Assembly (NCBI RefSeq): GCF_006345805.1
Contig: NC_043003.1
Location: 68,572,001-68,636,000, forward strand
Length of the DNA: 64,000 nucleotides
Source of the DNA: Octopus sinensis
Taxonomy: Eukaryota
Direction: 5' to 3'
The stretch's first letter is position 1; each line of letters begins with the position of its first letter. The notes under the pieces were generated by a model. That model did no database searches and was not told the DNA's origin. It saw nothing but the letters and a program-made list of their open reading frames with translations. Made by a program: the position numbers and the translations under genes. Positions 1 to 64,000 of the stretch are shown here, piece after piece.

Positions 1-42
1 TATATATAAATATATGTATATATATATATATATAATATATAT

Positions 43-132
<90 letters not shown>
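1..132. repeat. (TA)n/(TG)n microsatellite
   Basis: Direct reading. Similar TA/TG/TAGA/TACA/TAA tracts recur throughout the window (e.g. 2160-2361, 7966-8210, 20596-20868, 22764-23200, 31030-31640, 46160-46401, 47730-47972, 60230-60712). Confidence 0.98.
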
Positions 133-135
133 ATT

Positions 136-299
136 TATAGCAGTATAAAATACAATTATAATAAAGGGCAGAGAGGGTAACTAGCATATATGCTGAAAAT
201 AGACGCTAAATCTTCGAACCAATCTTTAGCGTCTATTTTCAGCATATAGGCATGGTATACTTTGTGACCTTAATTATCATTGTATCTTATACTATTATA
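136..299. mobile_element. Small palindromic (fold-back) element
   Basis: Perfect 24-bp inverted repeat 187-210 / 225-248 (TATATGCTGAAAATAGACGCTAAA) with a 14-nt loop. Imperfect outer arms at ~136-168 / 268-299. Abuts a microsatellite. Confidence 0.7.
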
Positions 300-408
300 A
301 ATCTCTCTATATGAATTCACCTTAATAGGTCTATATTATATGCTGGCCACTGATAACATTTTTTATGACCTTATCCTTTATTATTATAAATATTCATATA
401 TATATAAA

Positions 409-556
409 CGACGGGCTTCTTTCAGTTTCCGTCTCACAAATCAACTGACCCAAGGCAACAGTAGAATACATTTGCCCGATTTGTCACCCTGTGTGACCGA
501 ACCTTAAACTATGTGGCTGGGAAGCAAATTTCTTACCACATAGCCACGCCTGCGCC
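409..556 (-). mobile_element. tRNA-derived SINE (family A head)
   Basis: Reverse complement matches 4200-4358 (GGCGCAGGCGTGGCTATGTGGTAAG... GACGGAAACTGAAAGAAGCCCGTCG). Confidence 0.8.
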
Positions 557-834
557 TATAAAGTTTTGAAAATTATCTTATTAATACAACTTTCCACTGA
601 TTTATTTCTCGTCTTCTTTGAGATAAGCAAAAGATTTGTATGTCAGACCATTTTATAACTGGCGCGGGACCAACTATGATGTGGGGGAGAATATATTTGA
701 TCATACCTGCCTGAAGATATCACTGGTACTTGATTTATCAATCTGAGAGTTATGAAGACCAAATTCGATACATGTCAGAGACATTTTTGTTGCATTTTCA
801 AAAATAAAACGTTCACAATTTTCGTTTCCCTGTC

Positions 835-1165
835 TTCTCTCCCTCTCTCTCACGTATTCTCTTTCTCTCATTCTGTCAATCTCTTTCTCATTCTCTCTCT
901 CTTTTTCACTCCCCCATTCTCTTCTATTTTTGTCTCTCTCATTCTCTCTTTTTCTCTCCCTCAGTCTGTTAATCTCTCTATCACATTCTATCTCTCATTC
1001 TGTTAATCTCTCTCTGTCTCTTTCATTCTGTTAATCTCTCACACAATCTCTTTCCCTCATTCTGTTAATCTCTCCGTGTTTCTTTCATTCTATTAATCTC
1101 TCTCTCACACACTCTTTCTCCTTCTCTTTTATCCCCATCTCCCACTCTCTCATTCCGTTAATCAC
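835..1165. repeat. Degenerate pyrimidine-rich minisatellite
   Basis: About 8 diverged copies of the unit CTCATTCTGTTAATCTCTCT separated by CT runs. Confidence 0.8.
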
Positions 1166-1329
1166 ATTCCACAGTTGCATATTATACAGACGGTTACATT
1201 ATGGCTGGTAAGCCACATGTAGGAGTCACACTGATAGTGCTATTTTGGTATAAGTTAAGAAAAACGTGAGTCCATTGTGTGTTTAGGTTTACATTCAAAG
1301 AATAGAAAATAGATGTTTAACAACGTTTT

Positions 1330-1450
1330 AAAATTTTGGCACAATGGCAGCAATTTCTTGATGGTGGGAGCTAGTTTTCAACTGGTACTTATTTTATCGA
1401 CCTTAAAAGGATAAAAGGTAAAGACGACCTCGGTGGAATTTGAACCCATA
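1330..1450 (-). mobile_element. SINE family C fragment
   Basis: ACTGGTACTTATTTTATCGACC...AAAGACGACCTCGGTGGAATTTGAAC is the reverse complement of the element at 16327-16531. Confidence 0.7.
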
Positions 1451-2178
1451 AAGCATGTGTCACAGTTAGAGTTTCACGAATATTGGCTGTGTACACATTT
1501 GTATTTGAGTTCTCACTGTCAAAGCACAGGCTTAACAAGTTCTTTGGATTCTGGACATTATTATTTTCAACTCTTAGTTATCAAAGTAATTACTTTTTTC
1601 AAAGACAATTCATATTTCAAACTCATACAGTTTGGTTAATTTGCATTGTCTCATAATTGCATGGCATCTCTTACAGCTCGAAGAATGGATTCTTTGATGT
1701 ATTTCATTCCCTAGAAAACGAAGAATCGATATGATGCATCCAACAAATTTCTCACTACTGGGTGACAAAAACAATCTTTTCTTTTCGGGAAAAATCTCAG
1801 TACTTCCTTTTAACACTCTGAAGCAAATATTGCAAAAGGAATGGATTGTCATGCGAGTCGTTTTAAGTAGGTAAGCAGATTAGAGGTGTAGAGTTAAAAC
1901 TTTTAATAGCTACGCACGTAAGTAGCAAAAGCAATGAAGTTTTACGTTTCTAGGTTTAATGATGTCTTTACAGAAGCTTAGATACTAAGTAGATTTGAGG
2001 TACAACAGATGGAAACGTGTAATTATAAGAATGACACCTCTTCTAACATAAAGAATTAAATTGGGAGAACTTTATATGCGCTATTCCTATTTCGCATGAA
2101 CATTCTAACAAGCATACACACACTGATGCACACTCTCATATAGGCATGTATGCGTATGCTTGTGTATATATGTATATG

Positions 2179-2213
<35 letters not shown>

Positions 2214-2303
2214 ATATACTTATACATATATATACACACATACATACATAAATACATACACACATACACACACACATACACACACACATACACACACACA
2301 CAT

Positions 2304-2364
<61 letters not shown>

Positions 2365-4199
2365 AGTAGTTATGAATACAGAAAATAACATAAAACAGCG
2401 GCGGCGGAAGAGCTACGAAATACACTTTTATCCAAAATATTGGGATTTATAGGACTAGTACTTGCGCATTGCATTATATAGGAACTTAAAGGCAAATCTG
2501 TTGGAGGTAATACATGCAGAAGATGTTATCAGTTATGTTTCTGCATGAATCTATTTTACTAAACAATATAAATTCTACAGTAAAAATGAAACTTAAATCC
2601 AAGTCTGAATAAAATTTATCTGGCTATAAATTTAAGCAATAGCACTTCTTATCTGAAATGAAAGATCTCCGCATTTCTTGAAAGTTATGTATTGCCACAA
2701 TAAACTAAGCTGATTATTGAGTATTTGTGCAGCGACAATGGTAATAAAATAAAATACAAGAGTGCCTTGGAGTCTAAACAGTAGCAACCACAACATCGAG
2801 GATTTTCTACGCGGTCGTTTGTTATGCTAAGCATATCCATCTCGATTCGTATCAGAATTTGTATAAAAACATGAAATGATAATGGCCAGAACCCCGTTCA
2901 ATCACAGGATAACTTGATCGGAAATGACATACAGCGACACAACTACTACTTACTGAAACCGTTTTTCATGTGATGCGATCAATATAACTTAGTGATGACT
3001 CTGTAAAAACCATGCAAGTTATTTACGACGAAACCATATAATGGACCAACTAGTTATTATCTGTGTTTTATGAAATATGGCTCACCCCAGTTGTAAATTA
3101 TATGCCAAACGCACTCACATATTGACATCTATTTCTTATCATATCTACATCACGTGTCAATGCACGACAAGAAAATGAAAAGTTTCTATTAAAGATAAAG
3201 AAATAGTCCAGTTAGCTGCATATAAGGTTAAGTTCGCCCGTTTCCATATATTTACATTTCATCTAATAAAAATACAACTTTACTCGAGTCAATATTCACG
3301 AAAATATACAAATGCAAGGTAAAAATTAATAAATTCCTGAGAAAAATTAATTTAACCAGAAATATAAAGAAGCTAGAAACTATTCAAATAATCTATATAA
3401 AATATGTGGTTTCGGTTTTATGTCATCTTCTTTATTTTTTTTGTTTGGCAGTAAAACATTGCTACGCAATAATATTTTTGCACGTCAACAATCCTATGAA
3501 TTTATCTGGATATTGAATACTTTATTAAGATTGATAAGTTCGAGAATGAGAAAAAATGGAAAACAGGGAAAAGAAATCGTGACAGCTAACTTTTCTCATA
3601 AATCACTTCTAGAATTTTTTTATTTTGGAAAAGTATTTTAACAATTTTGTCTTCTACGTACTTAACACATGTTTCTTCATTTTCAAGTTGTTACAGTGGG
3701 TGCTTGATATTTCATCAAATTGCTATTGTTACTGAAGATTTTTTTTCTTTCTGCACCTTCAGTTGCCGTGAAAAAAAAAAACAAACATGGTGGTTTGGAG
3801 TATTTGCTGCTGACAGCAAAACAATATTAGAAATTACTCGACTCCCATGACACTATTCATTCGGAAAATGATATGTGGCATTCAAGCATATTAATCTTTG
3901 GCATCCATTGCTTGTTTCAAATACCACTCATTTGCAACACCTTAATAAGATTAACAGAATTGATTCGGTATAAATATTGAATATACATAAATGATTTCAA
4001 GCAATGCGAATGCACTGAAGAAGACAGTACCATTATCATTATATTTGAGTTGAATGTTTTCATCTCATATCGTTGTGTCCAGTCCAAGTTATAGTTTTCA
4101 ATCTACTTTTGTATCTATTTCCTGAAGTCTAGAACCATGAATCGTAAAAACTAGAATTGAGACATAGCGTAAAGGGACATTTAAAATAGAAAGTCAATA

Positions 4200-4587
4200 G
4201 GCGTAGGAGTGGCTGTGTGGTAAGTAGCTTGCTTACGAACCACATGGTTCCGGGTTCAGTCCCACTGCGTTGCACCTTGAGCAGGTGTCTTCTACTATAG
4301 CATCGCGCCGACCAAAGCCTTGCGAGTGGATCTGGTAGACGGAAACTGAAAGCCCGTCATATATATGTATGTATATGTATATGTTGTGTGCATATGTTTG
4401 TGTGTCTGTGTTTATCCCCACAACATCGCTTGACAACCGATGGTGGTGTGTTTCTATCCCCGTAACTTAGCAGTTCGGCAAAATAGACCGATAGGCATCC
4501 AAAGAATAAGTCCAGGGGTCGATTTGGTTGACTAAAGGCGGTGCTCCAGCATGGCCGCAATCAAATGACTGAAACAAGTAAAAAAGT
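4200..4587 (+). mobile_element. tRNA-derived SINE with internal TA/TG tract and LINE-like 3' tail
   Basis: A-box-like GTGGCTGTGTGG and B-box-like GGGTTCAGTCCC. Central CACCTTGAGCAGGTGTCTTCTACTATAGC. The 3' tail GGCGGTGCTCCAGCATGGCCGCA...CTGAAACAAGTAAAAAAG is shared with other copies in the window. Confidence 0.85.
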
Positions 4588-4811
4588 ACCACAAATATAC
4601 AATTTTCGATCCGATTTATATTTGATGTATCATAACATATGACTGATAGGTACTTTATCGAAATCTGAAGGCTTAATGAGGTTGTAAACACCAACTTTCA
4701 GGAAATGTAACGCAAATTATATAGGAAGATAACTAATTCTGCAAGAATTCCCAGACAATCTGTCGATTCTGGCACTGAAATTCTTATAACTGCTAAAATT
4801 GATATCCTACA

Positions 4812-6043
4812 TATCAGGTTGAGTAAAAACAAAGCAACATTTTGAACCATGAAGAATCTGTACCGGATTTTAGCAGAGTCTTCAATATTTTTTAAACATT
4901 TCTTTTTGCAATTGTCTGACATTAGTGACATATATTTGCCCAAATGCATCAATAAATTAACATTAATATTTTTTCACTGTTTGCTATTCAACTTAAAAAA
5001 AGAAGGTAATGCAACTGAAACTGCTCGCAATATCAACCAAACGTTTGGTGAGGAAATTACATATGTGTGGTCAGCACGAAAATTGTTTAAAATATTTCGC
5101 TGTCGAGACCTGAAACTTGAATATCGTGAGCGTAGTGGATGCCCATCTGACATAGATGACAGTCAATTAAAGACCACCATTGAGAAAGATTCGCGTAAAA
5201 CCACTCGAGAACTGACAAAAAAACTTTAAGTTTGTCAGTAAACCGCCTGCAACCATTTTCATGCGATCGGAAAATCAAAGAAACACGACGAATGGATACC
5301 ACACGACTTGAATGAAAATCAGAAAATACGCAGATATGAAATCTGCTCGTCGCTTCTTCACCGTAATCAGATCGATTCATTTCTCAACTGTATTGTAACT
5401 TCGAATGAAAAGTGGATTCTGTACAATAATATAAAACGTTCTTCGCAGAGATTGGACCAAAATCAAACGGCCAAAATCTTCCCTAATCCGAGTTCTTCAG
5501 GAAGAAGATTAACGTGACTGTTTGGTGGTGTACTTCTGGACACATCCATTATAACTTCTTAAAACCCAGAAGAACCATTACTGCAGAAACATACTGCCAT
5601 GTAATTGCCAAAATAAACGAAAAACTGCTACTCCTCTGCCCCAGACTGGTCAACAGAATAGGGCGAATCATTATTCATGACAATGCTCCAACACACTTTT
5701 CATTAATGACACTCTAGATGTTGAGACAACTTGGCTACGAAGTTCTTCCTCACCCAGCTTATTCCCCAGACCTTTCTCCTTCCGACTATCACTTTTTCAA
5801 GCACCTTGATTTTTCTCTCCGATAGAAGGAGTCCAAACATCAAACCTATGCTGAAAATCCGTTCAAAGAATTCATCAGTACTCGAACTCCAGATTTTATT
5901 TCAGCGAAATAAACAAACTCGTTGGCAAAAATGTGTTCCCTATAATTTTACTTGTTTTGATGAATAAAATTTCCACATTGTTGAAACATATTGTGTTGAA
6001 ATTAACGTTTCAAAACGTAGCTTAATTTATACTCTGCCTGATA
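4812..6043 (+). mobile_element. Full-length decayed mariner DNA transposon (transposase pseudogene)
   Basis: TIRs TATCAGGTTGAGTAAAAACAAAGCAACATTTTGAA and its diverged inverse ending at 6043, ~1.23 kb apart. ORF pieces give an HTH (NATETARNINQTFG...RSGCP), IVTSNEKWILYNN, TVWW, HDNAPTH and HPAYSPDLSPSDYHFF. Multiple stops and frameshifts. Confidence 0.95.
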
Positions 6044-6359
6044 AATATACTACATCAGATTTAACGGAAGAGGTAGAGTCGATTTTATCAACCCATTACT
6101 CACTACTTAATTAGTATTTATTTCATCAACCCACCAGAAGAATGAAACGAAAATTGCCGGCATTTGATCGCAAGACATAAAGAGACATATCCGCTGCACA
6201 AACGATTCTGTCGATCCATTTCTATTAATGATGACAAGAGTAATTCAGTGCTAATTAAGGATGATGTCGAAAATATTTTCGAGAATATTTTCGACAATTA
6301 TTAATGTCTGTAGCGCGCAATCAAGATGGCTGCGGAAGTAAAAGTCGAAGAATTTCATT

Positions 6360-6675
6360 TTTCATTTGCTTCAGTCATTAGACTGCGCCGAGGCTGAAGT
6401 AATATCTTGAAGAGTTCAGCTGAATAAATCAGACCCAGTGCTTTTTATTAAGTAACTATTATAATTGTATCTTTGACGTGTTGTCAAGCGATGGTTTGTG
6501 ACAAACACACACATACATATACACACATATACACACATACAAACACACACACACACGCGCGCACACACAAATGGCATTCGTCAACCCGTGTTGTCAAGGT
6601 TGCCGCACAGTCAGACTGAAATCGAGGCCACATAGTCACAAGGCTAGCTTCTTAACCATACATTCACGCTTGCTA
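6360..6675 (-). mobile_element. Degenerate SINE (family A/B) remnant
   Basis: TTGCTTCAGTCATTAGACTGCG..., GTTGTCAAGCGATGG and CTTCTTAACCATACA are diverged reverse complements of 4200-4587. Confidence 0.6.
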
Positions 6676-7201
6676 TATTTTCACCATATGTCTTAGCAAT
6701 CTATTTCGAACACACTCATTTTCAATTCGTTTTATTTATTATCAATATTGTTGTTTATTTCTTTTTGTTGTAGACCCAATGTCTGATTAGGTTTCTATTA
6801 TTTTGTTCACAGAAAACCAGACATTGTATCAATCATTGGCTTCTAACGCACCAATAGAAATATTTCCAAGAACAGCGTATGGTGTTTCTTCTCCTATCTA
6901 GACACACATCTCAACAAAATGCTTATTGAATAATTTCTTTTGTAAATCTTATTTTGTATGGCAACTTAGCTTTCGTTGCTGTTTTGCTTTCAGAGGATGA
7001 GTTCTAAAACAAATTGTGAATATTCGAATTGTTAATTCGGTTAAATTGTAGTACGTCTGTCATGCTCGCAGGTTTCGGTCCGAGTCACACGGGCAGGCTT
7101 TCATCTTTTACTATCCAATGGATTTCATAACCAAATATTCCGCACGCTATCATATTTTTATCTACTTCGAGTTTTGCCTTTCTTTATAAAAATGGTAGAA
7201 G

Positions 7202-7419
7202 GCCACCCGTTAGACTAAAAAGTCCATCTCTTGTGAACAAGACAAATGTGCTAGCATTACACCAGAGCAGTCCTTCGAGTTTTCTCAGTACGTTTCTTAC
7301 CCCTTTTAGAGATGTTAGCTTCTTAAATGGCCAAAGAAAATTCGAAGGACTGCTTTGGTCTGATGGCAGCACATCTCTCATGTTCACAGAGGTAGACCTT
7401 AGTCCCACGGTTAAGTGGC
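7202..7419. other. Long imperfect hairpin (~85-nt arms, 49-nt loop)
   Basis: 7202-7285 pairs with 7335-7419. The inner 25 bp (7261-7285 / 7335-7359) is uninterrupted, including two G-U pairs. Confidence 0.8.
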
Positions 7420-7960
7420 GAAATATTCTACATGCAAATATTGATACCTTTATGTATTTCGAATTCCACCATCAAAGCGATTTATTTCATATATCTTGAA
7501 GTTTATAATAAAATAATAAAAAAAATTATAACGGGAAGATTATACAAATAAAAAAAACCGACTGAGAAAAATCGAAATTTCCTTTGAAAGAATGCTAACA
7601 CAGGTATCTTGTTCACAGATGTGGGTTCCAATCCCACAGGCAACTTTCGACACGTTTTAATTCAAGAGAAGTGTGAAAGAAAATAAACCACATACTATTA
7701 CTAATAGAGATATATACATCTAGTTCCATCGTTAAACAGTTTGTGTTTACGAATGTGTGTATGTGTATGTGTATGTGTGTGAGTGTGTGTGTGTGTGTAT
7801 GTGTGAAATGAGAAAGGAAATATATGAAAATTGCTATGAAAATGATGAAATGAGCTTATGATTATGATGTCACTTGTCTTAAGTTATACATGATTCCGTA
7901 ATTAATAATGGTGGTATAATTTCATTAATGCATAACTAGCTAATGAAGATAATGTTATTG

Positions 7961-8035
<75 letters not shown>

Positions 8036-8072
8036 GAGAGAGAGAGAGAGAGAGAGACAGATACATAGATAC

Positions 8073-8181
<109 letters not shown>

Positions 8182-8874
8182 GGATAGATAGATAAATAGA
8201 TAGATAGATATGCAGATAATACTTAATTGCTATTAACACTAATAAATGAGGCAAGAAGTGGAACATTCATATTGTTCAATGGAAATTTGCAATTAATGCA
8301 AACGTAATTGAGACGAAATGTAAACACAATTTATTGACATTAATCATAGGTGTTTGTCTTTGTGTATGTGTGCGAGTGTGTAATCTAAATTGCTTACGTA
8401 ATACCTTAAACTGGCTGCCTACATTTCGCTTAGGGCAATCTCCATATTTATCCACCTTTGTGCGAATTGTCTGGGACTACACTAATTTGATATTATCGGT
8501 TGAAGATTTCAAGTAATGTTAATACATTTTCATTGACAGATTTACCACTTGATGGGAAATCGAATTTGCTGTCCATGCAATATCATGCGTTTTGTTTCTC
8601 GTTCCTATGAGTCAAATGAAATTATAGCCATATCGTAAACACATTATTACTAAACGCAAGGTCACAGTAAGGTCTTTCTCTCTTTTGGAATATTAGCTTT
8701 GATGAAATTGTAACTTTGAGCCTTCAGATAAGGTAAGAAACCTCCAAGACTGTGTCCGTCATAATTTTGGAATACTGTTCCTGTTGTAGTTAGATGTATT
8801 ATAACAACTATTAATTTTAACCAATAGAGTATTTCCTAGTACTTTTTCAGCGTGTGTGTGTGTGTGTGTGTGTG

Positions 8875-9158
8875 TGTATTGTGTGAGGGTGTCTTTAATG
8901 GTATATGTGTTCTTTCCTCAGCTCGAGGCTCTGTTCTTTCCCCTTCCCTCTTCCTTTTTTTTATTTTATGTATTTGTATTCACTCTGATGAACCTCCATG
9001 TACTAGATCTAATGACGAATTTTATTTTCGGAACTTTCTTTGTAGGCACCGAAAGACTTTGGTAGGCGAAACGATCGTAAGCAATGTTAAGTTTTGCATT
9101 AAAAAATTATAAATCGATGTTGGTCAATTTCTTTGTTGATCAAAAGTTTTCTCTATAT
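8875..9158 (+). mobile_element. Penelope-like terminal-repeat remnant with HHR-like motif
   Basis: CTGATGA (8985-8991) - A CCT...AGG C (long stem II) - GAAAC GATC GTA (9068-9079). Stem I is imperfect (ATTCACT / AGCAAT). Confidence 0.6.
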
Positions 9159-9189
9159 GCAGAAATTAGATTAGTTAAATATGTTTGAG

Positions 9190-10050
9190 AATATTGCAAC
9201 TGGATAAACTACCGGCATCAAAATGCTATAAAAGTAGGTAGTAATTTTACCATGTACTTATTCTTAGTGCAAGTTTTGAAGAATGCAGTTCGATTTTAAT
9301 ATTTATTTTTTCAAAGTTATAATGGAAACGACAAAGAAGCATATTGGGCATATTTTGCCTTATGAGTTCAATAAAGGCAACAACGCAACGGAAAGCGTGA
9401 GGAATGCTACTTCAGTATATGGGGATACTAGAAGCGTAAGCTAATGTCAAGAGTGATTCCAGAAATTCCGAGCAAGAAACTACAGAACTTCGACCTGGAA
9501 GATCTGTAGACATCGACGAGGACGTCCTGCAAATCCTGGTGGCACGAAATCCTATCATAACTGCTGAGAAACTAACAGAAAAGCTGGAATTTGGTCATTC
9601 AGTCATCCATCGACATCCGCGTGCCATCAGAAAAGTCAAGAATTTGGGTCAATGAGATCCTCACAAACTTGCCGAGAGCGAATGTGTGCAATTCTTTGCT
9701 ATCACGTTTCACAATTGAACCTTATTTTGGACCGAATAGCGACTAGTGACGAGGAATGGGTTCTCTATAAAAATGTCAAGCGCCGAAGGCAGTGGGTAGG
9801 GAAAGGAGAAACACCAGCACCCCAAGCTAAAGAAGGTCTTCACCCACGTAAGGTGTTGCTATAGCTTTGGTGGATATGAAACGTTTAGTCCAATTTGAAC
9901 TGTTAAACCCAAACTAAACGATAACAAAGGAAAGCTACAGTGAGCAGCTTGAGCGGCTTACTTAAATCAGCGCTAGAAAGAAAACAACCATCATTGGTTT
10001 CAAGACGAAAGGTGTTTTTCCATAAGGATAATGCTCGGCCACATACAGCG
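9190..10050 (+). mobile_element. Mariner transposase pseudogene, 3'-truncated
   Basis: From ATG 9322: METTKKHIGHILPYEFNKGNNATES. ORF 9652-9864 gives LDRIATSDEEWVLYKN...LHPRKVLL. FHKDNARPHTA occurs near 10018-10050. Many stops. Confidence 0.9.
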
Positions 10051-10220
10051 AGTGAAACAATTGTCTAGGTTTAATCTACATTTTTGTTATTTTCATTTGT
10101 CCTGCTCCCTTACGTTCATAGTTGTGCTAATTTTCCTTGAGAACAATTCTTGGTGGTTGAGACCATTGCGGATCTATTTTTAGCGCAAGAGCGTCCACAT
10201 AGTGGATTCTCTCTTATATT

Positions 10221-11226
<1,006 letters not shown>

Positions 11227-12440
11227 ATTGTAACTCAGTCTTAATGTGCAATCCAGAACACCTCACTCAAAACTATGAATTTATGTTGTTCTTTAAATGT
11301 TTAAAATCAAACTTCTCTAATTGTATATTTAACCAGCATAAGTGTATGAAATTACGTATGTATAGATATATAAAGATATAGGTAGAACGATAAATAGATC
11401 GATAGATATACATATATTATGATGAAATATACAGATACATCACATGCACTATCGAACATTGGAGAAGAGAAACAATATCTTCCAATGTTTCCCCTGACGG
11501 CTTCTGGAATATTCTGGAAGGCTTTCGCTTAAATAAAACTAAGAAATTCATTTATTATGCACACTAACATGTTTGATATGAAATATATATGAGAAGACAT
11601 CTAAAAAATAATTTGTAAGAAGACTTGAATTTTTAACTCTTCATCTCCATTTATCTTTTTATCTCCATTTATTTCAGTAACTATTACCCATCTCTCATTT
11701 CATAATTTTGTTGTCAGAATCACGTTTCTTACAAGTAAGTCCAAAAGAGTTCGTAACTCGGCCCCTTTTGAAAAGTCTCAGGTCTCTTATTACTCAAATT
11801 TGTTCGAACGTATTCATTTTAGTCTATTCATAATTCCCTATTCATAATAACCCTACCCTTTCTCCTCCTGATGTTTCTTCTATAATAATAATTTCCTTTC
11901 ATTAAACATTTACGGGATCCCACGATTCGCAACTGACTTACATTTCTGTTGGTTTCAAACCTCGATATAGCAACTGAAACCATAACCACTTCCAAACAAC
12001 CGTTTTCTTAAGAATAGACACAAACAATTTGTACATTTGTTGCAAGTCATTATCACTGCAGTACTTTATCGGAGCCAAACATATATCGTCTCACTTTATT
12101 TTGTTATATTTTACAACTCTATAATGGTACAATCACATTGTCGCCTTCATGTTTAACCAAATTCTCATTTGTCTTACTACTATATAATAACAAAATCTAA
12201 ATTAACCGGGGTGTATACATTTTATTTTTCAACTGACGTTATTAACTTCTTCTACATCTTTGTTATTTTTTTCATTTTTACACCCTTTAGTATATTTGGT
12301 TTATCTTTATATTTTACCTTATTTATCCTCTCAACGAATACTTCAGAATATTTCCAAATATTTTATTTCAAATTTTTCCCTTTCATGAATAAGTCCAATT
12401 TACTTCTCATTAACTTTTTCATATACATGAATTGTTACAA

Positions 12441-12441
12441 T

Positions 12442-12482
<41 letters not shown>

Positions 12483-12514
12483 TATCATCACCATCATCAT
12501 CATCATCATTATCA

Positions 12515-12572
<58 letters not shown>

Positions 12573-12593
12573 CATCATCATCATCATTATCAT
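12441..12593. repeat. (ATC)n/(ATT)n compound trinucleotide microsatellite
   Basis: Direct reading. Confidence 0.95.
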
Positions 12594-13326
12594 CCAAATT
12601 CACATATTTTCAGGCATCCTGTTTATTTTACAAATATGAAAATAACCACAAATGTTCTTTATATATCAGTTCATTAAATTACACTCCCGACATTTCAACA
12701 AAATGCTTTTATTTCATCTCCTAATTTCACCCTTCTGTCCGCCGTTCTCTCCATTAACTCCAATTTACAAATATTTCGGTCTCCAAATATTTCCGCGGTT
12801 AATATTCCGAATCTCTAGAATTCAGTTTTAACAAATGCAGAAACAACATTAATTACAAAAAGACGTTACATATTGGATGAACCCCAGACACAGTTCAGAA
12901 AACTCACTATGTTTCACCTCGTTTTCTGTCGTTTAATTAAAGCTTGCAAGGTCCACTAAATTGTATTACCTTCAGCCTCTAGGTATTATTGCAACGACAC
13001 TGACGACCATGCATTTATAATTTCCATTGCAACAAATGACGTATGATTTTGATGTAATTTTAATCGTCTTTGAAATATTTAAAACGTTACAAACAATGAA
13101 TTTCCGTGTATCAAATATATTCCACTGATCTGTTACAAAAATGTCGCACATGGCTTAGAGATCATAATCTACTAAGGTTAAAATGTTTAATAAATCTCTC
13201 TGTCGTTTTTCTCTTATAAATTAAAAAAAAAGACATCTGTTCAGTTCGCTTTCGTATTTTCGTATCGGTGTGCTTTGAGACACCATGTTATATAGTAACG
13301 TTAAGAAATAAGGAAATTAAAAAATG

Positions 13327-13376
<50 letters not shown>

Positions 13377-13400
13377 CATGTGTATGGATGTATATATATA

Positions 13401-14356
13401 TTTTTTTTTTATCTGGTTTCAGCTCATAAGCTGTGGCCATGCTGGGGCACCGCTATTCGGTGTTGCTACATGATTTTACTTCACCAATGCTTTTTATCAA
13501 TTGACATTTGGTGTATGAGAGAGTTTGATGCAGCTGCCCTCATCTGCACCTCCTGCCGTGAAGTTGGTTCATCTGGGACACCTGAGAGGAAGAGATCTAG
13601 TTTTATTTTAAAGACATCTGCCTCCACCCCATGCAGGTCTCTTAGGTTCTTCGGGAGGATATTAAAGAGCTGTGGTCCTCTGAAGCCCAGGCTATCACAG
13701 TATCTTGTCCTACATCTTGATGGCAAATTTGGAGTCCTTGGCACTATGCAGTGGCGCCCAGTTCTAGTATTTGTGTAACTCTCGATGCCAAAGTTTGGGA
13801 CAAGTCCTTCCAGTATCTTCCAGATGTATATTATGGCATCTCTTTCTCGCCTACGCTCTAAGGAATAGAGTCTCAATCTCTTGAGTCTTTCCCAATAGCT
13901 TATATGCTGCACAAAGGCTATCTTCTTCGTGTAGCTTCGTTGGATCGCCTCCAGTTCTGTGATTACTTTGACACTGGTTGGTGACCATAGCTAAGAGCAA
14001 TAGACAAAGTGGCTTAGGACAAGTGTCCTCCAAAGGACCATCATGGTTTCCTGGTCTCTTGTTCTAAAAGGTCTAAGAATCCATCCAGTAAGCCGCCTAC
14101 ATTTCATTGCCAATTTAGCCACATGCACATGAAAGTTTGCATCATTATTCATGTAAATACCCAGGTCTCGCACTGATTGTGCCTCTGGGATTGCAATCCC
14201 TCCAGGTCCAGTGTATTTATTGGGTATTGCATTTAGTTTTGCATGCTGATAGCATAAAACTTTAAACTTTTCAGCATTGAACTGCATGCTATTCTTTTCA
14301 GCTCACTTGTATATTTTGTCCAGGTCACATTGCAGGTGCATAGTGTCTTCAGGGTT
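13401..14356 (-). mobile_element. 5'-truncated non-LTR retrotransposon (CR1/L2-group) RT C-terminus and 3' tail
   Basis: ORFs MQFNAEKFKVL...VRDLGI...LVLSHFVYCS and YWERLKRLRLYSLERRRER.AIIYIWKILEGLVPN...GPQLFN.LP. Ends in a poly(A)-like tail. Paralogous to 35031-36215. Confidence 0.92.
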
Positions 14357-14445
14357 TATATACATATATGTATGTATGTATCGATTTTCGTTTTGGAATT
14401 TGGGTTGCAAGATTCTTTATGTGAGTTCGTATGTCGAAACATATT

Positions 14446-14629
14446 CTGTTGTGTCTGGGGAGAGTCATTTTCTTGTGCCTTATAATTTAACACATTCACC
14501 GGTAAAATTCCCACTTATTTCTGTTTTTTATTTTCCTAAAAGAAGTTTCAAAATGCAACGAAACTTTTACCGGTGAATGTGTTAAATTATAAGACACAAC
14601 TAGAAAATGACCCTCCTCAGACACAACAG
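14446..14629. mobile_element. Palindromic non-autonomous element
   Basis: 62-65-bp imperfect inverted repeats at 14446-14507 / 14565-14629, next to a TA tract. Confidence 0.75.
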
Positions 14630-14799
14630 TGTATATATATATATATATTATACCTTATATCTAAGTATCATATTCCTCGGCTTCGAGCTATACGTTAAAA
14701 CGCATACATACCATCTTCACATCATATATAGCAAAATAAAACATACGCTGGTGACGTCTAACAAGGTATATGATGTCACTGATGTACTTTAATGTTGTT

Positions 14800-16100
14800 T
14801 TAATAGAGAAAGTAAAACTATGCTGTCTCCAGAAATCATTATGTGTCCTGATTTCCTCTGCATTATCAGTGTAATCTCGTTTATTATGTTATCTATCCTA
14901 TATTTATACACCAACGCAAAACGTTCTGTCTGCTAATCAACAATAATTCGATACAAGACAAGGCAGATGTCTCATGAATGTTTTCCATTGAGTTTCATGC
15001 TTCGTTCAGTTGCCTAATTTACTGGAAAATGTACATCATTGCTAAAAATTCCCAAACTGGTTTCATAATCTAAAATCAATTGCTATTCTTTACAATTAGT
15101 ATTCTTACGTTTAAGCTTACTTTCTCCATCAACATGTTTACTGAAATGTTCCATAAGCAAATTTAATAGATAATTTACTCATCATAACAGCTTTGTTACT
15201 ATACAGAGTGTACAACAATAATTCACGTATACTTGCGACAAACCCGGTGCCGTATGTTATTCCAGACTGAGAAGTGTCCATTGCTGTTTGTAGATACGTT
15301 TCCTAGTAATATCTGCAATATAATGTAAATGAAATTTGTTTGATTATAAGGCATAGGGTCGCTGTTTCACGCGAAAAACCCTTGAGCATGTCTGTGGTCG
15401 AAATTTGGTCCAGTACAAATATCCGTTTCATTATTAATCGCCATGTAATCATCGATTTTATTTTATATAAGCTTACTTTACTTTATGTGGATAAACTGGA
15501 ATTTAACGGAGATTTTCTTGATGTTATGTGAAGTAGAGATGAGAAATAATCTCATTAGATGTTTCGATAAGCCGAAGAAAGTGTCCAAAGGTGAATGCAA
15601 ATGAATATTGAAATTCGAACAAGATAAATACGCGTGAAATGAATAGTTGCAAATTTTCATAAAGATTATGGAGATCCTTCTGAAAGGATTAGTAAGAGTT
15701 ATTTAGCGTGTGGAAGATATAGAGATGTTGAAACTCATATTCCTAGGAGCTAAAATATGTATATTAAGATACAAGTGGCAGAGAATATACATGAGTAATC
15801 GATGGACTAAATACACAAGAGATTTCATAATTGTAAGTTTGCTTTTGCGATACAACTAAAGTTCATTAACAATGCATATGTTTGGTGATATTCCCATTCA
15901 TGAATATCACAGGCTGTTGCAAAATATGCAGTTTCATACTGAAGCAGTGTTAGTAAATATGTATAGTATTTGAGGAAGTAGGAACTAACTTTAGGATGCT
16001 TCCATGTAACGTTGGACAATTCGATTCCATGATTCCACTGATAGAACGGGAAAAACAAAATTAGCCCTAGCTTGTCAATGCAAAGTCATGTTGTATATTT
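14800..16100 (-). pseudogene. Possible highly decayed LINE RT
   Basis: Only weak motif echoes on the minus strand (WKHPKV, PHKVK, SGITYGTG, KFAYG, LGIF), though in RT order. Confidence 0.3.
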
Positions 16101-16120
16101 TGAGATTGTTTCCTTTCAGG

Positions 16121-16645
16121 AAGGCACATGACTAACTGGTTAGCGCAGTAGCCTCACAGTCGTAGTCGTGAGTTCCATACGTGGCGGTACGTTGTGTCCT
16201 TCAGCAAGGCACTTTATTTCACGTTGTTCCAATCCACTCCAAAATGAGTAGTACTTCTATTTGGAAGGGCCAGCCTTGTCAGAGTCTGTATCACTCCGAA
16301 TCTCCCTGAGAACAATGTTAAGGGTAAGCGGCGAGCTGACAGAAACGTTAGCACGCCGGGCGAAATGCGTAGCCGTATTTCGTCTGCCGTTACGTTCTGA
16401 GTTCAAATTCCACCGAGGTCGACTTTGCCTTTCGTCCTTTCGGGGTCTATTAAATAAGTACCAGTTACGCACTGGGATCGATATAATTGTCTGTCCTTGT
16501 TTGTCCTCTCTGTGTGTAGTAAAGAAATAGGTAAGCGTGTTTGTGGTATACCCAGTCATTTGCAGGTTAATTTCAAGACCAAGCTGTTCCGTTTGATCGG
16601 ATTGAGTGGAACACTTGTAGTCATAACCGACGAAGAGTCCGTTTC
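16121..16645 (+). mobile_element. SINE family D interrupted by a nested SINE family C (16327-16531)
   Basis: Family D halves (compare 37668-37960) flank a complete family C copy GGCGAGCTGACAGAAACGTTAGCACGCCGGGCG...GAGTTCAAATTCC...GTAAAGAAATAG. GGTAAGCG occurs at both junctions. Confidence 0.85.
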
Positions 16646-17437
16646 CCGTTCGTATACCATTATCTCGATTTAAATACTCGCATCAAAAATATTTGGGAAA
16701 ACTAGAATGTGACAATTGCAATGTAAAAATATATTGTAGCATGTTTAGACTGGCATAATAACAAAAAAAAAGTGTTGTTTACTCTCTAAACTTCGTTTGA
16801 AAATTACTCACCCTTAAAAGTTAAAGAACTTATGATAGTCATCGGAACATAAACGCTTAGATATGGATATGTGGACATGTGTATGTGGTGTGTGCATGCA
16901 TGTCCTTTTATAATAAATATACTCAATGTTGTTGTGTTTGTTAAAACACAACAAGTATTAATAATTGGACACGAGTGAAATATAAGATTACAAGATATAA
17001 TTCTTACAATGTCATTTGAGAGTCAGGAAAAACAGTGTGAAAATTTGATCTCATTATCCCACAATTTAAATATATTTCGCAGCTTCGTTTAACCATTTTG
17101 TGACTCGCACCAGTTTCAAATTGCCGTTATATGGAACAAGAGTGAGAAGTAGTTTAAGCAATTTCTGCAAAAGGTATAAACTTTGAAATTTTGCAACAAC
17201 CTATAAATTCCCAACCTTGCTATAGTTTATGTTTTAAAATAAAATATCAATAATCTATCAAGAATATTCAGCGGAAAACCTAACATTTAAACATAAAGAG
17301 ATATATACGTAAGTTATCAAATGAGAGATGGACACCCATTGAATTTTAAGCGACTCAAACATGTTATAAATTGTGCTAGCTTTAGTGAACAGCTATACGT
17401 GTTCCCGTCTAGGAGAAAGTTATCTTTTGTCTTGTAC

Positions 17438-17499
<62 letters not shown>

Positions 17500-17821
17500 C
17501 ATTTAGGAATTTAATTAAATAAAAGTAAAAAGGTATTAATTCATGTTTCAAGTATTATTTTGTTTGAGTAAAATGTTTGTGGTTTCTTCTCACTAAAACC
17601 AAATGTTTCAGTAATGGTGCTACTTTGTGGAAAAAAGCTTACAATGCACACACAAACACACACACACACACGCATACGTATTGGTATGCATACCTCTATG
17701 TATGTGTGTGTGTGCACGTACGTGTGTGTGCTCGCGCATGTGTGTGTGTGCGTGGAGGGCATTCTTCCTCTCAAAGGAGTCCCAAGACACACATACATAT
17801 CAATTTCGGAATAGGCAGCCC

Positions 17822-18115
17822 TCGGTCGATTGCGACGAAACGGGTTCCAGTTGATCCGACCAACGGAACAGCTTGCTCCTGAAATTAACTTGCAAGTGGC
17901 TGAATACTCAACACACTTAACGCAGTTCTCAAGGTGATTCAGCGCGACACAGAATGCAATAAGGCTGGCGATTCGAATCATAGGTACTACTCATTGTTAG
18001 CAGCTGAGTGGACGGGGGAGTCACGTGAAAAAAAAAGTGTATTGCTTAAGGGCACAGTACACCACCGGGTATTGAACTCACGAACTGACGATCTTTAGCC
18101 GAAAACCCTCACCAC
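17822..18115 (-). mobile_element. SINE family D
   Basis: Reverse complement of 37668-37960 (GGTTCCAGTTGATCCG...GAAATTAAC.TGCAAGTGGCTGA...CAGCTGAGTGGAC...TTGAACTCACG). Confidence 0.8.
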
Positions 18116-19094
18116 AAAGTTTAGAATGACTTTTACAATATCTTCATTTTGGAATTTATCTGAATTTATCTGAATTTATCTGAAGAGTATCTATAAGCTG
18201 CTGCATAATATATGTGTACGTGTTGATGTGATTGTCACCTTTAGTTTTCTGCATATATGGCAATATAAAAGGCTGCTATACAAATATACTACCTGTACAC
18301 ATTGTTGTTTGTGGATACTTTATATTAAATTACATGTTGAAGTATATGGTATATAAAAGGAAGTTCTAAATGTGTTATGAATCTGCAAAGGACACATAGC
18401 TTACACAACACCTTTAGACGTTCCATGTATAAGTAATGTAAATTTTAATGAAAGGATAATCTTACCTTATAGCAATGAGTTGATATAGAAGATAGTATTA
18501 ATTTAATTCAACTTCTAACTAGTATTTACGTAAGATGTAACATGAAAGTAGCCATATAATGTAGTAAAGAGTGTGTTATATTATAAGGCACAAAATAAAG
18601 TGTATTTAGCTGGGATTAAAGAAAACACAAAACTTTAAAATCGTCAATGTCTTATCTACAAATAAGTTGGTGAATGATATTTAAAACTTATAAGATACTA
18701 AAGATAACAATTTACATAAAATAAAATGTTATAATCATTAAAAAAATATATGAGTAATGTAATTACTTAGTTACTTCAAATAAAGAAATTTTCACTGAAA
18801 TTCCTCAGAAATTTTTGCAACCAGACTTACAACCATCATTTTTCAGTAAGCATTGAACACGTTAAAAACAAAAGCAACGTATAGACAAATACGTTAAGAC
18901 ACATTCACTGATTGAACAAGATGAGCGTCAAATTGTATCTGCAAATCCAGTTAACATAATCTTCACAATGTTCTCTCACTCACTCACACTCACTCTCAAA
19001 CAAACACACTTTCTCCCTCTCTATGTCTTTCTATCTGTCTCTATCCATCTCTCTATCCATCTCTCTTGCTCCCTTTCCCTTTCTCATTTCTTAC

Positions 19095-19390
19095 CATCGT
19101 AGAGAACTTCCAAGTGGCCTTTTCCGCTCTCTTGGGCACCACTAAGTGAATACAGGTATGATACTTGTCTGTGAATCTTGAGACGTGTTCGGCCCAGCGG
19201 AACTTCAGCTTTCAGGATTCTGCGATCAGATCGTTCACTCTGTTCCGTTCTCGAATTATCTCATGTCGAATATGATTTGGTAATGTTATTCCTAGCATAG
19301 ATTACCCATAATCCTTTTCTTCGTAGACTATCAACTTTCTATTCTCTTCGTATATAGGGGACAATGTGGTTTGGATCAGTCACGCCACTA
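19095..19390 (-). mobile_element. RTE-clade LINE C-terminal fragment
   Basis: Minus-strand translation MLGITLPNHIRHEIIRERNRVNDLI...KFRWAEHVSR...PRERKRPLG...RW matches the RTE ORF C-terminal pattern. Confidence 0.75.
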
Positions 19391-19411
19391 CCTATATCTA
19401 TCTATCTATCT

Positions 19412-19478
<67 letters not shown>

Positions 19479-19539
19479 AGGAGGAATTAAGTTCATTGTT
19501 TACATTTGACGGATACTTTCCCTCATCTTGTTTGTTGTT

Positions 19540-19585
19540 GACACAACGTTTCAGCTGATATACCCTCCAGCCTTCAGCAGGTGTC
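19540..19585 (-). ncRNA. Minimal type-I hammerhead ribozyme motif (family 1)
   Basis: Minus strand reads GACAC-CTGCTGA-A-GGCTG-GAGGGTATAT-CAGCT-GAAAC-GTT-GTGTC. Stem I GACAC/GTGTC is perfect; there is one core substitution (A6>C). Confidence 0.75.
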
Positions 19586-19645
19586 TTGGGGAAATTTTGA
19601 ACCTGGTTTCTCATTCCTAACATATTTTTCGATGTTGTTGTTGTT

Positions 19646-19690
<45 letters not shown>

Positions 19691-19804
19691 CAGGTCACTG
19701 CTTAGAATCGAACTCGGAGTATGCCCGTGGGCATATGGCGTAGTGGTTAATAGCGCGGGCTTTTAACCCCAAGATTCCGAGTTCGATTCCAGGCAGTGAT
19801 CTGA

Positions 19805-19858
<54 letters not shown>

Positions 19859-19913
19859 GGAAAAACATCCAGGAATACCTCAGGAATGAGAATCTAGGTT
19901 CGAATTTCCGCAA

Positions 19914-19955
19914 GACACCTGATGAAGGAGGGTATATCAGTCGAAACCTTGTGTT
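19914..19955 (+). ncRNA. Minimal type-I hammerhead ribozyme motif (family 1)
   Basis: GACAC-CTGATGA-AGGAGGGTATATCAGTC-GAAAC-CTT-GTGTT. Core intact, with a 4-nt deletion in stem II. Confidence 0.7.
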
Positions 19956-20031
19956 AACTACAAACAAGATGAGTTCAAATATCTGTCAAATTTAAATAAT
20001 GTAAATACTGTATACATATATATATATATAT

Positions 20032-20088
<57 letters not shown>

Positions 20089-20414
20089 TATATATACATA
20101 TATATATACATATATATGTGTGTGTATGTATATACATATATATATATATAAACAAAGTCAAAATGCGATAAAATAAAATTAATTATTATCGCCGGTGTTC
20201 TAGCACAGGCCATATATTATTCATATATAAGTACATTAAAAGGCGAAGTATGTACTAGATACACAGAAGCTTGATAAATTTAGTGAAATGAAAATAAAAA
20301 CTTTTACTAACTCGGTTCATCTTATACTGCAGTTTCGTCTTTTTCAGCAATAAAAATAATTTATATATATATATATAGAGAGAGAGAGAGGGGGGAGAGA
20401 TTGGTCACGATAGA

Positions 20415-20595
20415 TCCCTAGCCACTAAAACTTGTCAGTTTTATTTCCCTGTTTATTTCTGCATTCCTTTCTTCTCTAATATCGTAGGCTGGAAACGTAG
20501 AAGACTTTCTCATTTTCCGAGCGTTAAACTAATGCATGTTTGATGCTTACACGCCCTTGTTCGTCTTTTGTTTTTCTTTTGTAAATTCTCACTAT
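20415..20595 (+). mobile_element. Short repeat (family 2), degenerate HHR-bearing copy
   Basis: Homologous to 47975-48152 (CTAGCCACTA...GGCT.GAAACGTA.AAGACTTT..CATTT.CCGAGCGTTAAACTAAT). Flanked by microsatellites. Confidence 0.7.
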
Positions 20596-20648
20596 ATGTA
20601 TGTATGTATATATATATATATATGTATGTATATATATATGTGTGTGTG

Positions 20649-20701
<53 letters not shown>

Positions 20702-20705
20702 GTAC

Positions 20706-20755
<50 letters not shown>

Positions 20756-20799
20756 GTATATATGTGTATATATATATGTATATATGTGTATATATATAA

Positions 20800-20871
<72 letters not shown>

Positions 20872-21022
20872 CTTCTTTGCAAATCTTGGTGTGATTTAAA
20901 TGTCACATTCGACATAGACATTATAGCTGAAAAGGAAATAGTACGTCACCAGAGCCTCATACGTCGAAATCAACGAGATACTCCATCATAGATATGGATC
21001 GAAACAGTTTCATACAATTCCT

Positions 21023-21063
21023 TAGCACTCTTGAGTTTCAAGCAGGATGCTTATCGTCAGCCA
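21023..21063 (-). ncRNA. Hammerhead ribozyme-like motif
   Basis: Minus strand reads TGG-CTGACGA-T-AAGCA-TCC-TGCTT-GAAAC-TC-AA-GA-GTG-CTA. Core and stems II/III are intact. The cleavage triplet is GUG (non-canonical). Confidence 0.7.
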
Positions 21064-21885
21064 TTTTGAATTTGAATGACAGAAGATGTTTGTTACTACC
21101 GTAAAATGGGATGCGATTGGTCGGGGAAGGTTATGTTGTGTCGTGGTTTTACGTTGGTATATGTGTAACAGTTAGTTGGAAATACCAGATGGTGAAAAGG
21201 AAATCAGTCAAGTTGTTGATGAAAAAGTAAGCAGGGGTAACATGTGCAGATTATATAGCTAATAACCCAGCAAAAAAATTTCTGGATAAATCCAGATCCC
21301 AGATTTCTGTTCTGCATAAGAAATGCTTTGCCTCATCAGTGAAATATACGTGGCACATAAATACAAATGTTGATATATATTGAATGTATTCATAAATATT
21401 CTTCTTGGTATTCTTTAGATTAACTCTAAACTTTATCTGTGTATATATAAATAACAACATTGTTTTATAGTAGGTAAATGTACTAGTACATGATAAGACT
21501 TCCCCTGTCCTATTAGCATTGGTATACTTAATAGCAGCCAACATCTTCTTTGAATTATCTTCTTACTGAACCAAATGGCTTTGCTTCAAATAAATCTTGA
21601 TTTATGACTATGCCACTTAAATTGTCTATCTACTTTGCTCTACATCCAAAATGATACTACCCTCTATCTTCTCTCAGATTTGATAAACTAGCCTATAAAT
21701 TAAAACTGAACCCCTCCCCCATAATTAAATCTAAATAAGAGAAATAATCAGTAATAATTGAAAAATTGTTACAACAGTGATAATGTTGGTAAAACATGTT
21801 CTTTGTCTATCTCCTTATCCTCCTGGAAATTTGGTATAAAATTTTACTAATGAGTCCTTCGAATTTAATTAAATTCTATATTTTT

Positions 21886-21974
21886 GTGCAGTTGAAGATC
21901 GCTCTACATTTTAAATTTATGTAACGTTTGCATTGTTCAATTAAATGGAGTCGCATGAAACGATCGTACTGCAT
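21886..21974 (+). ncRNA. Hammerhead ribozyme-like motif in a Penelope-type terminal repeat (family 3)
   Basis: GTGCAG-TTGAAGA-...-GAAAC-GATC-GTA-CTGCAT. Same family as 38927-39014 and 40465-40552. Confidence 0.7.
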
Positions 21975-22008
21975 TACCTCTGGATATCCTTGTTGCTTAT
22001 TTTGATTA

Positions 22009-22081
<73 letters not shown>

Positions 22082-22320
22082 ACTGATATTTTTCTTATCT
22101 TGTCTGTAATGGATTTGTGACTATTCGGTGGTACAGAGGTGTTTTTTTACTTCTATCATTAGCGATATAGGTACTCATGTAGTACCCGTGTGTATATATG
22201 TACATATCTAATATTGTAAGTATGTATTTTATTCATTTGCTTGTACGGCTGATAATTCGCTTACCACTTGTGATGGTATTTTAACAATACCATCCCTATA
22301 TTTATATATATATATATATA

Positions 22321-22535
22321 TAGTAATCCTTCGCTATATCGCGGTTGACCTATCGCGGTTTATTATTTAAACTTACGTCAATTCCTCCGTTGTTTTGCAT
22401 TTATAATAAAAAATATATATACAGATTATAAAAATTATACAGTACAGTTTCTACTTTGCTTCTACTTTGCGGATTTTCACCTATCTCATGGAGGAATGGT
22501 GGAACGTAACCCCTACGATAGTCGAGGGGTTACTG
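22321..22535. mobile_element. pogo/Tigger-like MITE
   Basis: TIRs (T/C)AGTAATCCTTCGCTATATCG / CGATAGTCGAGGGGTTACTG. Same family as 28741-28976 and 62510-62678. Confidence 0.75.
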
Positions 22536-22552
22536 TGTATATATTCAGTTCA

Positions 22553-22748
22553 AGTTTTTGGTACAGGACCAGCTATTGCGGGTAAGGAGTTAAATGGATT
22601 AGAACGAGTCCAGTTTTCAACTGATACTTATTTTATCGACCCCGAAAGAGTAAAAGTTAAAGACAACCTCGGCGGAATTTGAACTCACAACGTAAAGACG
22701 GACGAAATGCAGCCAAGCAGTTTCTCCAGCGTGCTAGCGATTTCACCA
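22553..22748 (-). mobile_element. SINE family C
   Basis: ACTGATACTTATTTTATCGACCCCGAAAG...CCTCGGCGGAATTTGAACTC...GCGTGCTAGCGATTTC is the reverse complement of 16327-16531. Confidence 0.8.
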
Positions 22749-22760
22749 GTGTATGTATGT

Positions 22761-22817
<57 letters not shown>

Positions 22818-22854
22818 TATATATATATACACATATATATACATATATATATAT

Positions 22855-22894
<40 letters not shown>

Positions 22895-23147
22895 ATATAT
22901 ATATATATAAACATATATATACATACACATATACATATATATATTCACACACATATATATATGTACATATATATATATATATGTGTGTGTGTATATATAT
23001 ATATGTATATATATATACGCATATACATACATATATATATATATACACATATATATACATATATATATATACATATATTTATATATATTTGTGTCTATCA
23101 ATCTCTCTCTCTCTCTCTCTCTCTCTGTATATATATATATATATATA

Positions 23148-23202
<55 letters not shown>

Positions 23203-23662
23203 ACACGCAAACACACGCACACATACGCATACACGTGCACATATATTTCATGTGTGTGTTTGTTCTGTGTTTGTATGTTTGTGCTTAAGCATGGGGTTGT
23301 GTGAGAGTTGACTTCGTGCTTCCGAATCTTTAGTATCTTGGGACGAAATAACTTTGTTTGCATTACATTAATGTCATATATAGAATTTAATTCCGTAAAC
23401 AGATTAGCTTTAGAAGAGAATTTCGCTTGTTTCTTTATTTGTTGAATATAAATATTAGAAAAAAAAGAACATGCAAATCCTAAAATCTAAATATGAACTC
23501 AATGAAAAAATAAGACGTGAGTTAAATTTTGAATTAGGCTACATAGATTCGTCTCCTTTTCTTCCTCTCATTCTTCTCGTGACTCTGTCTTCGTTTCTCT
23601 ATATATACATGAGTGTGTGTGTGTTTGTGACTGTGTGTTGAAGTATGCGAGTAAGCGTCTTA

Positions 23663-23695
<33 letters not shown>

Positions 23696-23907
23696 TAACA
23701 GGTTCAAAAACAAGCTATGCACGGCCACTTTGAATAAAGCACTGATAGAGATTTCGGTACATTTATGCACATATATTCATATATATGTATGTATTTGTAT
23801 ATATGTGTAAGTTGCGTGCGCGTATATATTAACACAATTGCAAAGATACATAACACATACATCCATAAATACACAGAGACAGACAGACACACACACACAC
23901 ACACAAA

Positions 23908-24852
23908 TACAGTACCTTGCAAAACTATTCGTCTATTTTAAACTATTGTAAACTTCTACTAATTGTCAAATTATAAATTGATGTTTCGCATTGCGCTTTT
24001 TACAGATGAAACACTGGTGCTGTTTGAGTCATTTTTCATACCTAACAGGAGAAACAGGAGTTCTGAATGAGAGGAGGAGAAGTTACTGCACATTGTTAAT
24101 ATTTCGTGTGGCTTCTCTTATCTTGAATAATTCCTTTAATGCACCTGGGAAGAAATGCGTTCAAATCCTTCACCATCTTCACAGGAATGAGATGCCATTT
24201 CTGTGGTTGGGCTTACCCAATTCTTCAAGATTGCGGCGATTATTCTGACGAACTCTTCTCTTTAGTTCTGTCCACATTTGCTCGATGATATTTAAATCAG
24301 GGCTCAGAGCTGGTGAATTTTTCAATACAGTAACACTTTCATGAGCCAGATTAAGTTATGCTGCATGCGATCTGTATCTTGGAGTTCAGTTATGCTGAGA
24401 AATCTCACCTTCATCCGAGTCTGGTATCAAATTGTCCTTCACAAATTGGTTGTATTTGGCACCATTCAAGTTAATGCCGATTTTAACCAACTTTCTTGAA
24501 GCTTCTCTTTTTATGCATCCCCAGAACATCAGGCTCTCAGCCCCAAACTTCACTATTGTCGTCGTGTAACATGCGTCGTTTCGCTTTCCAATGAGCGAGA
24601 ATATTAGAAAACCTCCAGATTGCATGCAACCCAGCAGAATGTGTTACCGCATTGAAAGATTAACCAGCTCAGAGTTCTGACCCAAATATCATCAAGCAAA
24701 TGTGGACAGAACTGAAGAGAAAAGCTCATCAGTAGAGTCCACGGAATCTCGAACAGTTATGGGAGCTAACTACAGATAATGACATGTCACACCTGTGAAG
24801 ATGGGAAAGGATTTGAACGCATCTCTTCCCAGGTGCATTGAAGGAATTATAC

Positions 24853-24856
<4 letters not shown>
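23908..24856 (-). mobile_element. Tc1-family transposon remnant with internal inverted duplication
   Basis: TA + CAGTACCTTGCAAAACTATT terminus at 23908. Minus-strand VKFGAESLMFWGC...ISQHN and SPALSPDLNIIEQMWTELKRR. 24653-24856 is an inverted copy of ~24121-24325. Confidence 0.85.
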
Positions 24857-24899
<43 letters not shown>

Positions 24900-24924
24900 G
24901 CACACACATATACACACACACACA

Positions 24925-25011
<87 letters not shown>

Positions 25012-25147
25012 ATGTATGTGCTTTGGGTGAGATCTTTTATTTATTTTGATAAAGCTTTCCCCTCCATACGAAAATGCGTCAGGTAGTTAAAACCACCTCC
25101 ACTTCTTGAAGAAGGCGATAGGAAAAATATGAAGGTCTTGAAAGAGA

Positions 25148-25310
25148 TGTTAGCACGCCGGGCAAAATGCTTAGCGGCATTTCGTCTGTCTATACGTCTT
25201 CAGTTCGAATTCTCCTGAAGCCGACTTTGTATTTCATCCTTTCGGGGTCGATAATATAAGTGCCAGTTGAGTATTGGGATTGGTGTAATCGAATTCCACC
25301 TCCTCTCAAA
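25148..25310 (+). mobile_element. SINE family C
   Basis: GTTAGCACGCCGGGCAAAATGCTTAGCGG...CAGTTCGAATTC...TTTCATCCTTTCGGGGTCGATAA. Confidence 0.8.
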
Positions 25311-26039
25311 AAGTATAACCCCGTCAAAATTCTAGTTAGTGTTTGTTCTCATGCATTTTCAGTTCTGGTTTAAAACATGTTTTATATATGAGCCTACATT
25401 CTATTATCAACATGCATTTCATTCATAAAATATCCTTTCTTTGTGATGTATTTTCATTATTTATCTTGGGATATATTTATTTTTGTACTCTCCCATCGTT
25501 TGATGTATCAGTTTGTTGATAACTCTATATATTCCTTTATTCAGTTCTTTGTTTCGGATAATGTAAAAGCTTCATATTCGTGCGATAATTCTCCATTAAG
25601 TTCGTGTATTTATTTCTCTCTTTATTTCAACAGAGAAGAGGTATCTAATGCTTTTCTTTCTTATTTTTGCTTTTGTTTTATTTTTAATATTCGTTCTATG
25701 CCAGCTTTCCCTACTTACGATGTATCGATTATGACAATATGTCGTACGCATAACTGGTGTATATCATAATATTTCCCGAGAATCATTATTATTTTCCATT
25801 GCTGTCCCATTCCTGCCCGTCACTATGGATCCTAAGTGACAATTCCAAGTCACTCTGCCACTTTTGCATAAATAATTTACAGTGTGGACAACAATTTACG
25901 ACTGTAGCACAGTTCATTAATAATTTATTCACTCAGCTAGCTGGTGTCCTCAGCCGATTTCACAGATACTTATAAAAAAAAAGACATTCTACAAAAAAGA
26001 TGTTAATGTTTCTTACTTCATTTTGTGTCTGTGTATTTA

Positions 26040-26865
26040 TTGCAGTTTGTTCAGATGCTTTTGTTCAGATCTCTGATCGTTCCCTGATCTGCTCGTTTCG
26101 GATCTAATCCCTCAAGGATATTCCCAGCATCATCCTTTCCGTGGATATGTGTGCTGTTATTAACCTCTGTTCCCACATCTTCTTTGTCGACCATGTTTCA
26201 TTTGCATAAAGTATTGTAGGGAGAACCGTGCTATTAAATAGTTTTGCGCTAATGGGTACATTTATGCCGTAACTTCAGACCCTTTCGGCACATTGTTTGT
26301 TGAGTTAAACGCTCTCCAGCCTAACCTTCACCTTCGCGAAATCTCATTATTCATATCGCGTCCCATGGCTATCGTTTGGCCGAGATACACATAACTTATA
26401 ACCACTTCGATTCCATCGCCTCTAGCCACGACTTGACCGAGTGGCACGTCTTCGGACTGCATGTACTTTGTTTTCTCATGACTGATCCTTTGTTTCCGCA
26501 CGACCCACGGTGTTCAGCTCGTCCGGTATGATCTGAAAATGCCCAGTATTCTATGCGATGACCGCAATGTCGTCTGTGAACCGGAAATAGGTGAGCAGCC
26601 GGGCGTTGATTGGCACGCCACCGTCCCAGTTGATGTCATTGGTAGCCATTTCACTTGAACAATCTCTGATAGGCTGAAAGTGTCGTACGACACCCAGGTA
26701 AGCAGTTGTCGAGTAGTATCTGCACAAGCGGAGATAGTCACTCGGAATGCCTCCACTCAGATGGATCGACGATATGAAGAGAATAACGAGGCCGCAGTGA
26801 GATTAAGGATGGAAAAGGTGAAATACTGTAACCAATGGATTCAAAGAGGCGTCCCACAGTTTGGC
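26040..26865 (-). mobile_element. RTE-clade LINE RT remnant
   Basis: Minus strand gives RLLTYFRFTDDIAV (the FADD-equivalent), IEVVISYVYLGQT and MMLGISLRD*IRNEQIRERS. Confidence 0.8.
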
Positions 26866-27864
26866 CTGCCAGGTGGTTAAGGTTATTAATTTTAGATATT
26901 ATAGGCCAGAGAGAATTATTTATTTGTGTAACTCTACATTTTCCTTTCAGTCATTAGAAATCAGGCCGCCTTATTTATGTGTTGACCGTGATAATTAAAT
27001 TCTAAGTCAAGTATTCTTTACCTGAATCAAAATATTTTTTGTTTGTTAATTCTTAATTTAGTTGATATTTGTTATACAGCATAATACTAAAATATACACA
27101 CAAACAGCAAGCGGAAATCAGAAACATCTCATTTCTAAATGATTGTACATATATTTGAAGGTGGAAATTCAAATTCAGGCAGCAACATCAACTCGAATCA
27201 AATTATGGTAAATTTGCCAAATTTAGGTGTTTCTAACAGAAGAAAACTTCAATTCATCCTGAAGACAAAGGCATAAAGGTCTAGAAATTTCATCGTATAT
27301 TTACGAAATGCAATGCACCAAATAATGGTAAACTCTCATGGAAGACACACCACACCATAGACTTATAAATATCACTTATCAATATACATATATCCCTTTT
27401 TTTTTAGATGAAGCACACACTAAGAAGTATAGCAGTCTATATTTATTACTTGCGAAGGCTAGTTTATACAGTTACCCTCTGTTTCTACCATAAAGGGTAC
27501 CTTTATGGCGTATCTTCAGACCCTAAGATCTGTTGGCCTATGGCCTCTTTAAAATATTGAGGGGATAACGATACAGATATAAACAATGGGGATTATCTAC
27601 TTTTGCAGCCGGCTATGTCGTCCTCCTTCAGCAACGCCACCTGTCGGCTATGAGAGTAAAAGGGTAAAATGTCGGGTTATCTCCCACTCTCATCAGCAAT
27701 TAATTTCCAGCTGTGGTGTAATTATCGCTAATACCACTATTATCGCTATTATGCAGTTAGTAAAATGCTAACAGGAATCTCCTGAAATGCAATCACAATC
27801 CAGTACTGCTCTCAAGCAATGGAGATGGAGATGAAGTTCGAGGACAAAATAGCACAAACACTCA

Positions 27865-28597
27865 CACATACATACATGGTGGCTGCCCCCTCGTTATCGA
27901 GTAAGGCCATTGCATGAAGCTTAATCAATGTTGTTATCGTGCAATGCCTGTGCAAGAATATTTTTTTTAAAGTGAGGAAAGGGTGTGCACTGAGTGAGTC
28001 AATCCCACTGGATTGTGGCAGTGACTTCGAAGTTTCTATGGAGTGAAACTCTGAAAAGATATTTTCATTGGAAAACTTATACACGCAAAAATACATGGTG
28101 GCTGTCCCCTCGTTATCGAGTATGGCCATTGCACGAAGCAATGTGCAAGAAGATTTTTTCTTAAGTGAGGAAAGGCTGTGCACTGAGTCAATCCCTCTCA
28201 CTAAGCAACAGCAGCCATAATCCGAAAAGTAGAACAAGTCAACATCATCGGTAACCACTGAGCCGCAGGTTTTCTGTCGGAGTTATCCCAGTTACTTGAG
28301 TTACCTTCTCCTAGAAGGATGCCCTAACAAAGGCCAGGAGTCCTTCACTCCCAATGGTTTAACCGCGCGATCGGGTATTCAGTCCGACTATTTCTATGTC
28401 CCCGCGCATGATACAGTTGACTCTCAACAGTTCCTCTGCCCTTTGACGGGTTTTGTTTTTCATCCCGCACGGTGTCCAATAAACACCCTCCTCACCAGGC
28501 AAGCTTGGTGGGGTTGCCGATTTAGTCGTTGACGATCCGACCATGCAACAGGTTGTACTGGGTTACATGTTACCAGTAGCACTTGAAAGTGACCTGA
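27865..28597 (-). mobile_element. Probable non-autonomous RTE-derived element with duplicated 3' segment
   Basis: GC-richer non-coding block with GGCCTTTGTTAGGGCATCCTTCTAGGAGAAGGTAA on the minus strand (RTE 5'UTR-like, from recall). Segment ~27872-28005 is repeated at ~28091-28195 and ends in a (TATG)-type tail. Confidence 0.45.
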
Positions 28598-28740
28598 CAT
28601 ACATTCATACATACATACATAAACAAAAATATGCATAGATACTTATATACAAACATATAAACTTACAGACACATAGACAAAATATTTATATACATGTATT
28701 CATAAAAACCTACAAACATACATAGACGCATAGATATATA

Positions 28741-28976
28741 CAGTAACCCTCTCGCTATATCGTGGTTCACCGATCTTGATTTACTTATCACGGTTTAGGG
28801 TTTAAGCTTACGCAGGCCCCTCCGTAGTGTTGTTTTGCATTCATAATAAAATAAATAATTACAAATTATCATTTTTTTTTTTTAATATACAGTACAGTAC
28901 TGTTTCTACTTCGCGGATTTCCACCTATCGCGGGGGGTTATTGAACCTAACACCCGCGATAGTGGACGGATTACTG
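28741..28976. mobile_element. pogo/Tigger-like MITE
   Basis: TA + CAGTAACCCTCTCGCTATATCG ... CGCGATAGTGGACGGATTACTG. Confidence 0.75.
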
Positions 28977-29019
28977 AACATACATTTATACATCTATACA
29001 TATTACACGACATACATCC

Positions 29020-29460
29020 AGACAGTTTCCGTCTACCAGATTCGCTCGCAAGATATTGGTCAGCCCGGGGCCATAGTAGAAGTCTCTTTCTCTACGGTAC
29101 CGTGCAGTGGAGCTGAATCCTAACCCACGTGGCTGCAAAGCAATCTGCTTAATCACTCAGTCCAAAAGATTTATACTCTTTAACTTAATATACTTGCATT
29201 TTTTTTTTATGGGAACATTACTTGCAGAAACAGTTTTACACCTGTAAACATGCAACTGTTTCTCTTTGCTCGCTATATCGTTTAGCCAAAGATTTGTGAA
29301 CAGCGGTGTTCTTGTTGTGACCATATTCAGATTTGTTGCACCCAAGGCCATATTACCAATACCGTTCTTTTATTCTTTTAACGGTTTCAGTCATAGGACT
29401 GCGACCATGCTGGAGCACCGCCTTAATTTATTTTCTATCAGTTTTGCTGGCGCTTTATGA
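29020..29460 (-). mobile_element. SINE family A head (29020-29160) and tail (29365-29460) fragments
   Basis: CAGTTTCCGTCTACC... and GTTTCAGTCATAGGACTGCGACCATGCTGGAGCACCGCC are reverse complements of parts of 4200-4587. Confidence 0.7.
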
Positions 29461-30449
29461 CTGCAAGTTGGTCTACGATTACGTTTGTAGCAGATGATCT
29501 TCCTGAAGTGTATCCTTGAATTGTTGACTAGTCCAGTATCGTCGCTAGGAGATTATCCAATGTTTTTTTTAATGCTTTAGTTGAGGTTCTTTCTATATTT
29601 CTGATTTCTTTAGATGAGTATATGAACAATTAATATTCTAATACAATAGCGTGTTTTTGCTCTTGATTTCGAGGGTGGTATATTTAGAAGCTGACAGAAT
29701 GTACCAGTTCGAGAATAAGGTGCAACTTCTAGCATCTAGAAATTGTTTGTATTTTGTATGTAGGTTGAAGATGAAGAGCAGAAGGTAAAAGAGGGAGGGA
29801 AGTGGCAGAAGTTTAGAAACAAACGTATAAAGAAACTGGGAGAGAAAGGGAAAAGAAATTAATGTTAGAAAAATAAACGAAGATACCTGAAACGAATAAA
29901 GCGAGAAAGAGAGGTAGAAGGGTAAACAGTTATCTTACTAAAGAAGGAAAAAACGGATTAGGATAAAAATTAGAGAATAAGACAGAGAAACAAAGAATCA
30001 ATTGTCTACGTATATGTCTACATATATGTGTGTGAGTGGATGCGAGTGTATGAATGTTTATATGTGTATTTTATATATATATACGCATACACACATATAT
30101 ATTTACAATATACTGAATATATTTGTGCAAGTGTATGTAAATAAATATATACATATATATGCATATATATATATCTGTGTGTGTGTGTGTGTGGGTGTTT
30201 GTGTGTTTATTTGTCTATACATATATATATATATAGATAGAAACTCACATACACAATCACCCACACACACACACACATATATATATATGAATATGCATAT
30301 ACATATATGTGTGTGCGCCTATGTGTGTGTCGAAACATTAACGTGTGACATTTAATTTTTCATCTTTATAAACTTTTTTTTAATTTTAAATTGCTATTAT
30401 ATAAACAAATAGGTTATTAAGAAAGAAAATGATGTCTCCAACGCTACCG

Positions 30450-30473
30450 GTTACTATAGCAACCAGTGGCAAC
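30450..30473. promoter_or_regulatory. Canonical RFX X-box plus adjacent half site
   Basis: GTTACT-AT-AGCAAC (30450-30463) fits the X-box consensus GTHNYY-AT-RRNAAC. It is followed by GTGGCAAC. Confidence 0.4.
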
Positions 30474-31102
30474 ATTGATTTCTTCAATCTTTATAGAAAA
30501 ATTTACGCTACAAGCAAGATTTGGAAATAAATAAATTCTTTATTTTATATAATAATTTATAGATCTTTTACATTCTGGCGCAAACAAAAACTCAAATATA
30601 ATTGATATTATTTTATTTCTTTGCGAATTGCAGTCCATTTGTAATATGCGAGCCTAAATTACTTTTGATTAATTTTCTCTGAACTAGTTCGGTCTATTGT
30701 TTCACCTGCTTAAAGAAAAGGTTGGATAAGAATCAATATGCAGCAATCGATATTGCATTTAATCTCCTTCAGAACGACGAAATTATTACGAAAATATAGT
30801 AAGGACAAGATGATCGATTGTACGAATTCTCGTTATCACATTTTTAATAAAGAAACACCAAGAAACAAACACGTACACTACATGTATATGCGTGAGTGTA
30901 CGTATGTGTGTAGAATGGTGCATGTGTGTTACCAAGCTTAGCACGAACGTAGATTATGCAATTCTTAGAATGAATGTTTTTTTTTTTGTGTGTATGTATG
31001 TACTCCATATCTGCTTCTTTTCGAAATTTGTAGATAGATAGATAAATTGATAGCGAGATAGGTAGATAGAGAGAGAGACAGTCAGACAGCGATAACACAC
31101 AA

Positions 31103-31179
<77 letters not shown>

Positions 31180-31269
31180 TATATATGTATGTATGTATGT
31201 ATATAATCTTGGTCCATATATACATGACTGTATACATGTGTAGATATATAAATACATGCATACATACAG

Positions 31270-31348
<79 letters not shown>

Positions 31349-31476
31349 GTTAGATAGATAGAAAACCGATGGACGGACAGACAGAGAGACAGTTGGACAA
31401 ACATACAGGCAGACAGATGGACGAACGAGCAGACACACAAACAGACAAATATATAGATAGATAGATAGACAGATAG

Positions 31477-31563
<87 letters not shown>

Positions 31564-31987
31564 CTTATATACATACACACACGCGCGCATGTATATGTCT
31601 ATCTGTATGTATGTTGTATATGTGTATACATATGTATGCATACATGTATGTATATATCAATGAATTGACAAATGAACAGTATTTACGTTATCAGTTTCAA
31701 TTGCTTAAAGCTATTTTCATTGTAAGCAAGCGTGCACCCTGAGCTAAGTTCCGGTACATCTTCCAAAAAAAAAAACACCTTGAAGACACGATTGGCGACA
31801 TTGCACTTAGTTATTGCAATATTTAATCATATTTTTTCAGCGATCTTAGTGAGTTAAAAAGACCTCTTCAAAATAAAAATAACACTTCTGTCTGCATTTC
31901 CTGTCCAGATTTTTTACTGATGTATATTATGCAAAGATGAATTTCAAATAACACTGTAGTATATACCTGTCATTGTTTAATGACATA

Positions 31988-32526
31988 TATTGAGTTGTCC
32001 GGAAAGTTCGTGCCGATTTATAGTAGCTTACCTTTCGACATGGTTCAGCCCACAAAATAGGATTTGACTACACCTCCATTTAGAGCACAGATTAAGCTAT
32101 CTTTTCGTGGAAGAAGGTTTACGCTCCTCTAACCTGTGTTAATTCTGTAACCCTTTAAAATGAAAGATAAGAAAATTCGTGATGCTTTGGGAACCAGACT
32201 AATATTGCTGCAGCACGGCTGGGATGTGTTAACCCACTCTCCGTATTCACCAGGTATTGCTCCTTCGAATTTCCACTTATTCAGGTCTCTGCAGGATAGT
32301 CTTAATGTTAAACATTTAAATTCCTTGGATGACTTAAAAAGATACATTGATGTATTCTTTGCAATGAAACCACCTTAATTCTTGGAAGAGGGTATGTTCA
32401 AGTTAATGGAAACGCATTATTCAAGAAAGTGGTTCCTATTTGGTCGATTAAAAATGTAATGGCAAGTATTTATTGTCCTTTTTTCTTCCTTTAAAAATCG
32501 GCACAAACTTTCTGGACAACCCAATA
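31988..32526 (+). mobile_element. Internally deleted mariner element (MITE-sized)
   Basis: TIRs TATTGAGTTGTCCGGAAAGTTCGTGCCGATTT / AAATCGGCACAAACTTTCTGGACAACCCAATA. ORF 32160-32378 contains GWDVLTHSPYSPGIAPSNFHLFRSL (YSPDLAP.D motif). Confidence 0.92.
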
Positions 32527-35030
32527 CATGTGATATTGCGCATTGAGATATGTGACATAACCATATAAAAGAGAGCAATGTCACATATCTACTGAACATG
32601 AGTTACCTGACTTAGCGTGATCATCGCATTATGAGTGTATTTAACTAAACTAGTTATGAAAGCTGCAGAGGAAAACAGAATTGCTCATTGAATATTCTAT
32701 AGCAGAAAATTAGGGAAATTGTTTTCCTTTCAAACCAAGTAGAAACTCCCAGCTCTGTATTAAGCCAACTCTATGTTTTACTGTATTCAAACTCAACGTT
32801 GGTGTTCTCCATTTTGTTAGCATGCGATGCTGAAATAATGGCATTCAGTAAAGCAAACAAAACCCATTCACGTGGAGAGTGACGCGCTCTATGTTTGGAA
32901 GGTGTAGTTAAGTCTCCCCAACCAAGTTATTCAAGGGGAATAAGGCAATACCTGCATTATACAATGGAATTTACAATGCAATAACCAGGTTTCTGTTCAA
33001 AGAACTAACGTATTCTCTCATTTATTTTCCTGTTTTTCATCATGTTTGGACATGTTTCATGTATAACATTTCCTTTTGACTTTTTTCTATTTGAACGTCA
33101 CAAAGCTTAGATATGATCCCGACAAACATTATCTTAAGGTGTTCATGCCGCTTAGGTAGTTGTTTCTTTGTTTACAACTTCTATTTGCAACTTTAAACCG
33201 GGGTTAATAGCCTTCAGAGGTTAACTCACCGTTGGTGTAGAAATAAGCGCTAAATGTTCAGATTCCGTACCACTACTCATTAATGGTTTGTCGTAATGCT
33301 TTTATCCTTCATTCCAAATAGGAGTCAATGTCTTCGTAAGTTTACATCACCATTAATATAATTTAAATTGAATTTAAATACAAGTATTATTTCAGTGGTG
33401 AACGCTTTTTTACAAAATGAGGATGACTTCTCTACATATCCATAAAAATACATTTCAAATCCATACTTGGGGAGAACTCAACGTTATAAATGAAGATCAC
33501 ATCTAGATATGTTACTTAGTTGAATAAGAATGAACTCTACTTTGTTGTTCCTAATTAGGTCGAACTTTGAATGAATATTCTTCAGAATATAACTATGAGC
33601 ACCTGATCAATTGTATGAATATATCACTTTACATTATGGATAAAAAGAAAACTGAAATCCTCTTGCGTAATGACTGAAAATCACCGAAAATTTTATTGAA
33701 TGGGAGGGACAAACCCAACTACATCTAACGGAGTGCCGCCAACCAATCGAGCCAACAAAACGTTTTCTGTCTTCCAGTACTGTCACGTCATGCACAAAAA
33801 CTTCTATATACCAACATACCTTTATATATACAGAACCAAAGAGGAATGTATGTACATCCAATAACCATCGTTGGTTGAATGCGAAACACAGACTTCTTGA
33901 ATGGCTGTCTTGTATTTCATTGACTCGGCAAGTTATGACTGCTTATGTCATTAACGCTCTGAGCATATAAATTTACAGATAACGTTATTGATACCCACCA
34001 CCACCACCACTGCAAATTCAAATCTTCGAGCTTACGTAGGAAATCAATATCTACTTTTCAAAATTGCCTTATTTTGTCTGAACAGTTTTAATGTTATATT
34101 GCAGCAAACATTAATACTTGACTGACGTTGGATCGGAATATTAACTTTCAGAAAGAAAGCGTTTGTCGGCAGTTATGAATAAAAGAATACTTTGTCAAGA
34201 TACGAACATTATGAGAAATGTGGATTGAAATTTGCAAAGAAGAGAAAAGATTGAGCAGAAGATGTAATGAGAAGCAGAGAAATCTATAATATTTTCTAAT
34301 TTATTTTTAAATGTAGTTTATTTCTAGTATTGAATCAAATAATTGTAGGGAAGACGATAACATTTATAAAATGGGATGAACCATGTCAACCAACATAAAC
34401 TATATAAAATGCCGAGGATATGCAATAAAATTCAGCAGACATTTTTAATGAAATGTGTGGGGAATGTTTCGAAAGTAATGTTTTTGATTTATCATTCAGC
34501 ATTTGAAATTTAGATTCAGAACATAATGGAATTTGCGCATTATAGTTTTAGGATCAGCGAGATTAGTTGAGTAAAGGATGGAGTTATCATCAGACTGAAA
34601 AGCTGTTTTAAAATGGTTGCCACGGTGAGAACCCTATTTAAGTTAGTTAAGAGCGAGATGATAACGTGAACTCAGGACCCTAGATTTTATTCACAATAAT
34701 AGTTACTGGTAAACTTATTTACGAAATTATCTATCTGCCTTATGAATCTAATGAACAGGATCTCTTGAATACCGCCGAACACAGGCAGATTCCATTACTG
34801 GATACTATAGCGGAAATCGGTTGGATATCATTACATCCATAAAATATGTATATATATATTTCAAAAAATTTCTTTATAGAACGATATTAAACTGTGTAAA
34901 ACGAAGGTATTTCTCTTCCACTTATTATATATAATTTCCACATATTTTCAACTTATAATTTTGCCACGTGGTGTATACTGAATCGCCAGTATTTTTACTC
35001 TTTTATATTTTTATATTAGTAAATATATAT

Positions 35031-36215
35031 ACTGCGTGACCTTGGCATAGCTGGAAAATTTAGAGAGTGGTTACATGACTTCCTGAAAGACAGGAGTCAG
35101 GCAATAGTGGCTAATGGAGCCACCTCTATGAACACACAAATAGTGAGCGGTGTTCCACAGGGCATTGTCTTGGGACCACTGCTTTTTATAGAGACCCTCT
35201 CAGATATGCCCTCAAATGCCCGGATAGCCACCCTTGCAAGCTATGCAGATGATACGAAAGTCTCGCAGAAAATACAGAACCCCAGCGATGTTGCCCACCA
35301 GCAGGAGTTGGACTCAATTTATAGATGGGCTGAGGATAATAATATACAGTTTAATGTTGACAAATTCCAAGCCCTGGGCTAGCAGCATCCAAAACTGAAT
35401 ATGAAACTTACAGGGTACACCGGTCCACATGGAATTTCAATCCCAGAGCCTAAGTCAGTGAGGGACCTGGGTATCGACATGAGTGATGATACCTCTTTCC
35501 AAGTGCACATTACCAGGATGGCGACAAGGTGCAGACGATTGACTGGATGGATCCTAAGAACATTCAGAACCAGAGATAAGGAAACCCTGATGGTCCTCCG
35601 GCGGACATTCATCCTCAGCCGTCTGGATTACTTCTCACAGCTATGGTCACCCACCAGTGTGAAATTAACAGCGGACCTTGAAGCAATCCAGAGAAGATTC
35701 ACAAAGAAGATCTCTCTTTGCAACAGCTCAGCTACTGGGAAAGGCTGAAACAGTTAAGACTCTACTCCATGGAGAGGAGACGGAAGAGGTATGCAGTAAT
35801 ATATATCTGGAAGATCCTGGAAGGAATAGTGACAAATTTTGGCATTGAAAGCTACACCAGTGCCAGAACGGGACGACACTGCATAGTGCTGAAGGCCCCA
35901 GCAATGCCATCACGCTTCAGGACCAGTTACTGCAACAGCCTGGGTTCCAAGGGCCCACAGCTTTTTAATATTCTCCGAAAGAGTCTGAAGAACTTGCACA
36001 AAGTAGATGTAGGGGATTTTAAATCAAAGCTGGACATCTCCCTGTCGAGAGTACCAGAAGAACCAGCATCACGGCAAGAGGTGCAAATGATTGTAGCTAT
36101 ATCAAACTCAGTGCTTCACCAACTGCCACATGTTAGAGGCGACTCAGTAATAAAAGTGTAGCAAAACGACGGTGCATCAGCATGGCCACAGCTCTGAGCT
36201 GTAACTAAAGAAAAC
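35031..36215 (+). mobile_element. 5'-truncated CR1/L2-group LINE (RT domain and C-terminus)
   Basis: SGVPQGIVLGPLLF...YADD, VRDLGI, ILSRLDY...W, YWERLKQLRLYSMERRR. 3' tail GACGGTGCATCAGCATGGCCACAGCTCTGAGCTG. Same family as 13401-14356. Confidence 0.93.
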
Positions 36216-37667
36216 AATATATATATATATATGTGTATGTATGTATATATGTATGTATGCATGTATGTATGTAAGTATGTGTGTGTATGTATGTCTCTTC
36301 TATTTTTCATTTATTATACATCTTTTAGAGAGGAGGGAACCGGTTTCCAAGAAAGATACAAGATTTCATATGTGGGATGTATGTATGTATGTATGTATGT
36401 ATGTATGTATGTATTTATGTATGTATGTATGTGAATGCATAAGGCAGAAATATACCACTCTTGTCTTGATGAAACCGCGCTAACATGAAAATCCTGACTA
36501 TATCATATGTCCTCGTCTGACATCGTCACAGAACACTAAAATTATCAAAATGAATTACGTTCAATTAATATTTTATTTTTTAACTTTTGAGGATAATAAT
36601 TTCAATAAAACAAAGTTAAATTGATTTATTTAATAAAAATTATTCATCTTGTTTGACATTCACAAACTGAAGTTAATCATAATATGTTGTTTTATTATTT
36701 TATTCATATGAGTGATCTTTTAAATTCTCCGTCATCAAACAGATTATAATTCGCTTAATTACAAATTCAAGTTGCTGTCAAAGAAATGATGAATAAAGCT
36801 TTTAAATAAAAGAAATAAAACAGTTTTAAGATAAGAAAACGTTTTGTGATATGATATTTCTATTTGCAAGAGATGGCTTATCTGGTTCAATTCGCTTAGA
36901 TTCGCTTCTTGTATTGAACCAAAACCAACACTATGGTATTTGATATAAATTACGCAGCCGGGAAAGAAACGATACGAAGATTGTAGTAAGACGACTGGAA
37001 ACCATTTAAGATAGAACTAATTACAACATTGCATAATATAAAATTCCGTATTTCAACATTAGCGCGATCTGTATTGGTTAATACAAAATCGTATCTAAGT
37101 CAGCTATCACATACAGATACATACACAGCATGGTACAGAGTAGCACATATCTAGAGAACCCAACATACCACATACACACGAGCGCGTGCGGAAAACAACG
37201 CTCATATATATATATATATCTTTGTGTGTGCGTATGTATGTATGTATATATGTATGTATGTGTATATGTGCGGTGTGAGATTACGAGGCCAGCAAGCTCC
37301 GATCAACTGAAGCGATTATAGAAAATTTAAAAAACAAAGTGAGGAACAGCACGTCAGTGGAGCAAAGACTAACGTGTGTCCATATGTGATTGTATACCAC
37401 TCAATCGAGTGGCCATCGTTTGGTTGCGGTCCAGAATATATATGTCCATAGCATCAGTACTGCCGAAAATTCCAAGAAGTGTAGCTAACTATGGGCGCGA
37501 ATTCTGCTCTCTAGGGTCAGCAGCTGCTGAGGTTTAAATAGTTCCTATCTGTGAAGAGAGGTCGACGTTTGGTATGCCGTCCTAGGTATTCGCAAGTCTA
37601 GGTTTCTCCACAAAAGTTGCTTATAGATTGCGACGCTCGGTATCTACATCAACTGTGTAGCAAATTC

Positions 37668-37960
37668 ACGTGGCTTAGTGGTTAGGGTACTCGGTTCACG
37701 ATCGTAAGGTCATGTGTTCGATTTCTGACGGCGCGTTGTGTTCTGGAGCAAAATATCTTATTTCCCGTTGCTTCTATCGACTCAGCTGGCAAAAATTAGT
37801 TGCACTTAAGATTCAAAAGGACAGCCTTGTCACATTCTCTGTTACCTTGAATCTCCGTAAGAACTGCATTAAGGGCACATGTATCAATGGGTTACTCAGC
37901 CACTTGCACGTTAATTTCCCGAGCAGACTGTTCGCTGATCAGATCAACTGACGGTGTGCC
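37668..37960 (+). mobile_element. tRNA-derived SINE family D
   Basis: A box TGGCTTAGTGG and B-box-like GTTCGATTTC. Body shared with 16121-16645, 17822-18115 and 41736-41910. Confidence 0.85.
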
Positions 37961-38095
37961 AAAGCCACTATGAGGGTTTCAGCTTAATGCCACCCCTACA
38001 TTCTTTCTATACTGAAAGAAAAAAAGACAGACATACTCCACTGAGCCCTTCTCTTAGTCTGTGTTGTGGAATCAGAGTAGATCTGGTACATATAT

Positions 38096-38150
<55 letters not shown>

Positions 38151-38179
38151 GCATAATGTATACATATACATATGCATAG

Positions 38180-38220
<41 letters not shown>

Positions 38221-38223
<3 letters not shown>

Positions 38224-38536
38224 GAAATGAAGAAAATGCTGACAAAATAATTTAAGTAAGGGAGAGTGTATTTAATTAGGTGAAAGTTCTTTTTACCGGT
38301 TGCGCATTTGTTATGCTTATCAAAAGATATTTTTAAAGAGAGATAGAGTTCCTTTCTGATAGATTTTTTCTCTTATCTGATAAGTGAAAAAAATATATCA
38401 GAAAGGAACTCTATCTCTCTTAAAAAATATCTTTTGATAAGCATAACAAATGCGCAACCGGTAAAAAGAACTTTCACCTAATTAAATACACTCTCCCTTA
38501 CTTAAATTATTTTGTCAGCATTTTCTTCATTTCCTT
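38221..38536. mobile_element. Near-perfect 316-bp palindrome carrying an HHR-like motif in each arm
   Basis: Arms 38221-38377 / 38379-38536 with a 1-nt centre (CTTATC-T-GATAAG) and only a few mismatches. The right arm at 38430-38469 reads TCTT-TTGATAA-GCAT-AACAA-ATGC-GCAAC-CG-GTA-AAAAGA. Flanked by (TA)n. Confidence 0.9.
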
Positions 38537-38859
38537 TTTTTATATATCACAACTCGTGTTTCACATCTCCTTTTTTAAATTTATATATATATATATAGGT
38601 TATAAAATGAGATAGGGGTTGAAAATTCAACCCACCATGGGATAACATATATCCATTATACTGCTAGAGAGGTACCCAACAAGAGTAATACATAGATGTT
38701 AAAATTTGCCAAGCAATTAGTTCATCTACTGTATTATATGGGCAAAGGTAAGAATATTACCGTTACTTTTCTCCATTTTCTAATTTTGTAGTATTATATA
38801 TATATATATATAAGTATGTATGTATATATATATGCGTGTGTGTATTTGTGTGTGTGTCA

Positions 38860-38899
<40 letters not shown>

Positions 38900-38905
<6 letters not shown>

Positions 38906-40600
38906 GCAATAGGATATCAAGAGGTGATGCAGTGTGTCCGTTTCAACAGTCTTCCTTTAAGTGAACAATGGAATAATTACATCAATTTAAATGTATGGCT
39001 ATCCTCAGCTGCATAAATATAGACATAAACAGAAGTTTTTAATCAGTTGGACACATTAATATGATTTTATTCAACCGAGCAAGAAGAGGAGGGAGAAACC
39101 CCATGTAGCTACTAACGAGACTCAGAATATATTACACTTCTGGGGTCTGTATGAAGATTGTTAGGGTCATAGCTTTTAAATGATTTTGTTTCACTTTTAA
39201 TATATTTTTCTTTTTTTATCAACGACCAAATATAAGTTGAGAGAAGTGTCAGTTTAGAATGGATAGACAGAGTGAGTTCGCATTTTATAGTTGGGTATGG
39301 TCATAAATATTGTCAGGATTTAGGAAATGCATAAATAAATTTCTATAAAGGAGACTGGGTAGGGGAAGACCCTAAATCAAGATGTTAATTACCAGTTAAA
39401 GGGGCAAGACGCTAATAAAACCTATGATGTTAATACAGAGGAAATTATCATGGGGTACAATGAATGAATGTATATAAACAATATTGTTATTTTGTATGAA
39501 AATATATTTTCAGACTACTAAAAATTATATTATAACCGGAATAGATAAACTGTGTATATATAGCAATTTTCAACATTAGAAAGGGAAGATTGCACAGAAT
39601 TAGATTAATATTCATACCAGTGCTTAATCATTTATTTATAAGGCGGTTTCTATAAAGACTACTCTGGGTATTTACTTATCGAATACTGGGGCGATAAATC
39701 ATGCTATATTTATATTAGTTATCAACTAAGAATCAGACACAAGTCGGAAAAATAAGTTGTGCACAGATACATACACATATTTAACTATGTGAAAAGATCC
39801 AAATATACACAAATATTTGTACTTTACTATGGGTATTTTAAAATCAACTCTTCTAGATTTAAGTAACTAGAAAGTTTATATTTCTCTTTAACAACATTAA
39901 TAACTTATAAGAGATAAGAGGTTAATAGGTAAAGTTATCAAAATAAGAAAACACAATGATAAGAAATTGTAGAGAATATTAAGAATATATATATATATAT
40001 ATAACTTATTATATACAATACTACACTATATACGACACTAAAGTTAACTTCTCCTGTCTAGGTTCAAGTGCAGCACCTATAAACGCTAATTTCGAAAGTA
40101 TTTAAATGTACGGGTGACACCACGTACGCATGGTATTCTCATGTCTAATTTATCATTAACCAGGTTGCTATTGTCGCTATACTTAAAACTTTCCATAGAA
40201 CACAGCTTGCATCCGTACCGACTATCTCTATGAGGCTGCGCTTTCCTTATAATATCACATTTAAGGCTAAATTCGATTCCGCTTTCTTTCAGTTCCCAAA
40301 TCTTACGAGATATGGACGTACAATTGGCCTTATTTTTTAGCCAAAAAGATGAAAAATGCTTATTAATTGAGTTTTCCATACTTATTGAACATCCTATATA
40401 TACAAAGTTACCAGAGTAAAATTATATTAATGCGTCAAACTGATTTTAAAAATTCCTTTCATTTATCCAGCTGAGGATAGCCCTGCATTTAAATTGATGT
40501 AATGATTGCATTGTTCATTTAAACGGAGTCGCCTGAAACGGTTGTACTGTATCACCTTTTGATAACCTGTTGCTTATTTTGATTTCATTCACCTTACTTG
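38900..40600 (-). mobile_element. 5'-truncated Penelope-like element with inverted terminal repeat
   Basis: Extending ORF 40086-40379 upstream in frame gives FVYIGCS...TSISRKIWELK...IIRKAQP...CKLC...LVN...PC, a GIY-YIG endonuclease C-half. There is a terminal repeat with an HHR at 38927-39014 (-) and an inverted copy at 40465-40552 (+). Confidence 0.85.
40086..40418 (-). pseudogene. Penelope-type GIY-YIG endonuclease remnant
   Basis: YSGNFVYIGCSISMENSINKHFSSF...CTSISRKIWELK...GCKLCSME. Contains the YIG motif and the CxLC motif typical of PLE endonucleases. Confidence 0.8.
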
Positions 40601-40699
40601 TTGTACGGATAACACCGCACTAACCTGATGCTTCACCTTAATTACCTAATTCAATGTATGTATAAATATATATATGTGTGTGTGTGTGTGTGTGTATTA

Positions 40700-43300
<2,601 letters not shown>

Positions 43301-43437
43301 TAATATAACGGAAACCCAAAATGAATCCTTAGGTCCAGCCTTAGCTGTGATCTCGGAAATTAATGGTCAACCAACAACAGCACTTATCCAGTGTACCTAT
43401 TCGTTTAGATCACAGGTTAACTAAACCTCTTATATTC

Positions 43438-43537
<100 letters not shown>

Positions 43538-43750
43538 ACGGAAATGGCAATACAACAAAAGAATGAAAGAGACCTCGATATTATGTAAATAGAGGAATTT
43601 ATCTGAAAATATATGTGACAATTAATCGGTAGCCATGATAAAACTCCGAGTTTCGGATGTCGGGGTGGTCATTCTAATAGCTCTTAATAACGGTCAATCA
43701 CACAGTTATTTCCCTTTCTTTAATTTTTATAAAATTTCTTTCGATGGCCC

Positions 43751-43811
43751 GATAACTGAAGGGATGCAGGCGTGGGTTTCCGCCTCGACATCCGAAACTT
43801 GGAGTTTTATC
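43751..43811 (+). ncRNA. Hammerhead ribozyme-like motif (family 4) with partial inverted copy at 43633-43662
   Basis: GATAA-CTGAAG(G)-GATG...CATC-C-GAAAC-T-TGG-A-GTT-TTATC. Stem I GATAA/TTATC is perfect and stem II has an extended AGGCG/CGCCT helix. A 30-bp inverted repeat links 43633-43662 / 43786-43815. Confidence 0.7.
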
Positions 43812-43874
43812 ATGGTTACTGAATAATTTTCCAATATTATATTTACAGATATATATATATATATATATATATAT

Positions 43875-43909
<35 letters not shown>

Positions 43910-44098
43910 GGAGGGAGATGAGAGATATAAAAGGAGGAAAAATAAGAGCGAAAACCGTTAAGATATCACAAAATTTAATGAGAATTTTACCATCCATAAA
44001 ATATGTATATATTTTCAAAAACGTTTTTATAAAAAGATATTAAAATATGTGAAACGAAGGCAGTTCTCTTCCCCTTTTTATATGTTTTCCACATATTT

Positions 44099-44147
<49 letters not shown>

Positions 44148-44230
44148 AAAACAGTAGCTGGAAATAACATTAATGAACAACAATTGATCTTCATCAATTA
44201 TTTATTAATAATTTACAAAACGATTGCATC

Positions 44231-44348
44231 CCACCTAACAGCTGTATCTGCTGCGATTGGTCTTCGGAATCACCATTATGATGCTAAGAGAATATTTATC
44301 CCAGTTGGTAATAAAACCGATTTGAATCATGGACCTTCATCAGAGTGG
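44231..44348 (-). ncRNA. Degenerate hammerhead motif with long stem II
   Basis: Minus strand reads CCACT-CTGATGA-AGGTCC...GATAC-AGCT-GTT-AGGTGG. It lies at the end of an AT-rich PLE-UTR-like tract (~44140-45130). Confidence 0.5.
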
Positions 44349-45149
44349 TAAAATATATAATAGGAAGAGACAAGAAAAGAAGGAAATGTTGAATATGGTG
44401 AAAGACATGTCATGTTGAGTGTAGAGCCATTAGACGATAAGTAAATGACCAACATTTAAAATAAAAGGGGTATTTGGTGGGAAATGTTTATGTACGGAGG
44501 TGGTATAGCTTAAAGTAAAAGCAATTTATGCAAATAGGATAGGACAAAGGAGGAATAAAAATGCATCAAGTTGTTAGTGATAATTGGTCAGTTAGTATTT
44601 GAGAAGAAAAGGCTAGCTATTAATAAACCGTTATTCTCCGTGGTAACTAAATGAAAGATATATGTTAGAACGGGCTCGAATCCGTTTAAATCAATATAAG
44701 AATAAAAATATAAACCTATAAAAATAGAAAGAAAATAAAATAAGATTAATAAAATAATAATAAAGTTACAAAATTTTCCAATTGGACATTTGGGAATTTT
44801 TATGGTTAAGGGGAGAAGCGTCCAAAATCCATTTAAGTCAACAATAATAATAATTAAAATATATAAATATCAATAAAAATTTACCAGTTGGGAATTGAGA
44901 AATATTGATGGTTAAGGAGAGATGCAAATCAACCGTTGTTCATCAATGTTCCCTCCAAGTTCTGTTTTCTTTAATTTTTGATTTTTGATAAACCCCTGTT
45001 TATCCTTGCCTTTTCCTATAATTTCTGAGCATAATATTTTTGCTAATGTTTAAATATAGGAAATATACTGGTAGTATTTTGGACACTTTTGTCCCTTATA
45101 CGTTTGTTTTACCCTCTATCTCAACTAACCTTATGTATATATATATCAG

Positions 45150-45305
45150 TTCATTTAATCCAGCAGTTCGGCCAAAGATTCCGACAGAACAAATAACAGG
45201 CTTAAAACGATAAATACTGTGATCAATTTGTTCGACTATAATACTTCAAGGCAATGCACCAGCATAACCGCAGTCTACTGGCTGAAACAAACAAAACATA
45301 AAAGA
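45150..45305 (+). mobile_element. SINE tail (family B)
   Basis: GCAGTTCGGCCAAAGA...CCAGCATAACCGCAGTC...CTGAAACAA, diverged from 4470-4587. Confidence 0.65.
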
Positions 45306-45805
45306 TAGTATATATACATATGCATGTGTCTGTTTGTGTCTTTGTATATGTCTGTGTCTGTGTTTGTAAGTCCGTTTGTGGATAGGCATGAAAACGTTGT
45401 ACAGTATAAAAATGTGAAAATATTAATTATGTGATAATAATGAATGGAAAATATGTGAAAGATCATAATTCATAATTGTAAAGCACTGATAACAATGTCA
45501 TAAATACATAGCGGAGTAATTTTAGTAGCGTAGGCAAATTTAAACACGATACAATCAGGTTGTTAGTCACGTAAAACATATTTTCCTACTTCAAAATATT
45601 ACTGTATTAAATTGACGTGACCGAAAGACGATGGGGTGAACATAAGAGAATATAAATTTTAATTATAGTCAAAATGTTGATGATAAAAGTTTACTAGTTT
45701 TAAGTTCCACACAATACATACACTTTATCAGCATAAATATATGTGTATGTATGTATGTATGTATGTATGTATGTATGTATGTATGTATGTATGTATGTAT
45801 GTATG

Positions 45806-45836
<31 letters not shown>

Positions 45837-46970
45837 TCATTTATATAGTGATTTTTGTAAGTGTATATGTATATGCATATTTATATATACGTAATTATGT
45901 GTATGCATTAATGCATATTGGAATATATGTGTGTGGGGGGTGCACATTCACAGATAAATGCCTACAAAGATACACACACACATGCATAATCACCTGCAGT
46001 CTGGTTTTGAAATAATTATTTTTGTTACACTTCCATGGACAATTAATATTTCAAATCGACCTGTACGTGTGTTTGTTGGTATATGTGTGTGTGCATATAT
46101 ATATGTATGTATGTGTGTGTTATACATATACATTGATATATACCTATACACATGCATGTATACATACATACATACATACATACATACATACATACATACA
46201 TACATACATACATACATGCATGCATGCAGGCATACCTACCTACATACATACATGCGTACGTACGTACATACATACATACATGCGTACGTACGTACATACA
46301 TACATACATACGTACGTACGTACGTACATACATACATACATACGTACATACATACATACATACATACATACATACATACATACATACATACATACATACA
46401 TAGAACATAAACTATTGCCTTAATGTTTATTTGCTTATATCTTTGAAATTTTCGTAATAATTCAGGACTGTAATGAAATTTATTTCTTGTATAGATGACC
46501 ATGATAATTACGAGTGTGTAATATCGATTCGTTTAATGGCAATGATTTTTTTCATGTCACACTTTGAAAAGAAGATTTAACGATTTTAAATTTAAAATTA
46601 TGTTCTTCGCAACACTGTATAGCTGGTACATCACAGAACATTAGAAGATAAATTACCAAAGATGATCCTGAAAGGAATTATTTATTACTTTTATCAGAAT
46701 GGACAGAATAGCAAGTTCTTCAAATATGTCGAAAGCTCTTTTAAATTTGCAAAGGTTTTAGTTATTATCTGATGTACCATAGTTCCAACGATTCAACTTC
46801 ACACTGGAAAGCGATTATGGTCATATAAATGAAGAACGAAAATGGGAGGAGAATCTTCATATCTTTAAAACATTTTCACACCTGTAAACAAGGATGACAG
46901 TTTACAGAAAATATGTTTATACATCTGGATATTGCTATATTTCCCATACACAAACACATATACATACATA

Positions 46971-47011
<41 letters not shown>

Positions 47012-47021
47012 TATATGCATA

Positions 47022-47068
<47 letters not shown>

Positions 47069-47494
47069 TGTATGACAGCATCTGATGACCTGGTCGACAT
47101 TTTGATACTTTGACACATACATAAATATGTATATGTATGTGTGTATGTATGTATGTATGTATGTATGTATATATATATGTATATATATTAAGCAAATACA
47201 AAAAACAAAATAACAAATCTCCAAAGGACACCTCAAAGGAAGCCAAGAAATTCAAGAGTAAAAGTTTAGGAGTAAAATGATAACGGTTCGGACATATAAT
47301 TTCGTCAGGTACTAGAGAAAAGCCCCGCAGAGACGGAGGGGAGAAAGAAGTGTCTAAGGGAGATAAAATTAATAATGAGAAAGATGATAGCGCATGCGAC
47401 AGGAAAATATGACATGTATGTATATATCATATATATATTCATGGTGATTTGAGGGTCTTTTGCAGTTCATGCATACATAGAATATCAGATTCAA

Positions 47495-47640
47495 ATTTTG
47501 GCACGATGCCATCAAGTTAGGGGGAGGGAGAAAGTCGATTACATCAACCCCGGAATTTGAACTCAGAACGGAAATACGGACGAAATACTGCTAAAAATTT
47601 TGCCCGGCATGCTACCGTTCCTGCCAACTCGCTACCTTCT
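47495..47640 (-). mobile_element. SINE family C (internally deleted)
   Basis: AAGTCGATTACATCAACCCC-GGAATTTGAACTCAGAACG...TTTGCCCGGCATGCTA...CTGCCAACTCGC. Confidence 0.75.
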
Positions 47641-47824
47641 CCTGTACCTAAAATATTGATAATTTGATATTGTTTTGAATATATTTCTAATCTTGTAATT
47701 GCCTGTTATCTCAATGTTTATATACATATGGATACACATACACACACATACACACACACATACATATATATATGTATATATATATATGTATTATATATAT
47801 ATATAATATATATATATATATTAT

Positions 47825-47858
<34 letters not shown>

Positions 47859-47861
47859 CAA

Positions 47862-47919
<58 letters not shown>

Positions 47920-48024
47920 TTATATATACATATATATAAATACATACATTCATATACATATATATATACATATCGCTAGCCACTACACATTCTTTACTTT
48001 CTCTCCTTGTTTCTTTTTGTGTTC

Positions 48025-48060
48025 CTTTCTTTGGAAGAGCTTAGGCTCGAAACGTAAAAG
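48025..48060 (+). ncRNA. Minimal hammerhead-like motif (family 2), core mutated
   Basis: CTTT-CTTTGGA-A-GAGC-TTAG-GCTC-GAAAC-GTA-AAAG. Stems I and II are perfect and stem III is the palindromic ACGT. The CUGANGA box is degenerate. It lies within repeat 47975-48152, flanked by (TA)n. Confidence 0.6.
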
Positions 48061-48150
48061 ACTTTTTCATTTCCCGAGCGTTAAACTAATACATCTGTTT
48101 GTTGTCTACACTACCTGCCTTCGTCTTTAGCTTTTTTGTGATTTCACCCT

Positions 48151-48233
<83 letters not shown>

Positions 48234-48419
48234 CTCAGCACTGCTCAGGGCCAGCAGTCAAGGAATTTGTTCCGATATTTGTCCAACAAAACAAGATTTT
48301 GAAGAAAGCAAAAAACAAAAGGGAAAACGAAACAACAAAAAATACTAACTGAACTAGGGGAAAAAAGATAAGACAAAGGAATTTAAAATATAAATATATA
48401 CATACATAAAGCTGTCCTA

Positions 48420-49040
48420 AAATGTCATCCCGATACTACCTCCCTATGCAGTACGATGTTGTTGCTAAAACAATTTATAATGCCATCCATGAAAAAGACT
48501 CCTGAAATAAACTTAGAAAATCCGTCTGTTATGGAATACATCCATAAACACCAACTCAAGGAATACTGGTGGAATATTCCCAACAAAACATCCGTCAAAT
48601 GTACAAATAACAGCCCGGATATTGTTGTTTGAGACATAGGGGCAAAGTTATGTTCCATCATAGAGGTCAGCTGTTCTGCAAATAGAAATATCACCTTGAA
48701 AATTTAAGAAAAAGAGGATGTCTATGGACAACTGCTTTCAAACCTCCAGCTTCTATATCCATACTATGAATTCATATTCATACCAATAAATGGGGCACTA
48801 GGTTTTGTTAGTACACGCTTAAAGGAGAATCTGCATAAACTGGCATTTTCAGAAAGAGAAATAGACCTTCTAATTCGTACATTACAAGTGCAATCTGTGA
48901 GTGGAACAATAAAAACATGCAAGACTTTTCTCAAGTTCCAAATGAGAATTTGTCTGTGTTAACTCTAGTTCGGAGGGAGCCTCACCTCTTTGTTGCAAAC
49001 TGGCTCCATCCTCAGTGGAAGAATTATAATAATTAAAAAT
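48420..49040 (+). mobile_element. RLE-type (R4-like) non-LTR retrotransposon 3' fragment
   Basis: Plus-strand translation with stops: YWWNIPNKTSVKCTNNSPDIVV*D...IIEVSC...EKEDVY...FIPI..GALG...SVSGTIKTCKTFL, a PD-(D/E)xK endonuclease. Confidence 0.75.
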
Positions 49041-49113
49041 TAGAAGAGACGCATACATACATACATACATACAAATATATATATATACATGTGTGTGTGT
49101 GTATGTTTGTTTG

Positions 49114-49166
<53 letters not shown>

Positions 49167-49200
49167 TGTGTGTGTGTGTGTATGTGTGTGTGTGTGTGTG

Positions 49201-49340
49201 TAAAAGCAGCAGAAATATAACAATGTAACAATATAGCTTTTGTTATATTCTGCTGCTTTTAAATAAAGAATATTACTCTACTTCTGGTATTTGAGTACTC
49301 TTTTTTCCACCTTGATTCACATTTATATGCTTACTCCGGT
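49201..49340. mobile_element. Small hairpin-containing repeat between microsatellites
   Basis: Inverted repeat TAAAAGCAGCAGAAATATAACAA (49201-49223) / TTGTTATATTCTGCTGCTTTTA (49240-49261). Confidence 0.6.
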
Positions 49341-50399
49341 ATATATATATATATATAACTCTTATACCTTTCATAACGTTCATATTTTCACTTTCTTTTT
49401 CCCGTTTTAGTTTTTGTGGTTGAGATGGAATAAAAATTGCCGGAAAGCTGGTAAATACTGTAGAAGTGAACCGACATTACTCTCACTCTTTTCGCTAAAG
49501 TATACACTGTGTTTCAACCACAGCACGGATTTATAGATTATGTTAAAATCTTTGGAAAATGCACGAATGTGAATGTATTCACAGATATATCCATAAACAC
49601 ATACTATCATTACATTGTCTAATTTACTCACCAATGTTTTGTTTCTCTGTGTGTGTGCGTGCGTGCGTGCGTAAGTGTATATGTGTGTGTGTGCGCGCTT
49701 GTGTGTGTTTGTGTGTATACTCCAATATGGCAGTTGTCCAATGTCTGCAGTAGCTAAAAGAACAAAACTGTAGATGTGTATATGAACAAGAACTAAGTCG
49801 ATGAAAATATGCGTATATGCATATATGTGTGTATGTATATACTCAAAACCTAACAAAAAAGACCTATTTAATTTAATTCCCCGAATATTTGTATATGAAA
49901 CAAACATAAAAATTTCTATCGATTTATTTTATATACTTTATATTTCTGTGTTATGAACGATTTGTTTTTCTAATATTTTTTTTTCTATTTTAAATATTCC
50001 ATTTATTGAATATTTGAAGCCAATTTTTTTCTTGATAATTCAATTCCCAGCTTTGGTTTGCTATTACAAAACTTGAATCACTGTTTGACGTTTAAAAAAA
50101 AATAATGAATGAATTTTCATATAATTGTCTTTAATCTCTAACTAAATCATAATGCCAGTCAAATGCTCATTTTTATAAAAAATAAACTTTGTAAAATAAA
50201 TAGTCTACTTTCCTTCTTTCTTTTTCACTCTTTTGAAGACTACGTATTATATCACAATTTAAATCGCCTCGAATATTCAACAAGAAATCGCCAATTATCA
50301 GTCTGGCTCTCTACTCGTTTTAGAGAGGTGCATTGACTTCTAAAGCAAAGAATGAGTTAGAGATTAACAAAAAATAAATCATCGATTTATTAAATCGAC

Positions 50400-50795
50400 T
50401 GAGAAAACACATGAGTCATTGATTTTTCATTTCTCGTTGACACAGCGAATTGAGATAGTTGATTGCCAAAAGAAATTTTGCTCACGTCCATATTAGTTTA
50501 ATAACAGGTCACCGTTGCGACGTCATTATTCAAGCAACAATTTAACAACTTAAACCAATTCATTACATTACTTCTTCTACCACTTTCTTTGTTTCTTTCC
50601 CTCACATTCGAGAGAGACGGAGAAACAAACAGTATATAAATATCGGTGTCCGTATTGTATTTCAACGACACCAGAAATAAGAAGTGTTTCGTTTATATCG
50701 TAGTGGAAGTTAATTTATAAACTGGCTTCATATGACAAATCTCTCACTGAAAAGGCTTCGATAAATTAATCTCGGATACAAAGTTCAAAGTATGT
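50400..50795 (+). promoter_or_regulatory. Candidate Pol II promoter with short first exon
   Basis: AP-1 TGAGTCA 50412-50418, CRE-like CGACGTCA 50518-50525, CCAAT 50555-50559, TATATAAA 50633-50640, a YR start ~50663-50664 (30 bp downstream) and donor-like AAA|GTATGT at 50789/50790. Non-repetitive context. Confidence 0.45.
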
Positions 50796-51046
50796 TAGTG
50801 GTTTGCGGTATTGCTTGTTTTTAGTTTTGTTGGTTATGTTGTTGTTGGTAGTAGCAGTAGTAGTAGTAGTTTAGTAGCAGCAGCAGAGCTGTTTGCTATA
50901 GTTGGTGTTGTACCCATTCCTATGATTTCGTACCTGATATATTTTTGTAAATTCTCAAGATACTTGTGCATATTAAACATATATATGTATATAAGTCTCA
51001 AGATACTGGTGTATACATATATATGTATATATATATATGTTGTATG

Positions 51047-51106
<60 letters not shown>

Positions 51107-51587
51107 TGTTGTATATATATATGCTAGTGCATATTATATATATATATATGGTACTGAATATATCATATATATATATGTTTTTACACTGGTGTATATATAA
51201 ATAAAGATGTATTATTGCAATTATTTATAGTAATAATAAGGTGGCTAGCACGTTCACACCTTTACAGGTACAATATAGAGTAAGTTAAGATACAGTAGGG
51301 TATATAATACCACTTGCTAAAATCAGAGTCATTGCTCCAAAAACCACCATAAAACTTAGGATAAACTTACACACGAGCAATGCAATGAGTATATGAGACA
51401 TAGGCTTACCTTTGCGTTGAATACATCAGTAAGTAGTGTATATTTCAATAACAATTGATTTCACTCTTTTCATGACAAACATGCTCGGCGATCTTCAGTT
51501 TAAACTAACAATTTAATATATATTTCTAAAATATTCACTACGTTAGCTCGTGTGTGTCCTTATCGTATATATATATATATATATATC

Positions 51588-51786
51588 ACATGATCACATG
51601 ACCGACAAGGCCAACCGAAGTAAGAGTGAGAGAAAGTTGTGTTGAAAGAGTACAGCAGGGGTCACCACTACACCCTACCGGAGCATCGAGGAGCTCAATA
51701 AACACTCACAACACCCGGTCTGGGAATCGAAACCGTGATTCTACGACCGCGAGTCATCTGCCCTAACCACTGGGCTATTGCGCCTC

Positions 51787-51788
<2 letters not shown>
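51588..51788 (-). mobile_element. tRNA-derived SINE family E
   Basis: Minus strand begins GGAGGCGCAATAGCCCAGTGGTTAGGG...GGTTTCGATTCCC. Homologous to 41922-42088. Confidence 0.8.
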
Positions 51789-51817
<29 letters not shown>

Positions 51818-51827
51818 GTATGTATAC

Positions 51828-51860
<33 letters not shown>

Positions 51861-51867
51861 ATATATA

Positions 51868-51909
<42 letters not shown>

Positions 51910-52246
51910 ATATTATATATATAATCAGCTTCGCTTTCACTTCTCAGAATGTATGAGGAGTAATATGCTTGCGGGTTATTAACATCACGCCCTGTAGGTA
52001 TGAATAAGATGACAGGAGACTATCATCAAATTTATACAAAGTTGTTTGATTAAATATACTTTTTCTTTCCTTTTTTCTGTCGTCTTCTTGTTTCTGTTTT
52101 TTTTTTCTGTCTTTCTCTTTTGCCTGTTATAAAATTGTAACTTAAAAAGCTGATGATGACATTCCATCAACGTGTGGACACTGGTTGATCTCGTTCATAC
52201 TTTACATTTAAATTTCTGTAATTTTGAATTTTTATCACTTCTTATT

Positions 52247-52296
52247 TTGAACTTGACAAAGACAGACGTACTGTTGAAAAAGCTTTCAACTAATAA
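52247..52296 (+). ncRNA. Hammerhead-like motif, U3-A8 core variant
   Basis: TTGAAC-TTGACAA-A-GACAG-ACGTA-CTGTT-GAAA-AGCT-TTCAA, followed by AATAAA. Confidence 0.5.
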
Positions 52297-52392
52297 AATA
52301 TCTTACAATCGAATCGCGCTCTTCGTCTCGACAGTTGTTATTATTATTATTATTATCATTATTATTATTATTGTTTATTATTATTATTATTA

Positions 52393-53557
52393 CTTTTTTG
52401 TTCTCTTCTTTCACATTTGCTTCCATTTCTTGCCGAGTGTCTTCCCGACTCCTAGGGCAAAGAAACTCATAGTATACATTGGTAGGCCATTAAACCAAAC
52501 TCAATAGTTCGTTCATTTTATTTTTTTTTTTTAAGTTAAATTAAAATACATGAGCAGCAACAGTTCTCACATCGACAATGCTCTTCTCAATACGTGTGAT
52601 GTACCAGTTAAGACAATCCTTTGCACTTCTTGCAGGGATGGTAAGCCAGGGATCATTCTCATATAATTTTCGGTTCCCTTCTTGATCATTCCTAGTGCTC
52701 CTACGATCACTGGTATTGTAACCGCCTTGAGATGCCACATTTTCTCAATTTCAATGAGTAGGTCTTTATACTTTCTGAGCTTGTCAAACTCTTTCGCTGA
52801 GATATTATGATCACAGGGGATGCTCATGTCGATCAATAAGCAAACTTTATTGTTTTGGTCTTTCACAACAATATCTGGTTTATTGGCCTTGATGGTTCGG
52901 TCTGTATGTACTGGAATGTCCCACAGAATGGTTACATTTTCTCCTTCAGTTACAGCTTTAGGGTGGTGATTATACCACTTGTCGGCAGTTTTGATATTGT
53001 AATGCCGACTTATTAGCCAGTGTAGATATTGGCCAACTCTGTCATGTCTTAATTATACTCCACTGGTGCTAAGACTTTACATCCAGAGATTAGGTGGTCC
53101 ACTGTTTCAATCATGTCGTTGCAGAATCGGCATTTTGGGTCTGCTCCTTTTTTCATCACATTGGCTGGTAGTTCCGGGTTATAGGCTTTGATCTTGAGCA
53201 GCCAGGATGAAACCTTCGCTCTCTGCTTTTAGCCCTGAGCTCCGTAGCCACTGATGGGTTTGCTTCTGGTCAACATCAGCTTGTTTGCTGCGGGTCACAT
53301 ATTTGCCGTGCAGAGGTTTCTCCTCCCACCTATCAGCCAATTGCTCGTGCGCTTTTTTCATTGTCATCATTTTCACCTTCTTTGCAACAATAGTTGCCGT
53401 ACTTCCCTCGGGTTGTTCAGTTTGGGTATCCTGCACGAGATCAATAGCAAATTTTTTGCTTTCCTTTATAATAGAATGAAGCTTCTTTCGTCTCTCGTGA
53501 TTTTCCACGAGCTTTAGCATCCAGTCATTCGATATTTCGAGATATTTGGCCAGTCCA

Positions 53558-53558
<1 letters not shown>
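52393..53558 (-). mobile_element. R4/Dong-clade non-LTR retrotransposon 3' half inserted in (TAA)n
   Basis: KPLHGKY, ESEGFILAAQDQSL, zinc knuckle CRFC...ETVDHLISGC, RHD, NKPDIVV...IDMSIP...KYKDL...VIVGALG. (TAA)n tracts on both sides. Confidence 0.93.
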
Positions 53559-53625
<67 letters not shown>

Positions 53626-53627
<2 letters not shown>

Positions 53628-53984
53628 TATGTTTGACTTTTGCTTTATATTTGTACAAGTTGACTCCAAGTCTCACCCAGAGACCTCAAGAGACAACAGG
53701 CTGGAAGTTCATGTTGTTGTTATGCCTAGTGTGCCATATATTTGGGGGGAGTTTTTGGAGTTGTACTAATGATTGTCTAAAAAAAAAATAATAATATTTT
53801 TTTTTTAAACCGAAAATTATGTTTGTTTTAAACCTTGAGATTACATAGAAAGTATTTTGCTTAGGATATGAGCAGTTCCCATGAGCACTATCTTTTGAAT
53901 TTCTGCCATTTTTGGGGTTCCTGGTATCTGAGTTAGGTAGCTATCAGCCCCTTTTGCTATCATTCCCAGGGCACCTATGACGAC
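53626..53984 (-). mobile_element. Second R4/Dong-family 3' end in (TAA)n
   Basis: Minus strand VVIGALGMIAKGADSYLTQIPGTPKMAEIQKIVLMGTAHILSKILSM* plus a different 3'UTR. (TAA)n on both sides. Confidence 0.88.
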
Positions 53985-54115
<131 letters not shown>

Positions 54116-54138
54116 CATTATTATTATTATTATTATTA

Positions 54139-54363
54139 TTCAGATCACTGCTTGGAATCGAACTCGGAATCTTGGGGTTAGTACCTCGCGCTATTAACCA
54201 CTATACCACATGGAGGTTCGAAGTTTCTCTAAGACACTTGATGAAGGCTGGACGGTATATCAGGCGAAACGTTGTGTTAACAACAAACAAGATGAGGACA
54301 AATATCCGTCAAATGTAAATAATGTAAATAATGTACATAATTCCATGTCTCTTAAATATAGAA
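54139..54363. mobile_element. HHR-SINE (family 1) copy with inverted head and forward tail
   Basis: 54139-54210 is the reverse complement of the tRNA-like head. 54213-54363 is the tail, with HHR GACAC-TTGATGA-A-GGCTG-GACGGTATAT-CAGGC-GAAAC-GTT-GTGTT (54233-54278). Confidence 0.85.
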
Positions 54364-54750
54364 CTGAAGAAGAAGTACTTCAATGACAAAGTCGCGAAAA
54401 TAACGGACCAAAAGGTAACTGGATACGTGAAGAATATATTTCTGCTCAATATGCATATTTTACAGCGACCCTCTGTACAAGAAAATTAAACTACAAGAAG
54501 ACATTGTTTATAGAATGTGAAGGAAAAATAACTCAGACCTACATATATCAGCTTTCCTGAAAATACAAAGAAAACACGCAAGGTGCAAGAAAACATAAAA
54601 CTCAAAGAAATAACACTGCCAGAGAAACTCATTACTAAAAGAAACCAACGAAACCTGAGAACAATGACAGCACAATGGTCGGCAAAACTACACTCAAAAT
54701 AACTGAAACAAGGAAAAAGGCTTAAATATAAAACGGTTTAGTTCTTAATG

Positions 54751-54880
54751 TGTTAGTCCCATGAAGAGAATAATACTACTGCTATTTAGCCCTAGGAAGC
54801 AGTAGCGCTTCCTGTCGGCCTTGTCATATTTCCTGTGTCCTTAGGTTTACCTTTTGGTCCGTTATATATATATATATAAT

Positions 54881-54941
<61 letters not shown>

Positions 54942-55302
54942 CTATATTTAAGAGACAAGGAATTATGTACATTATTTACATTATTTACATTTTACGATAT
55001 TTGTCCTCATCTTGTTTATTGTTGACACAATGTTTCGGCTGATAAACCCTCCAGCCTTCACTAGAATTCTAATATGTTTACAATAGCTAGATAGGCATCT
55101 CCAACTAGCAGGCCATACTACTCCAGACTGATAACGAGCAAAGACTCAGAAACTAGTCTCTGGCTGCAGGCTTAGCTAGGGGGAGGTGCTTGTCTCCCCC
55201 TTGTAAATATAAGGGCACAGGAAATGTGTCAAGGCCGACAGGAAGCGTTGCTGCTTCCTAGGGATAAATAGCAGTAGTATTATTCCCTTAATTGGACTGT
55301 CA
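54751..55302. mobile_element. Inverted-repeat element with its own HHR, containing a nested family-1 tail
   Basis: ~100-bp inverted repeats at 54751-54850 / 55203-55302. HHR at 55123-55163. A family-1 tail (54939-55060, minus strand) sits next to the internal (TA)n. Confidence 0.8.
55123..55163 (+). ncRNA. Minimal type-I hammerhead ribozyme motif (family 5)
   Basis: CCAGA-CTGATAA-C-GAG-CAAAGA-CTC-A-GAAAC-TA-GTC-TCTGG. Perfect stem I, palindromic ACTAGT stem III and canonical GUC site; G8>A in the core. Confidence 0.75.
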
Positions 55303-56894
55303 CAATAACTTGACAGTATACAACTACTTTATCGTATCACTACTGCATAAATCTCTCTGAGAGATTTAGAAATGTGTTATTTCTAAGTTTAATTCTGGAA
55401 ATCGTCTAACAAGTTAATGACACAAATAATTCAAAACTTATAGCAAGGTTTTTATGCAGACCTCCCCGTGATTATTGAACGATAGTGTAACAAAAGTCCC
55501 TCCTTTTTCATCATGGACACATCTCAAAGGATACAAACATGAACAATTTGAATGAAATATATACTGAAACGACTATAGTTACAAACTGTAGTTACAAACC
55601 AAAATGGAAACTCTTTCAGATGTACTTTTAACGATACATTCAAAATTAATCGAAATAAAAAAGAAAATGGAGTAACAACAGAAATATATAAAATAAAATA
55701 AATTATTTCTCTGCTTTCAATGAAATCAATAGCGAAAAGACGCGGTGGAAGGAGATACCAAGAACTAAAGAAATATATTAGAAACAAACCAGTAATCAAA
55801 ATGAAAGAACGCCTGAAACAGTCTTTGCAAAACCTTAAAAATATGTCGGATTGAAAATCGACAACAAGTTTTTAATAAAATAACTCATTCCACTCCAAAC
55901 CAAAACAATTTTATCAAGCACTTGATAAAGTGAAAAACGTAACATAGAAATCAATGCTGCGCTAAAAGCAATAGCTGGGAAATTTTCAGTAAGAGGATAA
56001 GGGAAAGCGAATTATTTTTTGGAAGATGAAATTATTCAAAGCGATCAGCTCAGATTTTTAATAATTTCAAGACATGACATTGGCATTAGGTACAATGCTG
56101 CAAATTACAAACAACTGGAATGTAATAGGATAAAAATGATTCCAAACTTTTGGTTAAAATATTCAAAAGGAACATATAACGTGTTAGTGAAGATGTTTAA
56201 AATGAAATACTATTACAACCCGAGCTATATGTGACGAGGTCATAGAAGGGATACTAACTTAGCCGCCAAAACCAATAGAAGAATATATCAGGAAAACTAT
56301 TGTCCCATAATCTGGATCTCTACAAGCAATACGATCATAATTGAAACATCATTGCAGGGACGAATTAAACTTACGGAAGAAAGTATTTCCAGAAGAGCTG
56401 CAAGTCTCATATGGGTGTAAAGAGTAATTACAAATCAACAAAAACATAAACGAAGAGTGTACCAAGATAAATGAGAGCCACCAGACATACAGGTCCTGGG
56501 AGTATTAGTTCTGAGTAAGGTAATATGCTACAAGAAACTTTATGATGAGAATATCACAAATAAGTTTGGAGATACAAAGTAAAAATGAGAGTCCTAACAG
56601 TTAAACATTTCTATTAGAAGCGGAAAATTACAAAGGAAATTCTTCATTTCCATTTTCTGCTTTACGCTGACATCTTTAAAAGCAGGTCGAATAGAATAAG
56701 ACTTCGATACAAAAGTTACGGTAAGACAGCCATCTTTTGTATATGAACGGACTAAAAATGTCTGCTGTAAATTATAAATTAGTAAAAACAACTCTGATTG
56801 TACGTACATTTGCCAAGCAAACTGATGTGAGACTCGGTTAAAAGGATGCGCGAACGCAACTTTGAAGAAAGATACAAAATTAATTTTTCTAATA

Positions 56895-57075
56895 TAGTCT
56901 CAAAGCCTGGTAATTGGAGAAGGATGTCAGTCGATTACAAGAATCCTAGTATTTGACCGGTGTTTTATTTTATCAACCCGAAAAGGATGAAAGTCAAATT
57001 TGACCTCAGCGGTATTTCAACTTGGAACGAATAAAGCCTGAAGAAATGTCACTAAACCTTTTGTCTAATCAGCAT
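56895..57075 (-). mobile_element. SINE family C (degenerate)
   Basis: TTTTATCAACCCGAAAAGGATGAAAGTCAAATTTGACCTCAGCGG. Confidence 0.65.
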
Positions 57076-57382
57076 CCTTACGACAGTTACAAAATAAATA
57101 AAACTAAAGTCTATTTGCCAACGTGAAGCGGTAGTCCCGCTTACAACGATGTTACTACTGTGTAACCCAAGGAAAACATCTTTTCCAGTTGGCAACCGAT
57201 ACGTCATCTGTGTCCGTAAACTGTTAGGGTGCTCCCCCCTCCAGCCTTAGCGATAACTGCAGACCAATAGTTTCTAGACAATGTCCCTTCCTCGGGACAT
57301 GACAATCGCTGACTAGAGATGGCAGCCACTCGACCTCGCCTACAGCATATACTTTTAAAGGGACACACAATCACTGACCTCG

Positions 57383-57518
57383 TAAAGAGAAAAACAATTA
57401 ATTTTAAGTCTCTGAGCGAGAAATATGTAGTAACAGTACTGCATAGTAAAATCTATTTGCAGTACTTTTACTACTTATTTCTCGCTCAGAGATTTAAAAC
57501 TATTTGTTTTTCTCCTTA
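57383..57518. mobile_element. Imperfect palindrome
   Basis: 42-bp arms at 57402-57443 / 57458-57499 (TTTTAAGTCTCTGAGCGAGAAATATGTAGTAACAGTACTGCA), extending outward as GAGAAAAACAA / TTGTTTTTCTC. Confidence 0.8.
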
Positions 57519-59315
57519 AATTTAACTAATTTTACAATGAAGGAACAAACTTAACAGAATTGAGAATTTCGTAAACACAGGCGGAAACTATTTAATAGTC
57601 AATGAACTAGTATGCAAGGCACAAGAATAGGACACGATTAGTAAATAATTTTACAGGCAGGTTAGATTAATATTAAGACAGATGTAAAGTGTAAGCTAAG
57701 GCGCACCAATAATCTAATGGTCGTGCTATAAGTCATAGCTATTGCATTCTATATTGGACTCTAAACTTAGAAACACTAGGCAGGAAAACAGGATTATAAA
57801 TCAATTTTGAATCCAATATCTAACAGAAAAAGAATATATTTACTACATGTACAGAGAGATATGTGCAAAGATGTGCACTAAAGAAAAGTAAAAATATCTA
57901 GAAAAGATTAATATGAAACTAACAAACAGCTACAAATCTGAAGAAGTAAGTATTTTCTGTCGTCAAGGAAGTTTAGAAGTTGAAAACAGAAACTGAAGTG
58001 TTAGAGCTTCAATGACAAGTAGTAACAAAAACATAAATTGTGAAATGGCTAAAATCTGAGCTAAAAATACTTTGACAAATCGATGGCACGTAAAGATCCT
58101 TCATGACCTTTAGAGGGAAAAAGTTAGACAGTTTGGGAGTAGACAATTAAAATCGCATTACTGTTTGACACTGAAGGATTCGTCAATGTGGCACAAGATT
58201 AAACCCACAGTAAGCATGTGTGAAGCATAATACAATAATTGAATGATAGGAGGAGATGAGGATGAAACAATAAACCGTTTTGAGACTGAATGTCTAATCT
58301 GAGACATCGAGAGAAAAATTGGGAGCTGCACAGGAAGTTATGCCAGCATTATTAAATACGAAAGAAAACAATACGTATGATTGCTGGCACTGCTGCTGCT
58401 GTAGCTGTTGTTGTTGGTTTGTTGTTGTTTTTACACATTAGAAAATAAACCTATAATCTAAATTATTCGTGCTTTGACTTTTAGCATCTTTTTTACTAAA
58501 TCTCCTACTACTTTTTATACAAAGTGTCCTTTGTTTATTCAAAACAGCGAGTGAGGTATGATTTGAAGGAAATTCGACTTAACTAATACCAAACACTTGC
58601 CTGCGCCTTGTAATTGTAACGATCAGAGTTTTTAGTGTGTCATTACATTGTAACACCAAAATATTAAATAATTTGCGAGTTTGCAGCGTCATCGTGCGCC
58701 TGACTAAACCAAGTGCCAATCAGAAGAATAATTCCTGTTACAATATATTCTCTGATACAAAAAGTGTTATTTTTAACAATGCAGACACTACTAAAGTTAC
58801 TTATTGGCAGCTCTTAGAGTTTATAGTCATTTTGCTTATTTGTGGTTTTATAGAATTTTATTTGCCAATACTCAAATTTATCTACGTACGATAAACACAT
58901 TCTTTCATATGTGTTTGCTGAAAATAAATATTGCATATGGTAAAATATATTTTTTATCTAATAGCGTATATCAGAAGCCACAGAATTAAGTTTAGGAAGG
59001 AACCATGAGCAATAACAGAAGGTTAAGAACCAAAGCTAACCAAAATTGTGGCACTATGCCAATGAGATAAATCGTTATTATATAGTTTATATATAGTTTT
59101 TATAAATTTTTGGCAGATTCTTTCTTGTTGTTTCTGTGGCTCTGATATAAATGTCAACTTAATGTTTGGAGACGGTAGACATATCACCTTTGCAATAAAG
59201 TTTTCACGTTACATCAGGAAATATTAAACGTCGCTTTACTAAATAAGTGTATACACGTATCTACATAATTATTCTATGAATATAATACAAATATATACAC
59301 ACACACACATATATG

Positions 59316-59378
<63 letters not shown>

Positions 59379-59414
59379 GTCTGTATGTGTGTGCGTGTGT
59401 CTCTCTGTGTGTGT

Positions 59415-59880
59415 GACAAGAAATCCCTGCATTTAACGGAAGTTGGCAGCAAATGGATCGCCTGACCATCGGCACTCTTCCCATCCACAAAAAGTGGAAG
59501 AATATGTGTTCCAGTTTCGTGATGGTAGTATCGAGACAAGGCACCGCAGTCAGACAATAGTAGATGACGTATGCGATGTACGCATTCGCCACCTCGGCCC
59601 GGCCTTTTAGAGATAGTTTCCTCTCGGCCTATTTCTGGGTGAGAGTGGCCACCCTACTCGTTATCTCTTCCCAGTTCCTCTCCATTTGGAGGTCTGGACC
59701 GGACCAAACCCCGAGCAATTAACCGGTCCGTCCCACGATGGAGATGCTGTTGGAAGGCATGGGCTTTCTTCTCCAGGTGACGAACCGCAAGTCCACTGAC
59801 TTTTCCGGATTAAATTTCGCTCTCGTTACTGCTTTGAATTTCATTGATCGTCTGATATGCGATCGAGTTGTTCCTGCGAC
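59415..59880 (-). mobile_element. Tx1/L1-clade LINE fragment
   Basis: Minus strand LLGVWSGPDLQMERNWEEI...RKLSLKGRAEVANAYIAYVIYY...FHFLW...VRRSICCQLP. Confidence 0.8.
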
Positions 59881-60288
59881 AAAAATCCATCACTTGATGA
59901 TGATGACCTAAAAGCTATAAGACTTTTTTATTTTATTTTATTCGTGCTAAAAAAAAAGAAAACGTCCAAAAACGCTGTTTTGTGGTTGAACAACATCGAC
60001 TGTTGTTGATATTAATGATTATTCTTTTGGTGTCTTGCTCACCAATCAATATGCCTGCGGCTTGACACTATGACGGTGACATCGTCTGCCTATACAGACA
60101 CGCTCTTCCTGCATTCCAGTTCTTGTGGGGTGCCCCTCAGCATCACCAGCTTCCACAGAAGTAGCTCTAAAGCCAACACATGTAGTTGTTGTTGTTGTTG
60201 TGTGTGGTGGTGGTGGTGCTGGTGATAGATAGACAGAGAGAAACAGACAAACAGACAGACAGGCATACAGACAGACAGACAGACACAT

Positions 60289-60395
<107 letters not shown>

Positions 60396-60606
60396 GAGAT
60401 TGATAGATAGATCATCTAGCCTAATATCATTAATGATTATTGAATATTGTCTTTCACAACTCTAGGCTTGTCAACATCATTATAATCTTTGGTATTGTTA
60501 ATACACATATATGTACTTGTTTACTACTACCGTTGTGAGAGGACTTGGTAGATGGAGACAGGAAGAAGGCCGTTGTATGTATACATACATACATATATAT
60601 ACATAC

Positions 60607-60666
<60 letters not shown>

Positions 60667-60719
60667 ATATATATATTTATATATATATATATATATATAT
60701 ATTTACATATACATGCTTT

Positions 60720-60922
60720 TGTCTGTGTTTGTCCCCGCACCATCGCTTGACAACCGATGTTGGTGTGTTTATGTCCACGTAAATTAGCGGTTCAGCAAAG
60801 AGACCGATAGAATAAGTACTAGGCTTACGAATAATACGTTCAGGGGTTGATTTGTCCGAATAAAGGCGCTGCTGCAGCATGGCCGTAGTCAAATAACTTA
60901 AAGCCATAAAGGGATAAAAGAA
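60720..60922 (+). mobile_element. SINE tail (family B)
   Basis: CATCGCTTGACAACCGATGTTGGTGTGTTT...AAAGGCGCTGCTGCAGCATGGCCGTAGTCAAAT matches 4405-4587. Confidence 0.8.
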
Positions 60923-61523
60923 AGAAATGAACGTGTGTGTGTGTGTGTGTGTGTGTAATTCAGATTTATTGGAAGGAAGAGATAACGTATTCTTGGTTAT
61001 ACAGCAAACGTAGATTAAGAGAGAGAATCTCTTGTCTGCATAGCTTTTGTATAAATTCAGCTTATACAATCACCTTACTGAAATTCATTATAATGAGAAG
61101 TAAGATTTTGCATAAGATTTTACCCATCAATCCAGTTGTATCTTATCTCGATTCCATCGAAGATAACAGTTTCCGACCATTGCTAAAGTGACAAATGGTA
61201 GCCATTATGCATTGCTTACCACTATTTTGATAATGTGTAGACTCCAATAGATACAATTCAGATACAACTAAAAGTGTAGCCCATAAATCGATGGCTTAGT
61301 CGATAGATATAGCATAGACGTATTTCATTTGCATCATACAGAAAAATGAATGAATTAGACACAATTCTTAACTTTTGGTTCGTTGCTTATATTTCGTCGA
61401 TTTTTTTTTTTGTCTTAGTTGCATTACTATGTTCTTTTGTGATTATATCACTCTTTTCTTTTTGTTTATCTGTCTTGTGCATAATGGGCATTCTTGGAGA
61501 TATTTTCACAAATGTATATATAT

Positions 61524-61580
<57 letters not shown>

Positions 61581-62312
61581 ATACATATATATACATACAT
61601 ACATACATGTACTCAGGTGCGTACACATGTATATGTATACATCACATATATATACCGCTAGCGTAGACATACATATTAGATAAAATACATATTATAGAAA
61701 TATGTGTGCGTGCGTGTATGTGTGGGTGTGTGGGTGTATTCAGCTTTTTTATTTGCATACATATTTTACATTTACATCTAGTATATAATGTACACATAAA
61801 TTGTGTACAGATAGATATTTGGAAACAAGTACACACACATGTACATAAACTAAATATATATATACGTACACAAATTCTGACATACACTCAGACACACACA
61901 TTACACAATAACACCCACAACATACACACACACGCATACACACATACACATACAATACAGATGCATACATATCGACTTGAATGAAGATTCCTTAAAGTCC
62001 CATGTATATTTAGATCTTGTAAGCTACCTGCTACTATAATCGATTTTCCAAATTTTACCATGTGAGTAATAGAATGAGGTAGGAAGTGTATGTAGCACAT
62101 GGTAAATGCTTTAGAAAAAGAAAAAAATTGAATATCATTTCTAATTCATGATTCTTTTTGCAAGTTTATAAACCTGACGTCTGTAAAATATTATATATCA
62201 GAATTCTGATTTAATGAAAAGACAAAGCAATTTTGAATTTTGCATCGTAGTATGCGTTATTAGGTATTAAGGATTTTCTTGTTCCGTGAAAATAGAAATA
62301 GATTCAAAAATG

Positions 62313-62678
62313 ATAAGCGGTATTTCGACTGCCATTACGTTCTCAGTTCAAAATTCCGCCGAGGTCGACTTTGCCTTTCATTCTTTCGGAGTTGATTAAA
62401 TAAGTACCACTTACGCACTGGGGTCGATATAATCGACTTAATTGGTTTGTCTGTCCTTGTTTGCCCTCTCTGTGTTTAGGCCCTTGTGGGTAGTAAAGAA
62501 ATGGATAATTCGCCTGTCGCTTACTTTATGGTGTTGCTTTGCATTTATAATTAAAATAGATATATACAAATTAATAAAATAATAATAAGTATACAGTACA
62601 GCACTGTTTATACTTCGCGGATTTTCATCTATCGTGGAGTTTTGGGACGTAACACCCACGATAGTCGAGGGAATATTG
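62313..62678 (+). mobile_element. SINE family C (62313-62503) followed by partial MITE (62510-62678)
   Basis: GTTCAAATTCCGCCGAGGTCGACTTTGCC...GTAGTAAAGAAATGG, then TTCGCGGATTTTCA...CGATAGTCGAGGGAATATTG. Confidence 0.8.
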
Positions 62679-62949
62679 TACACGGAACAAGTCGTTGCAC
62701 GAAGAGAAATTCTCGTTTCAGACAATATAGATGTAATGGACCGTAAGACGCATCGTTTCTGTGCCGTTACACTATATCAGCTACGTATACCAAGTCGTTG
62801 TTCATGGTTACGTTACTAGCAGCTGGTCCTTCTTACATCAGAACAGTAAATATTTCATTTGCGGATGTGCGAAAAGATTTGTGAACATGGAATCAATTAA
62901 TTAATTAATTAACTGAGGAAGAAAAAATAAAATTTACACTGGCGGTAGA

Positions 62950-63900
62950 GATTCTAAGTTGTGAAATAACACAAGCCTTACATCTTTATACAGGAGTCAA
63001 ATACAAACAGGTGAAACAGCACATTGAATTGCTTAAATAGTATGCTTCATCAGAGCTAAGTCGAGCTGACTGGCAGTTAAGAGTTTGCCAATGTATCTCC
63101 AGTGAATGCAACTAGATATCCGAGACATGAGAGAAGTAACAGTACCAGGTCACAAAAGAGCTGAAAAATCCCTTAAAGTCATATTGAAAGGATGTAAACA
63201 GATGCAGTGTAACATCCAGAAACACATATGACACACAGCACGTAAAAGCTAGATCTTAAGAATGGCATAGCTAGGGAACATCTCCTAAGCAGGACAAAGA
63301 CTTTAAAACACTGCTGAATATCATATCAATATATCCGTTAATTGATGTTGCATGTGCTGTAAAAAAGTAAATATGTGGAGATGATTGCTGATATTGCATG
63401 TTTGCTGATATAGCATGCCTCAATGTGGATTCCAATGGGCTAGGATATCTTGTAAAACTCACTTATGGTAATAGAAATTTACAATCCCTATCTCAAACAG
63501 TTTTGCCACATGTGACCAGAAGGAGGTAGACCACCCACCATTAGCGTGGCTGTAAACGAGACTAACGCAGAGTGCTGGGTAGGATGAACTAAGCATATCC
63601 GAACTCCAAACGCCGCGCTAAACAAGACGGATTTTGGCACATGCTATCACAGAATAGTACTAAAGAGACAAATATTTAAATTCGATAATAAACTATATAC
63701 TCAAAACTGTGCAACCATTGAAACTGATATTTCTGATGGTGCGATAAAATAGTCTCGAAAATAATTACATATATCAGCTCCAAACATCTAGACTAATGTT
63801 CCTATTGCAGAGTAGTATTTTTTTTTTACTGCAGTAAAATCCATCTTGTTTACTTTACATATTTATTTCAAATTCTTCAATGAGTACAACCTCATGAAAC
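62950..63900 (-). pseudogene. Possible decayed RTE-like LINE
   Basis: Only a weak echo (SVLKSLSCLGDV, compare V..F.YLGD) on the minus strand. Confidence 0.3.
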
Positions 63901-64000
63901 AGTTCAACAAAACAGTGAAATTTGCCAATGGAAAAATGTGTGAAATATCTTCGAAGCAAACTTAACCCACCCCACATCTGCGAATACACACGCACACACG

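What the first reader, a model, noticed from the sequence alone, without database searches (positions are those of the whole stretch)
19477..20005. tRNA-headed SINE carrying a hammerhead ribozyme (retrozyme/Sm-alpha-like element), four copies in the window
Seen: the right arm has a tRNA-like Pol III head (A box TGGCGTAGTGG, anticodon-arm-like GGGC-TTTTAA-CCC, B box GAGTTCGATTCC), an (AAT)n linker and a tail with a type-I HHR. Four tail copies (19540-19585 -, 19914-19955 +, 54233-54278 +, 55024-55060 -) each carry different lesions, but their consensus is a complete motif: GACAC-CTGATGA-A-GGCTG-GAGGGTATAT-CAGCC-GAAAC-GTT-GTGTY. Stem I is GACAC/GTGTY, stem II is GGCTG/CAGCC, and stem III is a self-complementary AACGTT. 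Established: minimal HHRs with palindromic stem III occur in Penelope-like elements and retrozymes and can act as dimers; schistosome Sm-alpha repeats combine a tRNA-like promoter with an HHR. Inference: this is a Pol III-transcribed, self-cleaving non-autonomous element mobilised by Penelope RT/GIY-YIG machinery rather than by a LINE. I do not recall it being described in cephalopods.
Basis: partly seen in the sequence, partly recalled or inferred. Interest (0 to 1): 0.9.

Follow-up and report, generated by a model that had tools for sequence, protein, structure and literature searches.

The report
Penelope retrotransposon with tRNA-derived promoter
What looked like a short ribozyme-carrying SINE is the terminal repeat of a full protein-coding Penelope-type jumping gene, and its tRNA-like start suggests that the gene may be transcribed by RNA polymerase III, the enzyme that normally makes only short non-coding RNAs.

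Summary
The motif is real, but this is not an independent SINE.

Head, linker and ribozyme form the pseudo-LTR of an autonomous Penelope-like element (RT plus GIY-YIG, 835-codon ORF). The head follows the stop codon in 29 of 30 ORF loci, and the 'tail' is the ORF's first ~50 codons, with the ribozyme inside it. Ribozyme type, inverted pairs and two alternative 3' ends match published PLE biology.

The tRNA-like head is the unusual part. Copies stop at its 5' end: 67 of 76 short copies and 8 of 11 ORF-linked copies, against ~5% expected. The sense strand has no TTTT (the Pol III terminator) in 2.5 kb (P 0.004-0.07 depending on the null), while 25 of 25 intact related ORFs have three or more. 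Best reading: a Pol III internal promoter starts the element's RNA, possibly the whole mRNA, and the SINE-like copies are solo pseudo-LTRs. Pol III use is inferred, not shown; cDNA fold-back at a 5' hairpin is the main rival. Repbase and Dfam could not be checked.

The parts
19720..19735 (.). Centre of the head-to-head inverted pair: palindrome built on the 5' hairpin of the head (4-bp stem, 4-nt loop)
   Evidence: 63 of 90 head-anchored copies have an inverted element piece upstream
19728..19800 (+). tRNA-like head of the pseudo-LTR; A box 19736-19746, B box 19779-19790; not a functional tRNA
19806..19885 (+). (AAT)n/(AAC)n linker and short leader = 5' UTR in front of the ORF start codon
19886..20007 (+). 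Right arm: first ~127 nt of the PLE ORF from ATG 19886 (decayed), ending at the short 3' end class
   Evidence: 87% to ORF nt 1-127; end classes
19914..19955 (+). Minimal type-I HHR inside the ORF start, damaged (stem II deletion)
19469..19614 (-). Left arm: ORF nt 1-148 from ATG 19614, long 3' end class with the 30-40 nt PLE tail; contains HHR 19540-19585 (core A6 mutated)
   Evidence: 90% identity; tblastn 86% to ORF residues 1-35
19615..19725 (-). Left arm leader, (AAC)n linker and head with the A-box region deleted
53987..54212 (-). Second locus: inverted head (54137-54212) and long (AAT)n linker, followed by unrelated repeat sequence
54214..54366 (+). Second locus: ORF nt 11-154 with HHR 54233-54278 (C3 mutated), long end class
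54934..55059 (-). Third locus: 5'-truncated ORF nt 40-157 with partial HHR, long end class

Best explanation
The window holds three insertions of solo pseudo-LTRs of an autonomous Penelope-like element. SHOWN (sequence): the unit is [tRNA-like head - (AAT/AAC)n linker - ATG - HHR in codons ~10-25 - 835-codon RT + GIY-YIG ORF - 29-nt UTR - head again]. Copies end at one of two 3' positions about 120-129 and 150-164 nt into the ORF, and their 5' ends pile up at the start of the head. INFERRED: the head is a type-2 (A/B box) Pol III promoter that sets the RNA 5' end; with no TTTT on the sense strand, Pol III can run through the ORF into the next pseudo-LTR. As shown in vitro for Anolis Poseidon, RT starts internally near the ORF start. 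Starting at the first such site gives head-to-tail short copies (the apparent SINE); starting at the downstream site gives ORF-bearing copies. The cDNA end often folds back on the head's 5' hairpin, giving inverted pairs like 19469-20007. The HHR needs a partner or protein to cleave and would cut 70 nt into the ORF. Odds: pseudo-LTR identity ~0.95; RNA starts at the head ~0.75; Pol III also makes the protein-coding RNA ~0.5.
For: Head directly after the stop in 29 of 30 ORF loci, one being the query's own. ATG-HHR-tail is the ORF N-terminus and matches homolog P0004 (56% over residues 11-831). Tandem ORF-UTR-head-ORF copies exist (L240, L392, L442). 3' ends are bimodal (79 and 77 of 191), and 45 of 57 inverted pairs are long+short, 0 long+long, as described for PLE tails. 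5' ends: 67 of the 76 head copies that reach +8 stop within -8..+8; 19 of 24 among those without a detected inverted neighbour; 8 of 11 ORF-continuing copies; ~5% expected from the truncation rate in the ORF, 14% from the rate inside the head. TTTT: 0 in 2535 nt of the column majority; 49 in 136 kb of natural copies with no site above 6%. Expected 4.8 (pooled third-base null, P = 0.004) or 3.0 (codon shuffle, P = 0.027). 25 of 25 intact related ORFs have 3-21, at 0.68-1.96 times the pooled null. 0 of 18 related HHR sites have A+B boxes upstream.
Against: No RNA evidence: the runs found are contigs of guessed type that cannot show starts or strand. The dinucleotide-shuffle null for TTTT is not significant (P = 0.074); GGGG is also absent, though relatives are GGGG-poor too (32 observed vs 63 expected); the TTTT test was chosen after seeing the head. 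Fold-back hot spots exist elsewhere: about 12 of 66 ORF-continuing copies end near a weak palindrome at ORF +106..+115 (my count). 63 of 90 head copies have inverted junctions, where the palindrome blurs the end by up to 7 nt. 64 of 78 ORF-continuing copies never reach the head, so n = 11. An uncapped 3-kb Pol III RNA must still be exported and translated; the one PLE promoter studied is LINE-like and intron-containing, and Pol III products are argued to be length-limited.
Confidence: 0.5

Rival explanations
1. Same PLE, but the head is a passive or Pol II-type captured SINE piece. Copies stop there because the cDNA folds back on (or RT stalls at) the 5' hairpin, and the lack of TTTT is chance or codon bias.
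For: Hairpin predicted at -5.4 kcal/mol as RNA; inverted junctions centre on it. A weaker palindrome in the ORF also collects ends. Dinucleotide null P = 0.074; Phe codons are TTC-biased, 14 to 6.
Against: 19 of 24 copies without a detected inverted neighbour stop in the same window, several with plainly unique flanks. The stronger HHR stem II hairpin (-8.1) shows no comparable pile-up among ORF-continuing copies. Both A and B boxes match the consensus while the cloverleaf is lost. TTC bias is itself what terminator avoidance predicts.
Confidence: 0.25
2. Pol III fires from the head but makes only short RNAs (a built-in SINE); the protein comes from Pol II read-through or from tandem copies.
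For: Short copies dominate: roughly 15,000 HHR and 9,500 head copies against 1,900 UTR copies (rough estimates). 3 of 11 ORF-continuing copies and 9 of 76 head copies extend upstream of the head, so longer precursors exist. It avoids the cap problem.
Against: It does not explain the missing TTTT across the whole ORF, or 8 of 11 ORF-continuing copies starting at the head (three of the eight were followed only to +170 to +228).
Confidence: 0.2
3. One reading: an independent tRNA-headed SINE or retrozyme that self-cleaves, perhaps circularises, and borrows PLE enzymes in trans.
For: Most copies look like SINEs (head to tail, no ORF). Animal retrozymes are reported to derive from PLE pseudo-LTRs (abstract and introduction).
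Against: Identical sequence sits in the autonomous element; shared polymorphisms at similar frequencies and median divergence 6.0% vs 6.4% (55 and 57 copies); ends fall at RT-start positions, not at the cleavage site (+70); no arrays of complete units in 30 HHR-anchored loci.
Confidence: 0.05

Closest known systems
Penelope/Poseidon-type PLEs, especially Poseidon of Anolis (PAc; Frangieh et al. 2024, PMC11167929; read parts 1-2 of 4)
   Same: Single ORF with RT then GIY-YIG; pseudo-LTR; HHR overlapping the ORF start (cut 26 nt after ATG in PAc, predicted 70 nt here); two internal RT start sites near the ORF start giving a 30-40 nt tail.
   Different: No tRNA-like A/B-box head is mentioned in the parts read; the D. 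virilis Penelope promoter is described as LINE-like and has an intron (PMC2377424, abstract and discussion).
Minimal PLE hammerheads (Cervera and de la Pena 2014, PMC4209133; passages and section 5)
   Same: Extra nucleotide between 9 and 10.1, G10.1-C11.1, palindromic 15.2-16.2, and pairs on opposite strands 100-700 bp apart ascribed to truncated PLEs.
   Different: Nothing in the ribozyme; 'tRNA' has 0 occurrences in that paper's main text.
TRIMp3: Cassandra, Helenus, Ajax (Kojima 2024, PMC10886601; passages)
   Same: Small-RNA-derived Pol III promoter placed inside a terminal repeat, proposed to arise from a SINE insertion.
   Different: Those are non-autonomous LTR elements of 311-1263 bp with PBS and PPT; here the repeat is a PLE pseudo-LTR in front of an 835-codon ORF.
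Non-LTR retrozymes (PMC7761336 passages; bioRxiv 10.64898/2026.07.22.740005 part 1 of 5 and passages) and schistosome Sm-alpha (recalled; seen only as a reference entry)
   Same: Type-I HHR, PLE connection; Sm-alpha is recalled as combining a tRNA-like promoter with an HHR.
   Different: Retrozymes are tandem, non-coding and make circles; these copies are solo or inverted pieces of a coding element. The 2026 preprint has 0 occurrences of 'tRNA' or 'Pol III'.
tRNA-derived SINEs (SINE2), including the three octopus families of Ohshima and Okada 1994 (seen only as a reference entry)
   Same: tRNA-like head with A and B boxes, simple-repeat body, high copy number.
   Different: No LINE-derived 3' tail; sequence is part of the autonomous element. 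Whether the head descends from a described SINE could not be tested.

Membership tests
Penelope-like element (EN+) | Single ORF, telomerase-like RT followed by C-terminal GIY-YIG | tested here: met
   835-codon open frame in the column majority; 43% to P0065, which has Pfam RVT_1 and GIY-YIG; weak TERT matches in PDB, E = 0.0027. The natural 551-aa copy P0001 itself gave no Pfam hit.
Penelope-like element (EN+) | Pseudo-LTR from partial tandem arrangement | tested here: met
   L240, L392, L442
Penelope-like element (EN+) | Inverted 5'-truncated copies and a 30-40 nt tail at one end only | tested here: met
   63 of 90 inverted; 45 of 57 pairs long+short, 0 long+long
Penelope-like element (EN+) | Minimal type-I HHR in the pseudo-LTR | tested here: met
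   934 exact cores; 14 distinct HHRs in related elements share the layout, 11 with stem II pairing beyond shuffles at P < 0.05
Penelope/Poseidon clade (vs Neptune, Nematis) | No extra Zn-finger between RT and EN; placement in an RT tree | tested here: inconclusive
   Only three scattered Cys (622, 677, 692) between RT and GIY-YIG; no tree with named references was built
Hammerhead ribozyme | Self-cleavage after NUH, as monomer or dimer | not testable with these tools
   The monomer HHR fold scores +3.0 kcal/mol against an alternative hairpin at -13.6 for a slightly longer stretch, so a partner or protein would be needed
SINE2 (tRNA-derived SINE) | tRNA-derived head with A and B boxes | tested here: met
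   Best of 27 host tRNA sequences (6 isotypes only) is Arg(TCT), score 51 vs shuffle maximum 33; source tRNA not determined
SINE2 (tRNA-derived SINE) | Independent non-autonomous family with a LINE-derived 3' tail | tested here: not met
   Tail is the PLE ORF start; no diagnostic differences from ORF-linked repeats
SINE2 (tRNA-derived SINE) | Pol III transcription | not testable with these tools
   Indirect only: 5'-end pile-up and lack of TTTT
SINE2 (tRNA-derived SINE) | Target-site duplications | tested here: inconclusive
   Of 13 hand-picked non-inverted copies, one shows an 8-bp and one a 4-bp duplication
Non-LTR retrozyme | Tandem arrays of complete HHR units, non-coding | tested here: not met
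   30 HHR-anchored loci are solo or inverted; the unit is coding sequence
Non-LTR retrozyme | Circular RNAs | not testable with these tools
   Only contigs available
TRIMp3 (Cassandra/Helenus/Ajax) | Non-autonomous element with true LTRs, PBS and PPT | tested here: not met
   Autonomous RT-EN ORF and PLE insertion structure

The most novel reading that the evidence does not exclude
An autonomous retrotransposon whose ~3-kb protein-coding RNA is made by RNA polymerase III from a captured tRNA-type promoter, whose ORF has been purged of Pol III terminators, which is translated without a cap from an A/C-rich leader, and which sheds its own SINE-like copies by internal initiation of reverse transcription: element and SINE in one unit.
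Probability: 0.45. Interest if true: 0.88.

Novelty: new variant of a known kind. Interest (0 to 1): 0.68.

Why it matters
Autonomous retrotransposons are taken to be Pol II (or read-through) products, and Pol III is thought to serve only short non-coding passengers. A coding element driven by a tRNA-type promoter would be a natural case of a long translated Pol III RNA. It also gives a simple signature (A/B-box head plus a TTTT-free ORF) that can be screened across repeat libraries. It offers a direct route for a SINE to arise from a Penelope element, and a fixed RNA 5' end with which to test what PLE promoters and hammerheads do. If Pol III use fails, what remains is a new, abundant PLE family likely to be mis-annotated as a SINE.

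Tried and rejected
Rfam scans gave only microsatellite-driven miRNA matches in the rows shown, no HHR or tRNA. Pfam on P0001 was blank. Searching the genome with a distant homolog for a sister family: all 30 fetched loci were this family, so no within-genome covariation; another PLE family appeared only as a 945-nt fragment (L212). Viral contigs: no relatives. B-box-like hits near six metagenome relatives were inside ORFs, isolated motifs, or unrelated tRNA-like repeats with their own T-runs; relaxed ARAGORN there gave noise. No head translation was found in homolog proteins; cluster members carried no names, and the DNA of the closest homologs (72-75% identical) was not obtainable. Sequencing runs: no RNA holder listed; contigs of four runs from four coded organisms cover head to tail but show no start, end, strand or level. 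Earlier findings: none. tRNA-Lys(TTT) origin suggested by this copy's loop: rejected as a private mutation. Host control for TTTT: 18 runs in 8,979 nt of 11 other ORF fragments, 2 of 11 with none; 7 of 18 rows dropped (one frameshifted piece of this family, five repeat or antisense frames, one unrelated fragment). Literature: searches listed no paper describing a PLE with a tRNA-type promoter or a Pol III-made retrotransposon mRNA; most hits were seen as listings only. An octopus repeat annotation (PMC13282606, passages) has 0 occurrences of 'hammerhead' or 'ribozyme'. Lunse 2017 and Ferbeyre 1998 were seen only as reference entries. Repbase, Dfam and paper supplements were not examined and could hold this family.

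Full report
OBSERVATION. The four ribozyme-like stretches belong to three insertions: a head-to-head pair at 19469-20007, an inverted head plus a tail at 53987-54366, and a truncated tail at 54934-55059. The 42-nt core of the consensus occurs exactly 934 times genome-wide and its reversed control 0 times. None of the four window copies has an intact core. Rfam and ARAGORN recognise neither ribozyme nor tRNA, which fits a loop-less stem III and a decayed cloverleaf.

WHAT IT IS PART OF. In 2 of the first 30 relatives the head sat directly behind the end of an RT plus GIY-YIG frame. Searching with that frame gave 30 loci, 29 of which have the head right after the stop; one of the 30 is the query's own locus. 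The 'tail' then proved to be coding: its translation matches the N-terminus of homolog P0004, and copies continue from it into the ORF. The column majority of copies is one open frame of 835 codons from an ATG just before the ribozyme, 56% identical to P0004 over residues 11-831 and 43% to P0065, which carries Pfam RVT_1 and GIY-YIG. Copies average about 7% from the majority. Rough copy numbers from exact-match fractions (8 of 129, 6 of 56, 10 of 42) are 15,000 ribozymes, 9,500 heads and 1,900 UTRs.

KNOWN PLE HALLMARKS. Of 191 3' ends, 79 lie at ORF +120-129 and 77 at +150-164. Of 57 head-to-head pairs, 45 combine a long and a short end and none two long ends. This is the one-sided 30-40 nt tail of PLEs (bioRxiv 2021.04.23.441226, passages), explained for Anolis Poseidon by two internal RT start sites near the ORF start, where the HHR also overlaps the ORF (PMC11167929). 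The ribozyme is the minimal PLE type (PMC4209133). Fourteen distinct HHRs in related metagenome elements have the same layout with different stems; 11 pair in stem II beyond shuffles, a feature not used to select them, and 10 have U at the cleavage position. The monomer fold is unfavourable; activity is untested. Short copies do not form a separate subfamily: same polymorphisms, median divergence 6.0% vs 6.4% over leader and tail (head columns are biased by the exact-match selection).

WHAT IS UNUSUAL: THE HEAD. It has consensus-type A and B boxes (consensus recalled) and resembles host tRNAs, best Arg(TCT) among 27 sequences of 6 isotypes. None of 18 HHR sites in 80 metagenome loci has A and B boxes within 400 nt upstream. 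I mapped 5' ends in 90 loci taken in genome order from 1,020 exact head matches. Fourteen end inside the head, 67 within -8..+8 of its start, and 9 go further. Thirty UTR-anchored copies lose only 30 ends over 9,284 nt, so about 5% should end in such a window. Among copies without a detected inverted neighbour the count is 19 of 24. Among 78 copies that continue into the ORF past the RT-start sites (60 newly fetched from the first 100 of 122 matches, plus 18 already held), 64 never reach the head, 3 end inside it, 8 stop at its start and 3 run on into an upstream UTR. ORF-bearing templates therefore also tend to begin at the head.

TERMINATOR TEST. Pol III stops at T-runs (established). In 16 of 28 distinct host tRNA loci the first run within 45 nt is exactly four T, which is consistent with TTTT sufficing but is not proof. 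The majority ORF has no TTTT in 2,535 nt, nor do UTR, head or leader, while AAAA (28-29) and CCCC (7) are kept, so this is not homopolymer collapse. Natural copies hold 49 runs in 136 kb with no site above 4 of 69. Expected counts: 4.4 (base shuffle, P = 0.009), 2.3 (dinucleotide shuffle, P = 0.074, not significant), 3.0 (codon shuffle, P = 0.027), 4.8 (pooled third-base null, P = 0.004). All 25 of 80 relatives with at least 450 open codons have 3-21 runs, 0.68-1.96 times the pooled null; the 10 with similar T content average 3.0 per kb. Eleven other host ORF fragments average 2.0 per kb. The test was chosen after seeing the head, so it is suggestive, not decisive.

MECHANISM. Shown: anatomy, end distributions, lack of TTTT. 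Borrowed from published work on Poseidon: internal RT initiation and protein-assisted HHR. Inferred: the head recruits Pol III and fixes the RNA 5' end; the RNA can extend through the ORF into the next pseudo-LTR; RT starting at the first site yields the SINE-like copies, and at the second site ORF-bearing ones; the cDNA end often folds back on the head's 5' hairpin, giving inverted pairs. How an uncapped RNA would be translated is open. The G-poor AAT/AAC leader recalls the CAA-rich viral leaders that aid cap-independent initiation (recalled, untested).

AGAINST. There are no informative RNA data. Fold-back alone can collect ends: about 12 of 66 ORF-continuing copies stop near a weak palindrome at ORF +106..+115 (my count), although that is about 18% against 73-88% at the head. 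The only PLE promoter studied is LINE-like and intron-containing (PMC2377424), and Pol III products are argued to be short (PMC10886601). The DNA of the nearest homologs could not be read, so the timing of head gain against TTTT loss is unknown.

NOVELTY AND VERDICT. The ribozyme and the element class are known, and the SINE/retrozyme label fails its membership tests. A tRNA-type promoter in a PLE pseudo-LTR ahead of a terminator-free ORF did not appear in nine literature searches. The nearest parallel is the non-autonomous TRIMp3 group. Repbase, Dfam, supplements and two key papers were not seen, and the host species was not established. Verdict: new variant of a known kind; interest 0.68; about 0.45 that the protein-coding RNA is a Pol III product.

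Noticed in passing
L006:336-1280, L082, L102, L121, L144, L153, L178, L180; window 53800-53986: The (AAT)n linker is a landing pad: other repeats, several 5'-truncated at different points and with RT-related ORFs (zf-RVT, RVT_1), sit inside it. A TAA-targeting Dong/R4-type LINE is my recalled guess, not tested.
   Followed up: partly
window 54745-54850 and 55203-55308: 106-bp inverted pair (87%) flanking the fourth tail copy; MITE-like host element.
   Followed up: no
window 19896-19905: A second B-box-like motif lies in ORF codons 4-7; it could be an extra TFIIIC site.
   Followed up: no
ORF +106..+115 in L393, L398, L403, L411, L436, L438, L444, L221: Secondary hot spot of 5' junctions next to a weak palindrome and a variable in-frame 9-nt duplication.
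   Followed up: partly
L212:6057-7001 (-): A different PLE family in the same genome (Pfam GIY-YIG) with 3 TTTT runs in 945 nt.
   Followed up: partly
L281 ~2480-2520: Related element with an HHR variant whose stem III palindrome is AU-only instead of the usual one.
   Followed up: no
L224:1140-1760 laid on runs X4, X19, X20, X22: Contigs from four coded organisms hold head, ribozyme and tail with nearly the same majority letters, so the family is shared among related species.
   Followed up: partly
L264 (tRNA-Cys cluster): At least six tRNA-Cys-like copies within 3 kb, one with an ACA anticodon.
   Followed up: no
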